Assembly (NCBI GenBank): GCA_965601925.1
Contig: OZ271854.1
Span: 2,272,001 to 2,336,000 of the forward strand
DNA: 64,000 nt
Source: Alkalispirochaeta sp.
GTDB lineage: Bacteria; Spirochaetota; Spirochaetia; DSM-27196; Alkalispirochaetaceae
Reading direction: 5' to 3'
A program made the position numbers and the translations under genes. Below the pieces are notes generated by a model that had not been told where the DNA came from, made no database searches, and worked only from the letters and a program-made list of their open reading frames with translations. How positions within the stretch are numbered: position 1 is the stretch's first letter; every line of letters starts with the position of its first letter. This document shows positions 1-64,000 of this stretch, in pieces.

Positions 1-1
1 G

Positions 2-265
2 GATAACTCCATCGAACGGTCGGACGGTGCGCGACCGGTCCTCGAGGAGCGCATCGCAGTTGTCGGTGTCGAGGGAATGACGTGCAACTGCTGCGCGGCG
101 GCCGTTGAAGACGCGATACGCTCGGTACCCGGCGTCACCAAGGTTCGCGTTGATCTTCATTCCAAGCTCGTGTACGTAGAAGGGGCTCGGTCGGCGTCGC
201 TCGTGGCCGAGGCGGTATCGCGCGCCGGCTACGAACCGGTGCGCGGCGTCGGAGACGGATCCTGA
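2..265 (+). CDS. C-terminal heavy-metal-associated (HMA/CopZ-like) domain of a protein truncated by the window start
   Basis: Frame is open from base 2 (DNSIERSDG...VGVEGMTCNCCAAAVEDAIRSVPGV...AGY); contains the GMTCxxC metal-binding motif. Confidence 0.85.
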   Translation, partial: DNSIERSDGARPVLEERIAVVGVEGMTCNCCAAAVEDAIRSVPGVTKVRVDLHSKLVYVEGARSASLVAEAVSRAGYEPVRGVGDGS

Positions 266-297
266 GTCGCGAGAGCATTCCTAATATTGTTAAAAAA

Positions 298-344
298 TAC
301 GTACGTAGGTTGACATTGTACGTACGTATCGCTACTGTATACCT
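298..344 (+). promoter_or_regulatory. Sigma70 promoter of the TA operon with two palindromic operators
   Basis: TTGACA 310-315, 17-bp spacer, TACTGT 333-338, ATG at 345; perfect palindrome TACGTACGTA at 298-307 and 319-328. Confidence 0.85.
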
Positions 345-593
345 ATGAAGGTTTCCGCGACTGAGCTGCGACAAAACTTATACAAAATCGTCGATCACGT
401 GCTCGAGACCGGTGAAACCGTGGAGATTCTCCGCAAAGGGAATATTGTACGGCTCGTTGCCGACTCGGCGCCGAGTATTTGGGACCGGCTCGAGGTGCGG
501 GAGGCGGTCGTCGGCGACCCCGAGGGCATCGTCTCCATTGATTGGTCCGCCACATGGCGCGGAGAGGGCGAGCTGGATGATCCTCTACCTTGA
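345..593 (+). CDS. Phd/YefM family antitoxin
   Basis: 82 aa, MKVSATELRQNLYKIVDHVLETGETVEILRKG matches the Phd N-terminal pattern; overlaps the downstream PIN gene. Confidence 0.9.
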   Translation: MKVSATELRQNLYKIVDHVLETGETVEILRKGNIVRLVADSAPSIWDRLEVREAVVGDPEGIVSIDWSATWRGEGELDDPLP

Positions 594-963
594 TACGCAT
601 GTCGTCGTCTGGTTGTACGAAGGGCGTAAAGAGCGTTTCACACCCCGCGGGCGCTTGGCACTTGATCACGCTCGGTTGTTGATATCGCCGATGGTGGAGC
701 TTGAACTTACATATCTCTGGGAGTCCAAGCGCATCGCGGTACGACCCGATACCATCATCGGCTATCTCACCGAACGAGTCGGTCTTGCACGCGATACGAG
801 TCCATTCTCCGCGGTTGTCGCCGCCGCCGCGCCCTTGCGTTGGACGCGGGACCCCTTTGATCGGCTCATAACGGCGACCGCTCTGCTCAACGATTGTGCG
901 CTCCTCTCAAAAGACGAGACGATCCGCACCCACTACGCCGAGGCGTGGTGGGGCGAGTCGTGA
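577..963 (+). CDS. vapC: VapC-type PIN domain toxin
   Basis: Start taken at ATG 577 (MILYLDTHVVVWL); ISPMVELEL, RDPFDRLITATA, LLSKD give the PIN acidic residues. Confidence 0.92.
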   Translation: MILYLDTHVVVWLYEGRKERFTPRGRLALDHARLLISPMVELELTYLWESKRIAVRPDTIIGYLTERVGLARDTSPFSAVVAAAAPLRWTRDPFDRLITATALLNDCALLSKDETIRTHYAEAWWGES

Positions 964-995
964 AACCGCCGGTCGCCTCCGCGACGCAGTATCGG

Positions 996-3311
996 TCACG
1001 CTCCCCGTATCGACGTCGTCGACCTCAGTAAAGAGGCTCGCAAACGCTGCGCCGCGGCGACCATATTTTGGAGGGACGGACGTACTTCGTCCCATTGCCG
1101 CGTTTTGAGCCCGCAATCCGGATTGACCCACAGTCGCTCGGGTGGGACGTGCTCTGCGGCGCGTTCCATTAACGCCACAATCGACTCCACCTCGGGTACG
1201 TTGGGGCTGTGGATATCGTAGACGCCCGGTCCGATCTCGTTCGGATACGCAAAGTCGGCGAAGGCCTCCAGGAGTTCCATGTCGGAGCGCGACGTCTCGA
1301 TTGTGATGACGTCGGCGTCGAGCGCCGCGATCGAGTCTATGATATCGTTGAACTCCGAGTAGCACATGTGTGTATGGATCTGCGTCTCGTCACGGACACC
1401 GGTCGTCGCGAGACGAAACGCGCGAATCGCCCACTCGAGGTAGCTCCGATGATCCGCCCTGCGTAGCGGCAGGCCCTCGCGAAACGCCGGCTCGTCGACC
1501 TGAATGACGCCTACTCCCGCCCTCTGCAGGTCACCGACCTCGTCGCGCAATGCGAGGGCGATCTGCAATGCCGTTTTTTCGCGACTTTGATCGTCACGCA
1601 CGAAGCTCCATTGGAGAATGGTAATCGGGCCGGTTAGCATTCCCTTCACGGGCTTCTCGGTGAGCGAGGCGGCGTAGGTGGTCCAGCCCACCGTCATCGC
1701 CTCGGGACGATCCACATCGCCGTAAATAATGGGCGGTTTCACACACCGGCTGCCGTAGGACTGCACCCACCCGTACTCGGTGAATGCAAAGCCGCCGAGC
1801 TTGTGTCCGAAGTATTCGACCATATCGGTACGTTCCGCCTCGCCGTGCACCAGGACGTCGAGTCCTATCTCTTCCTGCTCGTGAATGACGTGCGCGATCT
1901 CCCGCTTCATAGCGTCGGAGTACCCTATATCGTCTAGTTCACCCGTTCGCCACGCCTTTCGCGCGCGGCGGATCTCGTCGGTTTGGGGAAACGATCCGAT
2001 TGTCGTCGTGGGATAGGGCGGGAGATCGATGTGCTCGCGCTGTCTCTCCGCGCGCGTGCGGTACGGCGAGTCGCGTCGCGTCATGTCGGACGTGATGCGC
2101 GCCAAACGGGCCTCTACGGCTCCATTGTTGCGCAGCGGCGAGGCGCCTCGCGCCGCAACCACTCGATCGCTCTCGGCGAGCTGAGCGGCGACCGTCTCCC
2201 GACCGTCGTTGAGGGCCCGCTTGAGGATCGACAACTCATCGAGTTTCTGGACGGCAAAGGCGAGCCACGAGGCGATGTCCACGTCGAGAGACTTCTCGCT
2301 TCCCGTGTCGTAGGGAACGTGGAGAAGGCTGCAACTCGGCGCGAGCCACAGCCGGTCACCGAGCGTTGCGTGAAGCGGCTCGAGACGGTCGACGAGCGCC
2401 GAGAGGTCCGCCCGCCAGATGTTGCGCCCCTCGATCACTCCCAGACTTAGTATCGCGTCGCCCGGTAGTTCGGAAACGGCGCGCGCGATCCCCTCGGCGC
2501 CTCGGACGGCGTCTATGTGATATCCGGCCACCGGCAGTCGGGCGACGAGCGGTAGATTATCGCCGAGCGGGCCGAAGTAACTTGTCAGCAGAATCTTGGG
2601 ACCCGCCGCCGCGAGTCCGTCGTAGGCGCGAGTAAACAGATCACGCCATCGGCCGTCAACATCCTGTGCGAGAATCGGCTCGTCCACCTGTATCCATTCG
2701 ACGCCGCGCTCGGCTAGCATAGTGAGGAGTTCGCCGTACAGCGGTACGAATCGATCGAGGAGTGTCGCCGTATCCACCGCACTCTTCGCCTTGCCGAGAC
2801 GTAGATAGCTGACGGGGCCCAGGAGCACCGGTTTTACTCGCCCTCCTACGACGGCGGTCGCCTCTTCGATCTTTCGGAGATACGTATCGGCGGACAGGTG
2901 TGGTCGATCCGCGTGATCGAACTCGGGAACGAGGTAATGGTAGTTGGTATCGAACCATTTGGTCATTTCTGCCGCGTGAATCGGTTCGCCCGTTGCCGAT
3001 CGCCCTCGCGCCGAACGAAAGTATGTGTCAACGGGCGCCTCTTGATTCATGCGAGTATCGTACGCTCGGCGCGGTAGATGGCCGAGGAGTTCGCTCGTAT
3101 CGAGTACGTGATCGTAAAGTGCGAAATCGCCCGCAGGAATGAGGTCGAGTTGCGCGTCACGCTGCAACGCGAGGTTAGCGCGATGAACCTCGGTTGCCGA
3201 GCGCATGAACGCGTCGCGATCGATTCTTCCGTTCCAGTACCGCTCGGCGGCAAATTTGAGCTCGCGGTGAGCTCCGATTCTCGGGAAACCCAGATTATGC
3301 GTCCGTACCAT
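996..3311 (-). CDS. metE: Cobalamin-independent methionine synthase
   Basis: [56 protein letters not shown]; start taken at ATG 3311. Confidence 0.98.
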
Positions 3312-3380
3312 AGTATGACAATACCGAGTACTATGCATTCAGAAAATTGAAAAATTCTTATAGTATGATAAATTTAATTT

Positions 3381-4271
3381 ATGATTGAGCGTGTACACTT
3401 GGAAATACTCAACTCCCTCGCCGAGGAAGGAACGCTTACCCGAACGGCGCAAGCGCTTTACAGAACGCAACCCGCCGTGACGCACGCAATACGCCGACTG
3501 GAGGACGCCGTCGGTGCACCGGTCTGGCGCCGGGCGGGACGGCGCGTCGCCTTGACCCCGGTGGGCGAGTATCTGACCGGGGAGGCTCAACGTATCCTCG
3601 CGGATCTTCGACGTGTGGAGGAACACGCCGCCGCGCTTGCCGCGGGGCGACGCGGAGTGCTGCGCATCGGAGTGGAGTGTCATCCGTGCTTTCATTGGTT
3701 GACCGGAGTAGTGCGCCCTTATCTGGAACGCCGCCCCGGGGTTGAAGTAGATGTGGTGCAGGAGTACCGATTCGCCGGCTACGACGCCCTTGTGAGTCGG
3801 CGCATTGATGTGCTCATTACTCCCGATCCACGCGTCGACCGGCGGTTCGAGACCATTCCGGTGCTCTCGTACGAACTCGTGCTCGGCGTATCGCGGTTCC
3901 ACCCATTTGCGCAGGCGCCCTGCGTCCTCCCGGAGGATATCGCGGAGGAGACCTTATATACCTATCCGGTGGAGCGCGCGCGCCTCGACATCTTTACGCA
4001 GTTTTTCGGTCCCGCCGGCGTCGAGCCGGTAGCGGTAAAAGAGATAGAGGCGACCGAGATTATGGTGCAACTCGTCTCCGCCTCCCGAGGTGTATGCGCG
4101 TTGCCCGATTGGCTCTTCCGAAAAGGCGCCCTCGCCGGAGAGCTATCGCGTGTTCGATTAGGGCCCGGCGGTATCGCGAAACAACTCTGCCTGGTGATAC
4201 GCGTAGAGGACGCGGATTGCGAGTATCTGGCCGACTTCGTCGAGAGTTCCAAGGGCTCACAGGGCGAATGA
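3381..4271 (+). CDS. metR: LysR-family regulator MetR
   Basis: LysR HTH (TQPAVTHAIRRLE), MetR-typical LRIGVECHPCFHWL and YPVERARLDIF; divergent from metE. Confidence 0.9.
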   Translation: MIERVHLEILNSLAEEGTLTRTAQALYRTQPAVTHAIRRLEDAVGAPVWRRAGRRVALTPVGEYLTGEAQRILADLRRVEEHAAALAAGRRGVLRIGVECHPCFHWLTGVVRPYLERRPGVEVDVVQEYRFAGYDALVSRRIDVLITPDPRVDRRFETIPVLSYELVLGVSRFHPFAQAPCVLPEDIAEETLYTYPVERARLDIFTQFFGPAGVEPVAVKEIEATEIMVQLVSASRGVCALPDWLFRKGALAGELSRVRLGPGGIAKQLCLVIRVEDADCEYLADFVESSKGSQGE

Positions 4272-4334
4272 TCCGCCGAGGCGGACGGTCGTCTTACGCT
4301 TCTTCTAAAAAGAGCATAAACGTGGAAAAAACTC

Positions 4335-4363
4335 TTGCACCACCGCTCGTTTCTTCTTATAGT
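4335..4363 (+). promoter_or_regulatory. Sigma70 promoter of the nrdD operon
   Basis: TTGCAC(4335-4340)-N17-TATAGT(4358-4363). Confidence 0.7.
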
Positions 4364-4391
4364 GTTCCATGTCAGGCAAAATCGATCATCG

Positions 4392-4407
4392 ACACTATAT
4401 ATAGTGG
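4392..4407. promoter_or_regulatory. NrdR box
   Basis: ACACTATATATAGTGG matches the NrdR consensus acaCwAtATaTwGtg; lies between the promoter and nrdD. Confidence 0.88.
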
Positions 4408-4515
4408 TAAAACCGATGCTCGTGCATACGCCCCGACGTAGCATAACGCGGCTTCTCCGGGAGGGGTTGCTCGTATTTGACGACAGTTCAGGCGATCTCA
4501 ACTGGGAGGGGAACT

Positions 4516-6618
4516 ATGACCGGAGTACCGCGTTATGTCGAAAAACGCGACGGACGGCTCGAGCACTACTCGAGGTCTGCGATTACCGAGGCGATGCGTA
4601 AGGCGTATTGCGCAGTCTATCCGGATCGAGAAGTTCCGGAGATAACCCTGGTGTTACTCACCGATCAGGTGGAACGACGGCTCGAAGCGGTTATCGCCGA
4701 CGATACCGCAGGAGTGAGTGAGCCCCCGCAGTCCGTGCGTACCGGCTCTGAACGCGACGGCGCGACCGCTCCGTCGATCGAGACCATCCAGGACATCGTC
4801 GAGGAGACGCTTATGGCCTCCGGCGAGAGCGCGGTAGCCCGTTCATACATCATCTATCGTGCCCGGCGTGAGGCGGTTCGCGATACCCGCGCACTCATGG
4901 TGGACATCGACAAGACGATGGATGGGTATCTCTCAATGTCCGATTGGCGCGTCAATGAGAACGCCAACGTCAACTTTTCTCTCGGTGGATTGATTCTCCA
5001 CAACTCCGGCACCATTACCGCCAATTACTGGCTCAAGAACATCTACTCGCCGGAGGTTGCCGAGGCGCACCGGAGCGCCGCGTTTCATATTCACGACCTT
5101 TCGATGTTTTCGGGGTATTGTGCCGGATGGAGCTTGCGGCAGCTCATCGAAGAGGGACTCGGCGGTGTGCGGGACAAGATCACCTCAAAGCCGGCCGAAC
5201 ACCTTTCCACCCTTGTGCAGCAGATGGTCAATTTTCTGGGCATCATGCAGAACGAGTGGGCGGGGGCGCAGGCGTTTTCCAGCTTCGACACCTACCTTGC
5301 ACCGTTCGTCCGAGAGGATGCGCTCGCCTATCATGAGGTTAAACAGGCGATCCAGTCCTTCGTCTTCGGCGTCAACACGCCGAGCCGTTGGGGAAGTCAG
5401 GCGCCTTTTACCAATATCACCCTCGACTGGGTCGTACCGGTAGATCTTCGGGAGCGTCCGGCGATTGTCGGCGGTCGTGAGATGTCCTACACCTACGGCG
5501 ATCTTCAGGCGGAGATGGATCTCGTCAACCGCGCCTTTCTGGAGTTGATGATCGCCGGCGATGCCGACGGGCGCGGCTTTCAATATCCGATTCCCACCTA
5601 CAACATTACTCGGGAGTTCGACTGGGAGAGCCCTAACGCCGAGCTCCTCTTCGAGATGACTTCTCGCTACGGGACGCCGTACTTTCAGAATTTCATCAAC
5701 TCCGATCTCGACCCCTCCGACGTGCGTAGCATGTGCTGCCGCCTGCAGCTCGACAAGCGAGAGCTGCGTAAGCGCGGGGGTGGGCTCTTCGGGAGCGACG
5801 AGTTTACCGGGAGCATCGGTGTGGTAACGATCAACATGCCGCGGATCGGGTATCTGTCGCGGACCCGGGAGGAGTTTTTCGCATCTCTCGACAGACTCAT
5901 GGACCTTGCCGCGGAGTCTTTGACGACCAAGCGCAAGGTGATTACCCGGCTGTTGGACGCCGGCCTCTTCCCCTATACGCGACGCTATCTCAAACACCTC
6001 GACAACCACTTCAACACGATCGGCCTGGTGGGTATGAATGAGGCGCTTTTGAACTTTCTCGGCGAGGATATCTTGTCGGAGAAGGGGCGTGTCATGGCCC
6101 TGGAGATCCTCGATCATATGCGGGGCCGCATCGCCGACTATCAGGAGCGCACCGGCGAGCTGTTCAATCTGGAGGCGACGCCCGCGGAGAGCACAAGCTA
6201 CCGGCTGGCGCGGCACGACCGTGAGCGCTACGCCGACATCGTGACCGGCGGCACCGCCGAGTCGCCGTACTACACCAACTCGAGTCAGCTCCCCGTCGGA
6301 TACACGAGCGACATCTTCGACGCTCTGGACCTCCAGGATGCGCTGCAGACGCGCTACACCGGTGGTACGGTGTTTCACTCTTTTTTGGGCGAGGCGGTCG
6401 AGGATTGGCGCGCCGCCCGCAGTTTGGTGCGCGCGATCGCGACCAACTATCGGCTTCCGTACTTCACCGTGAGTCCCACCTTCAGCGTCTGCCCGGTGCA
6501 CGGATACATTCGCGGCGAACACTACACGTGTCCGAAGTGCGCGGAGGAGGAGCGGGAACGGCTTCGTGCGGAGATCCGGTCCCTGGAAGAGGAACGCGCA
6601 TCGGTCGGCGATCGATAA
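4516..6618 (+). CDS. nrdD: Class III (anaerobic) ribonucleotide reductase large subunit, with ATP cone, lacking the C-terminal glycyl-radical motif
   Basis: SD GGGAGG before ATG 4516; VEKRDGRLE ATP cone, HIHDL, YCAGW, RSMCCRL, NLEATPAES, CPVHG..CPKC; no RxxGY motif. Confidence 0.96.
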   Translation: MTGVPRYVEKRDGRLEHYSRSAITEAMRKAYCAVYPDREVPEITLVLLTDQVERRLEAVIADDTAGVSEPPQSVRTGSERDGATAPSIETIQDIVEETLMASGESAVARSYIIYRARREAVRDTRALMVDIDKTMDGYLSMSDWRVNENANVNFSLGGLILHNSGTITANYWLKNIYSPEVAEAHRSAAFHIHDLSMFSGYCAGWSLRQLIEEGLGGVRDKITSKPAEHLSTLVQQMVNFLGIMQNEWAGAQAFSSFDTYLAPFVREDALAYHEVKQAIQSFVFGVNTPSRWGSQAPFTNITLDWVVPVDLRERPAIVGGREMSYTYGDLQAEMDLVNRAFLELMIAGDADGRGFQYPIPTYNITREFDWESPNAELLFEMTSRYGTPYFQNFINSDLDPSDVRSMCCRLQLDKRELRKRGGGLFGSDEFTGSIGVVTINMPRIGYLSRTREEFFASLDRLMDLAAESLTTKRKVITRLLDAGLFPYTRRYLKHLDNHFNTIGLVGMNEALLNFLGEDILSEKGRVMALEILDHMRGRIADYQERTGELFNLEATPAESTSYRLARHDRERYADIVTGGTAESPYYTNSSQLPVGYTSDIFDALDLQDALQTRYTGGTVFHSFLGEAVEDWRAARSLVRAIATNYRLPYFTVSPTFSVCPVHGYIRGEHYTCPKCAEEERERLRAEIRSLEEERASVGDR

Positions 6619-6651
6619 GGCGATAGTATACAGCACCACAGGGAGGGAGTT

Positions 6652-7137
6652 ATGAGAACCGTTACCGAGATCGACACGGAAATCGAGGCCAAACGGGCGG
6701 CGTTACGCGCGGTAACGGGCCGCGAAACCGAGGTCTATTCGCGAATCGTCGGGTACTATCGGAGCTTGCGAAACTGGAATGTCGGCAAGAAGGCCGAGTT
6801 CGGCGAGCGGAAGACCTACGACGCCGCCGCGTCTCTCGCGCGGCGCGAGGAGCCGTCGCAAGAGCGCAACCATCCTGCGACGCCCGCCGCGTTCCAGCTC
6901 TTCACCCGTGCCCATTGTCCGGGGTGTACCGCGGCGAAGATACTCATCGACACGTTGCCCGAGTTAGCGCCGCGCGTCCGTGAGATCGACGTCGACTCAG
7001 AGGACGGGATGCGTCGCGCCGAGGTAGCGCTGATCGCCGTAACACCGACGCTCATCGCACGCGATGAGTCCGGCGGGGAGTTGTGGCGGAGCACCGACCC
7101 GCTCCACATGCGCGATCTTTTCGCTGCCGGCGGGTGA
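6652..7137 (+). CDS. NrdD glycyl-radical domain fused to a CPGC glutaredoxin/thioredoxin-like domain
   Basis: Own SD (GGGAGGGAG); TEVYSRIVGYYRSLRNWNVGKKAEFGERK is the NrdD C-terminal motif; then LFTRAHCPGC...VTPTLI redoxin pattern. Confidence 0.9.
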   Translation: MRTVTEIDTEIEAKRAALRAVTGRETEVYSRIVGYYRSLRNWNVGKKAEFGERKTYDAAASLARREEPSQERNHPATPAAFQLFTRAHCPGCTAAKILIDTLPELAPRVREIDVDSEDGMRRAEVALIAVTPTLIARDESGGELWRSTDPLHMRDLFAAGG

Positions 7138-7814
7138 TTACGCATGTCGGACTCGTGAAAACGAGTCTCGTCGACGTGCCGGGGCGCCTCGCCGCGACAC
7201 TGTTTACCCACGGATGTCCGTTATCGTGCCCGTACTGTCACAACGAGCGCTTGCGGTCCGGCCCGATTCCCGACGAGTTCGTTACGGTCACCGAGGCGGT
7301 GGCCTTCTTAGCCGGACGCGCGGGAATCGTGGAGGCGGTGTGCGTTACCGGGGGCGAACCGCTGATGCACACCGATCTCGCCGATCTCCTCGGCGCGGTA
7401 CGTTCATTGGGATACTACGTCAAGCTCGATACCTCGGGAGCGTATCCCGAGCGATTGCAGGAGCTTTTGTCCCATGGATTGGTAGATATGGTCGCCCTCG
7501 ACATCAAGACGAGTCCTCGGCGGTACCGTGACGTGGGACTCGACGGCCAAACGTTTCTCGACGCGCTCTCCGCGGTGCGCCGCTCCGGCGTGCCGTACGA
7601 GCTGCGAACTACCGTTGCACCCGAGGTCGTCCGTCTCGAGGATATCGAGGACATTGTAGGGCTTGTGGAACCGGGTGAACCGCACGTTCTCGCGCAGTAC
7701 CGTCGTCCCGACGCTCCGGGGAATCATCCGCAACCGTATCCGGCCGGCGTTCTACGGGAGTGGCTGGCGTCGGCACGCGAGAAGAACGGCGCCGCGACGG
7801 TGCGTGGTATATAG
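7134..7814 (+). CDS. nrdG: Anaerobic RNR activating enzyme (radical SAM)
   Basis: GTG start overlapping the upstream TGA; SLVDVPG, GCPLSCPYCHN, VCVTGGEP, VKLDTSG, YELRTT. Confidence 0.95.
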   Translation: MITHVGLVKTSLVDVPGRLAATLFTHGCPLSCPYCHNERLRSGPIPDEFVTVTEAVAFLAGRAGIVEAVCVTGGEPLMHTDLADLLGAVRSLGYYVKLDTSGAYPERLQELLSHGLVDMVALDIKTSPRRYRDVGLDGQTFLDALSAVRRSGVPYELRTTVAPEVVRLEDIEDIVGLVEPGEPHVLAQYRRPDAPGNHPQPYPAGVLREWLASAREKNGAATVRGI

Positions 7815-8018
7815 GGGCCGGTTACCCGATAGAACCGATCTCTTGCGCTGCGTATTGAAACGGAGTAGTGAACTCTTCACAACGAGCCTATTGCCCTTCC
7901 GTCGACCGCGCGTCACCGCTCTTGAGGTCGGTACAGTTCAGTTGTTGATTTGTCCGTTTATTTTTCGGGTGTGTGATATATTCTGCGTGAAACTTTATCA
8001 CATGGGGAGAGGTCTTCT

Positions 8019-8837
8019 ATGAAGCGTAAACATTTGTTCGTCCTATTGGTCGTGATCGTCGGAGTAGCTCTGGTCGGGTGCAGCAGCGACGGAGACAGCG
8101 ATAGCGGAACCGTCAATCTGCCGAGCGCCGGGGAGCTGACCGACTACACGGGCACTGAACCGTCGACCGACGCGGAAGCGCAGACCACCGTGTCGGAGGT
8201 CCAGGGCGATCTCGAAAGTGTCATTGATGCGGCGCAGCTCGGTACCGCCGTCTCGGCCGCAATATCGGGAGCCGTGCAAGCAGCAGCGACCGAGACCGAG
8301 ACGTTCAGCGGCACCTATGAAGTACCGGCGCCCTCGGGAGGCACCATTACCATTACCGGTACGGAGTCCTTCACATTTCCCGATGATCCTAACGCTACCA
8401 GCGGCACGGTCGTGCTCGCCTCAAACTACGTAGCGGAGATTGACTCCTTCTTGGTCGATGCCGACAACGACAACAACTACGATACGACGATGAATGGAAG
8501 CTCGGCGGACAATTATGCCATTACGGCTGTCGTTCAGTTCAACGCCGATAGCTCCGGAAGCGCCACTATTAGTGTAGCCGGGGAAAACGGTTGGGCGATC
8601 TCGGTATCGAGCACCGAGCCGAACGTTTTCGCCGGGAAGTACATTTTACGGATCACCTGGAGCGGTAGCACCGCCGTCACGATCGATGCGGAGGGGAATG
8701 CGTCGAGCGATCTCGCAGCCGAGTTGTCGATCAGCGGGACGTTGTCGGTCTACGACAACGCCGACGAGTTGATTATCCAGACGACGCTGACCGCTGCGGA
8801 TCTCGGAATCGACGAAAACGACCTCATTTTCTTCTAA
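8019..8837 (+). CDS. Acidic lipoprotein of unknown function
   Basis: SD GAGG; MKRK + hydrophobic stretch + ALVG-C lipobox; Ser/Thr/Asp-rich, beta-strand-like body. Confidence 0.85.
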   Translation: MKRKHLFVLLVVIVGVALVGCSSDGDSDSGTVNLPSAGELTDYTGTEPSTDAEAQTTVSEVQGDLESVIDAAQLGTAVSAAISGAVQAAATETETFSGTYEVPAPSGGTITITGTESFTFPDDPNATSGTVVLASNYVAEIDSFLVDADNDNNYDTTMNGSSADNYAITAVVQFNADSSGSATISVAGENGWAISVSSTEPNVFAGKYILRITWSGSTAVTIDAEGNASSDLAAELSISGTLSVYDNADELIIQTTLTAADLGIDENDLIFF

Positions 8838-8857
8838 CGAGAACAAGGGAAAGGATA

Positions 8858-8893
8858 CGCGCCGACCGGGGACGACACCACCCGGTCGGCGCG
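8858..8893 (+). terminator. 13-bp stem-loop after the lipoprotein gene
   Basis: CGCGCCGACCGGG-N10-CCCGGTCGGCGCG followed by a weak T tract (ctgttgt). Confidence 0.65.
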
Positions 8894-9139
8894 CTGTTGT
8901 CACGCGTTTCGAGCGGCGACGAGTTCTCCGACCGTTGGGTTGAGTGCGCCGTCGCCGGCGCTCGACCGACTCCTATCGGTACTCCAATTTTTCTCCACTA
9001 TCTGATCAAGAGGATGACTGCGGCGGGCCGAACAAGATAGCGCGTACGCCTGTGCAAGCCTCCGTAACGATGCCTATCCGGCCGCACCGTATTGCATTGC
9101 ATTGCTCTTGTATCCGACAATCGGCTACCGGAGGTGCAT

Positions 9140-9814
9140 ATGTCCGAGCATTCCCAAACATGGGCGGCCGTCGATACGTACTTCGAGAGTTTTTTGCCGC
9201 CGCCGGACCCGCGCCTCAAGACGATCGTCGACCGGTCCCGTGCAGCGGGGCTCCCGGACATACAGGTGACACCGATGCAGGGCGCCTTTTTGGAACTCAT
9301 TGCGCGGATCCACGGCGCGCGACGAATTCTGGAGGTCGGCACGCTCGGTGGGTACAGTACGGCGTGGCTCGCTCGGACGCTTCCGGCCGACGGACGACTC
9401 GTAACGCTGGAGCTGGAAGAGGAGCACGCCGCCGTCGCACGGGAGAATCTCTCGCGGTTTGAGTTCTCAGACCGCATCGAAGTCCGTGTCGGGGATGCCG
9501 AGGACTCCTTTCGCGCCCTCGCCGCCAACGAGGGAGGGCCGTTCGATCTTATCTTTCTCGATTCCGATAAAAGACGTCTTGCCGCGCACTTCGCCTGGGC
9601 GATGAAGCTATCGCGCCCGGGCACCGTCATCATCGCCGACAATGTGGTGCGGGAGGGAAAGGTAGCCGACGCCGATCCCGACGATGAGCGTGTCGTCGGG
9701 GTGCGAGAGTTCTTCGCCGCGATATCGGGTGATCCGAGACTTCGTGTCAGCGCGCTTCAGACCGTAGGAGCCAAAGGATATGACGGGTTCGCCCTTATTC
9801 GCGTCGTCGAGTAG
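9140..9814 (+). CDS. SAM-dependent O-methyltransferase (Methyltransf_3 / COMT-like)
   Basis: SD GGAGG; RILEVGTLGGYST, FDLIFLDSDK, IIADNVVREG, KGYDGF. Confidence 0.93.
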   Translation: MSEHSQTWAAVDTYFESFLPPPDPRLKTIVDRSRAAGLPDIQVTPMQGAFLELIARIHGARRILEVGTLGGYSTAWLARTLPADGRLVTLELEEEHAAVARENLSRFEFSDRIEVRVGDAEDSFRALAANEGGPFDLIFLDSDKRRLAAHFAWAMKLSRPGTVIIADNVVREGKVADADPDDERVVGVREFFAAISGDPRLRVSALQTVGAKGYDGFALIRVVE

Positions 9815-9852
9815 CACGGTTGCGATATCCGTCGGAGCGGTTAGGCCCGGTG

Positions 9853-10860
9853 TTATGACGAACGTTCCGAAACCGGTTTCGGCGGCGTCACCTCGACTCC
9901 GACGACCGGATGCGGCTCGTACGGCTCGGCAATGTGTCGTATTTCCTCCGGGGTCAGGGTTACATCCACGGCGGCGCACGCTTCCTCTAAGTGGTGTAGC
10001 TTGGTTGCTCCGACGATCGGAGACGTGACCCCCTCTTGATGGAGGAGCCACGCGAGGCCGATCTGGGCTTGCGACACACCGTTGCGACCGGCGATCTCCT
10101 GGACCCGTTCGACGACGAGGCGGTCGGTCGGGTGACCGTAGAAGCCAGCGGCCAGAGTGTCGGTCCGCGCGCGCGTGCTGTCGCCGCCCTGGGGCGGCCG
10201 TGCGACGGTGCCGCGGGCCAACGGGCTCCACGGGATGACGCCCACTCCCTCGGCGCGACAAAGAGGAAGCATCTCGCGCTCCTCCTCGCGATAGATCGCA
10301 TTGTAGTGATTCTGCATGGAGATAAAGCGCGTCGTACCGAGCTCGCGGGCGAGGCTCTGGAGGCGGGCAAACTGCCACGCGTACATGCTGGATGCACCGA
10401 TATAGCGCGCCCGTCCCGAGCGCACGATGTCTTCCAATGCGCGCAACATCTCTTCGTCGGGAGTCTCGGGATCGTAACGATGGATCTGATAGAGATCGAT
10501 GTAGTCGGTACCGAGGCGCCGAAGGCTATCGTCGACCGCGCTCAGTATGTGCTTGCGCGAGAGTCCTTTTCGGTAAGGGCCGTCTCCCATAGGGAAGTAA
10601 ACCTTCGTCGCAATCACGACCTCATCGCGGACGGCAAAATCGCGCAATGCACGGCCGGTAACCTCTTCGCTCGCGCCCAATGAATACATATCGGCGGTAT
10701 CGAAAAAGGTGATGCCCAGCTCAACCGCGCGCTTAAAGAAGGGGCGGGCGTCCTTCTCGGACAGCACCCATTCGCGCCATTGCGGCGTGCCGTAGGTCAT
10801 CGTTCCCAGGCAGATCCGACTTACCACAAGGCCACTCGATCCGAGGCGTACGTATTGCAT
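9853..10860 (-). CDS. Aldo/keto reductase
   Basis: MQYVRLGSSGLVVSRICLGTMTYG, FFDTADMYS, DYIDLYQIHR, PWSPLARG; start at 10860, 7 nt after a TATAAT. Confidence 0.95.
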   Translation of the reverse strand: MQYVRLGSSGLVVSRICLGTMTYGTPQWREWVLSEKDARPFFKRAVELGITFFDTADMYSLGASEEVTGRALRDFAVRDEVVIATKVYFPMGDGPYRKGLSRKHILSAVDDSLRRLGTDYIDLYQIHRYDPETPDEEMLRALEDIVRSGRARYIGASSMYAWQFARLQSLARELGTTRFISMQNHYNAIYREEEREMLPLCRAEGVGVIPWSPLARGTVARPPQGGDSTRARTDTLAAGFYGHPTDRLVVERVQEIAGRNGVSQAQIGLAWLLHQEGVTSPIVGATKLHHLEEACAAVDVTLTPEEIRHIAEPYEPHPVVGVEVTPPKPVSERSS

Positions 10861-10937
10861 AATGAGCATTATAGCGTCCACGTCCGCCGTGTGTCAGGAC
10901 GATGGGCCGGCCTATACGCGTACGTGCGCCCCGCGAA

Positions 10938-12359
10938 TCACGCCAGAGCCGGGCCGTCTTGGGGACCGCGGCGACTGACCATGATGACGGTCATGTCGTC
11001 GGACTGGCCGTGTTGATAGCGATCGATCTCTTCCTGGAGTTTGCGCAAGCCCGCCTCGGCGCCCCAGGGAGCAAAGCGGGCAAACGCTTGCGTGAGACGT
11101 TCCTGACCGTAGAGCTCGCCGGTGGGAGACTCCGCCTCGGTCACACCGTCGGAAAAGAGAAGCACGCAATCGCCCCCGGCGATCGGTATATCGATACCGT
11201 CTACGAAACCGTCGAGGTCGTCGGCGATACCCAACCAGCTGCCCTTTGTCGCGATCGTTTCGACGCGTCGGGCGACGCGTCGATAGACCAAGACGTCCTG
11301 GTGGTGTCCGGCCACGGTAATGTGATCGTCGCCGAGTTGCATAACGATCATCGTCATGTAGTGGTTGGAGCCGAGGCGCCCCACATTCTCCCGCAACACC
11401 GAGTTGACCGTCTTGAGTACATCGCCCGGTGCACACTCGTCGTGGCCGCGGACGACCGTCGAAACGGCCGTTTGCGCCATCATCATTATCAGGCCCGAAT
11501 CGAGGCCGTGGCCGGCGACATCGCCGATGGTGATGTATCGATCGCCGCCGGTCGTTTCGATGATATCGTAATAGTCACCGCCGACCTCTCGCGCCGGTGA
11601 GAATGCGACCGCGACGTCATAGCCGGTAATCGCCAATCGACGCGGCAATAGGGTCGTTTGGACGCGCTTTGCAAGTTCCATCTCGCTCCACAACGCGTCT
11701 CGCGCTTGCTTCAACTGGACGAGTAACGAAAACTCGGTCTGAATAAGACGAAATCGGACGTGGTTGATCGCCACCGATATCACCGAGGTGCCGACGAGAA
11801 AAAAGAGATTGTTGGCCGCCGCGACTCCGCTGCTGCTGTCGGTCAGAAGAAGGTTGAACCCCACATACATGAGCAGGATGATGATGCAGTTGGCCGCAGT
11901 ATGCGTAGCCCGCCACGGCATGAGGAGGTTCACCCCGATGATGACCATGATGAGTCCCGGATAGTAGCTCGACTCGAATCCGCCCAAATGCACGATCATC
12001 GCCGCAATGATGCCGCCTACCTGGAGCGAGACGAAGTATCCGTGCAGAAATGAGAGTCGGGACGGCTTTGTGTTTCGCACAACGAGGTGCTGCGCGAGAG
12101 CCAACAACGTCGATACGGCGCGATATATCGCGAACAGCACCAATACATCCCGAGGGATGATGAAGATATCGAGAACGAAAAAGAGCGGTACCAGGACGAA
12201 TGTCAGGGCCGTTATCGCACGCAGCCACGAGTGAATGATGCCGTGCTGATACGCCGAGAAGTCGTTTCGATCGATCGCGTCGGTCGTCAAGCCGTTGGGA
12301 TCTTTGTGTCGGAACATACCGAGCGAGTGGTCTATCGGTTCTCTCGTCGCATCAGCCAT
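10938..12359 (-). CDS. Membrane sensor (about 6 TM) fused to a PP2C/SpoIIE Ser phosphatase (SiaA/RsbU-like)
   Basis: Hydrophobic N-half with GGFESSYYPGL; EMELAKRVQTTLLP, VGGDYYD, IGDVAGHG, FSDGVTE, SDDMTV. Confidence 0.92.
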   Translation of the reverse strand: MADATREPIDHSLGMFRHKDPNGLTTDAIDRNDFSAYQHGIIHSWLRAITALTFVLVPLFFVLDIFIIPRDVLVLFAIYRAVSTLLALAQHLVVRNTKPSRLSFLHGYFVSLQVGGIIAAMIVHLGGFESSYYPGLIMVIIGVNLLMPWRATHTAANCIIILLMYVGFNLLLTDSSSGVAAANNLFFLVGTSVISVAINHVRFRLIQTEFSLLVQLKQARDALWSEMELAKRVQTTLLPRRLAITGYDVAVAFSPAREVGGDYYDIIETTGGDRYITIGDVAGHGLDSGLIMMMAQTAVSTVVRGHDECAPGDVLKTVNSVLRENVGRLGSNHYMTMIVMQLGDDHITVAGHHQDVLVYRRVARRVETIATKGSWLGIADDLDGFVDGIDIPIAGGDCVLLFSDGVTEAESPTGELYGQERLTQAFARFAPWGAEAGLRKLQEEIDRYQHGQSDDMTVIMVSRRGPQDGPALA

Positions 12360-13767
12360 CTTCGACAGCCGGCTTTCTTACTTGCAAAAAGAGCTGGATC
12401 CCCGTTGCGTCGCTTCGTACGGTCGTCTCCGCTCCGTCGATGTCGGCTGCGAGCTCCAGCATCTCCTCCTCGGTCCGGTAGATAAGCATCCAGTCCATCC
12501 AGTAGGCCATATAGATCATTGTCGGATGTTCCGCCAAAAAGTTTCCGATAATCATCGTGCCGCCGGGCAAAAGAAGGCTGTAGAGCTTTTTTATTACCGC
12601 CGAGGCAACCGGCTTGGTTAGATAATCGAACAATCCCATCGAATAGATAAAATCGAACCGACCCCAGCGCACCTGAAGCTCGCGGGTTACCAACATCGTA
12701 CGCACCGACTCCCGAATGAAATCGGCCGGCAGCGTCGCGCCGAGGCGCTCGGATATCCGCTCGATAACGCCCGCCGCCTCCGACAGCGCATCGCGATCCT
12801 GGTCCAATAGTGAGTAGTGGAGCGCCGCGCAGTCCTCTTTGGTGCGAAGGATTTCGTTGAGTTCCATCGCCGGACCGCACGCTACCGATAGGACCTTTAC
12901 CGGCCGCTCATCGATCGGTACGCGCGCGCTCCGCTCCCGCACGAAGGCGCGCAGTATCTCGGCCAGGTCGACTCGACGGTTGCGCACCGCCTGTGCCGCC
13001 AGCTGTCGTACTGCGTGTTTGTGGACGATCTTTCCGAAGGTCGTTTCTCCTTCGTAGTCGTTGTCGTAGATCATCCTCATCATCTCCGAGTCGCCGATGT
13101 ACCCTCTCGGCTTGAGATTCGTGCGCGCCATAATGTTGGAGCAGAGAATGATGTTCCACATTTGCTTGCGGAAGTAGAATCCGTGGTGGCCGTGTTGCTC
13201 CTCGCTGAAGCCGGCCGTGATTTCTCGAAGGCGCTCGTAGCTCCCGTCCAGGTAGTCCAAAAGGCGTCCACCCAGAGCCTGCACTATGCCTTTCTGGAGC
13301 GTGTCGCGGACCTCACGCGGTTCGTCCTGGATCCGGTCGTCTATCTCGTCGAACATCGCCCGATAGGCGTTGAGATCGTAGGTGAGCGCGGAGACGAACT
13401 CCACGAACTGCGGTTCGATGCGGCGCTTGTAGCTGAGAATGAGCGGAAGGTTGACCGCCGCGGACTCCAGGACTTCCGGTTTTGCTTTGAACAGGAGTTT
13501 TTCGAAGTTGTACATCGACTCCAACGGTACGACGCGGAACTCGCTCGCCTCCTCCTCGTTTTGCGCGCTGAGGACGCAGGGGCCGGTCTCTACCAGTTTG
13601 CCGTCGATCTGGAGCGAAAGCTTGCTATAGGTTGTTTGGCCCGAGTCGGCGCCGCCGTCCTCAAATCGTAGCCAGAGCGAATAGCGTGATGCGTGGCGGA
13701 CGCGTACCGGTATGGTATGGTCGCCGGCGGTAAGACTGCCTTCGAAATAGAGATCCGCGGCGCTCAT
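12352..13767 (-). CDS. Class I SAM-dependent methyltransferase, PhcB-like
   Basis: 471 aa; KPRGYIGDSEMM, AQAVRNR, VLSVACGPAME, LLDQD, FDFIYSMGLFDYL, W-x-LIYRTEEEM. Methyltransferase call is firm; the PhcB likeness is by recognition only. Confidence 0.8.
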   Translation of the reverse strand: MSAADLYFEGSLTAGDHTIPVRVRHASRYSLWLRFEDGGADSGQTTYSKLSLQIDGKLVETGPCVLSAQNEEEASEFRVVPLESMYNFEKLLFKAKPEVLESAAVNLPLILSYKRRIEPQFVEFVSALTYDLNAYRAMFDEIDDRIQDEPREVRDTLQKGIVQALGGRLLDYLDGSYERLREITAGFSEEQHGHHGFYFRKQMWNIILCSNIMARTNLKPRGYIGDSEMMRMIYDNDYEGETTFGKIVHKHAVRQLAAQAVRNRRVDLAEILRAFVRERSARVPIDERPVKVLSVACGPAMELNEILRTKEDCAALHYSLLDQDRDALSEAAGVIERISERLGATLPADFIRESVRTMLVTRELQVRWGRFDFIYSMGLFDYLTKPVASAVIKKLYSLLLPGGTMIIGNFLAEHPTMIYMAYWMDWMLIYRTEEEMLELAADIDGAETTVRSDATGIQLFLQVRKPAVEDG

Positions 13768-13770
13768 TGC

Positions 13771-14145
13771 CTACTCTTTTCCGACTACCGATACCCGGCC
13801 GTCACCGGTAGCGAAAATGGTGAGGGCTACGAACGAGACCGACTGCCACTTTTGCGCGGCGTCGTACAATACCGTGATCCGCGATTGGCCGAGGCGCGCC
13901 TTCTCCAATGTTTTTACCAACGGCGTATACGTCGACGAGTTCATGTACGTGAGACCGCTGAAATCGAGTACGAGCCGTTTGCCCTCCTCATCGGCCTCGT
14001 CCAGCACCTGAATGAGAATCGGCTGCAGAAACTCAGCCGGGTCGCGTAAAATACTCTTCCCTTCGAATACCAATACCAAGTCGTCTGTTATCTCTTCACG
14101 TCTGATCGTCAATGGACCGTCTTGTACACCTTCGAACTGACTCAT
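13771..14145 (-). CDS. SiaC/STAS-like small phosphoacceptor protein
   Basis: 124 aa; LVFEGKS...LVLDFSGLTYMNSST resembles SiaC YLNTSS and STAS (Y/F)xDSS phospho-motifs. Confidence 0.8.
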   Translation of the reverse strand: MSQFEGVQDGPLTIRREEITDDLVLVFEGKSILRDPAEFLQPILIQVLDEADEEGKRLVLDFSGLTYMNSSTYTPLVKTLEKARLGQSRITVLYDAAQKWQSVSFVALTIFATGDGRVSVVGKE

Positions 14146-14161
14146 GAAACTCCTCCCCGAG

Positions 14162-14656
14162 TTACCGCGAAAACTTCGCTACAGCTGATACACGTATCGT
14201 GTTGTCTTCGTCGACGATGAAGTCGATAGCGGCTCTGGCTTCATATGCGATGCGAACGATCCCCAAACCGCTCATCCCTTGACTGGTCGGCTCCCGCGAT
14301 ATCTCTTTGACGCGCTCGACATACGCTTGAAACGGATCTTGAAATCCCCGAATCCACTGAAGCGTCCGGTCCAACTGACGCAGGTGAAAGCGCGTCTCGT
14401 CGCCGATACGGTTTTTAACCTCCACGGTTATCGAAAAACCGACGATCGACAGCATAAGCTCAACCTCGGCACGACTCATGTTCCTGTAGTCGCCGTATTT
14501 GATTCCATTTTCAACGAGCTCACACGCCACCATGGTGTAGGTGTCTACCTCATGATCGGGCATGTATATCGACTCGAGAAACTCGTGAATTTCCTCGTTT
14601 ACCCGCACCATCTCGTTCCAATCGGGTTTTACGCTGATGTGAAACTCTTCACTCAT
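14162..14656 (-). CDS. GHKL-fold Ser/Thr kinase (SiaB/anti-sigma-like)
   Basis: SD GGAG before ATG 14656; N box ELVENGIKYG, G box SGLGIVRI; no HisKA domain. Confidence 0.82.
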   Translation of the reverse strand: MSEEFHISVKPDWNEMVRVNEEIHEFLESIYMPDHEVDTYTMVACELVENGIKYGDYRNMSRAEVELMLSIVGFSITVEVKNRIGDETRFHLRQLDRTLQWIRGFQDPFQAYVERVKEISREPTSQGMSGLGIVRIAYEARAAIDFIVDEDNTIRVSAVAKFSR

Positions 14657-14690
14657 CGTGCACTCCAATTTCGGCAATCGTACACCATCG

Positions 14691-16742
14691 TTACAACAAT
14701 TCCCCTCGCAATGGTCGTCTCGCAATCGTATCACAACCGCTCTTCAGTATTCTCCCGACATGCTCTTTTTCCATGGGAGGACTGCAAAGATAGCCCTGTA
14801 TCTCCTGACACCCTTTGTCCGCGAGAAAGTTCAACTGCTCGATGGTCTCGACGCCCTCCGCGATGACGCCGCAGCCCAAGCTCTTTGCCAGCGAGATGAT
14901 GGCGGTCACGATCTGCGTGGCGCTCGGGTCCTCCGGGAGATCACGGACAAAGGTTCGATCGATCTTTAGACGGTGAACGGGAAACAACTTAATGTACATG
15001 AGGGACGCGTAACGCGTGCCGAAGTCGTCCACGGCAAGGAACACTCCCATGTCCGCCAGGTCGTTCAGCGTGGGAAGCACTTCGCTGGCGTCGTCGATAA
15101 ACACCGTTTCGGTCAGCTCGATCTCAAGGCACTCGGCGGGAAAACCGGTCTCGTTCAAGATTCGCGCTACCGTATCGGAGAAATCGCGATGACGGAGCTG
15201 GCGTACCGAGGCGTTTACGCCCACTCTGATCGGCGTTCCGTGCTCGTCGGCCCACCGTCGTCCCTGTCGGCACGCCTCGAAGAGTACTCGTTCGCCGAGC
15301 TCGTGAATGAGACCGAAATTTTCGGCGACCGGTATGAACTGACTCGGAGGGACCGCGCCGAACGTCGGGTCGCTCCATCGCGCGAGCGCCTCCACGCCGA
15401 CGACCGCTCCGGAGGTCGTGTCCACCTGCGGTTGGTATTGAACGTATAGCGAACCGTCGGAGATGGCGCGGCGCAGACCGTTTTGGATGCGTAGATTTTG
15501 CGCCGTATCGGCGCGAACCGCGTCGGAGAAAAAGTGAAAATCGTTCTTACCCTGCCGTTTTATGCGGTACATGGCACTATCGGCCTTACGGAGTAGCGGC
15601 TCGACTTCCGTTTGATTGGCCGGGTAGAGAACGATACCGATGCTGGCCGTCGCATGCACCTCTTGTCCCTCTATCTCGATCGGCTTGGATACTGCGTCCA
15701 GGACCTTTCGAGCTACGATCGCCGCGGTGTCGGTCGTTGCTACGTCGCGGGCCAAAATGACGAACTCGTCTCCGCCGTAACGCGCCACCGCGTCGCTCGT
15801 ACGTACCGTCTCGGCCATTTGCCGCGAGACGTGTTGGAGTATCCTGTCGCCGGCGCGGTGACCGAACGCGTCGTTGAGCGCCTTAAATTCATCCAAGTCG
15901 ACCACCATGATCGCGAATCCCTCACCCGTTCTCCTGGCGTTGGTGATTGCGTTGTGTACGTAGTCTTCGAAGAGATAGCGGTTGGGGAGCCCCGTCAGCC
16001 CGTCGTAATGCGCCATGCGACGCAGCTGTTCTTCCGCCTCTTTGCGAAAGCTGATATCGGTAACGAAGGTAAGATAGTGCGTGACCGCCCGGCTCTCGAA
16101 CCGCACCGCCGTTATAAGAATACGAACCGCGATCTGAGCCCCGCCCTTAGTGCGATCCCACACTTCGCCCTGCCAGCTCCCACCGTCGGCCAATGCCTCG
16201 GTAATCTCGGCAAATAACGCCGTATCGCGCTTTGCCGCGATGAGAAAGCTGGGCCACTCTCCGAGAGCGTCGACCTCGGTGTATCCGGTCAGACGCGTGT
16301 AGGCGGGGTTGATATCTATCGTACGAAACTCTTCGTCGGTGACGACGATCGCCTCGTGGGCTTGGGCGTAAATGTGCGCCTTTATGAGGCGATCTTTCTC
16401 TACCTGGCGGCGAGAGGTGATATCGGCGCCGAATACGTACGCAGCCGTCCTCGCTCCGTCGGGGACGAAAAGGAGGCGTACCGATACCGGTCCGGCGGCG
16501 AGGATGCGCTCCTCGGTGCGCGCCGTCTCGCAGGCGGTACGTACGGTGATCGCCCACGGCTCCGGGATGCGGGAACCCACGGTGGCCTGCCACTGTTGGA
16601 GAACCAGCCAGCTCCCCGGATTGGCGTAGACGATCTCTCCGACGCACGATATGACGAGTACCGGGGCCGGGTTCGTCTCCGAGGCTTTCGCGAACGCGTC
16701 AAGTGTAGCTACGTCATAGTGTGTCGAATCTTTATCTGTCAC
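14691..16742 (-). CDS. PAS-PAS-GGDEF-EAL diguanylate cyclase/phosphodiesterase
   Basis: INPAYTRLTGY PAS; DGLTGLPNR, RTSD I-site, RYGGDEF; YQPQ, VEALARW, DDFGT, LKIDR, AEGVE. Confidence 0.96.
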   Translation of the reverse strand: MTDKDSTHYDVATLDAFAKASETNPAPVLVISCVGEIVYANPGSWLVLQQWQATVGSRIPEPWAITVRTACETARTEERILAAGPVSVRLLFVPDGARTAAYVFGADITSRRQVEKDRLIKAHIYAQAHEAIVVTDEEFRTIDINPAYTRLTGYTEVDALGEWPSFLIAAKRDTALFAEITEALADGGSWQGEVWDRTKGGAQIAVRILITAVRFESRAVTHYLTFVTDISFRKEAEEQLRRMAHYDGLTGLPNRYLFEDYVHNAITNARRTGEGFAIMVVDLDEFKALNDAFGHRAGDRILQHVSRQMAETVRTSDAVARYGGDEFVILARDVATTDTAAIVARKVLDAVSKPIEIEGQEVHATASIGIVLYPANQTEVEPLLRKADSAMYRIKRQGKNDFHFFSDAVRADTAQNLRIQNGLRRAISDGSLYVQYQPQVDTTSGAVVGVEALARWSDPTFGAVPPSQFIPVAENFGLIHELGERVLFEACRQGRRWADEHGTPIRVGVNASVRQLRHRDFSDTVARILNETGFPAECLEIELTETVFIDDASEVLPTLNDLADMGVFLAVDDFGTRYASLMYIKLFPVHRLKIDRTFVRDLPEDPSATQIVTAIISLAKSLGCGVIAEGVETIEQLNFLADKGCQEIQGYLCSPPMEKEHVGRILKSGCDTIARRPLRGELL

Positions 16743-16866
16743 AACGTCCCGAGACTCTTATGATGTGGCACCATCATAGTCTCTACTCGTTGCGCCTGAC
16801 AATATTCGCGTACCGATTGTTGTCGGAGTGCCGACGGCCCTCCGACAGATGCATGCGGGGTGAGGG

Positions 16867-17328
16867 TTATCTCGTTGCGGTAGGCCACTCGGCGTCGGCG
16901 CGTTCGATGAACCCCTCCAAATCTCCCAGAAAGCGTCGATTGATGCGCTGTGAGAAGTTGAGAAACAGTCTCCCGTCGTGAATGACCCACGCCTCGGGGT
17001 CGATGCGGGCAAAGCTGCCGCTTGCCATAGCATATGCGCACCATCCGCCGTATTCCGGGAGATACTCATCGGGTGACGCAACGAACAGATCGCGATGTTC
17101 GGTGGTCGAGAACTGATATGTCGCTCCGTGGTGCTCCGCGGTGATTGCAGGATCGCCCTCGACCGCCTCCCCGACGGTGAAATACGCCACCGGATCGTAG
17201 CCGTGGATAGCTACGCCGCGCCGGTTTACATTTGTCTCCCGCGAGGTTTGCGCCATCGTATGGAAGGCGAATATCAGCGCAAAGACGACGACAAATCCGA
17301 GAAATACTAAACGGCCTGCATTGTTCAT
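16867..17328 (-). CDS. Secreted YHS-domain protein
   Basis: SD AAGGAGG; signal peptide; AIHGYDPVAYF, PEYGGWCAYAM, IDPEAW, GRLFLN. Confidence 0.9.
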   Translation of the reverse strand: MNNAGRLVFLGFVVVFALIFAFHTMAQTSRETNVNRRGVAIHGYDPVAYFTVGEAVEGDPAITAEHHGATYQFSTTEHRDLFVASPDEYLPEYGGWCAYAMASGSFARIDPEAWVIHDGRLFLNFSQRINRRFLGDLEGFIERADAEWPTATR

Positions 17329-17431
17329 AGTGTCCTCCTTGGGCAGCACGCGTTGCGTCGTGTCTGCCGAATCGGTTCCCCGATACTCGGGGTGGTCAAC
17401 ATCAATGTACTGCGATATAGTTGCATCTACA

Positions 17432-18310
17432 ATGAGGACCGGAGCTTTTTTGCCCGCGACGGTGAGTTCGGATGGGCGCGACGAGATCAGATTTGCGGAC
17501 GTGATCTCGGAGCAGGCTCCCCGCGTCGCTCGACGCCTCGGACGGTTCGGCTTGTGGCTCGTCGGCGTCGCGATCGGCCAACGCCCGTTCGGAAGAGCCC
17601 TCAAGCACGTACGAGGGGCGACCCCGCAGGCGTTCCTCAACGCCGCCGTCGCGAGGCTCGACTTACGCATCGACGTCCGCGGCGCCGACCTACTACCCGA
17701 CTCTCCCGAGATTATCGTCGTTGCGAACCATCCCACCGGCGGTGCCGAAGGTATTGCGCTGCTCCAACTGCTCCTGAACCGCTACGGTTCGGTGATCGTG
17801 CCGGCGAATCGCGTCCTCTGTCGTTTGTCGGCGTTGAGCCCGATCATTGCGCCGGTGAACGTATTCGGTACGGAACCTTCCAAGACGCGCGTACCGGAGG
17901 CGCTCGTCCCGCCCGGAACGCCGTTACTGCTCTTTCCCGCCGGGCGTACCGCTCGCGAGCGCGGCGGCGTCATGCACGAGTTTCCTTGGAAACGCGGGTT
18001 CATTCGAGTCGCCCGCCGTTCCGGGCGATTGATCGTTCCGGTATGCGTCGTGGCCCGTTCGTCGCGACTCTTTCGTACGATCGCCGCGGTTCGGCGGCTC
18101 TTGCATTGCCCGATCAATATCGAGATGTTCTTACTGGTCCGCGAAGTGCTCCTGCGACGCAGGCGCATAACGCTCGTAATCGAACGCCCGATAACGAGCG
18201 ACGATTTCGACCACGAGCTCACCGACGCGGCGCGCGCGGAACACATACAAAAGATGGTAGAGGTGACATATGGGAAATACCGAAAACGCGACCCGGCATC
18301 CGCCGGTTGA
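17432..18310 (+). CDS. PlsC-family acyltransferase (OlsA/GlsA-like half of an amino-lipid synthase)
   Basis: VVANHPTGGAEG, LLLFPAG, WKRGF, IEMFLLVRE; start position uncertain. Confidence 0.85.
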   Translation: MRTGAFLPATVSSDGRDEIRFADVISEQAPRVARRLGRFGLWLVGVAIGQRPFGRALKHVRGATPQAFLNAAVARLDLRIDVRGADLLPDSPEIIVVANHPTGGAEGIALLQLLLNRYGSVIVPANRVLCRLSALSPIIAPVNVFGTEPSKTRVPEALVPPGTPLLLFPAGRTARERGGVMHEFPWKRGFIRVARRSGRLIVPVCVVARSSRLFRTIAAVRRLLHCPINIEMFLLVREVLLRRRRITLVIERPITSDDFDHELTDAARAEHIQKMVEVTYGKYRKRDPASAG

Positions 18311-19220
18311 GTTGGCTCCCGCCGTCGACCCTGCGGCATTGGCTGCGGAGATTGCGTCCTGCGAGCGAATCGCCGTGGTCGGTCGACTTGAGGTGTACGA
18401 TTTTGAGGGCGATTCCGCACCGGCGATGATGCGCGAGATCGGGCGTATCCGAGAGCGGGAGTATCGAGCGATCGGTGCGGGTCGGGGCGGACAGATCGAT
18501 GTGGACTCGTACGATACGGCACCCCATCGCTACCGGCAGATCGTCGTGTGGGATCCACAACATCGCCAACTCGTCGCGATGTATCGTTACGCCCGTACCC
18601 GCGAGGTGTTGGAGACGCTCGGCCTCACGGGACTCCGAACCCACACGATGTTTTCTTTCAGCAAGACGTTTGAACTGGGGGTTCTCTCGTCGGCGGTTGA
18701 GCTCGGCCGCTCGGTCGTCAACAGCGAAGCGTCGGCCGCCATCAGAGGGTTGCACGCCGTGTGGTTCGGGCTGGCATCGATCGTGGAGCGCAATCCGTCG
18801 ATCGCGTTTTACTTCGGGAACGTGACAATCCCCGCCACGATGCCGCCGGAGGCGATCGGCCACATTTTGGCAATGCTGCGCGCCGCATGCGCGCCCGGCG
18901 ACGGCCTTGCAATCCACGACGTCGCGGCGCGAGGGAGCGTCGCCCAACCGTCGCTACCGGTCGACGCGGACGGGTACATTCTCGGTGACCATCGCGGTGC
19001 ACTCGCGACCCTTCGGGAACGCCTTGCACCGCATGGGGTCGCACCACCTCCGATCCTCATGTCCTATCTGAAACGAAGCACGCGACTATGGGCCTTCGAG
19101 AGTGCTCGCGACGACGACTTTGGAGGCGCATGGGAGACGGCTATCGTAATGCCCGTAGCGACCATTACCGATGAAGCGAGACGTTTGTTTTTTGGGGACA
19201 AGAAGGGAGCAACGATATGA
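18270..19220 (+). CDS. GNAT N-acyltransferase (Acetyltransf_5; OlsB/GlsB-like)
   Basis: MREIGRIREREYRAIGAGRG..DVDSYD, QIVVWD, VELGRSVV, YFGNVT, PPILMSY, DDDFGG..ET. Confidence 0.88.
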   Translation: MGNTENATRHPPVELAPAVDPAALAAEIASCERIAVVGRLEVYDFEGDSAPAMMREIGRIREREYRAIGAGRGGQIDVDSYDTAPHRYRQIVVWDPQHRQLVAMYRYARTREVLETLGLTGLRTHTMFSFSKTFELGVLSSAVELGRSVVNSEASAAIRGLHAVWFGLASIVERNPSIAFYFGNVTIPATMPPEAIGHILAMLRAACAPGDGLAIHDVAARGSVAQPSLPVDADGYILGDHRGALATLRERLAPHGVAPPPILMSYLKRSTRLWAFESARDDDFGGAWETAIVMPVATITDEARRLFFGDKKGATI

Positions 19221-19693
19221 GTGATACGACATACTACGACGGTTTTGCCGAACGATGGACGAAGGCCACCGATGTATTGGCTGAAGAGCACGGTGTCGAC
19301 TCGGTGCTCATCATGAAATCGACTCCCACGCACATGGTGACCGCAGCGAGCGGCGGTGCGGCCCGGCACACCTACGTTCCCGGTGGCGCAGGGCCCAAGA
19401 GCGTCGTGCCGGGACACCATAAGCTCTATTGCGAGCAGGTAATCGACACCGATCGAGTGCTCCACGTGCCCGACGCGGCCGCGGACCCCGAATGGCGCGG
19501 AAACGAAGACTTGGTCAAGTTCGGCTTCGGATTCTATTTGGGAGTTCCGGTACACGATAAGAATGGGACGCCGATCGGCACGGTGTGCGCCTTGCACCCG
19601 TCGTCTCCCGGCGACGATGACGCGTTGGAGAGGCTGCGCGCGTCCCTGTCACGGTTGGCCCGTGAGGTGGAGACCGACATCGACCGACAATAA
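19217..19693 (+). CDS. Stand-alone GAF domain protein
   Basis: LYCEQVI..LHVPDAAADPEW..N.D..FYLGVPV...GTPIGTVCAL; ATGA overlap with the upstream gene. Confidence 0.88.
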   Translation: MSDTTYYDGFAERWTKATDVLAEEHGVDSVLIMKSTPTHMVTAASGGAARHTYVPGGAGPKSVVPGHHKLYCEQVIDTDRVLHVPDAAADPEWRGNEDLVKFGFGFYLGVPVHDKNGTPIGTVCALHPSSPGDDDALERLRASLSRLAREVETDIDRQ

Positions 19694-19806
19694 CGGATCA
19701 AGCGGCCGGTGGGGTCGTGTCGACCGCGTCGTGCGATAGAGCGCGACGTGTCGGTCAAGCGTGCCTACCGTATTGCCTATCTTCGAATGAGCCGTACACT
19801 GTCGGT

Positions 19807-20883
19807 ATGGCTGTGAAAAAAGAGGCTCCGGACATCGATCACATTCGCAATCTCGTGTTTCAAGGCGGCGGCGTACGCGGTATCGCGTACGTCGGCGCCC
19901 TACAAGTATTGGAGAGCGTCGGCGTCACGAAACACATACGGCGGGTGTGCGGTTCCTCGGCGGGAGCGGTTACCGCCGCGCTGTTCGCCCTTTACGAGGG
20001 AGACGTTGCAAAGATTAAGACGGTGCAACAGGATACCGACTTTTCCCGATTTGCCGACGATCCCGGCGGACCGATTGGAGGCATCGTCCGACTATGGCGC
20101 CGTTTCGGGTGGCACAAAGGAGACGCCTTTTCGCGATGGATAGAGGGGCAGGTCCTATCGAGTCGCGGTGTACGACACATCAGTTTTGCCGATCTCAAGA
20201 AACGGAGCGGCATCGATGTGGTCCTGACGGGGTTCAACTACACAAGGGGGCGTACGATCCTCATGTCGAGCGAGACCACCCCCGATCTCTACGTCGATCG
20301 CGCCGTTCGGATTTCCATGTCGATTCCTCTCTATTTCGCCGGGGTTTTCATCGACGGGAACAATTTCGCGCCCGATACCGGTGCGATCATCGGTAATCCT
20401 GAGAATAAAAGGGTGCACGGGAGGCGGCGCGGCCTGGTGGTCGACGGAGGTACGGTAGACAGGTATCCGATTCGTGTCTTTGATCTGCCCCCGTATGCCG
20501 ACCACCCGTTGGACGGCGAAATCATCGTCGACAGCGAAGATCGTAGCGGCCGGTTTAACAAATCGACCCTCGGGTTTCGGTTGTCGCCGCTGCCGGACGA
20601 TGGAGTGCCGATCGTCGACGGGAAGATCGGAGACAAAAATGTAGCGGCGTACGCGATGGGTCTGGTCTCCATACTACATAGTTACGCCAACGATCGCCAC
20701 TTAGATCCCGAGGATTGGCACCGCACCATTCGCATCGAGCCGGACCCGCCGATCTCTCGCATCGATTTCTCTTTGGACCGCGCGCAGCAGAATTCCCTCA
20801 TCCGGAACGGCGTCACAGCCACCGAGAGGTACCTTTCCGATTACAGCACGGAGTGGCGCAACCACCCGCGCTACCGCACATAA
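19807..20883 (+). CDS. Patatin-like phospholipase
   Basis: NLVFQGGGVRG, GSSAG, RISMSIPLYF, VDGG. Confidence 0.93.
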   Translation: MAVKKEAPDIDHIRNLVFQGGGVRGIAYVGALQVLESVGVTKHIRRVCGSSAGAVTAALFALYEGDVAKIKTVQQDTDFSRFADDPGGPIGGIVRLWRRFGWHKGDAFSRWIEGQVLSSRGVRHISFADLKKRSGIDVVLTGFNYTRGRTILMSSETTPDLYVDRAVRISMSIPLYFAGVFIDGNNFAPDTGAIIGNPENKRVHGRRRGLVVDGGTVDRYPIRVFDLPPYADHPLDGEIIVDSEDRSGRFNKSTLGFRLSPLPDDGVPIVDGKIGDKNVAAYAMGLVSILHSYANDRHLDPEDWHRTIRIEPDPPISRIDFSLDRAQQNSLIRNGVTATERYLSDYSTEWRNHPRYRT

Positions 20884-21035
20884 AAACCGCAAACGCCGGA
20901 CGCCGCGCATCGGTGCTCACCCGCGGACAGACGCGCCTGCCCTCCGGAGTCACGCGTCGGCTCCGGCACGCCTCACCACACCACGGATTGTAATCTCACA
21001 TGCACGGCACTATATTCAGTGCCGAGGAACACCAC

Positions 21036-22019
21036 ATGAAACGTACTCGACAGTCCCTATCTTTGGACCCCAGAGTCTGGCAACACCCTGCGGATCGTGG
21101 AGCTCTCGCCGCGCTGCAGCGGGCAAAGGGGATCGACGATATCGTGCAGCGCGTCATCGGACTCACCCAGGAGCGGTCGTTGCGACTCATTCACCTCGCC
21201 TCCTCGGTGCGCGTCGGGGAACGGCAGTTCCCGAGGGTACACGAGGCGATGCGCGAAGCGAGCGCGGTGTTCGGCGTGGACGCCCCCGAGGTCTTCGTCT
21301 CTCAGAGCCCTTTTTGGAATGCCGCCGCAATCGGGGCCGACAAGCCGTTCGTCGTCATGCAGAGTAGCTTTCTCTCACAAATAGACGACGACGAGTTATT
21401 GGCCGTCATGGGGCACGAGTTGGGTCACATTCTCTGCGGGCACGTACTGTACAAAACACTGCTGTGGCTGCTCCTCAGTTTCTCCTTCAATCTCATTCGT
21501 ATTCCCGGAGCCAATCTGATACTTGGGCCCGTGCTGCTCGCTTTGCGTGAGTGGGATCGCAAAAGCGAACTCTCGGCCGACCGGGCCGGGCTTCTTGCGA
21601 CTCAGGACGAGGAGCCCAACCATCGCCTCCTCATGAAACTCGCCGGCGGCTCCGATCTGGGGCAGATGAACGTGAATGAGTTCTTCCTTCAAGCCGCGGA
21701 GTACGAGGAAGATGAGAACGGCATAAACCACGTCCATAAGCTTCTGAATATGATGTGGAATACCCATCCTTTTGCCGTGGTACGTCTCAAGGAACTCAAA
21801 ACGTGGGTGGACGACGGTTCGTACGAGGCGGTGCTCTCCGGTGCCGCCGGTCCCGATACACTCGACGACGCCGACGATTTCACAGGCGCTCGCGACTACT
21901 ATCAGGAGCAGTTCGTTCGCGCCCGCCGTAAGGTCGAGGAGACGGTCGGTACGATCAAGGACGAGGCCGTAGAGGCGGCCAAGCAGGTCGGTGATGCACT
22001 ACGGGGACTCCTCTCGTAG
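21036..22019 (+). CDS. M48 family zinc metallopeptidase
   Basis: SD GAGGA; HELGH, ELSADRAG, THPF..R. Confidence 0.93.
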   Translation: MKRTRQSLSLDPRVWQHPADRGALAALQRAKGIDDIVQRVIGLTQERSLRLIHLASSVRVGERQFPRVHEAMREASAVFGVDAPEVFVSQSPFWNAAAIGADKPFVVMQSSFLSQIDDDELLAVMGHELGHILCGHVLYKTLLWLLLSFSFNLIRIPGANLILGPVLLALREWDRKSELSADRAGLLATQDEEPNHRLLMKLAGGSDLGQMNVNEFFLQAAEYEEDENGINHVHKLLNMMWNTHPFAVVRLKELKTWVDDGSYEAVLSGAAGPDTLDDADDFTGARDYYQEQFVRARRKVEETVGTIKDEAVEAAKQVGDALRGLLS

Positions 22020-22085
22020 GGCCGCGGTGCGATTGCCCAGCGGTATCGGTCCCATCCCCAATAGATAACGTGTATGCTCCGGCGA

Positions 22086-22733
22086 TCAATCGGAGCCGTG
22101 CGTCTCCCGCCGCCTATGATAGTAGCGGCTCGCCTTTGATCGATTGCCGCATATTTGCATGGTGCACCACTGTCGGCTTCTGTTTTTGCTCGTATCCAAA
22201 AAAAGATACCCGCATGTCGCGTTCGCGCACCGCTTCAGTCGTCGACGGTCGCCGTCAATGATGAGATCCGCCGCGCCCTTGACGATCGGCTGCAAAAAAC
22301 CGAGCGGAGTGCGCGATACGTCGGGAAAACTCCACCGATGGCCGTGCTCGTCCGAGACTATCTCGATGCGCCGGAGGGACCGCCGCACCAACGCGTTGAA
22401 TCGATCCCACCTCTTCGCTTCGGGCGTTCGCGCGTCGATGATCGCCGCAAATGTCCCGTACAGCGTCTCTCGTGCGACGATTATTTCGCGGTATAACGGC
22501 TCGGTGTCATCGCCGTGCGTCGCCTCGATCAGTCGCTCCGTCGTCGGCGGGTCGATTATACGTACACGCTCGGCCCAGCCCACCGCATCGGCGTAGGTCG
22601 AGAGCCACTCGTATTCCTTCTCGGTCGTGCGGTTATCGACGGTATTCAAGAAATCCATGACAGGGTGGTTACCGCTCAGCGTGATGTGGCCGAACTTCTT
22701 CCGCTTCCGTGCAATCAGCTCTTGTGCGGTCAT
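22086..22733 (-). CDS. ABATE / CGNR zinc-finger protein
   Basis: DFLNTVD; RLKRCANATCGYLFLDTSKNRSRQWCTMQICGNRSK. Confidence 0.93.
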   Translation of the reverse strand: MTAQELIARKRKKFGHITLSGNHPVMDFLNTVDNRTTEKEYEWLSTYADAVGWAERVRIIDPPTTERLIEATHGDDTEPLYREIIVARETLYGTFAAIIDARTPEAKRWDRFNALVRRSLRRIEIVSDEHGHRWSFPDVSRTPLGFLQPIVKGAADLIIDGDRRRLKRCANATCGYLFLDTSKNRSRQWCTMQICGNRSKASRYYHRRRETHGSD

Positions 22734-23257
22734 TTCGGCTCACTCAACGTAGCATCGGGTACGATCTCATACCTCAAGATCGGACGATAGTCTCGTCTAC
22801 GCGCTACCTCGACGAATCCGAGCCGTCTGTACACCTCGTCGACGCCCATGAATGCACCGACCGCGGACGTAGCGTGGCGATTCGGATACGCCTCCACAAC
22901 GGTCGCTCCTTCCCTTGCGGCGTACGTCACCGCGTGCCGGACGAGGATCGGAAGTAGGCCGCGGTTCCGATGGGTAGACAACAAGTAAAAGCATACGATC
23001 GACCAAACCTCTCGACCGTCGACGGGTTTCAGAGTGGGGGACCTATTCAACGCGGGGTAATGACGGCGCGGCCCGATCGAACACCATCCTATCGGCTTTT
23101 GATGTTCGTAAAAGAGAACGCCCGGCGTCGTACCGGCGTCGACGATCTTCTTGAAGGCTGCGCGGTTGCCGGCGTTACCATTTTGTTCAAGCTCCTTGCG
23201 GGTAATACGCCAATACATACACCAACAACCGGAGCACGCACCGTTGCGACCGAACAC
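22730..23257 (-). CDS. GNAT acetyltransferase with a CxxCWC motif (5' end uncertain)
   Basis: GACSGCWCMYWR, GWCSIGPR, WSIVCFY, HRNRG, VEAYP, LGFVEV; family-like sequence continues upstream of the first canonical start. Confidence 0.85.
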   Translation of the reverse strand: MFGRNGACSGCWCMYWRITRKELEQNGNAGNRAAFKKIVDAGTTPGVLFYEHQKPIGWCSIGPRRHYPALNRSPTLKPVDGREVWSIVCFYLLSTHRNRGLLPILVRHAVTYAAREGATVVEAYPNRHATSAVGAFMGVDEVYRRLGFVEVARRRDYRPILRYEIVPDATLSEPK

Positions 23258-23466
23258 CGTCTTCAGATCGTCCCACCGTTTCGAGTTCAGCGGTCGCGCG
23301 TGCCGATGCGATACGAGCGCTCCGTAGCGGCTCGGCAGGAAGTCGACGCGATAAACGTCGGTCAGTTCGGGAGAGGCGGGGGCGTCCGCAGCGGCTTGTG
23401 ACGTTACGCCGCGGAGTCGGACGATTCATGATTGTCCTGCGTTCGCGTCGCATTACACTATCTCTT

Positions 23467-23910
23467 TCAATCGTTAAGGTCTGCGGGCGATGTGTCGCCG
23501 AGGGCGGCGGACAGAGCGGCCCAGGGTAGCAGGGCGCAGCGTCTGCGCGTCGGGTTGGTCTTGAGGTGGTCGAATACTTCCAAGGTGGAGAGCGTCTCCG
23601 GCAGTTCATGCTCATCGCTCGCTACGTAGGACTGGAAGACCGTTACCGCCTCTCGTGCGGCGGCTTGCGATAGCCCCCTCACCGCGTCGGTCATGAGAGA
23701 CGCCGAGGCGCTACATATGGCGCAACCGCGCACCCGATAGCCTATCTCATCTATCACGTCGTTCTCTATACGGAGTCCGACCTCGACGCTGTCGCCGCAG
23801 GTCGGATTCGCATGAGACGCCGTATGAGTCGGGTCGTCCGGAAGAACGCCGTTTTGTGCGGAACGCGCGTGTTCGAGTATGATCTCGCGGACGACCGATC
23901 GATCCAACAC
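23467..23910 (-). CDS. SufU/IscU-type (NifU_N) Fe-S scaffold or sulfur-transfer protein
   Basis: NPTCGD, GCAICSASASLM, PTRRRCALLPW. Confidence 0.92.
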   Translation of the reverse strand: MLDRSVVREIILEHARSAQNGVLPDDPTHTASHANPTCGDSVEVGLRIENDVIDEIGYRVRGCAICSASASLMTDAVRGLSQAAAREAVTVFQSYVASDEHELPETLSTLEVFDHLKTNPTRRRCALLPWAALSAALGDTSPADLND

Positions 23911-24921
23911 TTAACCGTCTCCCATCCGTTGGTCGTCTGTCCGCGCGACGCCGAGAACCTCGGCTACGACGCTTAAGGCGATCTCCTCGGGGCCTCGCGC
24001 ATCCAAGTCTATGCCGGCCGGCACAAAGAGGGGTTCCGTCGCCGCATCGATGCCGGCATCGGTCAACGCGTCGATCACCTCCAAGGCCCTCTTGCGGCTA
24101 CCGATCATCCCGACGTACGCGGCGCCGGCGCGTAGTGCGTCACGCACGAAGAGCGAGTCCATCGGGTGGTGGCCAGCGATCACGACGATCGACGCAGCGC
24201 GAAAATCGAGATCGTCGTAGCGCTCCGTCACGCACCGACAGCGCACCTGCGAGGGGTACCGCTCGTCCTCGACACGCGGTGAGGCGACGGTTACCTCATA
24301 GGCGATCTGCGCGAACATGCGCGCCAGCGCCTCGGTGATGCGCGTATCTCCCACAATAAGCACCGCTCCCGACGGAGTCGGCGCTCCCGGTGAGAAGGAG
24401 ATGCCCAGGTCTTTTTTTTCTCGCAAAGCGCCCGCATCTCGCTCCCGGCTTCGTGCCACCGCGCGGGCTGCGACGCGATACACGTCTGCGGTCTCCTCAA
24501 TAGCGACGCGTTCCTCGGTCCATTGAGGTACCATATTGAGACTTTCCAAAAGAAATGACAGTTCGGCCTCCCCGCGCGAGGGACGCGGAAGTGTAATCGC
24601 TTCCGGAGGAAGCGACGGCTCGATGAACACATGCATCGTGCCGCCGCACGCGATACCGAGGCCGAATACCTCGTCGTCGAGATCGACCAGTACCGTACGC
24701 GGCACTCTCTCGGCCACGGCGGCCAACGCATTCTCGGAGACGAAGCTTTCTGCACATCCGCCGCCGACCCACCCGAATACGTTGCGCCCCGTCTCGTCGA
24801 ACAGCGCCTTGGAACCGACTCGTGCCGATGCGGAGCCGCGCACTTCCACGACGGTGGCGATTGCGAACGGCCGCCCGGTCGCGGCGCACTCGGCTAAGGC
24901 ATCGAGGAATCGGCGGTTCAT
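23911..24921 (-). CDS. XdhC/CoxI family molybdenum-cofactor chaperone
   Basis: ATVVEVRGSAS, GWVGGGCAE, GIACGGTMHVFIEP, YVGMIGSRKR, PAGIDL...PEEIALSVVAE. Confidence 0.92.
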   Translation of the reverse strand: MNRRFLDALAECAATGRPFAIATVVEVRGSASARVGSKALFDETGRNVFGWVGGGCAESFVSENALAAVAERVPRTVLVDLDDEVFGLGIACGGTMHVFIEPSLPPEAITLPRPSRGEAELSFLLESLNMVPQWTEERVAIEETADVYRVAARAVARSRERDAGALREKKDLGISFSPGAPTPSGAVLIVGDTRITEALARMFAQIAYEVTVASPRVEDERYPSQVRCRCVTERYDDLDFRAASIVVIAGHHPMDSLFVRDALRAGAAYVGMIGSRKRALEVIDALTDAGIDAATEPLFVPAGIDLDARGPEEIALSVVAEVLGVARTDDQRMGDG

Positions 24922-25382
24922 GGTGCTCTCCGTTCGGATTCGAAATTCCGTACGCGTGATGTGCCCAGATAGCGCTCCAGTCCGGCGATGCAGGCCGCCC
25001 ACCCGTCCCGATGCATCCGGTGTATCTGCGCTTCGTCCGGCAGTGCGTGGTATAGAACCAGATCGGTTCTTTCGCGTCCCCTCGGGGTCAGCTCGACGGT
25101 CACGACGGTGTCTTGTACCAGATCGTTGCTCCAGGTAAACACGAGGCGGTCCGGAGGGTCGATCTCTCGATATTCGCCCCATTGCGCGATCGACCGTCCG
25201 TCGGGTGCGTGCATCGTGATCGTGTAGGCGCCGCCGACACGGGGATCACCCGAAACGTCTGCGCTCCAGTCGGCACCGGCAAAGAACCATTGCGCCATGA
25301 TTGCAGGGTCGGTGAGGGCGGAAAAGACCGCCTCCGGAAGCGCCGAGAGGCTGCGCTTCACAACGAGTACCGCATCACTCAT
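24918..25382 (-). CDS. SRPBCC/AHSA1 (START-like) domain protein
   Basis: PEAVFSALTDP..MAQWF, DPRVGG.Y, GEYREIDPPDRLVFTW, HRDGW. Confidence 0.92.
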   Translation of the reverse strand: MSDAVLVVKRSLSALPEAVFSALTDPAIMAQWFFAGADWSADVSGDPRVGGAYTITMHAPDGRSIAQWGEYREIDPPDRLVFTWSNDLVQDTVVTVELTPRGRERTDLVLYHALPDEAQIHRMHRDGWAACIAGLERYLGTSRVRNFESERRAP

Positions 25383-25758
25383 CGACAGGTCCGCCCATCT
25401 TCGCCACCGACCGTTCGGCCGCGCCGTCGTTCGAACCGATCGAGCGCCGTAGGTACGTGTCGAGTTCGTCCAATCGAGCATTCCAGTGAGCGTGGAGTTC
25501 GCGTATGGTTCGTTCCGCTTCGTCCAGGGAACGTACGTTGATACGGCATCTGATCGTGCGTCCCTCCCGTTCCTTGGTGACCAGGCGCGCGCTTTCGAGT
25601 ATCTTGATGTGCTTTGATACCGCCGCCAGACTCATGGAGAAGGGTCGTGCCAACTCCGATACCGGGGCGGGGTGCTGTGCCAAGGTGCGTAGTATGGCGC
25701 GCCGCGTCGAATCGGAGAGGGCATGAAAAATCCGATCGACCGTGACCTGATCGTTCAC
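25375..25758 (-). CDS. ArsR/SmtB family repressor
   Basis: DRIFHALSDSTRRAIL, VSELARPFSMSLAAVSKHIKILE, REGR. Confidence 0.94.
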   Translation of the reverse strand: MNDQVTVDRIFHALSDSTRRAILRTLAQHPAPVSELARPFSMSLAAVSKHIKILESARLVTKEREGRTIRCRINVRSLDEAERTIRELHAHWNARLDELDTYLRRSIGSNDGAAERSVAKMGGPVDE

Positions 25759-25776
25759 CCCTCTATTGTATGCGAA

Positions 25777-26211
25777 TCACATTCCTTTGCGTAAGTCCTC
25801 GCCCCCCGCGAGGCGCGAGCGCAGGTTTTGCATGAATAATCCCCACCCCGCCTTGTGCAGGGCGAACGCATCGTCTCCCGCGCCGCCGTCGGCAAATCCC
25901 GAGTGGTGGAGCGTAACGCGAGTGATGGATTCCCCCTCTTCAATCGCAAAGGAGACCGTCGTCGGGCCGGCGCCGAAGTCCCAGTCGTACTCCACCCGTT
26001 CACCGGGACGCAGGGAGAGAAAGGTGCCGGTGCGCTCGTGATCGGTAGTGCCGTCGTCGCGGGCAAACGCGAAGTGGTACGAGCCCCCTTCCCGCACGTC
26101 GGTGCTCGCTCGGGAGGGAAACCACTCTTGGAGTTTGGAACCCTCGGTGAGATACGAATAGACCGTGGACGAGTCCGCCGATACCTGAATCGAATGGCGT
26201 ATCGTTCGCAT
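25777..26211 (-). CDS. SRPBCC/AHSA1 domain protein
   Basis: SD AGGAGG; VYSYLT..LQEWF, DVREGGSY, TRVTLHHSGF, GWGLFMQNL. Confidence 0.92.
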   Translation of the reverse strand: MRTIRHSIQVSADSSTVYSYLTEGSKLQEWFPSRASTDVREGGSYHFAFARDDGTTDHERTGTFLSLRPGERVEYDWDFGAGPTTVSFAIEEGESITRVTLHHSGFADGGAGDDAFALHKAGWGLFMQNLRSRLAGGEDLRKGM

Positions 26212-26226
26212 AGAACCTCCTGATAA

Positions 26227-26282
26227 TCAACTGATTGGTTCAATATATCGGAAGGTGTAATAATATTCAACCATTTGGTTTA
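26227..26282 (-). promoter_or_regulatory. Promoter and twin ArsR-type operators of the SRPBCC-ArsR operon
   Basis: Minus strand TTGAAT(26270-26265)-N17-TATATT(26247-26242); flanked by near-palindromes TCAACTGATTGGTTCA (26227-26242) and TCAACCATTTGGTTTA (26267-26282). Confidence 0.8.
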
Positions 26283-26368
26283 GTATTTTCGGACCTGCGT
26301 GAGTCGTCTTGCTCGTCTGAGACGACGATTGACGATGAGGGTGTGATTCGTGCGATGATTCATCCGTT

Positions 26369-26773
26369 ATGGATTTCTTCGTACCCTTCATGGTGCTCTT
26401 GGTTTCGATATTTCTGGCGCGTATTATCAACGAGCGGTCGTATAAGACGATTTCAACGGAGGAAAAGGCGCGTTTAATCGATCTCTTCTCTCGTTCACGT
26501 ATCGTCGGACTCGCAATTATTATCGTCTTGATCGCATTTCTGTTTCTCGCCCCGCAGTGGGGTGTGCTCTCCGCTACGACGACCCTTGCGGTGTACATCG
26601 CATCTCTTCTGGTCTATTTTGCGGCGTTTACGGTGCACTCATTTCGCGTCCTTCGCCGTAACGGATACGAACGCTCTTTTATTCGACTGTACTCTCTCGG
26701 CGTCATCGTGCGATTTGCGGGACTTGCGATATTCTTTGCGATTTTCGCCGGTGACGTTACCAGACTTTTTTGA
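26369..26773 (+). CDS. Small membrane protein (about 4 TM), unknown function
   Basis: 134 aa with four hydrophobic segments separated by basic loops. Confidence 0.75.
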
Positions 26774-26825
26774 CCGCTCGAAGCGCTCCATTCGGGACAC
26801 TCCTCGAGAAACGGAAGGACTCGGC

Positions 26826-27806
26826 ATGAACGATCGTGTAAATATCAAGAAAATCGACATACTCTCGGACAATTGGTACGTACTCAAAAAGGTAACGTTC
26901 GACTACCGCCGGGGCGACGGATCGTGGCATACCCAGGAGCGCGAGGCGTACGATCGAGGTAACGGCGCCACGATCCTCCTATACAACCGCGAGCACGGTA
27001 CCGTCGTCCTGACGCGTCAGTTCCGCGTACCGACCTACATAAACGGGAATCCTACCGGAATGCTGATCGAGGCGTGTGCCGGACTCTTAGATGACGACGA
27101 TCCCGCAACGTGTATACGGCGAGAGACGGAGGAGGAGACCGGATACGCAATCTCCGGGGTCGAACACGTCGGCAAGGCCTATATGTCCCCGGGATCGGTC
27201 ACCGAGGTCGTCCATTTTTTCATTGCCGAGTACTCCGCGGAGATGAAGGTTCACGACGGCGGCGGACTCGATCACGAGCACGAGGACATAGAAGTGCTGG
27301 AGATACCTTTCGCGGAAGCGACTGCCATGATCGGTCGCGGCGAGATTCAGGACGGAAAGACGATCATGCTTCTCCAGTACGCGCGTATTGCCGGTCTGTT
27401 TCGGGACGCGCCGATCGACCGGCCGCTGCACGTCCTCGTTGCGGGACCGTATCGGTCGGGAACGGGTGATGATCCGGCATTGATTCGGGACAACGTAGCG
27501 TATATGAACCGTGTCGCCCTCGAGGTGTGGGAGCGGGGGCACCTACCGGTTCTCGGGGAGTGGTACGCGCTTCCGTTGATTGAGACCGCCGGCTCCCGTG
27601 AGCCCGGCGATGCGGTTTTTGACCGGATTTTTCACCCCGCGGCGATGCGCCTCGTGCCCCACTGCGACGCCGTGCTGCGCGTCGGAGGTGCATCACGGGG
27701 AGCCGACGAGATGGTGCGTGTGGGCCGCGAACACGGTAAACTCATTTTCCGTGATCTGGGGGAGTTACCCGACCGCGCGGACCGACGAGCCGGCGGCGTC
27801 GGTTAA
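26826..27806 (+). CDS. nudK: NudK-type GDP-mannose pyrophosphatase fused to a DUF4406/nucleoside-deoxyribosyltransferase-like domain
   Basis: [55 protein letters not shown]; then VAGPYRSG...[15 protein letters not shown]. Confidence 0.9.
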
Positions 27807-28213
27807 TCCGCCGGTACCGCCGCCATTGCATCAATTTCCATCAGATAGTCGGGATGCGCCAACCCCGCAACGAACAGAACGGTAACAAGCGGCGGATTGG
27901 GACGGTCCCCCCATACACGCGTGAAGGCGTCGAATGCCGGCCTCGGATCGGCGCCCTGTACGACGTACACGCTCCATTTCACGATGTGTTCCATCCTCGC
28001 GCCGCCCGCTCGTAGGGCTATCTCCAGATTCGTGAATATCTGCCGGGCTTGTGCTCCGATATCCCCGATACCCACGATCGTGCCCGAAGCATCGACGGCA
28101 TTCTGTCCGCCGACGTGTACATTCCGCACGTGACCCGGGACGACGACGACCTGCGAGTAAGCGGGATTTTTGTGGAGACCCTCGGGATTGAGATACTCGA
28201 TCGCGGTAGACAT
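27803..28213 (-). CDS. RidA/YjgF/UK114 family protein
   Basis: [40 protein letters not shown]. Confidence 0.92.
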
Positions 28214-28354
28214 AGATTTCCTCCCTGATTGTCGGCCTTGGGGTAAGGGTACAATCGGCGCAGTCGGATCGAACAGTAGTCACTTTTTTGTATCTCCGGA
28301 ACGTACATCAACCGAACGGCGACTCGTTCTATCGCCCCCTCGTCGCGGCGCGCG

Positions 28355-29341
28355 TCACTCTTGCATCGATGAGCCGATCGCATCGGGGATTGTCACATCC
28401 ACCGCCGTTGAGACGACTCTGTTTTTGCCTGCGGCCTTTCCCTCATACAACGCATCATCGGCGCGTCGAATGTTATCGTTCATCGATAGGCGCGATACAT
28501 ATTCGGCGACTCCGATGGTCACCGTGATCGTGACCGCCACATCCTCCCACACCACCGCGTCCTCGGCCAACGCGAGGCGAACTTTTTCGGCGGTTGTGGT
28601 TGCTCCGCGAAGGTTCGTCTGCGGCAGCAGTATCAGAAACTCCTCGCCGCCCCAGCGTGCCACGGTATCCTCCGGTCGCAGGAGACGGCTCATCGAGCGG
28701 GCGACGTGACGAATGACGGTATCGCCGCAGTTGTGGCCGTAAGTATCGTTTATGGACTTGAAGTTATCGATATCGATAATCAAGAGCGCCATCGTTTCGT
28801 GGTGACGAGTTATGCGACCGGCCTCGCTTCTCAATCTGCTGGTCATGTATCGTCGATTGTAGACGTGTGTTAAATCGTCGATCATCGACAGCTCTCGTAG
28901 TCGATCGAGGGCGCGTGACAAGGCCCTGTTTTTGCGCTTCAGCTGATCGGCGAAGTGGCTCAGCTCCTCGCGGGTTCGCTTGAGTTCGATGTGCGTTTTT
29001 ACTCGAACCAGCAGTTCCTCGGGATTGACCGGTTTTGCAATATAGTCCCGCCCTCCGGCGCGGAAGCCCTCGATGATGTGTTCCGTGTCTCCGCTTCCGG
29101 CTATGAAAATGACCGGTATGTCGCGCGTCTCGACGCGCGAGGTGATACGACGACACACCTCGTAGCCGTCCAGATCGGGCATGACAACATCGAGAAGAAT
29201 CAAATCGGGCGTAATGTGTCCCGCGAGGTGTACTGCATCGGCACCGTCTCGGGCCACCGCGACGTCATATCGACCTTTTAGCAACTCTCCGAGGAGACGC
29301 AATGTGGTTGGATCGTCGTCTACAATTAAGACCGTATCCAT
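28355..29341 (-). CDS. Response regulator diguanylate cyclase (REC-GGEEF)
   Basis: VLIVDDD, LILLDVVMP, YIAKP; DDLTHVYNRR, RPED I-site, RWGGEEF. Confidence 0.96.
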   Translation of the reverse strand: MDTVLIVDDDPTTLRLLGELLKGRYDVAVARDGADAVHLAGHITPDLILLDVVMPDLDGYEVCRRITSRVETRDIPVIFIAGSGDTEHIIEGFRAGGRDYIAKPVNPEELLVRVKTHIELKRTREELSHFADQLKRKNRALSRALDRLRELSMIDDLTHVYNRRYMTSRLRSEAGRITRHHETMALLIIDIDNFKSINDTYGHNCGDTVIRHVARSMSRLLRPEDTVARWGGEEFLILLPQTNLRGATTTAEKVRLALAEDAVVWEDVAVTITVTIGVAEYVSRLSMNDNIRRADDALYEGKAAGKNRVVSTAVDVTIPDAIGSSMQE

Positions 29342-29392
29342 TTTATTCTTACATTGTACACGGATAGCGGCCGACTGCCAGCCACCGTGCGA

Positions 29393-32300
29393 TCACCGAC
29401 GAAACTCCCGCATGTAGGCGTTGAGCGCTTCCAACGCCCTCTCGTAGTCGAACGCCTCTATCAGGGTGCCTATCTCGTTGAGTTTTGGAGACGAACGATC
29501 TCGGTGGTGATCGAGGAACTCCTGGTACAGATCAAGGGCGGCAAAGCGCCGAAATTCGAGTGCGGTACGTACTCGCTCCAAGTACTCGCCCGCCGGCGTG
29601 ACGGTCTCGGACCGAGCGGCACGTTCCTCTTCGACCCGCGACGTCTCATCTCCGTGCTCCGGCTCGACGTCGCCGGCGACGACGCGGAGGGCGGCGTCGA
29701 ACTCGTCGAGAGTGTCCGACACGCGGACGTCATCATCGGGAAGCGTCTCATCATTGAGCGCACTCTCCAACGCCTGTGCGCGCGAGCTCAACTCCCGGGC
29801 TCCGATCGCGCTTGCCGCGCCCTTGATTCCGTGGACCACGATCATAGCCTCGGTCCTTCGCCCCTCAGCGAGGTGCTTTTTCACTTTGGCGGCCGCGCCT
29901 CGTGAACGCTTACGAAAATCGTCAACGATACGGAGAAACCGCTCTCGTTTCCCCACGAAACGGCGCAACGCATCGTCCATATCGATGCCCGGCCTCCGAG
30001 GGAGCGGTGCGTCTTCTCTCTCCGCATCCCCGGGCGGATCGCCCGTCGCGCTTAACGCGACGGAACGTGGAGACGCGACCAGATATTTCGCAAGAACGGT
30101 GCGTAATACACCGGGATCGATCGGCTTGGAGATGTAGTCGTCCATGCCCGCGGCCAGGCACGCTTCTCGATCGCCGCCCATCGCCTGGGCCGTCATCGCG
30201 ATAATCGGAAGCGTCTCAAAGCGCGCATCACCGCGGATTCTCCGGGTCGCCTCGATACCGTTCAGTACCGGCATACGCACATCCATCAGGACCGCGTCGT
30301 ACTGGTGCACACTGAGCTCGGCAATCGCTTCCTCCCCGTTTCCTACGACTTCTACGGCGATGCCGAGATCGCTCAACAGTTCAATGGCGACCTGTTGGTT
30401 TATGGCGTTGTCCTCTACGACCAACACCGAGCGACCGATCAGTTCGGGTTCCTTGTCGGCCGAATCGGCGGTATCGCCCGAGTAGTCGTCGTCGGTTCCC
30501 GCGTCTTGATCGCCGTACAGCGCCGCCAACAGCGCCTCAAAGAGCGTCGATTGATGGACCGGTTTTGCCAAATATGCGTCGATGCCGGCGTCGCGGGATC
30601 GTTCGCGCAGCTCTTCCAAGTCATACGCGGATACCATGACGACCGCCGGCGAATGGGCCGTACCGGAGCGGCGGACGTAGGTCACCAACTCGACGCCGTC
30701 CATATCGGGCATGTTCCAATCTACAACGAGAACGTCGTATGTGTGAGATCGCACCGCCTCGATCGCCTCGTGTGCCGACGGTACCCGATCGACAACGCAT
30801 CCGAAGGTTTCCAGATATCCCGTGAGAACATCCAGGACGGTCTCATTGTCGTCGACGACGAGGACGCGGATCGATTCAAGCGTCGCGCGTCCGGTATCGC
30901 TCTCCGGACGCACCACACTACGAAGCTTTTCGAACGGTAGCGTGACGGTAAACTCGCTCCCTATTCCGGCTTTGCTCTGGACGGAGATCGTGCCTTCCAT
31001 CAGTTGCGCCAGTCGCTGGCTGATCGCAAGACCCAGCCCCGTACCGCCGTAACGCTCGGAGATGGACGGGTCGGCTTGAGAGAACGAGGCAAACACCCGA
31101 TCCTGCTCTTCATCGGTCATGCCGATACCGGTGTCGGCAACGACGAATTGCAGTGTAATCGAGCGTTGCGTGTCGGTTGCGACGGCGGTGCGGACGACCA
31201 CACTGCCCCGTTCGGTGAACTTGATTCCGTTGCCCACCAAGTTAATGAGGATTTGACGAAGCCTCTGAGCGTCTCCGATCAACGTCTCCGGAATTTCCGG
31301 ATCGATGTCGAAAATCAGCTCGATCTTTTTAAACGCCGCCGGCGCCGCCAGTACGTCGGAGATGTCGGAGAATACATCCTCTATGCGAAACGGTCGCTCC
31401 TCGATCATGAGTTTGCCCGCCTCAATCTTGGAAAAGTCGAGGATGTCGTTGATGATGCCCAATAGGTGGTCGGCGGAACTGCGGATCTTACGAGTGTAGT
31501 CCGTCTGTATGTTTGAGAGCGTCGTCCGGGAGAGTAAGGTCAGCATACCGCGTATCCCGTTCATCGGCGTACGAATCTCGTGGCTCATGCGGGCCAGAAA
31601 CTCGCTCTTCGACAGCGTAGCCGCCTCGGCGATCGAACGTGCTCGTTCGGCGTCATCCCTTTGTCTTTGCAGATTGTCGCGGGCGATTTCCAGCTCCACG
31701 GTCCGCTCGCTCACACGACGCTCGAGCATCGCGTTGTGTTCCCGTATCTGACCGTATAGCCGTGCGTTTTCAAGCGATACCACGACGGTCGATGAGAGCG
31801 TGCGCAGGACCTCGAGGCGATCCCGCGAGAAGGCGCCGGTCATAGCGTGATTCTCGAGATACAGCACCGCCCTTACGCGGCCCGCATTCACCAACGGGAG
31901 ACACAACACCGACTTCGTATCGGTGCGAAGGAAGTATTGCGGATCCACGTCGATGTGCGCTGTCGCGTCGTCGTAAATCGTCGCCGCGCGCGTATCGATC
32001 ACTGCGTTCACCAATGTCAGCGGCAGCGAATCGATTTCGTCCAACGCTTCGTGCATGAGTACCGCCGTTTCGGTCCCGTCGGCCGATGCCTCACACCGGA
32101 ACACGCCGTCGGTTTCCAACAAGACCACGGCTCGATCGGCGCCGGCGTTCTCCATGACGACGGCGACGATTCGGCGTAAGAGCTGGGCGAGATCGATCTC
32201 ACCGGCGATGACGCGCGACGCTTTTAGGATGGACGACAGGTCGACCTCGGAGTCCGTGGTGTGCGACGATTCCGTGCCGAGGATGCGTTCGGTGACCTGC

Positions 32301-35300
32301 GGTGTTCGCTCTGTATAGTACGATTCTACATGCAGGACGACACCGCGCGCTCCCCACAGTGTGTAGTGGCGTATCGCGCGGGACAAGTACACCTCCGCAA
32401 TCGCCGTTGCGCCGCGCTCGGCATAGAAGCGTGCGGCGCGTTCCTCCACAACCGCCTTCACGCGTAACGCCTCGCAGCCGGCCGCCGCCTCGACCGCCTC
32501 CGTGTAGCGACCGGCGGCATCGGCGGTACGGTCGCGGACGCGGGCGATTTCGGCCTCGACGAGCAGTTGTTGAGCGGCGTACATGGGTCGATTGAGCTCC
32601 GCAACGCGTGTAAGGCTACGACGCGCCGCGGCAAGGCGCTTCTGCGCACGACGTCTTTCACGTCCCGTAAGCATGGGAAGCGTCTCGGCGGCGGTAATGG
32701 CCGAATACAGCCAGAAATCGTGCATGAATAACGATCCGCGGACCGAGGAGATGGTGCGCTCGAATCGGTCGGCCGCCTCGCGAGCCGCATCCCAACGGTC
32801 GTATACCGTCGCGACCATCAGCTCATAGAGATGGATGATCGATACCCCGGAAAGGTACTGGGAAGCGTGAAACGCCCTGAGGGCCTCGGTGGGATCGAAC
32901 GCGTTCTCGCCCGTCGCCACAGTGTCCGGTCCGTCCCGAAAGCGTCGCCACATGTGCGACGCGGCGCGAGCGGTAACGGCAGCCTCGCTGAAGGCCGTCT
33001 TTTCGATCTCCGGTATGTACCGTTCCTGTTCGGAGAGGAGCAGGTCGATATCGAGTGTGGGATGCCATAGATTGACGTAGTAGTAGGAGTGCGCTCGGTA
33101 GAGAAACTCGCCCGCGCGCTCGCTGGCTTCGGCGGCGTGTAAAAACATCGGACGCAAATTGCTCCACGGCTCGAACCAGCCGGCGCCGAATATGGCGTGC
33201 AGTACCTGTACCGCTCCGCGCCACCGCAGATCGTGAAACCGAGTGTTGATTTCAAGCGCCAGACGACCGAAGTCGTAGGCGCCTTGCGGGTCGTTCAACT
33301 GCGCGAGAAAGAGCGAGTATCCCACGTAGGCGGTTGCCGACTCGGGAGTGTTACCGTGGTAGGCCGAGAGCCGAGTCGAGCGCAGTACGGCCCAACCGAA
33401 CAGTTCGGGGCGGCCCGACAGCACCGCCGGTGGGATAAAACCGGCCAAGAGCCGCAACGCAACGCGGAGGCGAGGGGAGACGATTTCAGGGAGTTTTGCC
33501 AGATCGTCGCGCGATCGGCGCCCGATTCGCGCTCGTACCGAGGCGAGTTCCAAGAGGAGATGTGTCATGTTGGGTCTTTTGGGGACTCGTATACCCAACT
33601 CGCGTAGGCCGGCTGTACCCGCATCGGTCGATTCGTGAAACATACGAAGGTACGCCAAATGGACGGCGCGCATCTCGTGGACCGTTGCGCGCTCGACCGT
33701 GGTGCGCGCATTGGTAAGGAGCCCACGGCACCAGTGCTCCGCGGCCTCAACATCGCGATTCACGTACGCCGCTGCTGCGGCTTCGAAGAACGCCCTATAG
33801 GTGCGCTCGTAGTAATCGCTCCACCCGCCCTTCTCAAGCAAACGCGCAGCGTCCTCGAACAAGCGATAGGCGCGGCCGAACGCGCTTGCTCCTCGGGCGC
33901 GGATTCCGGCCGCGTAGTGAAGTTCGGCAACTACGGGGCGCTCGGCTGCGGAGAGTTCGTCGTGGGCGTAATGAAAATGCTCCGCCAGCTCGTCGGCGCG
34001 CTCGATTCGTCCGGCGTCATCCAATGCGGCGTACAACGCCCGCGCGGCACGCAGGTGCCACTCTCGCCGCTCCCCATCCGAGCTCAGGGCGTGGAACGAT
34101 TGGTGAATACGATCGTGGGCGAATCGAAACGCGCCGTCGGGGGCTTGGTCGTCCGAGAAGAAGAGTGCGAAGCCGTCGGATACGGCGACGGCGATGCCGT
34201 TCTCCAACGCGTATCTGACCGCCGACCGAACCCGTTCCTCCTCGCCACCGAAGACGGCCAAAAGCGTAGATAGTTCTACGGTAGGTCCGAGTAAGCCGGC
34301 GACTTGCAGGACCGTCCGCATCGATTCGGGGATGCTACGACTACGCTCTATAAGCAGATCGGCCACGTTTTCGCTGACCGGTATATCGGCGATCGCCTCT
34401 ATGTCCCACCGCCATCGTCCCGCTTCATAGTCGTAGTGGAGGCGTTCGGTGCGGGTGAGCTCTCCGATCAACGTGCGGAGAAAGAGCGGATTGCCCGCGG
34501 TTTTCCGGACGAGCGTGCGCGCTAAGCGGGAAATGTCGTCGTGCATTCCGGAGAAAAGATCCGAAAGCATCTCTGCCACGGCAGTCTCTTCGAGTGCGCC
34601 GATCGATATTTCCGTTACCGAAAGCGTACTCTCGACACGGCTGAGCATCGCACGAAATGGTGAGGTGTCGTCGACCTCATCGTCGCGATGGGCGCAGATT
34701 ATCAGGGTGTTGGGCGGTGTGCCGGTCGTTACGAGGCGCTCCAACACCGCAATATCCTCGCCATTCATTCGCTGCACGTCGTCGAGGTAGAGAACCAACG
34801 GTCGTTCGGCGTCGAACAGTGCGCGAAAAAGGGACGAGATCGCATTCTGAAAGCGATCTCGTGTCTCCGCCGGAGTCAGCGACTCCAACGGTTCCTGCGA
34901 CCCGATGATGCGTTCCATGGAAGGTGCGACGGCGTGAATAAAGGGTGCATTATCTCCTATCGCGCGACGCAGAGATCGCCGCCATTCCTCTCCGGCTACG
35001 GACGATCGGGATGCAATGTACTCCACGACACCGTCGATTGCCTGTACGACCGCTTGGTACGGGGTGCTGTTGTAGTATTGGTCGTATTTGCCCTCCACGA
35101 ATAAGGCGCCGGCATCCTCGATGAATCGTCTTTGCCGCTCGATCAACGCCGTCTTGCCGATGCCCGCGGGACCGGAGACGACCATGAGTTGGCGTCGCCC
35201 GGCGGCGGCGCGCTGAAAGACCTCTCGTATCCGCCGCGTATGCTCGTCCCGGCCGTATGAGGTCCGCAACACGGCGACGGTATCGCGAACATCCTGTACT

Positions 35301-36172
35301 CCCAAGGAGAACGGCTCCTCGACACGTTCGTGGTATCGACGTCGACACATCGCGACATCGAACTCCAAGCCTGCGGCCGTTCGGTAACGCTTCCCGGGCT
35401 CTTTTTCCAACAGTCTGTGGACTACGGCGGCAAACATTGCCGGCACGACGACGTCCCGACTCGCACCGACGGATATGAGGTCCTCGGGGACGACGGTCAT
35501 AACGGCGTGGAGCATTGCCGGTACGTCGTCGGCGGTAAGGGGTGCGCGTCCGGCCACCAATGCGTACATCGTCGCGCCGCACGAGTAGAGATCGCTCGCC
35601 TGACTGATCGCACCGGAGGCGCGTCCCGTCCTCTCCGGCGCCGAGTACGGTATTGCCGACACCGCCGGAGGCTCGACGTAATCGGCCGATTGCTGATCCG
35701 ACAAAAGTCGCGAGGACTCACAATCGACGAGATGGAGCCGCCGTGCGTCGACATCCCACAGGAGGTGCTCCGGACGAATATCACAATGGAGTACGCTGCG
35801 CTCGTGCATCGCCGCCACGATACGTGCAAGTTGAATCGAGATCTCGAAGATGTAATCCCACCTCAAGGCGGGACCCGCGATATACTCGGCGAGTGGTCGA
35901 CCGGGGACGTCGCGCATTTCGATAAACAGCGTACTCCCGGCATCTTCGACGCGATACGGCGCGGGAACCGCTACATCCGCCGAGGCCAAGACGTGGAGAA
36001 GTCGATACTCCTCGCGCAGTCGACGTACCGTCTCCGTAGATAGTGTGGCTGAGCGTACGACTTTGAAGAGCGACCGCCGATTGGTCGACCGGTCGGTTCC
36101 TCGTACCAGCTGCGTTCGATCGGTGTGAACTAACGTCTCGGTGACCGAAATAGGGCCGATCGTTTCAGGCAC
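29393..36172 (-). CDS. Giant hybrid sensor: degenerate Ser/Thr kinase - AAA/STAND ATPase - helical repeats - GAF - HisKA/HATPase - REC - REC - Hpt
   Basis: HCDIRPEH, YSAPERTGR, SDLYSCG; GPAGIGKT, LYLDDVQ, TAGNPLF, FAHDRI; LYLEN; MSHEIRTPMNG, NLVGNGIKFT, GGTGLGL; DWNMP and DVRMP; HGIKGAA. Confidence 0.95.
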   Translation of the reverse strand: MPETIGPISVTETLVHTDRTQLVRGTDRSTNRRSLFKVVRSATLSTETVRRLREEYRLLHVLASADVAVPAPYRVEDAGSTLFIEMRDVPGRPLAEYIAGPALRWDYIFEISIQLARIVAAMHERSVLHCDIRPEHLLWDVDARRLHLVDCESSRLLSDQQSADYVEPPAVSAIPYSAPERTGRASGAISQASDLYSCGATMYALVAGRAPLTADDVPAMLHAVMTVVPEDLISVGASRDVVVPAMFAAVVHRLLEKEPGKRYRTAAGLEFDVAMCRRRYHERVEEPFSLGVQDVRDTVAVLRTSYGRDEHTRRIREVFQRAAAGRRQLMVVSGPAGIGKTALIERQRRFIEDAGALFVEGKYDQYYNSTPYQAVVQAIDGVVEYIASRSSVAGEEWRRSLRRAIGDNAPFIHAVAPSMERIIGSQEPLESLTPAETRDRFQNAISSLFRALFDAERPLVLYLDDVQRMNGEDIAVLERLVTTGTPPNTLIICAHRDDEVDDTSPFRAMLSRVESTLSVTEISIGALEETAVAEMLSDLFSGMHDDISRLARTLVRKTAGNPLFLRTLIGELTRTERLHYDYEAGRWRWDIEAIADIPVSENVADLLIERSRSIPESMRTVLQVAGLLGPTVELSTLLAVFGGEEERVRSAVRYALENGIAVAVSDGFALFFSDDQAPDGAFRFAHDRIHQSFHALSSDGERREWHLRAARALYAALDDAGRIERADELAEHFHYAHDELSAAERPVVAELHYAAGIRARGASAFGRAYRLFEDAARLLEKGGWSDYYERTYRAFFEAAAAAYVNRDVEAAEHWCRGLLTNARTTVERATVHEMRAVHLAYLRMFHESTDAGTAGLRELGIRVPKRPNMTHLLLELASVRARIGRRSRDDLAKLPEIVSPRLRVALRLLAGFIPPAVLSGRPELFGWAVLRSTRLSAYHGNTPESATAYVGYSLFLAQLNDPQGAYDFGRLALEINTRFHDLRWRGAVQVLHAIFGAGWFEPWSNLRPMFLHAAEASERAGEFLYRAHSYYYVNLWHPTLDIDLLLSEQERYIPEIEKTAFSEAAVTARAASHMWRRFRDGPDTVATGENAFDPTEALRAFHASQYLSGVSIIHLYELMVATVYDRWDAAREAADRFERTISSVRGSLFMHDFWLYSAITAAETLPMLTGRERRRAQKRLAAARRSLTRVAELNRPMYAAQQLLVEAEIARVRDRTADAAGRYTEAVEAAAGCEALRVKAVVEERAARFYAERGATAIAEVYLSRAIRHYTLWGARGVVLHVESYYTERTPQVTERILGTESSHTTDSEVDLSSILKASRVIAGEIDLAQLLRRIVAVVMENAGADRAVVLLETDGVFRCEASADGTETAVLMHEALDEIDSLPLTLVNAVIDTRAATIYDDATAHIDVDPQYFLRTDTKSVLCLPLVNAGRVRAVLYLENHAMTGAFSRDRLEVLRTLSSTVVVSLENARLYGQIREHNAMLERRVSERTVELEIARDNLQRQRDDAERARSIAEAATLSKSEFLARMSHEIRTPMNGIRGMLTLLSRTTLSNIQTDYTRKIRSSADHLLGIINDILDFSKIEAGKLMIEERPFRIEDVFSDISDVLAAPAAFKKIELIFDIDPEIPETLIGDAQRLRQILINLVGNGIKFTERGSVVVRTAVATDTQRSITLQFVVADTGIGMTDEEQDRVFASFSQADPSISERYGGTGLGLAISQRLAQLMEGTISVQSKAGIGSEFTVTLPFEKLRSVVRPESDTGRATLESIRVLVVDDNETVLDVLTGYLETFGCVVDRVPSAHEAIEAVRSHTYDVLVVDWNMPDMDGVELVTYVRRSGTAHSPAVVMVSAYDLEELRERSRDAGIDAYLAKPVHQSTLFEALLAALYGDQDAGTDDDYSGDTADSADKEPELIGRSVLVVEDNAINQQVAIELLSDLGIAVEVVGNGEEAIAELSVHQYDAVLMDVRMPVLNGIEATRRIRGDARFETLPIIAMTAQAMGGDREACLAAGMDDYISKPIDPGVLRTVLAKYLVASPRSVALSATGDPPGDAEREDAPLPRRPGIDMDDALRRFVGKRERFLRIVDDFRKRSRGAAAKVKKHLAEGRRTEAMIVVHGIKGAASAIGARELSSRAQALESALNDETLPDDDVRVSDTLDEFDAALRVVAGDVEPEHGDETSRVEEERAARSETVTPAGEYLERVRTALEFRRFAALDLYQEFLDHHRDRSSPKLNEIGTLIEAFDYERALEALNAYMREFRR

Positions 36173-36181
36173 GGTTGAACC

Positions 36182-37393
36182 CTACCGCGTCTCGTCGAGT
36201 CGATGCACATCTATATCGGGAGAAAAGTTGAAGAGGTACGCCGCAATGAGCCACAGAATCCAACAGTTCACGCCGAAGAGAATATACCCGAAGTATCCGA
36301 GGAGGGGCATCTCGGAGAAGATGTGGATTACATCTACGTACGGAACCGAGTACTTCCAGTAGTTGGGATTGGTCGGGATATCGTTATGAAACCATTCGCT
36401 GCCGAAGTTCCACAGCTCCCAAAAAAACCCGTTGCAGAGAGTGGCCAGCCCCACGAGACTGACTCGCGACCAATCGCCGCTCCCGGAGATATCGCTCATC
36501 GGCGTCCAGTAGCCGGCGATAGACAACGCCGATCCCAACAGCGGAATCAGCGCTACCCATACCCCCCAGAACAATAGAAAGGGGAAATACCCCATCCCGA
36601 ACGACAGAGCGCCGGCCAGGATGTAGGCGATCCACAACGCCCACTTGGGGAGTGCTACGCGCGGTCCTCGACTGTAACGCGCGTCCAAGGACGGAACCGT
36701 TCGCAGTAGTGAGTACCACTCGAAAATCGCCGGCAGGACCGTCGTGTACGAGGCGGCAAAGAGGACGATGTTACCGAAGTTGGAGAATACTTCGTTGTTG
36801 GGATAGTACCAGTTCTCCAGTACAAAAAAGTTCAGAAACTCGAATGAGAACCAACTCATGCATGAGACGACGGCTAAAAGCTTCATCGTATCCGGCCGCG
36901 TTGCGACCAGCGATGCGCCTCCCGTTCTGCGATACACCAACCCGTCCAGCACCAGGACGAACGACCACCACAGCGGCACAAACGTGTAATGAGCTATCTC
37001 GAAAAAGATGCGGGGACGCGCCCAGGTGAAGAACCAACTCGCAATGAACAACGGTAGCGCGGCCCAGAACCATACCGGCAGGCGCGCGGGGTTCGGTCGC
37101 GACCGCTTCTCGACCCGCTTGAAGCCGAACAGGCGCGGCACGCTCAGAAAGATCGCCATAATGAGTGCGACCGATGCGAGAAAGATGAAGTACGGCCGGC
37201 TAAATCCGGGAGTGTCTGTGACCTTTTGTGCCGGAAACAGTCCGTATCCGGGGATCGATCCGCTCCATCGAATCGCACTCCCAATCCACGGAAGAATGAA
37301 TACCAAGATGGTGGTAACGATCAAAAACCACCGTTTTCGTCCGATGTCCCAAGGGTGCGGGTTCATGTCCCGCGATACATTTTTTACCGACAT
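36182..37393 (-). CDS. Polytopic membrane protein of unknown function
   Basis: 403 aa, about 10 TM, Trp-rich; motifs FEFLN..NWYYP, FWELWN..YWKYSVP, EMPLLGYFGY. Confidence 0.85.
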   Translation of the reverse strand: MSVKNVSRDMNPHPWDIGRKRWFLIVTTILVFILPWIGSAIRWSGSIPGYGLFPAQKVTDTPGFSRPYFIFLASVALIMAIFLSVPRLFGFKRVEKRSRPNPARLPVWFWAALPLFIASWFFTWARPRIFFEIAHYTFVPLWWSFVLVLDGLVYRRTGGASLVATRPDTMKLLAVVSCMSWFSFEFLNFFVLENWYYPNNEVFSNFGNIVLFAASYTTVLPAIFEWYSLLRTVPSLDARYSRGPRVALPKWALWIAYILAGALSFGMGYFPFLLFWGVWVALIPLLGSALSIAGYWTPMSDISGSGDWSRVSLVGLATLCNGFFWELWNFGSEWFHNDIPTNPNYWKYSVPYVDVIHIFSEMPLLGYFGYILFGVNCWILWLIAAYLFNFSPDIDVHRLDETR

Positions 37394-37477
37394 TTGATAA
37401 TAGTATTACCGACCAGCCGTCCTGAAGACAATCATTTTTTCACACGCGTTTGTCGATTACTCACATTTCATGACGCC

Positions 37478-38251
37478 TCATCGCTCGACCGGTTGGTCAC
37501 GGAGTGTTCTCAGCACGAGTCGCGCCGCCTCTACCCAGTCACCGTCCATCTCCTGCAGACTCCGTTGCTTGAGGTTCTCTTTCATGACCCATAGTACGTC
37601 GGGGTCGTTGCAGGTGAGCCAACGAGCCATCGTTTTTTTTCCGGCGGCCGGGTGCGCGGCCACGGCGACGCTCCAGCATCGGGCGAGACTTTTACGCAAC
37701 GTCTTGAAGTCGTCCCCGCGACGGTGTTCCACGGCGTATAACGCTTCGGTCACCCGATCGAGAACGGCGAGTACTTTGTCGACCTCGTGCGCTCTGCCCA
37801 GCAGTCGTCGCTCGCACAGTGCTTCGATCGCCGCCCGTTGTTCCCACAGAGTTCCCTCGGCCCACTTCACCATCTCGTGCGACAACGCGCTCATGTCATA
37901 CTCGCCCCAACGGTGTAACGATGCCGGGACGGCGTCGCGTATCAACGCCCGCTCGTCGGCGGCGTAAAGGCGGAGTCGCGGCAATGCGTCCCGCCGGCCG
38001 TCCACGAGCATCGACCCCAGACCCAGGACGCCGCAGAACGCCAGAAACTCCTCGGGCGAGCCCTCCGGAGCCGTTTCGCGGTTGAAAGAGAGAAGGCGTT
38101 CGAAGAGTGGGGCGTCACCCTCATCGGCTACGGCGCCGGCGAGTTCCATGTTGACGCTTCCGTCGGCGCGCCTCGACTCCTGCACGAGAAACGCGTCCCA
38201 ATGATCGAGCTCCTTCAGCCGCTCTCGATACGCATGCTTTTTCTTTTTCAT
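37478..38251 (-). CDS. All-alpha HEAT/ARM-repeat-like protein (resembles DNA alkylation repair family)
   Basis: EFLAFCGVLGLG, LRKSLARCWSVAVAA, DPDVLWVMKENLK; helical pattern; function not assignable. Confidence 0.7.
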   Translation of the reverse strand: MKKKKHAYRERLKELDHWDAFLVQESRRADGSVNMELAGAVADEGDAPLFERLLSFNRETAPEGSPEEFLAFCGVLGLGSMLVDGRRDALPRLRLYAADERALIRDAVPASLHRWGEYDMSALSHEMVKWAEGTLWEQRAAIEALCERRLLGRAHEVDKVLAVLDRVTEALYAVEHRRGDDFKTLRKSLARCWSVAVAAHPAAGKKTMARWLTCNDPDVLWVMKENLKQRSLQEMDGDWVEAARLVLRTLRDQPVER

Positions 38252-38420
38252 ACCTGGTTACGGTCAGTATTATCGCGCTTTCGTCGATACGCCAAGGATT
38301 TATCGCAAAAGAACCGGCCGATCATCCGAATATCGATGGAAGTCCGTCGTGAAAACGTGCTCACCATCGGTTTCGGGGCGCGTCCGGCGCCGCATGAGGT
38401 TTCGAGTCGGCTCACGGAGT

Positions 38421-38451
38421 ATCCGACGGGCCGAATGGTGACCCGTCGGAT
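38421..38451 (-). terminator. Stem-loop directly after the MCP stop
   Basis: ATCCGACGGG-N11-CCCGTCGGAT; no clear U tract. Confidence 0.55.
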
Positions 38452-38454
38452 CGG

Positions 38455-40260
38455 TTATTCGGTCTCGTCGACCCGAAACTTCTCCAGATTTTCCTGGAGC
38501 GTCTCTACGTTTTCCTTGGTAGAGCGACCGATCGATAGGACCTGATCGAGGGATTGCGCGATCTCTTGCGAGCGCGTCCCGATCTTCCCCAGATCGCGTA
38601 AGGTGTCGCCGGAGATGTCTTTTACCCGCAGGAGCGATGCGCTTATCTCGCGCGCGCCCGACTGCATCTCTTCCGATCCTCCGCGGATTTGCTCGGTGAT
38701 TTGCACCAGGTCGGTCGCGGAACGGAGTATCTCCTGACTTCCGTGGGAGAGCTCCTCGTTGCTGCCGGATATCTCCTGAAACGCCTCGGCGACGCCGCGT
38801 ACCCCTTCGCTGATACGGCCGAAGGCGTCGCCGCTCTCGACACTCGCATTCTGCGCCTGGTTGATTGCCTGCACGACCTCCGACAGCGTCGAAGAGATCG
38901 TACTCGAGTTCTGTGCGGTCGATTCGGCGAGCTTTCGTATCTCATCGGCGACGACCGCAAACCCGCGCCCCGCGTCACCGGCGTGCGCGGCCTCGATCGC
39001 CGCGTTCATGGACAACAGGTTGGTTTGCGACGCGATGCTATTGATGACCGAGATCATCTCCAGGATGCCGTCGACCGAACGGCTGATCGCCTCGATGTGA
39101 TCATTGGCAGTCCCCAGTTTCTCGCCGCCGCTTTGAGTCAGGGAAACTAGGTCTTGCGCCGCCGTACGTTTTGCTTGAGCGATACTCGACACGCTCTGAA
39201 TTGAGCTTGCCATCTGCTCAACCGCGGCGGATGTCGTCCGAATCGCGTTGGACTGATCTTCGATCCGCTTCACCAGCGACGATATGTTGGCCAGAATCTC
39301 TTCGGTCGCCGCCGAGGAGGAGGCGAGACTCTCGTCGAGTTCGGTGAACTGCGAGTTGATCGACTTGATGTTCGTATCGATCTCCGTCACCGCAGAAGAG
39401 AACGATTCGGTCTGCTCGCGTAACTTGTCGCTGGACCGCACCGTGCCGTCCGACGACGCCTTAACATTGATAATCAGGTCGCGGAGATTCTCGATCGCCC
39501 GATCGAAATCCGAGGCGAGTATGCCCAGCTCGTCGTTCCGGTTCATCGCGACCGACCGCGTCAGATCGCCTTGGGCGACGACGCCGGTGACGCCCAGAAT
39601 CTGGGCGAGGGGACGCGTAATGAATCGCGAGGTAATCGTCGAGAGAAAGATCGCGATAAACAGACCGACACTGCCGATGACCGAAAAGACCACGATGGAT
39701 CGCATGATGAGACCGTTGAGGTTGGCGTTCGTCACCGTGACGAACTCCTGCATACGATCGTCTATCTCGTTGAACGCTTGAATCGCCGGCCCGTCGCTGA
39801 TTCTGATCGCGGTGTCCACCTCATTCGTCGTCGCCCCTTGGGCAAAGAGTCTCTGCGCGGTCTCGAAGGCGGCGACGTACTCCTGGATAGTACTCTCGAT
39901 CGTACTCAAGGCTTCCATTTCCGCCTGCGTCACGCCTTCGTTCAATCGGTACGCTCGGATCGACTCTCTGAATTGCGAGAATGAGTTTGCGCCGCGATCG
40001 ACATATTGCGCTTCGTTTCTTATAACGTAGTTTTTGAAGTGGTGGATAGCTCCGCCGTATCCGAGAGCCGAGCGCATATCCAACAGCAGTTCGCGCCGCT
40101 GCTCCACGGTCTGTAGATCGGTCCAGTACTGCAGGAGTTCCTGCTCGAACCAGAAGATTCCTCCGCCCATTCCCAGAATTACCGCCGTGTTGACTATGAC
40201 GAGAAAGATGAGTCGTCCTCGTACGGTAGCGCCACGTTTCTTAGACCGTGTTGTATCCAT
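38455..40260 (-). CDS. Methyl-accepting chemotaxis protein (2 TM, four-helix sensor, HAMP)
   Basis: [43 protein letters not shown]...DELG. Confidence 0.97.
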
Positions 40261-40379
40261 AATTTTCCCGTTTCTTAACTATACCGATCTTTCTCCGCAA
40301 GTCAAATCGTCAGGACGCACACTATGCACGGCGATTGTTGGCGTTTCGTTAGCGTCTTGTGCGGCTCGATGCGCCGCGT

Positions 40380-42224
40380 TCACTTCGGGAGTTCGATTAC
40401 GAACATCGTCTCAGCCGTGTCGGCGACCGTCAGACGTCCTCCGTGGCGCCGCTCGATGATTTCCTTGGATAGCGAGAGTCCGAGACCCGTGCCGCGGCCG
40501 CTCATTTTGGTCGTAAAGAACGGCTCGAAGATCCGCTCACGTTCGTCCTCGGGTATCAACGGGCCCGAGTTGGCGATTGAGCAGTAGACGTTGTCGTCGT
40601 CCTCGTAGGTCTTGACCGTAATGGAACCGATAGCCCCCGCGTTTTCCCCGGAATGAAACGGCGCGTTCGGGCGGGATGCGCCGTGAACATCCGATTCGAT
40701 CGCCTGCACGGCGTTCAGAAGGATGTTGAGGACCACCTGAGCGATTTCGGTCGGGTAACATCGGGCCTGCGAAATGCTCGCCAACTCCCGCCTGATCGTT
40801 GCGACCCGGCGTATCTGCGGATTCGCGACGACGAGCGAGCGCTCCACGATCACGTTGATATCGCAGTGTTCCTGTTCCTGCTGAGAGGGTCGGGATAGGC
40901 TGAGGAGCGTCGACGTGACGGTCTGAATACGATCGATGCCCTCCTCGGAGTCGGCGATCGCCAGATTGATCTCCTCTTTCAGCATCGGATCATCCATATC
41001 TATGTTCGAGATGTAGTGCCCCAACGCCATGACGTTGCTCTGCAAGAACGAGAGCGGATTGTTGATCTCATGAGCTACGTTGGCCGCCAGCTGCCCCAAC
41101 GCGGCGAGCTTCTCCTGCTGATACATCTGCATCTGCATCTCCTGCCGCCGCTGCGTAGCCATGTGCGCATCTTCCAACGCGCGGTCGCGTTCCTGCACCA
41201 GGCGGACCCAACTCGTCACGTCGTACGCGGTAACGAGGGCCCCCGATGAGGCGCCTTGTCCGCGCTGTATGGGCACGATCTGAATGTCCAGTTCGATCGG
41301 TTCCCGGTTCCATTGTACCGTCCGTGACGTGCGGAGCCGCTGATCGATCGGAAGACCCCCGACCACTTTCTCGACCCGCACGATGCTCTCCAAATCGAGT
41401 CCCAGCATATTGGACTCCAGCGCAAAGAGGCTCCTCGCGACGGGGTTGAAATCGACCAGATGTCGCTCCGGATCGACGACCAGCAGAGCGGCGCGGAAGT
41501 CTTTGAATATCAAGTCGCGCGCTACCGGCGTCGCCTGAAAGAGACGAAACCAGTGGATTCCCACGAACGCGGCGCCCGCGGAGAATGCAAGGGTGAGCGG
41601 AGTGTAGTCCTTTCTCAGAAATGGGAATGCGCGGAAGACGTATGCCAAGTTGAACAAGAACGGTGTAACGGCGGCCAGGGCGATCCACCGCGCTTGTCTC
41701 GAATAGAGTCGATTGTGTCGGAGGGCGCTCCGCACGATGTACCATAGCCCCACCGCCGAGAGCGCGTAATGGTACGCCGCCGCAACCCAAAAGACCGAGC
41801 CGTACTCGCCTCGCATCGTGAGAAATCCTTCGATGCGCAAGAAGATGATTTCCTCCCAAATCAATCCGTGCCAACGGTTCGTTTGCACCATCGTCACGTA
41901 GATCGCGCTGATCCCTACAAACCACCACGTCTCCGGCGCGGGAAAGTGAGACTCCGGTTTGGCGTATCGTTTGGCGAAGGCGTACCATGTAATCGGGACG
42001 GCGGTGAGGAAGATATGATTTATCGACGCCCAGAACACCGTACCGCGTTCGTCGCTGGAAATAAGCTCGAAGGTGTTACTCAGCAACAGCGCCGCCACGA
42101 CCCCCATGTACCACAGGAGGGTTTGTGCGGCGGGTTGAGCCTTGTATTTCCACGAGGCGAGCGTCGCGATCATCAGCACGCCCGCCGCGAACGGTGCGAG
42201 CACTACGTAAAACACGTATTCCAC
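40380..42224 (-). CDS. 7TM (HisKA_7TM)-PAS histidine kinase
   Basis: GTG start after GGGAG; 7 hydrophobic segments; VDFNPVA; AHEINNPL, NILLNAVQA, FEPFFTTK, GTGLGL. Confidence 0.94.
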   Translation of the reverse strand: MEYVFYVVLAPFAAGVLMIATLASWKYKAQPAAQTLLWYMGVVAALLLSNTFELISSDERGTVFWASINHIFLTAVPITWYAFAKRYAKPESHFPAPETWWFVGISAIYVTMVQTNRWHGLIWEEIIFLRIEGFLTMRGEYGSVFWVAAAYHYALSAVGLWYIVRSALRHNRLYSRQARWIALAAVTPFLFNLAYVFRAFPFLRKDYTPLTLAFSAGAAFVGIHWFRLFQATPVARDLIFKDFRAALLVVDPERHLVDFNPVARSLFALESNMLGLDLESIVRVEKVVGGLPIDQRLRTSRTVQWNREPIELDIQIVPIQRGQGASSGALVTAYDVTSWVRLVQERDRALEDAHMATQRRQEMQMQMYQQEKLAALGQLAANVAHEINNPLSFLQSNVMALGHYISNIDMDDPMLKEEINLAIADSEEGIDRIQTVTSTLLSLSRPSQQEQEHCDINVIVERSLVVANPQIRRVATIRRELASISQARCYPTEIAQVVLNILLNAVQAIESDVHGASRPNAPFHSGENAGAIGSITVKTYEDDDNVYCSIANSGPLIPEDERERIFEPFFTTKMSGRGTGLGLSLSKEIIERRHGGRLTVADTAETMFVIELPK

Positions 42225-42298
42225 CGTAATCTCCCAACATCGAGAATTGGATTGTTCGCCGCGAGGGCGTCTCACTGTTGTGTTTCAGTATATCCAAG

Positions 42299-43480
42299 CT
42301 ACAAGATACGCGCGCTAAAAATCGTTACGTCGTCTCGAAAAACCGGAGCGTGCCCGGTACCGTGCACGATCGAAACGGCCGTAAGCAGACGGTCGACCGT
42401 CTTGAGAAAGTCGGCCGAACGGGCGGCGCGACTGAACACCGAACGCAGAAACGGTTTCGGGGTGACGTCGCCGCCGGCAACGTCCCACAAGCCGTCGGTG
42501 AACATAACCACGCGATCTCCCGGTGATATCGAGAGTCGAATCTCCTCCAGGTCGGACAAGACGTTGAATCCCATCGCCGTACCGTGGGGAGACCAGAGCT
42601 CGCACTGTTCGTCGCGGATCGTACACACCGGGGAGTGGCCGGCGCTGGCGATGACGATCTCTTCGGATTTCGTGTCGAGGAGCACCGCCGCTAAGGAGAT
42701 CAGTACGTCGGAGTAGTTGTTCAGCTCCACGAACATCGAACGGCTTAGCGCCTCTAAGAACTGAGCTGGCGAGTGCGATGTTCCGCTCTGCTCTCGAGCT
42801 ATACGTCCCGACAGGAGCTTGAGTATGCCGGTGATGAATGCCGGCTTTACGCCGTGTCCCGATACGTCCCCGAGGAGGAGAAGATGGCGATCTTCGTCGA
42901 GAGGGATAACGTCGTAGTAGTCGCCGCTGCAGTACAGACCTTCAACCGGTCGGTACGCAACGTCGACCGCGATACCGGCGTTCTCCAGATCGGGAATTTT
43001 GAGAAGTCGACGCTGAAACTCGCCCGCCGCCTTGAGTTGTTGCTCGATCTCTTTGAGATAGCGACGACTGTTTCGTTTGGCGGTCACCGCCTCCAGCGTC
43101 TTGTCTATTTCCTGCACGAGTTGGGCCGGTTTCCACGGCTTCAGGACGAATGAGGAAATCGATGAGGCTATCGCATCCCGGATGGCGTCGATATCGGAGT
43201 ACGCGGTCACGAGCATCAGGCCGATCTCGGGATACCGTTTGCTGATTCGCGATAGAAGCTCGTTGCCCTGCATGCCGGGCATTCTGAGATCCGTCACGAC
43301 TGCGAGGACATCCTGGTGTTGGTCCTCGAGGAGCTCAAGGCACTCTTCGGCCGATCCGACCTGTAACGACGCGATATCCTCAAAGCGTGTATAGAGCGTA
43401 AAGTCTCGCCATAGCGCTCTGAGTACCTGCGGCTCGTCATCAACAAAAAAAACTGTGCCTTTGGGCTGTGTCGCTACCAT
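42299..43480 (-). CDS. Response regulator with PP2C/SpoIIE output
   Basis: FFVDDE, TDLRMPG, LKPW; CSGDYYD, LGDVSGHG, FTDGL, DDVT. Confidence 0.93.
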   Translation of the reverse strand: MVATQPKGTVFFVDDEPQVLRALWRDFTLYTRFEDIASLQVGSAEECLELLEDQHQDVLAVVTDLRMPGMQGNELLSRISKRYPEIGLMLVTAYSDIDAIRDAIASSISSFVLKPWKPAQLVQEIDKTLEAVTAKRNSRRYLKEIEQQLKAAGEFQRRLLKIPDLENAGIAVDVAYRPVEGLYCSGDYYDVIPLDEDRHLLLLGDVSGHGVKPAFITGILKLLSGRIAREQSGTSHSPAQFLEALSRSMFVELNNYSDVLISLAAVLLDTKSEEIVIASAGHSPVCTIRDEQCELWSPHGTAMGFNVLSDLEEIRLSISPGDRVVMFTDGLWDVAGGDVTPKPFLRSVFSRAARSADFLKTVDRLLTAVSIVHGTGHAPVFRDDVTIFSARIL

Positions 43481-43623
43481 AATTACCTACAACTATTTTT
43501 ATCAGATATTTTGCGATAGTGAAAGGTAAACATCGATTCGGGATGCGAAAAAAGCATTTTCGCGGCTCGTATTTCCGTCGATCCGTATACCGGAATCGCA
43601 ATATGTCCCATACTCTTGTCAAT

Positions 43624-44787
43624 ATGGCGATTACGTCGGTATACGCCAAGACGATTCTTCGCAAACAGAAGCGTATCGAGTCGTGGTTTCTGAGTCGCTA
43701 CGGCATGAACCTCTACCGCGGTTGTGTCCACGATTGTATCTATTGCGACGGTCGCGCCGAGACGTATCGCGTCGACGGCAATTTCGGCCGTGACATACAG
43801 ATAAAAGAGAACGCGCCGGACGTGTTGGCCCGCGAACTCGATTCCACGCGGCGGCGGAGTCCGCTGCCGCGCGGACTCATGTTTCTCGGCGGCGGCGTGG
43901 CGGATTCCTATCAATCCCTCGAACGGCGATATCGCGTTACTCGTCGCGTACTGACGATCCTGCGGGATCGTCGCCTACCGGTGCACGTCCTCACGAAATC
44001 GACCCTCGTCGAGCGGGATATCGACCTCTTGAAAGCGATTAACGCCGATACCCGTGCAGTGGTGAGCTTCAGTTTTTCAACGGTGGACGACCGTACGGCG
44101 CGGTTCCTGGAGCCGGGTGTACCACCCCCGTCGGAACGGTTGGCCTCCATTCGTCGATTCTCGGCCGCGGGTCTGCCGTGCGGAGTCTATCTTCTGCCCA
44201 TCGTGCCGTTCTTTTCCGACGAGGGCGGTAAGATCGAGGAGTCGTTCGCCGCGTTTCGTGAAGCAGGCGCCTCGTTCGTCGTGACCGGCGGGCTCACCCT
44301 CAAGGAAGGGCGTCAGAAGGACCATTTTCTGACGGCGTTGCGACGCCGACGGCCGGATGTGATCCCGGCGTATCTCGATCTCTACCCCGCCGAGGCGGCG
44401 CGTCCGTACGGAGAGGCGGTCGGTGATCGAGACGGGACGATCGCCCCGCGAATCCTGGCCGCCTCCGAACGCTACCGACTACCGCTGTTTCCTCCGGTCT
44501 CGATCGTCGGGCGCTGCATAAGCGAGAACGACCGCGTGGTGGCGATCCTCGATCAGATCGGATCACTCCTGCGTCTCCGGGGTGTGACCTCGCCGTTCGG
44601 ATACGCGGCGCATTGCGTCGCGGCTTTCTCCGGTTCAAGCGGCGCGCAAGAACCGCTACCGCGCGGTATCGCGGCGCTGTGCGAGATTCCGGGGGTCGGC
44701 ACGGCGACCGCGCGCTTGATTCTGGACATCCTCAAGACCGGCTCGGTGCGACGCTACGACGAGCTGTTGCGTCCCTGGGCGCGGTGA
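43624..44787 (+). CDS. Radical SAM protein (Rv2578c/SplB-like) with C-terminal helix-hairpin-helix
   Basis: NLYRGCVHDCIYCDG, DSYQSLE, LTKS..VERDIDLL, LEPG; C-term LCEIPGVGTATARLILDILKTG; start uncertain (43519-43624). Confidence 0.9.
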   Translation: MAITSVYAKTILRKQKRIESWFLSRYGMNLYRGCVHDCIYCDGRAETYRVDGNFGRDIQIKENAPDVLARELDSTRRRSPLPRGLMFLGGGVADSYQSLERRYRVTRRVLTILRDRRLPVHVLTKSTLVERDIDLLKAINADTRAVVSFSFSTVDDRTARFLEPGVPPPSERLASIRRFSAAGLPCGVYLLPIVPFFSDEGGKIEESFAAFREAGASFVVTGGLTLKEGRQKDHFLTALRRRRPDVIPAYLDLYPAEAARPYGEAVGDRDGTIAPRILAASERYRLPLFPPVSIVGRCISENDRVVAILDQIGSLLRLRGVTSPFGYAAHCVAAFSGSSGAQEPLPRGIAALCEIPGVGTATARLILDILKTGSVRRYDELLRPWAR

Positions 44788-44826
44788 AAGTGGCAAAGGG
44801 AGGGGCGTTTGCATTAACTATGAAGT

Positions 44827-47097
44827 ATGCGAGGTCTTCACGCATTGCGCCTACGCGCTCGAATCTTCATAATCGTTGCGATTCCGGTAGCGGGACTGCT
44901 CTATTTTGCGGCAAACGGTCTCATTGCTCGCGTCCGGCAGACCCGAGACGTTGCGGCCGTTTCCAGTTTGGTCGATTTTTCCATCCACGTAAGCTCTCTT
45001 CTTCACGAAACTCAGCGGGAGCGGGGAATGACGTCCGGTTTTCTCGGAAGCGAAGCGCGTCAGTTCGGCCCTGAGCTCCTCTCCCAGCGGACGCGCACCG
45101 ACAACCGCATCGAGGAGATACGCGATGTTATCTCGACGTTCTCGGCGCAAGACGACGCGACGTTCCTCGACGACTGGTCCGCAATCGATGAGGAGTTGGC
45201 GCGTATCGATACGGTCCGTCGGCGCGTAGACGACCTCGATATTCCGACGGCCGATGCGATAGGGTATTACACCGATCTTAACACCCGCATGCTCAATGTC
45301 ATCATGGAGCTCGAACGACTCAGCACCGACGTCGGGCTCACGACCCGCGCCGTGGCGTACGTCGGACTTCTCCAGGGAAAGGAGCGGGCCGGAATCGAAC
45401 GAGCGCTCCTCAGCAACGCCTTCGCCGCCGACCGATTTTCTCCGGGTCTGTTCATTCGGTTCAACTCATTGGTTACCGAGCAGGAACTCTTTTTTCATAC
45501 CTTCGAGTTCTTTGCTACCGACGAGCATCGACAGCTATACGGGGCGGCTATGTCGGGCGAAGCGGCGCGGGAGGTCGAGCGGCTGCGACGTATCGCAAAC
45601 CAAGCGGATGTGCGCGATACGATCATCTCCGAACTTGTCACCGCCATCGGATACGGCGGCATCATCCACGATTTTAAGAATTACGTGATTCGGGGAACGG
45701 AGCGTTACATCGACGAAGTCGTCGTGGGCTACGAGAGCGTAGCGGGGTTGATAGCGGCGTATCGCGCCCTTCCCGACGTATCGCGGGAGGCCGTAGAGAA
45801 GCTCGACGTCGTTCTGGAGACCATGGCCGCCTATCGGAGCAATGTCGACCGCGCGGTTGCGCTTCGTACCGGCGACGGCGATGTAGCCGCCGTGGACGCT
45901 GCGGTCGCGGTAAACGACGGCCCGGCGATCGCCGCCCTGAATGAGCTGTCGCTGGAAGATAACTTCGACGTGGATCCCACTTACTGGTTTGCCGTCGCGA
46001 CCGAACGGATTAACCTTCTCAAGGATGTCGAGGATGAGCTCGCCCGCGATATGGCCGAGTTTGCGACCTCTCTCAGGCGAGATGCGGAGAGACAGACCGT
46101 TCTGTTCGGCGTCTTGTCGGTACTCTTTCTCAGTTTGACCATCGTCCTCGCCGGGACCTCGGCGCGCCGTATCATCGTCCAAGTCGGCGGAGAGCCGAGC
46201 GATGTGATGGCCTACATGGCACGGGTTGCCGGGGGCGATCTCTCGAATACGCTGGTGTCCACAGGCTCTTCCGCCACCGGAATCCGCGCAAGCGCTCAGG
46301 AGATGGTCGTGCATCTCCGGTCTACCATCTCCTCGACATCCACGGCCGCGGGGTTGGTGAGCGCCGGAAGCGGTGAGCTTTCGGATATTTCGCAGCAGAT
46401 GTCCACCGACGCGACGAAACAGGCCGCCGGAGTAGAGGAGATTTCCGCGTCGATGGAAGAGATGAACGCATCGATTCAACAGAACGCCGATAACGCCGCG
46501 GAGACCGATCGGATGGCAAAACGGGCGGCCGAGGACGCCCGAGTCGGCGGTGAGTCGGTCAGAAAGACGGTCGACGCTATGCGGCGGATCTCCGAGCGAA
46601 TCACCATCGTTGAGGAGATCGCCCGCAGTACCGGTCTTCTGGCGCTCAACGCGGCGATCGAGGCGGCGCGCGCCGGCGAAGAGGGTAAAGGATTCGCGGT
46701 GGTCGCCGCGGAGGTACGCAAACTCGCCGAGCGGAGTCAGAACGCCGCCTCGGAGATTAACGAACTGTCGACGAACAGCGTCGAGGTCGCCGAGGAGGCG
46801 GGAGCGCTTCTCACGGCCTTGATCCCCTCTATCGAGCGCACGGCGGAGCTTGTGCAGGAGATTTCGGCGGCGAGCGCCGAACAGCGCTCGGGTACGCAGG
46901 CGGTAAACAGCGCGATTCAGCATTTCGACGGCGCAGTCCAGCAGTACGCCGCACAATCGGAAAAGATGGCCGCTATGGCCGCGGAACTCTCCTCGCAATC
47001 GCGGGTCTTGGAGGAGACGATTTCGTTTTTTCGCCTTGAACGGGACGACGTCGGCGAGCCTCCGCTATTGCCCGATTACACCGACGAAGCGATATGA
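44827..47097 (+). CDS. Methyl-accepting chemotaxis protein with NIT (nitrate/nitrite) sensor
   Basis: [74 protein letters not shown]. Confidence 0.96.
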
Positions 47098-47132
47098 CGC
47101 CCCCGGGGCCGAGCGCACCGACTCGTTTTGGG

Positions 47133-48281
47133 CTACCTGCCGCCTCGCATCGTCAACATGCGCACCGTACCCTGCAACTCCTGGATTTTCTTTCTTTGGG
47201 CGGCCAACACTTGGATGAACTCCTCCGCATCGGTGGCCGACGGCTCGGTTGCGGTCGAGCCGGCGCGCGCGTTGTTCAGCTCCGCCTCGTCATACTGGAG
47301 CTCGATGCGCGTCAGCTCGTATGAGTCCTCGTACAAGCTGCGCTCCAGCGCGAGGGTCGGAAACTCGGGGGATTGAACGATCTTCTGCGCGAGTCGATCG
47401 ATTTGGATCGCAAAAACCCCCGTCGGTTCGGCGACTATCATGGGCTGCGCGACGCGATAGCTCGCAGCCAAACGCTCGTCGAACATGACCGCTCCCAGAG
47501 ACTGCAAATACACATCCAAATTTTTCGATACGAGCTCTCGTAGACTCTCGGCGATGTTGAGGTCGTCGGTGCTGCGGGCGAGATTAAGCACCATGCTGGG
47601 CTGAAGAAGGTTCACGTAACGGCGCGCCTTGTCCGCGGCCTCCTGGTCGAGTCCTCGGATACCGTCGATGACCGACGCGACGCGTACCGGCTGTCCGGGC
47701 CGCACCTCGCGAATCTCCTTGCGAAGGTAGCGCGCTATCTCCGGTTGCTTCGCAAAGGCGCGGAAGAAAAAGCGGAATACCATGTTCTTGAGAAAACTGT
47801 ACGCGTTGAGCACGGCGCCTACATGGGGCGAACTCACGACGATCCCGGAGTTGGAGACGAGAAAAAAGTCCACCACGTTATTGGATGCACCGGAACCGAG
47901 GTCGAGAAGCACGTAGTCCGCGTCTATGTTTTCGACGTGCTTGAGAAGGCTTCGCTTTTGTCCGTAGGTGATATTGGGCATACCGGCGACCAGCACGTCT
48001 CCGGGAACGAAGAAGAGATTTTCGTACGGCGTTGCGGCGATGAGACCCTCGAAAGTTAGTTTGCGATCGGAAAAGAAGTTGCCGAGTCCCGGTTTCTTGT
48101 TTTTGATCGCCAGCGTGGAATGCAGATTGGAACCGCCCAGGTCGAGGTCGATGACGACCGTGCGGTATCCGAGCTGGCCCAGACGTACTCCGAGACCGGC
48201 GCACAACTCGGTCTTCCCGACACCACCCTTACCCCCTGCGATGGGAATAATCTTGCAATGCCGCCGCTGCGTAATGACCAT
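47133..48281 (-). CDS. MinD/FlhG-family P-loop ATPase with C-terminal coiled coil
   Basis: IAGGKGGVGKT deviant Walker A, DLDLGGSNL, VLLDLGSG, NAYSFLK. Confidence 0.92.
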   Translation of the reverse strand: MVITQRRHCKIIPIAGGKGGVGKTELCAGLGVRLGQLGYRTVVIDLDLGGSNLHSTLAIKNKKPGLGNFFSDRKLTFEGLIAATPYENLFFVPGDVLVAGMPNITYGQKRSLLKHVENIDADYVLLDLGSGASNNVVDFFLVSNSGIVVSSPHVGAVLNAYSFLKNMVFRFFFRAFAKQPEIARYLRKEIREVRPGQPVRVASVIDGIRGLDQEAADKARRYVNLLQPSMVLNLARSTDDLNIAESLRELVSKNLDVYLQSLGAVMFDERLAASYRVAQPMIVAEPTGVFAIQIDRLAQKIVQSPEFPTLALERSLYEDSYELTRIELQYDEAELNNARAGSTATEPSATDAEEFIQVLAAQRKKIQELQGTVRMLTMRGGR

Positions 48282-48385
48282 ACAATAGAAAGGATAGCCG
48301 GAATTACGAACGTTGCAAACCGTCCAATTATGATGAAATCTGACGGAACCTATCGATTTGTGATATACTCCGTCGTGGAGTTGTA

Positions 48386-50827
48386 GTGCAAAGGTCTGAT
48401 GCGAAACGGTCGGGAGGACGGGTCTTTCGAATCGATCGAGAGTGCTACATCGTCTATGTAGGCTCCGATCACCACCACGTACGACCCTTTCTGCGGATAG
48501 GAACGTCGCCCGACATTCCCGATCGAATTCGGCAGTACATCGAAACGGTCGTGCTCACCGACAGACTCACCGGCGACCCGACGCAGGAGTCGGCGACGGT
48601 CGGCCCCTCAGTTCCCCGAAAACCGGACTACACGGGCTCACACGAGCTGATTCGCTCGGCAAAGCCCTTTTTTGCCGCCGCGCGCATTTCAGAACGCCCG
48701 ATCGACTCCCAGGGAGCGGATAAGAGCGAAGGGGCATTCGTCGAGTTTTTAACCGACGGAACGCTCAATGTGATGGTCAACGGGCATCGCGTCTTCGATT
48801 TGACGCGGCGCGAGCGCGACGATCGTCACGCCGCCTATCAACTCGATCGCATTGCGCAAACGGTCGAGTCGGCCTCTGGTCGCTACCGCGCCGAGGCGTT
48901 TGAACCGGCCGGCTTTCTCGTGACCGCCGACCGGTCGCTCTTCTTCTTCCGCGACGGCGAGATCGAAGCGCGCGCGTTGCGTCCCAAGGGTATTCGCGCT
49001 CTCGCGGAGCGGTTGGTACCGCTCTCGTTACTTACACACTTCTCAGGCCCCGTCGATCCGGACGGATTTCTTACCATTGCCAAGTGGGCGCTTCGGGCGG
49101 GGGCGACACATACCGCCGCCGACCGAACGATCCGCCTCTACGCCGACGGCACGCTGCCCGGAAAGTTGGCGCCGTTGGTCGAGTTGTTTCGCGCGGCGGG
49201 ACTCTCGGTTGAGGTCGCGTCTGCCGACGCCGCCTTTGCCGAGTTGCCGTCGCCCGCCTCCGGTGCTCCCGGTATCTCATTAGCCGTCGGTCGTACCATC
49301 GAATGGCCCCACACGAGCTCCATCAATGTGCCCGATGAGGCGGAGTGGGCTCACGGCGTCGTACCGCCGCTTTTACCGGGCGTGCCCTACCGGCTTCGCT
49401 CTTCGGTCTCCGAGATCCCCGAGACCGACGGAACGCTCGAGTCGCTGGCGGGTGACGAGCAAAGCGCACAGGGGCGGCTCGCGCGCGGTTTAGCGGCGTG
49501 GAACGAACACGGCGTCGCATCGGTCGATCACGCGGAGTTGGCCCGAGACGTGGAACGGCTCCTCGACGAGGCGCCGATACCCGTTCTCGCCGACGTATAT
49601 CCGACCGATGTGGGATATACCGTGCGATTCATGGTGCAGCACGGGTTCACCCTCGGCGACGTGACCGATAACCGTCGCGCCGTAACGCGTATCGGCGCAA
49701 TAACGTCGGAGGGCGTTGATGAGGCGTTTTTCCTCAGCGAGCGTCGCCGGCTCCTCGACTTCCTCGACGAACTCCTTCGGCAACGCCGAGCAACGGTCCG
49801 TAAAGAGACGCCGCCTCCGTCCAACAAGGACGACGGTTCGAAGGGCGGGAGACCGACCGGAGCCGACACATCCGCCGACTCGGCGGGAGGCGGCGCGCCC
49901 CGGGTAGAGCCCGCGGCGGCGGCTCGCAGCGCGACAACGAGGGGAGTCGGTTCACCCGTCGGAACGACCGCCCCCGGCGCACCCTCGTCGACGTCTCGCC
50001 GCTTCGGACCGGTGCCCGTCGCCGTCGCGGTCGGGCTGTTTCTGCTGCTCGCCGGCGGCGGGGCCTTTTTTTTGCTTCGCGGGCGTACCGTCGGCGAAAC
50101 CGAATCTCCCGGTGCCGTGGCGCTTCGTCCCGCCGACTCCGAATCGGGTTCCGACGGCGGTGTGCGAGAGACCGACCCCACCGTCGGGCCGGGAACGCTC
50201 GTCGACGAGGGCGCTCCCTCGGAGCCGATCGAGAGCGATTCCGTGTCGCGATCCGCCCCCGCTGGGCGAACCGGCGATGATGCGTCTTCAAACGATACGC
50301 CTTCTCGCTCGCAGCCGCGCTCGACCGAGGCTACCGACGCGCAGAACGGAGATCGAGCACGAGTCGCCGACGGCGAACCCGACCCCGACGGTGCGTCCCC
50401 GGCCGTCCTCGCCGCCCCGGAAAATCAACGTAACGAAGCGCCCACCTACGCGTTCGACGTGGAGCTGGAGATAACCGCGCTCGATGTGTTGATCCTGGTA
50501 AACGAGATCGCTCTGCGCAACGGCTACGCGCCCATCGGAGATTTTCAAACCGGCGCGCCGAGCCCCGATTGGATATACCCCGATAACATCTTCGTGTTGC
50601 CCGACGGGGCATCGTATCGAGTCGCGCGAGGCGACACACTCTGGGGAATCGCCTCGACGTTTCTTCGTGAGTCCATGAACCATAATCACACAACGCTCAC
50701 AAATATTGCGCATCGTATCGACCGCGGCGAGCGTCCGATCGATGAGTTGGAGGCGTTAGTTGAGGCGGCCCACATCGAGAGTATAAGGAGGGAAGCGCTG
50801 GAATTGATTCGACAGCTTGAGGTTTGA
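48386..50827 (+). CDS. Bitopic membrane protein with low-complexity linkers and a LysM-like C-terminal region
   Basis: Single TM VPVAVAVGLFLLLAGGGAFFLL; PDWIYPDNIFVLP and YRVARGDTLWGIA LysM-like half motifs. Confidence 0.8.
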   Translation: MQRSDAKRSGGRVFRIDRECYIVYVGSDHHHVRPFLRIGTSPDIPDRIRQYIETVVLTDRLTGDPTQESATVGPSVPRKPDYTGSHELIRSAKPFFAAARISERPIDSQGADKSEGAFVEFLTDGTLNVMVNGHRVFDLTRRERDDRHAAYQLDRIAQTVESASGRYRAEAFEPAGFLVTADRSLFFFRDGEIEARALRPKGIRALAERLVPLSLLTHFSGPVDPDGFLTIAKWALRAGATHTAADRTIRLYADGTLPGKLAPLVELFRAAGLSVEVASADAAFAELPSPASGAPGISLAVGRTIEWPHTSSINVPDEAEWAHGVVPPLLPGVPYRLRSSVSEIPETDGTLESLAGDEQSAQGRLARGLAAWNEHGVASVDHAELARDVERLLDEAPIPVLADVYPTDVGYTVRFMVQHGFTLGDVTDNRRAVTRIGAITSEGVDEAFFLSERRRLLDFLDELLRQRRATVRKETPPPSNKDDGSKGGRPTGADTSADSAGGGAPRVEPAAAARSATTRGVGSPVGTTAPGAPSSTSRRFGPVPVAVAVGLFLLLAGGGAFFLLRGRTVGETESPGAVALRPADSESGSDGGVRETDPTVGPGTLVDEGAPSEPIESDSVSRSAPAGRTGDDASSNDTPSRSQPRSTEATDAQNGDRARVADGEPDPDGASPAVLAAPENQRNEAPTYAFDVELEITALDVLILVNEIALRNGYAPIGDFQTGAPSPDWIYPDNIFVLPDGASYRVARGDTLWGIASTFLRESMNHNHTTLTNIAHRIDRGERPIDELEALVEAAHIESIRREALELIRQLEV

Positions 50828-50929
50828 GCATTATTATTTATTTTCGAAGGGCAGAAAGTCGGAAACAGAAAAAAAATAGCCGTATAATTCTTTAGGTGCA
50901 ACCAATGAAGCGATACGAAAGGGGGAATC

Positions 50930-52927
50930 ATGTCTGATCTATCACGCAGTCCAAACGTATTTCACCCGGAGCGCCCCTCCGCGGTCGGTTCGCGAAACAG
51001 CCTTGCGCAGGATGGTCGCGATCAGAAGCATGAATACGATCAACTGATTACCGAAGAGGCCGACAAAGTTTTACAAACGATTCAAACCAAACTTCCCGCC
51101 GAAGTTCTGGAACGTCTCGACGTCATGGGTGGTCTGAAGGAGAAGTTGTATAACTACTTCAACCAGAACTACCAGAACATGTTCAACCGGTACATCACCA
51201 CCACCGAAGACGAGATGGTGAAGAAGATCCGGAACTTCATCGACAAGGAAGAGAACAAAGCGCTCGCGCGGTACACGCCCAAAGAGATCGCCGAAATGCT
51301 CGACCAGATCGCCGGCGCAGACAAGTTCAACACCGGCGAGATCGAGAAGTCGATCGTCAACATGTACGGGCACCTCCAGGGGCACGTACAGCGCGGCATG
51401 AACGACCTGGAGACGCACACCAACTCGCTCTTGCGGCAGAAGACCGACGTCGGCGCCTTTATCCGCGGCGAGAATGCGTATTCGGTCGTCAAGTGCGCCT
51501 TCAAAGACAACATAATGAAGCCCAAGACGGTCAGCGACGCCAAGCTCTCGGTCAACATTCTCGACTCCGAGTTGATCAGCCCGATCTTCCAGTATCAGTC
51601 CACCGTCGAGTATTTGATCAAGGATCAGATCTCGCGCACGATCACCAACATGATCGAGCAGGAGGTCGAGCGCTTTCAGGACGAGCTCATCGACGAAGGA
51701 AAGGAGGAGCTGAGCGACACGGAGATCATCTTCGAGAAGATGAAGCGGGTCACCAACTTCACCGACGACAACCTCGAGGACGAGACCTCCAAGCGCTACT
51801 CTTTTCTCGCCAAAGAGCTTATCGAGAAGATCGAAGGACTCCGCGCCGAGATCGATCCGGCGCAGTTCGATCCCCTCAACATCCGCGAGAACTTGAAGAA
51901 GATCATCGACATGGAGAACATCCGTAACCGCGGCTTCAACACGTCGGTCAACTCGATCACCTCGATTCTCGACACTTCCAAAATGGGCTATCAGTTCGTT
52001 GAGAACCTCAAGAATGCTCGCGAGTTGATCATCCGCGAGTATGAGGACACCGACGCGCGCGAGCTCCCCGACGAGCGCTATCAGATTCGTCTCAAGTACT
52101 ACGATCCGGAGCAGCTCAAGAAGGAGCAGGAAGCCTACGATCTGCAGCTCGAATCATTTCGTCGCGAGATTCAGAATCTGTACGACATCGTCGAGGCGGT
52201 CTACGCCAGCGGCAAGTCGAGTTTCCGTGTGGACGACTTCGAGGATCTGGTTCGCAAGTTCGACAAGCGCGCCAAACGGCGCAAAGAGAGCATGACCTTT
52301 GAGGAGTCGGGCGACCCCTTAGTCGCCGAGCTGCGTCGCACCTGGAACGAGATCGTACGTATCAAGTCCGATATGACCGACGTGGAGAAGCTCAACCAGA
52401 CCTATCTCCACGAGAAGACGCTCTTCCGCAAGATGCTGATGGCCATCTCCGACCGTGTGAAACAGGTTTACGGCTTCCAGAATCCGAAGGAGAGAGTCGT
52501 GCTCGATCAGCGCATCAGCTTCCTGAAGACTCACTTCGAGGAGTTCGAGTACCTGATCAACCCGTATCACGTGCAGCCCGGGCTCCTCTTGGACGTCGAC
52601 ATTACGAGCATCAAGCGGAAGAAGTTCACTCTCAACGGCATGGCCAACGTGCTCAATGAGTTCCTTCATGGAATCTCCAAGGGATTCCAGGACGCCGCGT
52701 TTGCCGCCTTCAAGCGACGCCGCTCCACGGTGCGCGAGGATATCGGCATGAACTTCGAGACGGCCTACGATGAGGAGTCGACGGTCGTGGAGGGCGATCC
52801 GGCGGCGAACGCCAACACCAGCTTTGGCGCTGCGAGCGACAACGGACAGGCGGCGACGGTCAAAGGTCGAGCCGACGTATCGCCCAAGGCGGGTGAGATC
52901 GACGACGACGAGCTACAGGAACTGTAG
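50930..52927 (+). CDS. cfpA: Spirochaete cytoplasmic filament protein A
   Basis: [22 protein letters not shown]...[29 protein letters not shown] matches the Treponema CfpA N-terminus as I recall it; AT-rich upstream region with TATAAT (50883-50888), SD GGGGG, strongly biased codons. Confidence 0.93.
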
Positions 52928-52932
52928 TCGTT

Positions 52933-53868
52933 ATGCCAGGTAATCTGGATCTTCTTTCGCGCAGGGTCGGCTTCAACGCCGCCCTGCGCCATTTTAAGCG
53001 GGTATCTTCGTTCCTCCCGGTCGTTCCGAAAGGCGCCAACCTCGCCGATCTGTTGGCCGAGGAGGTCGATCAGGAACGCATGGGGCGCCATCAGATGGCC
53101 CCTGCGGTCAGCGCACTGTTGGTCGATAAGTTTGCCTATCGATATCGATCGGCCAACGCGGTGAGGACGGTCGAGGATGCCGGCGCGATCGTTACCAAAC
53201 TCGCCGAGTGGAGCGCGATCCAAATCGTACTCACCTACGAACATCCGCAAGCGGGTCTCTTTGTCATAAACCCCAAGCGTGAGGGTTCGTGGGAAGGTGC
53301 GCTTCCCATATTGCGCGACGAACTTATCGTCGTCTATGTGCAGGCGCTCGCGAAGTCCGTGACCGAGGAGACGTTGCTGAGGGCGCTCGACGACGTGCAC
53401 CGTTTGCTTGCCGGCGAGGCGGTCGAGACCTCTCCGGAGTACGTTTCCAAGCGGGCCGCAGCCTCCCCACCGGCGCCCGCCAAACCCGCCGCACCGGCTC
53501 CCCAAAAGGCGTCGGCGGCAGCGGCGTCCGGGAAAAAGCGACGCATGACGCCGCGATACTCCGTCGTTGTAACGAACGAGCTTTTTCACAACGGTAACGT
53601 TGAGGCGTGGAAACGCATTATCGCAAGCTACCGACAGAAGCACGGGGCTCTCGATGTGCTTATTTGGTACGATAACGAGCGCATCAACGACATCAATGCG
53701 CTTTTTAAGTGGGGGAAGGTCAAGCACGGCACACCGATTTTGGTGAGCGTCGTGGGCGATGAAATCAAAGACGTCTCCAAACTGCAACGCTACCTCTTCG
53801 AAGGCGCCAGTCCGCGCTTTGAGATGTTCCTGAAAGGCAGCATCGACCAACCCCTCGACCTGTTCTGA
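52933..53868 (+). CDS. Hypothetical protein with a Pro/Ala linker and a putative C-terminal HPr-like domain
   Basis: 5 bp after cfpA; C-terminal YSVVVTNELFH...DVLIWY...VKHGTPILVSVVGDE pattern. CDS is firm; HPr likeness is inference. Confidence 0.8.
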   Translation: MPGNLDLLSRRVGFNAALRHFKRVSSFLPVVPKGANLADLLAEEVDQERMGRHQMAPAVSALLVDKFAYRYRSANAVRTVEDAGAIVTKLAEWSAIQIVLTYEHPQAGLFVINPKREGSWEGALPILRDELIVVYVQALAKSVTEETLLRALDDVHRLLAGEAVETSPEYVSKRAAASPPAPAKPAAPAPQKASAAAASGKKRRMTPRYSVVVTNELFHNGNVEAWKRIIASYRQKHGALDVLIWYDNERINDINALFKWGKVKHGTPILVSVVGDEIKDVSKLQRYLFEGASPRFEMFLKGSIDQPLDLF

Positions 53869-53888
53869 CACCAAGGAGCTATGGAAAA

Positions 53889-56513
53889 ATGAGTGAAATC
53901 GTCCTGTTCGGCGATCGTAAGCATACTCTTGACCAGTCGACGCTGGATATCGTCGGTAGCCGCGGCGTGCGGGCCGTGTCGCTGGTCGATCTGGACGTCC
54001 CGATCTGTCCCGGCTTTGTCGTGCCGAACGGCTTTTTGGAGACGTTCCCGGACAATACGACCACCGCGTGGGCGGTCCTCAAGGAGCCGGTCGACGCCGT
54101 TGAGAAGGGGATGAAGCGGCGCTTCGGGAGTTCGGAGCAGGTGTTACTCCTCAAGGCGGTCGAGAGTCCCATGCTCAACGTGCGCAGTGCGCTCCCGTCG
54201 GTGCACCACGTGGGGCTGTGTGAGGGCACCATCGACGGAATCGCGGCGGCGGCCGGGGAGACCTTTGCATATCGGGAGTACGCATACCTCATTTCCAGTA
54301 TTCTGAAGCTTGAGATGGCCTCGGGTGTCGACGATACGAGGCAAAAAGCGCTCCAGGCGTTCGTCGACGATTTGCGTTCCGCTAAGCGCAAGGCGTCGGT
54401 ACTCAAGGTGCTTGAGCAGCATAAAGGCGTATTGCAGGAAGAGATATTTACCGAGCCCTTTTTTCAGCTCGCCTACGTACTCAAGCTCTTTCGCGCTGCG
54501 TTCAAGACGAGTCCGACCAGCGAGGACAGCGCCGTGCTCGTGCAGGCGATGGTGTACGGTAACTTCGACAAAGACAGCAGCTCCGGTTATCTCTACACGC
54601 ATAACATCATCTCCGGTGACGACGAGTTACAGGGTGAGTTCTTTCCCAAGGCGTTCGACGAGACCTCCGGCAAGGGCAAGGCGCTCGGCGGTCTTGCAAA
54701 AAAACACGTCGAAGAGCTGCAGACGATCGCGCGGACGCTGGAAGACCATTTTCGCGAGTTGCGTTTCGTCCGTTTTACGATCGAAAGCGGCAAGTTATGG
54801 CTCGTCGATCAAGGTGCCGTCAGCAACAAATCGACGCAGGCGGAGATCAAAACACTTCTCGACCTCATGCGACGCAAAGTCGTAAGCGAGGAGTACGTGA
54901 TAAACGCGATCAAACCGGGGCGTCTGGCGGAGATTCTCCACCCGACTCTCGATCGATCTTCGGTGTCTTCGTTCAAAGCGATACAGGGCGGTATCGCGGG
55001 TTCGGTCGGCGCCGCGATCGGACGAGTCTATTTTTCCACGGACCGTCTCATAGCCGCCCACCGACAAGCACAGATCGAAGGCGAGGATACGGACGTGATT
55101 CTCGCGATGCCGGCGACCTTTGCCGGAGACGTCAAGGGGATCGAAGTCGCTCAAGGCGTACTCTCCTCCGAGGGCGGCTACGCGTCCCACGCACCGGTTG
55201 TCGCGCGCAGCTTGGGAAAAGTGGCGCTCGTTTGGTCGGATGTCACGTTCAAGGCAAAGTCGATGGTGATCGACGGCAACGAGATCAAAGAGGGCGACTA
55301 TCTCACGCTTGATGTTCCGTACTATGAGGATCCGTCCATTTTTATAGGGCGCGGATCGCTGACGAAACCCACGCCTGAGGATTCGGGACTTCTCGACCTG
55401 CTGGAGGTGATCCAGCCGCGGATCAGGGATATGGACGTCCACGCCAACGCCGACCAACCGCGCGATGCGAAGCTGGCGCGCACCTTCGGCGCCCGGGGGA
55501 TCGGTTTGTGCCGCACCGAGCACATGTTCTTCGACGAGTCGCGCATCAATCGCTTCCGCTACATGATCCTCGCCGATTCCGAGGAGAAGCGGCTTGAGAT
55601 CCTGGAAGATTTGCGCGACGATCAAACCGAAGACTTCTACGGTCTATTCAAGATCATGGAGGGTTTGCCGGTTACGATTCGGCTTCTCGACGCGCCGCTG
55701 CACGAGTTTCTTCCGGCGACGCGCGAGACGATGGCGGCCTTCATCAAGCAGGCCGCGGCGGACAAGGTCGGACTTTCCAAGGCGACCATCGAGGCGCGAT
55801 CGCGATTGCTCCGGGAGTTTAACCCGATGCTCGGCCATCGGGGCATCCGGATCGCCATCTCATATCCTGAGATCTACCGAATGCAGATTCGTGCGATCTT
55901 CGATGCGGCGTATCGGCTCAAGAAGGAGGGCATTGAGGCGAAGCCGGAAATCATGATTCCCCTCGTAATGACGCCGAATGAGCTGAAGGTCGTCCGTAAC
56001 GGTAAGCGGATCGAAGGAAAGCAAATCCTCGGTGTCCGCGATATCGAAGAGGAGATTCGTGCGAAATATGAGATCGACTCGATTGAGTATCGCGTCGGCA
56101 CGATGATCGAGTTGCCCGCCGCTGCACTCAACGGGGGCGGGATCGCCCGGTATGCCGATTTCTTCTCGTTCGGGACCAACGATCTGACCCAAACGACCTA
56201 CGGAATCTCACGGGACGACTTCAACAACTTCTTCTCGGACTACAATGAGTTCGATCTGCTGCCGAGCAATCCTTTCAAAGTATTGCAGCCGCAAGTCCGA
56301 GAACTCGTGCAGACCGCCGCGCTGAGGGGGCGTATGGTGCGCCCCGATCTTAAGCTCGGACTATGTGGCGAGCACGGGGCGGAGCCCGAGAACGTCACCT
56401 TTTTTCGGGATTCAGGTCTGAACTACGTGTCGGTGTCGCCGTACGGCATTCCCATTGCAAAATTGGCCATTGCTCAGATGAATCTCAAGGAAGAGGCTGC
56501 GCAGAAGGGCTGA
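53889..56513 (+). CDS. Pyruvate phosphate dikinase-like PEP-utilising protein with a degenerate nucleotide-binding domain
   Basis: SD AAGGAG; GGYASHAPVVAR, GIGLCRTEHMFF, TIRLLD, EFNPMLGHRG, MIELP, FSFGTNDLTQ, GLCGEHG; N-terminal motifs diverged. Confidence 0.92.
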   Translation: MSEIVLFGDRKHTLDQSTLDIVGSRGVRAVSLVDLDVPICPGFVVPNGFLETFPDNTTTAWAVLKEPVDAVEKGMKRRFGSSEQVLLLKAVESPMLNVRSALPSVHHVGLCEGTIDGIAAAAGETFAYREYAYLISSILKLEMASGVDDTRQKALQAFVDDLRSAKRKASVLKVLEQHKGVLQEEIFTEPFFQLAYVLKLFRAAFKTSPTSEDSAVLVQAMVYGNFDKDSSSGYLYTHNIISGDDELQGEFFPKAFDETSGKGKALGGLAKKHVEELQTIARTLEDHFRELRFVRFTIESGKLWLVDQGAVSNKSTQAEIKTLLDLMRRKVVSEEYVINAIKPGRLAEILHPTLDRSSVSSFKAIQGGIAGSVGAAIGRVYFSTDRLIAAHRQAQIEGEDTDVILAMPATFAGDVKGIEVAQGVLSSEGGYASHAPVVARSLGKVALVWSDVTFKAKSMVIDGNEIKEGDYLTLDVPYYEDPSIFIGRGSLTKPTPEDSGLLDLLEVIQPRIRDMDVHANADQPRDAKLARTFGARGIGLCRTEHMFFDESRINRFRYMILADSEEKRLEILEDLRDDQTEDFYGLFKIMEGLPVTIRLLDAPLHEFLPATRETMAAFIKQAAADKVGLSKATIEARSRLLREFNPMLGHRGIRIAISYPEIYRMQIRAIFDAAYRLKKEGIEAKPEIMIPLVMTPNELKVVRNGKRIEGKQILGVRDIEEEIRAKYEIDSIEYRVGTMIELPAAALNGGGIARYADFFSFGTNDLTQTTYGISRDDFNNFFSDYNEFDLLPSNPFKVLQPQVRELVQTAALRGRMVRPDLKLGLCGEHGAEPENVTFFRDSGLNYVSVSPYGIPIAKLAIAQMNLKEEAAQKG

Positions 56514-56527
56514 TCGCACAGTGCGTC

Positions 56528-57409
56528 CTATGCGGCGTCCAGGACGTCGCATAGGCGATTGAACGTTTCGAGAAGGTACAGTTTGATCAGCGTCTCCGGC
56601 GTGTACTGACACTTAGGATAGTGTGCGACCACCAGCATGAGCGCCCGCTCGCACGTAGAGAGTGTGGCGGGGTACGGAGCTTTATTCCCCAGTTGATTGC
56701 CGAAGAGTCTGGCGCGAATCGCATCGTCCAGCGTCTCGGAACCTTGGCGATACAGACGATATGCTCGGTACTCGTTGCCGCTCAGAACTTGGTGGCTATG
56801 CGGTTTTATCAGAAGATTCTCATAAAATGCCGCGGCAAACGCGTGTACCGTCGTCACCTGATGGCGTTGGATTTTGCTGCCCGGCCACTGCTTGAGTTCC
56901 TGAAACCTGGCGACGACGTTTCGCAGTTGCTTGAAAATAGTGCGGAATCGGTACCGGAAACTCCCCTCGCTGCGTAGGTGTAGGTTTTCCAAACCGAAGG
57001 AATAAAAGACGAATAGCTGATCCAAGAGGAGATCGTACTCGGCGGCAAGACGCATCTGCAATGTTACGCTATAGGCCGGATCGACCTGCGACTCGTCGGC
57101 TCTCTCGGTATATTGACTTTCGTCCGTTGTATATCCCGAACGTTGCCGACCGACGCCCGATCCGTATACGTCCGCCGTTTCGGTTATGGGTTCGTCAACG
57201 GCGACCGTGTCGCCGCCGTTTCGCAGATAGTCGGTTGCCGCCAGATATGCCTCGTTGAGCTCGACGGTTCTTTCGTGTGACCACTCGGTCCGGTCAAGAT
57301 TGCGGTCGGGGTGATATATTTTAAGAAGCCTCCTAAATGAGAGGCTGACATCTTCTAATGTGGCGCCGTTGGAAAGCTCCAATACTTTGAATGCAACAGC
57401 GATATCCAT
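56528..57409 (-). CDS. J-domain (class C DnaJ-like) protein
   Basis: N-terminal AFKVLEL...FRRLLKIYHPDRN...LNEAY; unknown helical C-terminus. Confidence 0.9.
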   Translation of the reverse strand: MDIAVAFKVLELSNGATLEDVSLSFRRLLKIYHPDRNLDRTEWSHERTVELNEAYLAATDYLRNGGDTVAVDEPITETADVYGSGVGRQRSGYTTDESQYTERADESQVDPAYSVTLQMRLAAEYDLLLDQLFVFYSFGLENLHLRSEGSFRYRFRTIFKQLRNVVARFQELKQWPGSKIQRHQVTTVHAFAAAFYENLLIKPHSHQVLSGNEYRAYRLYRQGSETLDDAIRARLFGNQLGNKAPYPATLSTCERALMLVVAHYPKCQYTPETLIKLYLLETFNRLCDVLDAA

Positions 57410-57417
57410 TACCGTTT

Positions 57418-57479
57418 ATCATACGGCACGCTGTCTGCAAACACAATGCTTTGCAAAAGGTGGATCGGACGGCTACCAT
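57418..57479. promoter_or_regulatory. Back-to-back sigma70 promoters
   Basis: Minus: TTGTGT(57446-57441)-N17-TATGAT(57423-57418). Plus: TTGCAA(57451-57456)-N17-TACCAT(57474-57479). Confidence 0.65.
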
Positions 57480-57512
57480 GTACAATATCACCGACGATCG
57501 GAGGAAGACTGC

Positions 57513-58070
57513 ATGGCGAACGCGAAAGAATTGTTTCCCGCATATCAGGCAGGCGAGCTACCGAGGGAGCACGGCTATGTAGTGAGTACCTTCTATCATG
57601 ATGGTTCCAACTACACGCGCTACGAACTCATTTCCTTCGACAACGTAAAAGACATCTTTGTCGGCGAGGAGGGGCTCACCTTTCAGGCCGAAGGGCGGAA
57701 GCTCTACGTGTTGGTGGAACCGGCCGGCTGGCCCAATAACCACACGGAGCCGGCCTACCGGTCCGAAGCCGAGCGCATTCCCTACAGGCTCAAGGAGCTT
57801 ATCGACTATAGAACGCGTCGACAGGACCATGTGTATGTCGGCCGCGAGCCCGTCGTTACCTACAGCGCCTTTACGATCATGAAACCGGTAGGCCAAGACG
57901 CCTCCTACGTCTTTTACCCCGTCGAGGACGTGCGCAAAAACATTATGGAATTTTTTCGCCTCTCCCTCTGGAAACAGGCGCGCGTGCCTCAGGGCGATGT
58001 TCGCGAGGTCGTAAAGATTATCGACGAGGTCTTCGAAAAAATCGTTGTGGGGCGCGGCGAGTTCCGCTGA
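57513..58070 (+). CDS. Hypothetical protein
   Basis: SD GGAGGA before ATG 57513; 185 aa, globular-looking, no recognised motif. Confidence 0.8.
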   Translation: MANAKELFPAYQAGELPREHGYVVSTFYHDGSNYTRYELISFDNVKDIFVGEEGLTFQAEGRKLYVLVEPAGWPNNHTEPAYRSEAERIPYRLKELIDYRTRRQDHVYVGREPVVTYSAFTIMKPVGQDASYVFYPVEDVRKNIMEFFRLSLWKQARVPQGDVREVVKIIDEVFEKIVVGRGEFR

Positions 58071-58100
58071 GCTTACGGCGTAGAACCGCTCGGCGTTCCG

Positions 58101-59165
58101 TCAATCGCGGCGCGTGCCGTCTCCCGGGTCGTTTGCCGCGACGCGGTTTTTGCCGCCGCGCTTGGCGGCATACAAAGCGGCGTCAGCCTCGTGGAGCACC
58201 GTCTCAAACGAGCCGGCCGTCGCGAGTTCTTGGAGAGTTCCGCTTGATGCGATCGGAAAGGCGATTGCAGCGACGCCGATACTCACGGTGACTGCGATCG
58301 TATCGCCTCCGTGGGACGCTTTCATCGCCGCAACCAACGCGCGAAAACGTTCGGCCAGCGCGAGCGCGCCGACTAAGGGAGTGTGCGGGAGTATGATACC
58401 GAACTCTTCTCCTCCTAGACGCGCGACGACGTCGCTCTCCCGAAAACTCTCTCCCAGCGCCCGGGCTATCCGGCGTAGTACCTCGTCTCCCGCGGCGTGT
58501 CCAAACTCGTCGTTGATCCCTTTGAAGTCGTCGGCGTCGATCATCAGCACGGAAAACTCTTCGCCGTATCGCCGCGCTCGCGCCGTTGTACTCTCACCGA
58601 CGGAGAAAAAGTGTCTTCGATTCCAAAGCCCCGTAAGTTCGTCCGTAACGACTTGCGTCAACAGCCGCTCTTCCATCTCTTTGCGATCACTGATATCTAC
58701 CATCGACACGATAAGCGAGGATCGATCGTTAAAGGTAATGATCGATGCGGCGAGGGACGCCCAAAACACGCGATTCTCACCGGTCCGCAGTTGCACCTCG
58801 AATCCTCTGGCGTGCCCGTAGCGTCTTATGGTGTCCAAGAGGCGCGCCTGATCCTCTCTCTTCACGTAGTAGTCGTCGATGGGGCGTCCCACCGCATACT
58901 CTCGGTTGATGTGGAACGTACTGGCGGCGAGGAGATTGGCAAATTGAATGACTCCCGACTCGAGATCGATGATCACAATCGGGCTCGGCGCGTTCTCCGT
59001 CAGAGTACGGTATCGATGTTGTACCATCGTCAACTCGTGCTCCGTCGTCGACCGACTGCGCGCCTCGTTGCGTAGCATGCGGGAGAGATACGCCATACGA
59101 AGTACTATAAGAAGCAGTACGGGTACGGTAATCATGAGGGCAGGTACGATTCTTAACGCGATCAT
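58101..59165 (-). CDS. TM-PAS-GGEEF diguanylate cyclase
   Basis: One N-terminal TM; ENAPSPI..FAN PAS; DELTGLWNRR, RESD I-site, RLGGEEF. Confidence 0.94.
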   Translation of the reverse strand: MIALRIVPALMITVPVLLLIVLRMAYLSRMLRNEARSRSTTEHELTMVQHRYRTLTENAPSPIVIIDLESGVIQFANLLAASTFHINREYAVGRPIDDYYVKREDQARLLDTIRRYGHARGFEVQLRTGENRVFWASLAASIITFNDRSSLIVSMVDISDRKEMEERLLTQVVTDELTGLWNRRHFFSVGESTTARARRYGEEFSVLMIDADDFKGINDEFGHAAGDEVLRRIARALGESFRESDVVARLGGEEFGIILPHTPLVGALALAERFRALVAAMKASHGGDTIAVTVSIGVAAIAFPIASSGTLQELATAGSFETVLHEADAALYAAKRGGKNRVAANDPGDGTRRD

Positions 59166-59178
59166 GAAGGTTTGGCCT

Positions 59179-60645
59179 CTACAATAGGAGGTGCGCCTCC
59201 AGCCCCGCGGCGCGATGTAACAGTTGCTCGTCCGATCCGTATCTCGAGGCGATCTGTATACCGAGCGGTAGCCCCGCGGGACCGCGTCCGTTGGGTAAAC
59301 CGGCTATCGGAACGCTGACCGTAGGAACGCCCGCATAGGTCCACGGTAGATTCATCGTGGGGTCGCCGGTCGTCTCTATTCCGCGAGGCGCCTCGCCGAC
59401 GGTCGCAGGCGCGATCCAGACGGCGGCTCCGTGTCGTTCCAATGCGCGCTCGATGCGCTCCCGTACGCGTATCCTTCCCACCCGCGCTTGCTCGCGTCGC
59501 TCGTCCGTGACGGCGGCTCCCCGTTCGATGAGTTGTGCACTCCGGGAATGATACAGCTCGCCGTGTTCCTCGTACCACCGCGTGTGGACGTCGGCGAAGT
59601 CTCGAGCAATCATGTCTTTGTGCGCCTCGTTGATGCTCTCAATATCCGAGAAGATCGATACTCGCTGTACCTCGACGCCGAGACCGACGAGTCGTTCGAT
59701 CACCGCGTCCAAGCCCCGGAGACCCGTCGTATCGGCTTGCGCAAGATAGGCGTCGTCGGGGACGAGGACGGTGCCGAGAAGGTGGCGTAGATCGGAGCCC
59801 GCTCGGGACGTATGCCGGGATTCTCCGTTCGTCGGAGGCGCCGCTTCATGTGCGCGGTCTCGCGACCATCCGGTAACCGTCACCGAGGCCGACCGAGCGA
59901 GGGCGTCTACGTCGGCGGCGATGATACCGACGTGATCGGCATCAACCGAGAACGGTATCACCCCGTCGGCGGCGATCCGTCCGTAGCTCGGCTTGTATCC
60001 CGCGACGCCGCAAAAGGAGGCCGGGCGCGATATGGAGCCGATCGTCTGCGTACCGAGAGCAATGTGGCAGAACCCCGCCGCGACCGCCGCGGCCGAGCCG
60101 CTCGAGGACCCTCCGGGAGTGTGGTCCGGGTTCCAGGGGTTCCGTGTCGGACCGGGGCCGAAATAGGCGAACTCCGTGGTGACGGTCTTGCCGAGGATCA
60201 AGGCGCCCGCTTCCCGAAGGGCGCTCACGACCGACGCCTCGTCTCGATTCTCGTCGGGTCGACCGGGGGCTCCCTCGCGCGTGAACACGTCCGGCGGGAG
60301 GGCGGAACCTCCGCGGGTGGGGAATCCTGCGGTGTGAAACAGATCTTTCACACCGAGTAAGGCACCGAACAGCGGCGGACGATCCGTCGGGTCGGGCCAA
60401 CGCTTCTCGAGGGACGCCGCCTCGCGAAGAATGCGTGCTCTCCGCCGGGACGCGGTCTCGTCGGGAAGGAGCGTTCCAAGTACCGGTTCATGACGATCGA
60501 GTCGATCGAGAAGCGGCGAAAGCTCCTCCGTGAGATTCGTCTCACGCGACTCGAGACGCTTGTGAAGCCCCTCGAGTGATTGTGGGGCGACTCTGTCCGA
60601 CGTCTCGGCGCGCTTCGTTGAAGGGCGCGAGCTCCTGCGATCCAT
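59179..60645 (-). CDS. Amidase-signature family enzyme
   Basis: GVKDLF, GKTVTTEFA, TRNPWN..HTPGGSSSGSAAAVAAG, GTQTIGSISRPASFCG. Confidence 0.95.
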   Translation of the reverse strand: MDRRSSRPSTKRAETSDRVAPQSLEGLHKRLESRETNLTEELSPLLDRLDRHEPVLGTLLPDETASRRRARILREAASLEKRWPDPTDRPPLFGALLGVKDLFHTAGFPTRGGSALPPDVFTREGAPGRPDENRDEASVVSALREAGALILGKTVTTEFAYFGPGPTRNPWNPDHTPGGSSSGSAAAVAAGFCHIALGTQTIGSISRPASFCGVAGYKPSYGRIAADGVIPFSVDADHVGIIAADVDALARSASVTVTGWSRDRAHEAAPPTNGESRHTSRAGSDLRHLLGTVLVPDDAYLAQADTTGLRGLDAVIERLVGLGVEVQRVSIFSDIESINEAHKDMIARDFADVHTRWYEEHGELYHSRSAQLIERGAAVTDERREQARVGRIRVRERIERALERHGAAVWIAPATVGEAPRGIETTGDPTMNLPWTYAGVPTVSVPIAGLPNGRGPAGLPLGIQIASRYGSDEQLLHRAAGLEAHLLL

Positions 60646-61838
60646 TATACGGCTCCTCGTTCTCGGATCGTGTTAATCTGGTTCTCGTCGTAGCCGAGCT
60701 CGGCAAGGATCTCCGCGGTGTGCTCGCCGAGTTCCGGTACCGGGGGTCTCGTAGTATCGTCGTCCATGGAGCTCATTTTTATCGGATTTCCCGCAACCCG
60801 GACCGTTCCCGCCAGGCGATCTTCGACCGTGGCGATCATGTTGCGTGCATGGATTTGACGGTTCTGCATCACTTGCTCGATCTGGTTGATTCTGCTATGC
60901 GGGATACCGCGCTCGCTGAAGACTCCCGACCATTCACCGACGGTGCGCTGCGCAAGGAGGGACTCGACTACGGCGTTGAGCTCTTCCAGATTCTCGGTAC
61001 GTTTGGGGTTGGTCGCGAAGCGCGCGTCGGTGGCGAGATCGGTACGCTCGACAACCTCGCAAAAGGTCTGCCACAGCCCGTCGTTGCCGATTGCGATTAC
61101 GATCCAATCGTCTTTGGCTTTGTACGCTTGGAACGGACTTATGGTCGGATGGCGGTTGCCGAGGGGTTCCGGACTCGTCCCGTCGACCTGGTAGCGTGCG
61201 AGGGCGTTCTCGAGTATTGCCACCTGGCAGTCGAGCATTGCAACATCTATCTTCTGGCCGACGCCCGTCTCATGGCGTCGACTAACGGCGGCCAATATAC
61301 CGATGGCGGTAAAGAGCGCCGCCCCGATGTCTCCGATGGAGCACCCGACGCGCGTAGGCGGGGCCCCCGGCCAGCCGGTGACACTCATGAGGCCGCCGGC
61401 GGCCTGGGCGAGGATATCGTAGGCCGGTTTGCGGCTGTCCGGGCCGGTGTGACCGTACCCCGATGACGCTGCGTATATCAAACGGGGATTGATCTCGCGG
61501 AGCGCTTCGTATCCGAATCCGAGTTTTTCCATTACCCCGGGGCGGAAGTTTTCAACGAGAATGTCATGCTCTTCGACCAGCCGTCGAAATATCTCCTTGC
61601 CCGTCTCCGTCTTGAGGTTGAGCGTCATACTTCGCTTACCGCGGTTGATGCTGACGAAATAGAGGCTGCGTCCGTTCTTGAAGGGACCGAAGTGTCGGGA
61701 GTCGTCTCCTATCCCGGGCATCTCGATCTTGAGTACCTCGGCACCGAGGTCGGCCAGGAGCATGGTTGCGAAGGGACCTGCCAGGACGCGCGTCATATCC
61801 AACACCCGCAGGCCCGCAAGCGGTTTCTCTTTTGACAT
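60645..61838 (-). CDS. Family III CoA-transferase (CaiB/BaiF)
   Basis: PLAGLRVLDMTRVLAGPF, NRGKRS, VENFRPG, PAYDILAQA, PELGEHT. Confidence 0.96.
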   Translation of the reverse strand: MSKEKPLAGLRVLDMTRVLAGPFATMLLADLGAEVLKIEMPGIGDDSRHFGPFKNGRSLYFVSINRGKRSMTLNLKTETGKEIFRRLVEEHDILVENFRPGVMEKLGFGYEALREINPRLIYAASSGYGHTGPDSRKPAYDILAQAAGGLMSVTGWPGAPPTRVGCSIGDIGAALFTAIGILAAVSRRHETGVGQKIDVAMLDCQVAILENALARYQVDGTSPEPLGNRHPTISPFQAYKAKDDWIVIAIGNDGLWQTFCEVVERTDLATDARFATNPKRTENLEELNAVVESLLAQRTVGEWSGVFSERGIPHSRINQIEQVMQNRQIHARNMIATVEDRLAGTVRVAGNPIKMSSMDDDTTRPPVPELGEHTAEILAELGYDENQINTIRERGAV

Positions 61839-62004
61839 GGTACATCTCCGTTGGTGGATGAAGCATAGTATATCATGGGAGGAGACTCCGCGTTAATAAC
61901 GAGTAAATCGACTCGACAGCGTTGAGAGTACGGCGTCGTTCCTCGGTATCATAGCGTACGAACCGCGTACCGGCGTCGCGACGATTTGGTGTTCGGGAGA
62001 GATT

Positions 62005-63117
62005 ATGAATAGACATGTCATACGAGCGCTGCGTACCGGCGATGCGCCCGAAGCGGCCCGAATTTTACTCAACGCATTTGCGGCGGACTTTCCTCTTGCG
62101 TGGCCGACCTTGGACTCCGCTCGCCGCGAGGTGGATGAAGCGTTGGATCGGGAACGGCTCGCCCTCGGGGCGTGGACTCGCGACGATACGCTCGTCGGAT
62201 GGATCGGAGCGATCCCGCAATATCGTAAACAAGAAGTGACAACGGGCTGGGAACTCCACCCGTTTTGCGTCGATCCGTCGAGCCACGGGCGAGGAGTCGG
62301 CCGGATGCTCGTGCGCTCGTTGGAGAAAGAGCTACACCGCCGCGGGGCTACGGTGGTATACCTTGGTACCGACGACGAGTCGGGTAGGACGATCGCCGCC
62401 GATAGAGAGCTTCCAGACATTCCGCAGGTAATAACGGAGCTCGAACGGCGAACCGATTCGGGATCACGAGTCGATCATCCCTATGCGTTCTACCGGCGGT
62501 GCGGCTATCGGATCGTCGGTGTGATTCCCGACGCAAGCGGTATCGGTCGTCCCGACATCCTCATGGCTCATCGTCTGGTTGAGCACCCCGCGGTTGCCCA
62601 CACAGATCGAGCGGCGCCTACCGAGGCGCCGGACTCACGGATCGATGGTATCGATCGGAGCGATGGTATCGATCGGATCGAAGCTATCGATCCGGCGGAG
62701 GCTCCGTTGGATCTTCTGATGGAAGCCGATCCGTCGGAGGAACGTATACGGTCGAATCTGAAGGATGCTCGCTGCTACGCCGTCCGTATCGCCGACTCGA
62801 TTGCGGCGATATGCGTCGTTGTGGACCTCTCCGGCGACCGCGCGGAGCTCGTCAACATCGCCGTACGTCCCACGCTGCGGGGTCGCGGTCTCGGTTCGCG
62901 TCTGCTCGATGCCGCGATCGATCGTACCCGCGAGCGTGGGATGGCTCACATGGAAGTGGGCACCGGCACGTTCGGCTACCAGCTTGCCTTCTACCAGCGC
63001 CGCGGATTTCGTGTGGCGTCGATCGTGCACGATTTTTTTCTCGATAATTATCATGAACCGGTCTTTGAGGCGGGGTTGCGCCACGTGGACATGATACGCT
63101 TGAGCCTGTCGTTGTGA
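62005..63117 (+). CDS. Tandem GNAT acetyltransferase (N-domain AAC(6')-I-like)
   Basis: GWIGAIPQY..GWELHP, YLGTDDE, HPYAFYRRCGYRIVGVIPDASG.GRPDILM; second GNAT LLMEADPS..NIAV..RGRGLG..FYQRRGF. Confidence 0.9.
   Translation: MNRHVIRALRTGDAPEAARILLNAFAADFPLAWPTLDSARREVDEALDRERLALGAWTRDDTLVGWIGAIPQYRKQEVTTGWELHPFCVDPSSHGRGVGRMLVRSLEKELHRRGATVVYLGTDDESGRTIAADRELPDIPQVITELERRTDSGSRVDHPYAFYRRCGYRIVGVIPDASGIGRPDILMAHRLVEHPAVAHTDRAAPTEAPDSRIDGIDRSDGIDRIEAIDPAEAPLDLLMEADPSEERIRSNLKDARCYAVRIADSIAAICVVVDLSGDRAELVNIAVRPTLRGRGLGSRLLDAAIDRTRERGMAHMEVGTGTFGYQLAFYQRRGFRVASIVHDFFLDNYHEPVFEAGLRHVDMIRLSLSL
62638..62691 (+). repeat. 3 x 18-bp in-frame tandem repeat in the inter-GNAT linker
   Basis: cggatcgatggtatcgat / cggagcgatggtatcgat / cggatcgaagctatcgat (RIDGID RSDGID RIEAID). 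Confidence 0.85.
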
Positions 63118-63172
63118 TGCGGTTTGAGCAACGGCACGTGATCCGGTATTATGACGACGAGAGGTATATCGC

Positions 63173-64000
63173 ATGATCACACTCCGTCCCGACTCCCGAT
63201 ACGCCCTCGTCGTACCGACAAGTATGGGAGTGCGCATTACGCCCGTGGCGGGCCAGCCGGCGTACGCGTCCACAACCTTTGAGATGCACGCCACGAGCGC
63301 CGAAACGAATGCTGCCAGCGTCGTCTCGTATTTGGGATTGCCGGTTAAGATTCTGACCGCTTTCGTAAAAGATAGCCCGATTGCCCGGCTGATCAAGGAC
63401 AATCTCGCCTCACGCCACATCGAGTACGAGGGGCCGGAGCGCGATCAAGGCGGCCCGTGGGGTTACCGTCACCAGTTTAACATCGCCGACAGCGGTTTCG
63501 GCTCCCGGGGTCCACGCGTCCACAATGACCGTGCCGGTGAGGTCGGACGCACCCTCACCGTCGAAGATTTCGATTTACAGCGACTCTTCGACGACGACGG
63601 TGTGCAGATTCTCCACGTGTCGGGACTTTTTGCCGCGCTATCGGAACAGACGGGGCGGTTCTCCCTGGAGCTCGCCCGGGCGGCCAAGCGGTACGGGACA
63701 CGCATATCGTTCGATCTCAACTATCGCTCGTCGTTCTGGCGAAATCGGGAGAGAGAATTGCGCGAGATATTCCACGAGATCGCCGGGATTTCGGATGTTC
63801 TCGTCGGTAACGAGGAGGACTTTCAGCTGTGCCTAGGACTCCAGGGCCCTGAGGCGGGCGGGAAAGCGATAGCCGACAAAATCGACAGCTTTCAGTCCAT
63901 GATCGCCGAAGTACGGCGAAGCTATCCGCAGGTTGCGGCGTGCGCAACGACGCTCCGCGAGGTCATAAACACGAATCGTCATCTATGGGGTGCCGTGCTC
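63173..64000 (+). CDS. PfkB-family sugar kinase (2-keto-3-deoxygluconate kinase-like), runs off the window end
   Basis: Absent from the ORF track because it has no stop; SD GAGG; translated by hand: MITLRPDSRYALVVPTSMG..SAETNAA..SGLFAALS..ISFDLNYRSSFW..VGNEEDFQ. Confidence 0.9.
   Translation, partial: MITLRPDSRYALVVPTSMGVRITPVAGQPAYASTTFEMHATSAETNAASVVSYLGLPVKILTAFVKDSPIARLIKDNLASRHIEYEGPERDQGGPWGYRHQFNIADSGFGSRGPRVHNDRAGEVGRTLTVEDFDLQRLFDDDGVQILHVSGLFAALSEQTGRFSLELARAAKRYGTRISFDLNYRSSFWRNRERELREIFHEIAGISDVLVGNEEDFQLCLGLQGPEAGGKAIADKIDSFQSMIAEVRRSYPQVAACATTLREVINTNRHLWGAVL

Follow-up and report, generated by a model that had tools for sequence, protein, structure and literature searches.

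Where does an anaerobic RNR keep its glycyl radical when its nrdD gene stops short of the glycyl loop? An Alkalispirochaeta operon, located within the 64,000-nucleotide stretch of DNA that we analyzed as a whole (the window), raises this question. We consider it probable that the operon encodes a two-chain class III RNR, composed of a 700-residue core without a glycyl loop and a 161-residue radical/thioredoxin-fold chain that is likely docked on it by a coiled coil.

Layout of the operon and division of nrdD

The first gene runs from ATG 4516 to TAA 6616-6618 and its 700-residue product has the C-terminal end CPVHG...CPKC-AEEERERLRAEIRSLEEERASVGDR. A 33-nt gap containing a strong Shine-Dalgarno (SD) sequence (gggagggag) separates it from the ATG at 6652, which opens a small ORF encoding, in order, a helix, YSRIVGYYR and CPGC, and ending at TGA 7135-7137. 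Both ORFs share one frame, in which the TAA is the single stop between them, and the Pfam NRDD model (length 562) tiled them without overlap, with positions 1-531 on the large ORF and 532-562 on the small one. The third ORF encodes an NrdG2-type activase (TIGR02495, 174.9 bits against a cut-off of 131.15), whose start is likely GTG 7134, overlapping the TGA of the small gene. The original prediction had described an NrdD stopping after the Zn-site CPKC and a helix, followed in the same frame, one stop away, by an ORF with its own strong SD, a starting helix, SRIVGYYR and a CPGC redoxin; our reading of the frames agrees, and each element was found in its place.

Upstream of the operon, the NrdR box (Table 1) agrees with the consensus at each of the six conserved positions (C4, A6, A8, T9, T11 and G13) named in the available text of PMC13584703, and inspection by eye revealed no second box at the usual spacing. 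A promoter scan returned one site against 1.2 expected, and none between the core gene and the small gene. The scan, for which 2.5 such stems were expected, also gave a terminator-like stem at 4448-4470; it carries no weight in the argument. The genome holds a single glycyl loop of the NrdD type, and a PFL-like glycyl-loop motif is also present.

Table 1. Features of the operon and its upstream region, in window coordinates.
Feature	Positions	Strand	Basis or remark
NrdR box ACACTATATATAGTGG	4392..4407	+	Upstream of operon; sole genome match to the strict box pattern
NrdD core, 700 aa	4516..6618	+	ATP-cone, catalytic barrel, Zn site and C-terminal helix, without glycyl loop
Finger-loop MCCR, residues 406-409	5731..5742	+	Double-cysteine type, as in the available text of PMC9669993
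Glu553 of NLEATPAE	6172..6174	+	Aligned with Glu of T. maritima NIEQVPAE
Zn site C659-x2-H662 ... C672-x2-C675	6490..6540	+	Invariant in 63/63 rows of alignment A2
C-terminal heptad helix of core, predicted docking helix 1	6541..6615	+	Heptad pattern
Ribosome-binding site of small gene	6637..6651	+	Sequence; similar SDs at related loci
Small chain, 161 aa	6652..7137	+	Helix, glycyl loop, linker and thioredoxin-fold domain
N-terminal heptad helix of small chain, residues 4-20, predicted docking helix 2	6661..6711	+	AlphaFold2, pLDDT ~85
Gly34, predicted glycyl radical site (YSRIVGYYR)	6751..6753	+	Invariant in 50/50 rows of alignment A1
Thioredoxin-fold domain, residues 80-160	6889..7131	+	CPGC at 6916-6927; Pro132
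NrdG activase (radical SAM)	7134..7814	+	TIGR02495 above cut-off

The core matched NF006126/PRK08270 (1068.5 bits, cut-off 548) and TIGR02487 (470.1 bits, cut-off 326.35), which places the NrdD barrel above the family cut-off; Pfam also matched an ATP-cone on this chain. The operon has the marks of a class III RNR, namely the NrdD barrel, the finger-loop cysteine, a Zn site and a glycyl loop encoded together with an NrdG activase. The Zn site lies entirely on the large chain, whereas the glycyl loop, which in canonical one-chain NrdDs is C-terminal on the catalytic chain, is encoded by the second gene and aligns with the final, C-terminal part of NrdD models. One-chain NrdDs of the double-cysteine type (T. 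maritima 4COI/4U3E; N. bacilliformis; NF006126/PRK08270) share the barrel, the finger-loop cysteines, the Glu before the PAE motif, the Zn site, the glycyl loop and the activase; the window enzyme differs from them in having the loop on a separate chain, two extra junction helices and a fused redoxin. All class III structure matches were single chains.

The small chain's C-terminal domain has the features of a thioredoxin-fold redoxin: the predicted fold (AlphaFold2 pLDDT >90 over most of its length), Foldseek matches to thioredoxins (best E 6.6e-5), a CxxC at a helix start and a conserved proline, with C89, C92 and P132 invariant in 50/50 rows of A1. By sequence alone, the domain gave a weak Pfam match of 20.5 bits, below the cut-off.

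Conservation of the split and probable docking of the chains

The shared frame with its single stop, together with one-chain NrdDs in the same genus, could suggest that the TAA is an error, a recent nonsense change or a site of read-through into one chain. However, 72 of 80 related loci were split, one was one-chain and seven could be assigned to neither form, in a set whose ranking of homologues favours the split form. The two genes were out of frame at 48 of the 72 split loci and in frame at 24, and the intergenic gap ranged from -4 to several hundred bases. The small gene also has an SD and a Met of its own, there are stand-alone 161-aa homologues at 77% identity, the 25 + 22 residues flanking the stop are missing from ordinary one-chain NrdDs, and the two genes are unlinked in one genus (g18, below). 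The frame and distance data refute an error or recent mutation, and we regard the whole explanation, read-through included, as extremely improbable. The split is old, and the two-gene arrangement is common to many spirochaetes. The TAA was also unchanged in the contigs of three of four public runs, the fourth being without coverage there; X1 and X2 cover the stretch in full, and X3 contributes a 245-base piece across the TAA. Because these runs all come from one sample, perhaps the window's own source, conservation is the better evidence for the TAA.

Fused genes in close relatives, together with a recent or erroneous TAA, had been named as what would refute the split, and fused genes do occur. 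Glycyl-loop matches were found in 3 of 16 same-genus genomes, all three one-chain, and in 19 of a wider set of 40 relatives, 10 of them one-chain. In the tree, however, the same-genus one-chain NrdDs are not the closest homologues of the window core.

Helices on both sides of the split point, which the original prediction had suggested might dock the chains and whose conservation in other spirochaetes it had wanted checked, carry heptads in 62 loci. Counted from the last Zn ligand, the core tail helix is hydrophobic at +8, +12 and +15 in 62/62 loci, with Leu at +15 in all of them. Counting back from the glycyl-loop Tyr, the small-chain helix is hydrophobic at -8, -11 and -15 in 87, 95 and 58% of the 62 loci, and at -18, -22 and -25 in 100, 95 and 79%; the window small chain has Lys at -15. 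A short turn joins both helices in two natural groups of one-chain proteins, P0084 with 5 cluster members and P0085 with 2. AlphaFold2 modelled P0085 as a confident hairpin (helix 679-703, turn, helix 708-727; pLDDT 93-97), which we read as secondary structure and pLDDT in a relative's model, on an alignment 1-13 rows deep there. Split-chain fragments provided no covariation for the hairpin because alignment A4 misplaced them around it. Of 120 long homologues, the 95 that have a 6-residue link lack both helices, and within one clade of support 99 P0085 is accompanied by shortened remnants 11-32 residues long. The joined one-chain forms and the P0085 hairpin thus support the proposed docking, and the small chain likely binds the core through an antiparallel coiled coil. 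P0083, a long protein in which the helix is covered and the second half of the Zn site is missing, is a probable frameshift join and was left uncounted.

Distances of 95, 133, 509 and 602 kb separate the core gene from the small gene in four single-contig genomes of genus g18. The tail helix is retained by 5/5 cores, none with a glycyl loop in its locus, and in 7/7 cases the small gene retains its helix, stands ahead of nrdG and carries an NrdR-like box of its own. Across nine genomes the redoxin was lost and the split retained. These genomes are close kin and count as one event; their gene arrangement supports action of the small chain in trans. The central claim, a split class III RNR with its glycyl radical site on a separate redoxin-fused subunit, is upheld by motifs, conservation and the unlinked g18 genes. 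The literature searched contained no description of a two-chain class III RNR of this kind, and RNRdb may mention such forms.

Proposed mechanism and choice of reductant

In the mechanism that we propose, the last core helix would pair with the first small-chain helix, taking the place of the covalent link, 6 residues long, found in ordinary NrdD. The radical would be installed on Gly34 by NrdG, and the glycyl loop would then enter the core active site in the manner of the one-chain enzymes. The disulfide that the MCCR cysteine forms in the active site would be re-reduced by the tethered CxxC domain, which in turn may be recharged by thioredoxin reductase, detected above cut-off in the genome by a family search, or by a similar partner.

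MCCR and ATPAE had been taken to indicate a redoxin-dependent rather than formate-dependent enzyme. Judged from the alignment, it is the Glu immediately preceding ATPAE that is informative, as NLE-ATPAE aligns with T. maritima NIE-QVPAE. We take the Glu553 position to be that of the proton-donor Glu of thioredoxin-using NrdDs. Both marks of a thioredoxin-using NrdD2 are present, a second finger-loop Cys (MCCR) and the active-site Glu (NLE resembling NIE), whereas the mark of sole thioredoxin use, a finger loop without Met, is absent. As far as the available text of Burnim 2022 (PMC9669993) goes, enzymes with MCCR are equipped for both reductants, and P. copri NrdD has ATPAE as well; the claim was overstated, and MCCR does not exclude formate. 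Thioredoxin and NrdH are both listed as class III reductants in Table 1 of PMC9176816, the part of that paper used here.

The enzyme could accordingly be two-chain yet formate-using, with the redoxin reducing Zn-site or NrdG cysteines or serving in repair. The retained Met, the PFL-like motif in the genome and the loss of the redoxin in g18 and in three one-chain relatives are consistent with this, but the second Cys and Glu553 are both there, and redoxins are fused to many one-chain NrdDs, both Clostridia-like and spirochaete. We judge formate use distinctly unlikely. Three observations sit uneasily with the two-chain, redoxin-reduced enzyme that we favour: MCCR also fits formate, g18 keeps the split without the redoxin, and all three same-genus genomes with a glycyl-loop match, like 10 of 19 among the 40 relatives, are one-chain.

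Origin of the split and possible uses

The redoxin fusion appears, from its occurrence on one-chain NrdDs, to be older than the split. The original prediction had seen radical storage and reductant as packaged in one small subunit; redoxin and glycyl loop do share a chain, but one-chain NrdDs already carried the fused redoxin, so this packaging follows from the position of the cut. A one-chain NrdD-redoxin fusion would have come first, followed by a cut after the Zn site and gain of the helices. One-chain forms are nested repeatedly among split forms in the tree, from which we infer that several lineages re-fused and lost the helices. This tree was a quick LG+G4 search of 445 columns with many open forks, in which recombination could mimic re-fusion; its rows were an earlier 85 minus 25 (bad row L087, near-duplicates and thinning) plus 28 proteins.

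Splits at the same junction, with unrelated flanks, occur in separate NrdD lineages. A 57-aa "nrdD" of Sulfuricystis and a 58-aa "hypothetical" protein of Ralstonia are also cut between Zn site and glycyl loop, as are 50-63-aa ORFs in other spirochaete classes, and on the Sulfuricystis and Ralstonia plasmids the small gene precedes nrdG as in the window. Unlike the window small chain, all of these have neither heptad helix nor redoxin, and they belong to different NrdD lineages. The Sulfuricystis/Ralstonia-type splits are annotated as pieces, with no account of them as a two-chain enzyme in the literature searched. A single clade of all splits was rejected (p-AU 4.4e-42), which together with the separate lineages suggests repeated origin or long retention.

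The split may be a tolerated, near-neutral gene fission whose stable heterodimer behaves as one chain, with no special benefit. Among close relatives, split forms are interspersed with one-chain forms, and helix-bearing forms were rejected as a single clade (p-AU 1.6e-85), as such fission would allow. Same-junction splits in separate lineages and dedicated helices conserved across the class argue against it, and we hold it possible but doubtful.

A different use is suggested by YfiD/GrcA, a small glycyl-loop protein that acts in trans in the PFL glycyl-radical barrel (PMC8683613, available text). In the available portion of a 2026 review (PMC13450708), which covers class III RNRs little, spare parts are known for no GRE class other than the formate lyases. 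The small chain might likewise be mainly a replaceable part, swapped after oxygen cuts at Gly34 so that the core is saved. Besides that precedent, the separate and apparently NrdR-controlled small-chain/nrdG operon of g18, at least two glycyl-loop matches in 25 of 151 matching genomes (a hand count leaving out one contig break) and a tandem duplicate without redoxin at locus L110 favour this. However, this genome has a single copy, inside the operon; all 43 helix-plus-redoxin genomes are single-match, the multi-copy genomes being of other types; one-chain forms are repeatedly nested among split ones; and a cut at Gly34 would be expected to set the redoxin free while the helix stub stayed docked. 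YfiD also rescues a damaged full-length enzyme with a replaceable loop of its own, whereas the window core never has a glycyl loop, so the small chain is obligatory. A main role as spare part is thus unlikely.

Other RNRs offer partial parallels in the available text of PMC9669993. The split class II NrdJa/NrdJb of P. aeruginosa likewise pairs a catalytic with a C-terminal chain, but the latter has IscU-like and Zn-finger domains and stores no radical. Class I RNR alpha/beta likewise places the radical on a separate small subunit, but its fold and cofactor are unrelated and the analogy is purely functional. By a class I-like logic, the small chain would be a separately regulated subunit, charged by NrdG, bringing its own reductant, clipped on and off through the coiled coil and replaced after oxygen damage. 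We put this forward tentatively and hold it rather unlikely; if true, this would be the first anaerobic RNR whose radical subunit can be exchanged.

In solved class III RNRs the radical is always on the catalytic chain, and a two-chain enzyme would separate its installation, transfer and re-reduction for study. One could activate the 161-residue chain by itself, combine it with wild-type or mutant cores and swap it, which would make testable how NrdG gains access to a buried loop, how electrons pass from a protein reductant to the double-cysteine site and whether repair of an anaerobic RNR after oxygen is possible. The finding is also a warning that many annotations of a "truncated NrdD" beside a "hypothetical protein" may be intact two-chain enzymes.

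The two-chain operon and its distribution

The operon in the window encodes a genuine class III RNR made of two chains, and this arrangement is conserved. The ORFs, Zn site, charged helix and SD all lie where the original prediction, made from the sequence alone, had placed them, and the Pfam NRDD model is tiled over both ORFs (model positions 1-531 on the first, 532-562 on the second). The TAA between them was unchanged in contigs of three of four public runs, which represent one sample and possibly the window's own source. A genome-wide search of the window's genome returned no second NrdD-type Gly loop.

Features of the nrdD region (window coordinates)
Feature	Length	Position	Remark
NrdD core	700 aa	4516-6618	Ends with Zn site and 25-residue charged helix
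Gap between core and small ORF	33 nt		Holds strong SD
Small ORF	161 aa	6652-7137	
Activase		third gene	NrdG2-type
NrdR box		4392-4407	
Insertion in the ATP-cone	~25 residues	4690-4775	Pro/Ser/Thr-rich; breaks the ATP-cone into two Pfam stretches
Upstream genes		996-4271	Presumably a MetE-like methionine synthase with a divergently oriented LysR/MetR-like regulator
PIN-type toxin-antitoxin-like pair		345-963	

The split is old. Its position and the flanking helices proved to be conserved in other spirochaetes, the comparison by which the original prediction was to be checked: among the best 80 of 582 loci, 72 were split, one was one-chain (Gly loop on the catalytic chain) and seven lacked the upstream part, a ranking that favours the helix-bearing form and does not give a frequency, and heptads were found in 62 loci. 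The 582 loci came from species genomes, nearly all with spirochaete titles, and only 24 of the 72 split loci have both genes in one frame. Forty relatives gave a less biased view, with a Gly-loop match in 19 (9 split and 10 one-chain, of which 7 have the redoxin and 3 lack it); three of 16 same-genus genomes had a match, all one-chain. In a sample of the phylum, a match was present in 151 of 301 genomes. By manual count, the 150 matches listed, with 42 further matches not among them, comprised 43 separate helix-loop-redoxin ORFs, 9 helix-loop forms lacking redoxin and 3 one-chain forms that have it; contig ends truncated another 3, and the remaining 92, of which 10 lay in long frames, showed the loop alone. 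Of the short loop-only loci, 11 were fetched, and every one had a split core upstream.

Small-chain homologues of similar length numbered 57 proteins among 611 candidates; Gly34, Cys89, Cys92 and Pro132 were invariant in an alignment of 50 of them, the seven with partial cover being left out. In the full-text literature searched, neither a class III RNR whose glycyl loop sits on a subunit of its own nor a small-chain Gly-loop/redoxin fusion was found to be described. RefSeq, however, already labels one small glycyl-loop gene of a split NrdD 'nrdD', and split phage nrdD genes are reported amid introns, inteins and homing endonucleases (PMC3653736, in excerpt).

Predicted docking helices and unlinked genes

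Heptads recur on both sides of the split: counted from the last Zn ligand, the tail of the core has hydrophobic residues at +8, +12 and +15 in 62 of 62 split loci, and the small chain, counted back from its Gly-loop Tyr, has them at -8, -11, -15, -18, -22 and -25 in 58-100% of the same number. Ordinary NrdD has 6 residues between its last Zn ligand and the Gly-loop strand (95 of 120 long homologues); therefore the start of the core's C-terminal helix must adjoin the end of the small chain's N-terminal helix. From this spacing, the helices would pair antiparallel. Natural hairpin fusions serve as a test of this pairing: the one-chain proteins P0084 (5 cluster members) and P0085 (2 members) have both helices linked by a short turn. 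The AlphaFold2 model of P0085, which matches class III RNR structures in a structure search, has helices at 679-703 and 708-727 around a 4-residue turn, with pLDDT 93-97 where the alignment is shallow. This evidence for coiled-coil docking is new in this analysis.

In one spirochaete genus, g18 (loci L115, L140-L145 and L135-L139), whose genomes are kin and were counted as one event, four genomes assembled as a single contig have 95, 133, 509 and 602 kb between core and small gene, and because of this distance the two chains must act in trans. The cores retain MCCR and the tail helix (5/5), have no NrdR-like box within 300 bases (0/5) and sit upstream of what we take to be HflK/HflC-like genes. 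The small genes keep the helix, lie before nrdG and have an NrdR-like box (7/7); their products lack redoxin, measure 82-98 aa and are encoded first in the operon with nrdG.

This separate regulation agrees with the original proposal that the small chain is a replaceable part, as do the YfiD precedent (PMC8683613, in excerpt), extra loop copies in 25 genomes, of types other than helix-redoxin, among the phylum-sample matches listed, and a tandem duplicate at locus L110, upstream of 3472, where a shorter copy of 96 aa, with helix and loop but no redoxin, stands ahead of the full one. However, the gene is single-copy in the window's genome and in all 43 helix-redoxin genomes among those matches, a cut at Gly34 would leave a helix stub docked in place, and re-fusion to one chain is common; we consider replaceability rather unlikely.

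Redoxin and reductant

Structure prediction and structure search assign a thioredoxin fold to the small chain's C-terminal domain. The core has MCCR and a Glu aligned with T. maritima NIEQVPAE. The exclusion of formate in the original prediction was too strong, because MCCR enzymes have parts for using thioredoxin as well as formate (Burnim 2022, PMC9669993, in excerpt). A family search found thioredoxin reductase in the window's genome; PFL-like and class II RNR genes were recognized by motif only. A 787-aa frame with NPCGE (G000:C1, near 1463430) is likely a class II RNR, so that the class III system may be non-essential in this organism. One-chain NrdD with a C-terminal redoxin, ~790 aa, is common (P0132-P0202; named members from Clostridia, Erysipelotrichaceae and Tyzzerella), and no description of it was found in the full-text literature searched. 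In the single-member protein P0017 (255 aa), helix, Gly loop and redoxin are joined to the first part of an NrdG-like domain; this may reflect either a frameshift or a genuine fusion with the activase.

Probable order of events

In a quick-search tree built from 88 cores, with two betaproteobacterial sequences as the root, one branch (SH-aLRT 95) united every one of the 39 helix-type splits with 8 forms that have a hairpin or a remnant of it and with 14 plain fusions of one-chain NrdD and redoxin; further one-chain fusions fell in groups outside this branch. P0084 is sister to a split locus (support 99), and the P0085 group (support 99) has links of 48, 32, 28, 17, 11 and 6 residues. With constraint groups set by architecture and the tree already known, topology tests rejected single clades of all helix-bearing rows (p-AU 1.6e-85) and of all splits (p-AU 4.4e-42).

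Same-junction splits without helix or redoxin occur on betaproteobacterial plasmids and in other spirochaete classes. The second split type in those classes (L116-L119, L124-L130) has a Zn site that ends in CPxPH or CPYDH, not CxxC, and a small ORF of 50-63 aa; the loop is present in 2-4 copies in several genomes of these groups.

Recombination could also have produced the pattern that we take as re-fusion. On the simplest reading, redoxin fusion came first, followed by one split with helix gain in the window's lineage and then by repeated re-fusion with helix decay; this order of events and the unlinked, separately regulated genes are also new in this analysis.

Follow-up and report, generated by a model that had tools for sequence, protein, structure and literature searches.

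The 64,000-nt window analyzed here, from Alkalispirochaeta sp. (contig OZ271854.1), holds a block of three genes on the + strand: cfpA, a second gene referred to as the partner, and a paralog derived from pyruvate phosphate dikinase (PPDK), which is our main finding. The genes and the domains of their products are listed below.

50930..52927, + strand: cfpA, which encodes the 665-aa cytoplasmic filament protein and heads the block (NF040882, 1123 bits, cut-off 500)
52933..53868, + strand: partner gene, 311 aa, with a 5-nt gap to cfpA and a 20-nt gap to the paralog
53137..53418, + strand: N-terminal HPr-like fold of the partner, approximately residues 69–162, no His before helix 1
53545..53865, + strand: C-terminal HPr-like domain of the partner, residues 205–311, His219 (53587–53589) directly before helix 1
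53889..56513, + strand: PPDK-derived paralog, 874 aa, intact frame (from phmmer, profile scores and multiple alignment)
53889..54848, + strand: remodeled ATP-grasp domain, residues 1–320, canonical nucleotide loops replaced; R25 (53961), K89 (54153), R292 (54762), R295 (54771), Q308 (54810)
54942..55373, + strand: swiveling His domain (PF00391, limits approximate); His434 at 55188–55190 (CAC), Ala in place of Thr at 55182, clade-specific K416, E419 and Y479 insertion
55416..56492, + strand: PEP/pyruvate barrel (PF02896, E 9e-70); R542, R598, E741, N764, D765 and C826 intact, invariant clade-specific insertion at 705–710 (56001–56018)

CfpA has no sequence relative in the PDB. His148, His152 and His547 of this protein are invariant (41/41) and are candidate terminal acceptors. 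Locus L123, translated in the wrong frame, was left aside in this comparison. No EII genes were seen in the three-gene block. A promoter scan of the locus gave one site against 2.9 expected, so no promoter is claimed, and no holder was listed for RNA at the locus.

The partner domain and the paralog were found together in 110 of 110 genomes, 109 of which also have cfpA, and 189 of the 301 genomes searched have none of the three; these counts are non-independent, being drawn from related genomes. Among 40 long loci chosen from the 110 carrier genomes, the partner lies directly upstream of the paralog in 37, and the full three-gene order is seen in 34. The original prediction dealt with the paralog without the partner gene (HPr fold, His219) and the linkage to cfpA.

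The paralog has lost most canonical ATP-grasp residues

Residues 5–864 of the paralog pair with maize PPDK and residues 17–866 with the Clostridium symbiosum enzyme in phmmer; the frame is full length, as predicted, and aligns with PPDKs over three domains. The scores are nevertheless below the cut-offs of TIGR01828 (PPDK equivalog, 646.9 bits, cut-off 843.45), PF01326 (21.5 bits, cut-off 27) and TIGR01417 (PTS Enzyme I, 112.7 bits, cut-off 341.7). Only PF02896, PF00391 and a weak PF01326 were matched in Pfam, and no Pfam match to the helical HPr-binding subdomain of Enzyme I was seen. The PEP barrel and phospho-His domain that characterize Enzyme I are both present.

Residue equivalences were taken from the phmmer alignment and from a multiple alignment of 76 sequences (53 orthologs and 23 canonical PPDKs). 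R92, D321, E323, Q335 and R337 (C. symbiosum numbering), which we take to be catalytic positions of the PPDK ATP-grasp site, are found in all 23 canonical enzymes. K22, whose role in this site is backed by the accessible part of PMC4844700, is found in 22, with one gap. All six residues had been predicted to be lost from the paralog. This held for R92, D321 and E323, which are replaced by V91 (next to K89, the counterpart of S90), F293 and R295 and are kept in 0/53, 4/53 and 0/53 orthologs, respectively. R337 is also gone (A310; kept in 1/53, with R/K adjoining the column in 28/53), but Q335 is retained as Q308 after a one-residue insertion and is the only member of the set that is kept. K22 has changed as well, but conservatively, to an invariant Arg (R25). 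In the paralog, none of K22, R92, E323 and R337 keeps its canonical residue. Since the same substitutions recur across the 53 orthologs, and the canonical set in the 23 PPDKs, the pattern is not a matter of chance. G101, T253 and E279/D280 are, like R92, E323 and R337, invariant in the 23 canonical enzymes and without conservation in the clade. The invariant canonical segments near R219 and the AQGEDVVAGIRTP loop are deleted or replaced, and E271 is not conserved.

The PEP side of the protein is intact, as had been proposed. The CRTEH, IRLLD, MIE, GTND and GLCGEH motifs are all in place, and the equivalents of H455 (the carrier His434), R561, R617, E745, N768, D769 and C831 are present in 53/53 orthologs. 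A second set of homologs, which overlaps the first in part, has His434 in 120/120 and five barrel columns in 119/120. Sequence identity to canonical enzymes is ∼50% for the barrel and ∼24% for the N-domain, and pairwise identity of the N-domain is 0.40 within the clade against 0.66 among canonical enzymes. The regulatory Thr (T453) was correctly read as Ala (A432) and is Ser or Ala across the clade. As PDRP (PF03618) was found in 0/6 carrier genomes tested, this change is not taken as an escape from PDRP.

The N-domain has also gained residues. R25, K89 and R292 are new basic residues that are invariant in the clade, and K/R295 and Q308 are likewise fixed, which supports a pocket rebuilt as a conserved basic site and not simply lost. 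The paralog falls in a monophyletic clade of spirochaete PPDK paralogs with a long stem, and N-domain dN/dS is 0.008–0.11. The host genome has a second, canonical ppdK at G000:C1:4705427-4708066(-), a gene that the original prediction had suggested looking for, and most carriers of the paralog have a second PPDK-family match. The monophyly with a long stem, the low dN/dS, the clade-wide fixed substitutions and the canonical paralog alongside support selected neofunctionalization over decay; this agrees with the earlier proposal, except that the pocket appears remodeled where mere loss had been assumed. The host genome also encodes pyruvate kinase, which is present in 4/5 genomes tested, and separate true EI and HPr genes.

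The expectation that annotation pipelines would call the gene ppdK is borne out by JGI and UniRef, which give pyruvate phosphate dikinase, but many NCBI entries read "putative PEP-binding protein."

One lineage lacks the ATP-grasp domain

In seven genomes forming one clade (FastTree support 1.0), a lineage that represents one evolutionary event, the paralog begins at about residue 312. The ATP-grasp domain is wholly deleted and the His and PEP domains are retained. G412, G393 and G382 were left out of this set because contig ends cut their genes short. Six of the seven genomes have the His219 gene directly upstream, and among these six pN is below pS in 15/15 pairs. No clade-type N-domain was found elsewhere in the six genomes searched. 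This system may be in decay, given that pN/pS of about 0.2–0.45 indicates relaxed constraint, that the GTND motif is altered in two members, and that cfpA is unlinked and eroding. Unlinking of cfpA as a general driver of N-domain loss was rejected, as the paralogs at L053, L054, L076, L077 and L084 are unlinked yet full length.

The partner contains two predicted HPr-like folds

The partner has no match in Pfam or NCBIfam. Its predicted layout is a short helical bundle, a His-less HPr fold, a Pro/Ala/Lys linker and a His-bearing HPr fold. The AF2 model of the N-terminal fold has a pLDDT of 92.4, and its five best VIA matches are HPr/NPr (Z 10.9–7.8, next 5.7). The C-terminal domain (pLDDT 92.8) has HPr as its four best VIA matches (Z 7.4–6.8, next 5.5), the best with an rmsd of 2.6 over 80 aligned residues at Z 7.4, in a Z range that is common for small folds. 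With Foldseek, the 31 top-ranked of the matches listed are HPr/Crh chains (best E 4.5e-3). H219 immediately precedes helix 16–32 of the model, and the phospho-His of HPr is presumably His15, at the start of helix 1.

His219 is conserved in 40/40 loci and in 97/109 distant representatives, and the whole NxLFHNGNVEAWK stretch around it is invariant. The H-x-R-P motif of HPr is replaced by H-N-G-N, without the HPr Arg. None of 40 partner members matches PF00381, and the partner is outside the eight PF00381 matches in the host genome. The hhalign probabilities were 2.8% for the partner domain against seven host HPrs and 0.9% for one partner domain against the other; the sequence similarity between partner and HPr is not significant. 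Searches of Pfam and PDB sequences with the partner alignment gave scattered weak matches alone, and an Atlas cluster named "HPr domain-containing protein," at 0.81, is a lead at most. Standalone relatives of the domain outside the spirochaetes mostly have no His219, and at 5/5 of their loci examined no PPDK-like or cfpA neighbor was seen. No fusion of partner and paralog was found among 130 representatives (longest credible match 418 aa). Prediction of a complex between the paralog (1–870) and the His219 domain gave a median of 0.30, the mark being 0.32, and counts neither for nor against an interaction. H20 of the partner, found in 38/39 close loci but in 50/66 ungapped distant rows, was rejected as an essential second acceptor.

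The same locus in treponemes

The CfpA locus of Treponema (TP0748–TP0746; TDE0842–0844) has the same gene order. The product of one locus, L046, is identical to the records PPDK_TREPA and AAC65714.1, and named proteins of T. denticola, T. phagedenis, T. pedis, T. putidum and T. vincentii have the same substitutions. We infer that TDE0844 belongs to the paralog clade. Expression of TDE0842–0844 moves together in T. denticola (PMC3914990), and TDE0844 is among the 16 major bands of an envelope fraction, as is CfpA (PMC3931704). The CfpA filament is reportedly required for division and chromosome segregation (accessible part of the review PMC3296230). In the portions of the literature available for this locus, the third gene is a PPDK, the second a conserved hypothetical protein, and no relay is proposed. 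We found no description of the ATP-site loss or of an HPr-like neighbor in the main texts of the open literature.

Since PPDK_TREPA belongs to the paralog clade, the annotation of TP0746 as the final, ATP-producing step of T. pallidum glycolysis is doubtful. In a genome that encodes the identical protein, neither pyruvate kinase nor a PPDK_N match is found, and a PEPCK/oxaloacetate decarboxylase route is present.

A possible phosphorelay to the CfpA filament

The lost ATP chemistry and the company of an HPr-shaped protein and a filament gene suggest that this gene, often labeled as a glycolytic PPDK, probably transfers PEP-derived phosphate to protein and does not make ATP. The partner and the cfpA linkage also point to what the new function is likely to be. 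Based on sequence pattern, conservation, gene order, co-occurrence and predicted folds, we lean toward an Enzyme-I-like relay, PEP → His434 → His219, tied to the cytoplasmic CfpA filament. PEP bound in the barrel would phosphorylate His434 with release of pyruvate, as suggested by the full conservation of both sites; this conversion is established chemistry for PPDK and Enzyme I. The swiveling His domain would then give the phosphate to His219 of the partner instead of AMP/PPi, which is suggested by the fold, the position of the His, the 1:1 co-inheritance and the lost ATP machinery. Finally, the PEP:pyruvate ratio would set the phosphorylation state, and this state might control, or pass to, CfpA or a filament-bound target, as hinted at by gene linkage, joint regulation and co-fractionation. 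In at least one lineage, the basic pocket of the N-domain would be dispensable for the first two steps; it probably binds an anion, a nucleotide or an acidic or phosphorylated protein surface, with a regulatory or docking role.

The paralog could instead be a PEP-sensing structural accessory of the filament, which autophosphorylates or binds PEP, swivels into another conformation and attaches to CfpA or the partner, with His219 as a binding residue that passes no phosphate on. Its abundance beside CfpA in the T. denticola envelope fraction (PMC3931704), the invariant surface insertions (Y479, 705–710), the His-less first HPr fold, the missing HPr Arg and the invariance of the His219 stretch as a whole would all fit. 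We consider this unlikely, as His219 occupies the place of the HPr phospho-site and most relatives that are not beside the paralog have lost it. The invariant residues of the basic pocket and its low dN/dS would also suit a phosphotransferase with a small acceptor held without canonical Mg ligands, in which phospho-His434 serves ADP, Pi, another nucleotide or a phosphosugar, for example in a pyruvate-kinase-like step. Glu297 of rifampin phosphotransferase is presumably the counterpart of PPDK E323. This Mg-binding residue is dispensable there (accessible part of PMC4844700), and genome G088 has neither pyruvate kinase nor a PPDK_N match. However, seven genomes have deleted the N-domain and kept the remainder, E271 and the R219 segment are not conserved, G088 has a bypass through GTP-PEPCK and oxaloacetate decarboxylase beta, and pyruvate kinase is found in most genomes tested. 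The constant partner is also left unexplained, making this reading improbable. Nucleotide chemistry may still occur in full-length members, given the fixed R25, K89, R292, K/R295 and Q308, the R/K by the R337 column and the dispensable Glu297.

A divergent but functional PPDK, as annotated for TP0746, would account for the full-length three-domain architecture, the conservative K22 to R change and the retained Q335, and TP0746 is treated as a glycolytic enzyme, by annotation, in the available parts of PMC10013896 and PMC8525777. The unconserved catalytic set, the scores below TIGR01828 and PF01326 and the second PPDK-family match in most carriers make this very improbable. Least credible is a decaying duplicate, a pseudogene in progress, for which the low N-domain identity might speak. 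Frames are intact across dozens of families, new residues have become invariant, and transcript and protein are abundant in treponemes; with dN/dS far below 1 and the clade-wide residue pattern, decay of the full-length members is effectively refuted.

The relay would provide a first testable regulator of the CfpA filament. A wider and more tentative version is that spirochaetes derived a second, independent Enzyme I from PPDK and, by means of a dedicated double-HPr adaptor, phosphorylate or gate the filament, which would place a cytoskeleton on which division depends under direct control of the PEP:pyruvate ratio. If so, T. pallidum would be without PPDK or pyruvate kinase, and its glycolysis would end via GTP-PEPCK and a Na+-pumping oxaloacetate decarboxylase.

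Comparison with known systems

The paralog shares three domains, the His carrier motif and a complete PEP/pyruvate site with PPDK (EC 2.7.9.1; TIGR01828; PDB 1DIK/1KBL, 1VBG, 5JVJ). Unlike in PPDK, its nucleotide-site residues are replaced clade-wide, the N-domain is deletable in one lineage, and the gene is consistently linked to cfpA and to a gene for an HPr-fold protein. Rifampin phosphotransferase is a similar case of PPDK/PEPS modules reused for a new acceptor (PMC4844700), but keeps the ATP-grasp domain and replaces the PEP domain, the reverse of what is seen here.

As in the PTS Enzyme I/HPr pair (TIGR01417, PF00381; including EI-Ntr/NPr), a PEP barrel and a swiveling His domain face an HPr-fold protein, and the lineage without N-domain has essentially the catalytic architecture of Enzyme I. 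Unlike Enzyme I, the paralog descends from PPDK (647 bits for TIGR01828 against 113 for TIGR01417) and is without the helical HPr-binding domain. Unlike HPr, the partner carries two HPr folds, is without the H-x-R-P motif and, in a weak alignment, has an Asp at the Ser46 position. If the proposed relay is correct, this would be a PTS-like histidine relay that was assembled around another parent enzyme and serves a cytoskeleton rather than sugar uptake.

Identification of the Paralogue and Its ATP Site

The open reading frame of the PPDK paralogue is intact (874 aa), and its closest PDB relatives are PPDKs, matched over the full length (E 6.7e-144). With a score of 647 the protein falls short of the 843 that the PPDK equivalog model requires; it has a sub-threshold ATP-domain match only, and fails the membership tests for both PPDK and PTS Enzyme I (EI). 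The original prediction had raised the question of a second, canonical ppdK in the genome; such a gene was found (locus L002) with every motif present, and pyruvate kinase is also encoded. The genome is unusually rich in PTS parts (11 PF02896 and 8 PF00381 matches) and has four oxaloacetate-decarboxylase beta-type genes.

A systematic loss of the ATP-grasp residues had been predicted by eye. In the alignment to Clostridium symbiosum PPDK this stands for R92 (V91 in the paralogue), D321 (F293), E323 (R295) and R337 (A310), which are all replaced, and K22 reads as Arg (R25), but Q335 is kept as Q308. For all of these but K22, the role in C. symbiosum catalysis is assumed here. The other readings were borne out: the regulatory Thr is Ala (T453 = A432), and both the carrier His (H455 = H434) and all tested PEP-site columns are intact, each in 53/53 full-length orthologues. 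One study links K22 to the ATP gamma-phosphate (PMC4844700).

Comparing these 53 orthologues with 23 canonical PPDKs, the canonical residue is kept in 0/53 for R92 and E323, 1/53 for R337 and 4/53 for D321. The columns of K22, S90 and Q320 are Arg, Lys and Arg, respectively, in all 53, that of E323 is Lys/Arg in 50, and that of Q335 is unchanged throughout. The same pattern was seen in 120 database homologues, a set that partly overlaps the 53. The canonical SxPGMM and AQGEDVVAGIRTP loops are replaced or deleted in the clade, as is the helix around R219 that is invariant in canonical enzymes. We take R219 and E271 to form the His-domain docking surface. Both are sites of a C. symbiosum triple mutant in which the His domain takes its resting position at the PEP domain (PMC5371819). 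As nucleotide-site residues, loops and the R219 helix are replaced or deleted, Mg-ATP chemistry has very probably been lost, while a conserved basic site is what persists in the N-domain.

Distribution and Conservation of the Clade

The high-scoring form (>550 bits) was found in 110/301 genomes of the phylum, not counting a partial contig-edge match in G067. Named members belong to Alkalispirochaeta, Salinispira, Spirochaeta and five Treponema species, and the product of locus L046 is identical to records named PPDK_TREPA. In a tree of the His and barrel domains, a branch of 0.74–0.79 substitutions per site separates the clade from the canonical enzymes (SH-aLRT 100, FastTree 1.0). N-domain dN/dS is 0.008–0.11 in the 9 of 10 pairs with computable dS, several of them near saturation. 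The ATP-site substitutions mark a clade and not an accident.

Some treponemes carry Lys/Ala/Pro-rich, histone-like C-terminal tails of 68–179 aa, both on the paralogue (L047, L081, L082) and on canonical PPDK (L087, L098). Products of four loci from three families (L055, L056, L057, L085) have ~90 extra N-domain residues near residue 160.

A Three-Gene Block With cfpA and an HPr-Like Partner

The paralogue is the last of three closely spaced genes, with gaps of 5 and 20 nt:
50930–52927 (+), cfpA, assigned by NF040882
52933–53868 (+), 311-aa partner, without family matches
53889–56513 (+), paralogue

The set of 110 genomes with the paralogue is identical to the set with the partner C-terminal domain. 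cfpA is present in 109 of these plus two others, and 189/301 genomes have none of the three, counts that overstate independence because the genomes are related. Among 40 long loci picked from the 110 genomes and spread across families, the partner lies immediately upstream of the paralogue in 37, and the full order is kept in 34. The flanks (47133–50827 and 56528–58070) hold a gene for a MinD/ParA-type ATPase, a convergent one for a DnaJ-domain protein, and two without annotation, whose products have 813 and 236 aa; these recur with the block in several related families. In L067 (7032–7957, G280) the partner is apparently split by a frameshift into frames of 267 and 101 aa. Genome G005 has two extra cfpA copies (L119, L120), and neither the partner nor the paralogue lies within 16 kb of them.

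An AF2 model of partner residues 205–311 (pLDDT 92.8) gave HPr chains as top Foldseek rows, none with E <0.001, and HPr as the four best VIA matches (Z 7.4–6.8, next 5.5). His219, conserved in 40/40, sits directly ahead of helix 1 in this model. Residues 4–167 were modeled as a second HPr fold (Z 10.9, rmsd 1.9, 80 aligned), which lacks a His at the corresponding site. At the sequence level, kinship with HPr has no support, and the partner fails the HPr family membership test. Asp253 (53689–53691), at least 90% conserved, aligns weakly with the HPr Ser46 position and might insulate the domain from true EI.

Among 130 distant representatives, the His219 column is His in 97/109 covering rows, and 2 of the 12 exceptions look spurious. 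Standalone relatives of 110–150 aa (P0221, P0225, P0227, P0228, P0231–P0233), where named from SAR324 or Deltaproteobacteria, mostly lack the His. No PPDK-like or cfpA match was found near them in five fetched metagenome loci (L114–L118, 1–16 kb); in the longer ones they lie between genes that we take, by eye, to resemble purH and ubiE. Two-domain relatives (P0215, P0220) keep the His and lack the N-terminal helical part. P0215 comes from a MAG labelled just 'bacterium'; the system may extend outside spirochaetes.

Natural Deletion of the N-Domain

The complete genome G295 encodes a 586-aa form that starts at about residue 312, directly after the partner stop codon. The short form is present in all six matching genomes of this genus (eight genomes), each time behind a His219-bearing partner; a more diverged one in another genus (G308) has no partner within 8.5 kb. 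All seven fall in a single clade (support 1.0). Their frames are intact at 62–91% identity, and pN < pS holds in 15/15 pairs among six of them. Searches for a clade-type N-domain in six of the seven genomes yielded only long frames matching at ~30% identity, as would fit the canonical paralogue. Seven intact forms without the N-domain therefore indicate that the system can persist without an ATP-grasp domain. What remains is, by sequence, an EI-like core. Some caution is due, however: the lineage is one event under relaxed constraint, the GTND motif is altered in two members, and in the short-form genus cfpA is unlinked and often internally deleted, and was not found in two of the eight genomes, both incomplete.

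Proposed Function and Alternatives

The most likely reading, to which we give moderate probability, is that PEP phosphorylates His434, that the phosphate passes to His219 of the partner and that the phosphorylation state of the partner influences the CfpA filament. In this reading the N-domain, as rebuilt, would dock a partner or sense an anion. We infer every transfer step from sequence, gene context and predicted folds. In T. denticola, TDE0842–0844 are repressed together (PMC3914990), and TDE0844 is listed with CfpA among 16 major envelope-fraction proteins (PMC3931704). From gene order and the named T. denticola proteins, TDE0844 would be a clade member. CfpA has invariant His residues at 148, 152 and 547 (41/41), which are candidates only, since invariance extends to 140 columns of the protein.

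A scaffold that senses PEP and passes no phosphate on seems rather unlikely, and we give the same low weight to an altered small-molecule phosphotransferase. The main opening for the latter is the conserved basic pocket, together with the R or K adjoining the R337 column in 28/53 orthologues and the dispensable Mg-binding Glu297 of rifampin phosphotransferase (PMC4844700). That the protein is a working PPDK is very improbable. TP0746 is treated as the glycolytic enzyme by annotation (PMC10013896, PMC8525777). The enzyme goes unmentioned in the main text of the paper on the iTP251 model, whose supplements may bear on the question. The complete 1.1-Mb genome G088 has the paralogue as sole PPDK-like gene and gave no match for pyruvate kinase or PPDK_N. 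It is also the only one of five genomes tested with GTP-PEPCK, and has oxaloacetate decarboxylase beta; PEP to oxaloacetate to pyruvate is a recognized route (PMC8100219). This bypass removes the strongest reason for keeping the PPDK annotation. Decay of the gene is barely credible.

Neither the loss of the ATP site nor the HPr-like neighbor is described in the literature searched, which took in few subscription papers and not the older ones on cfpA. Returning to the phosphate relay, the paralogue and its partner, though they fail the family tests, probably work in the manner of EI and HPr.
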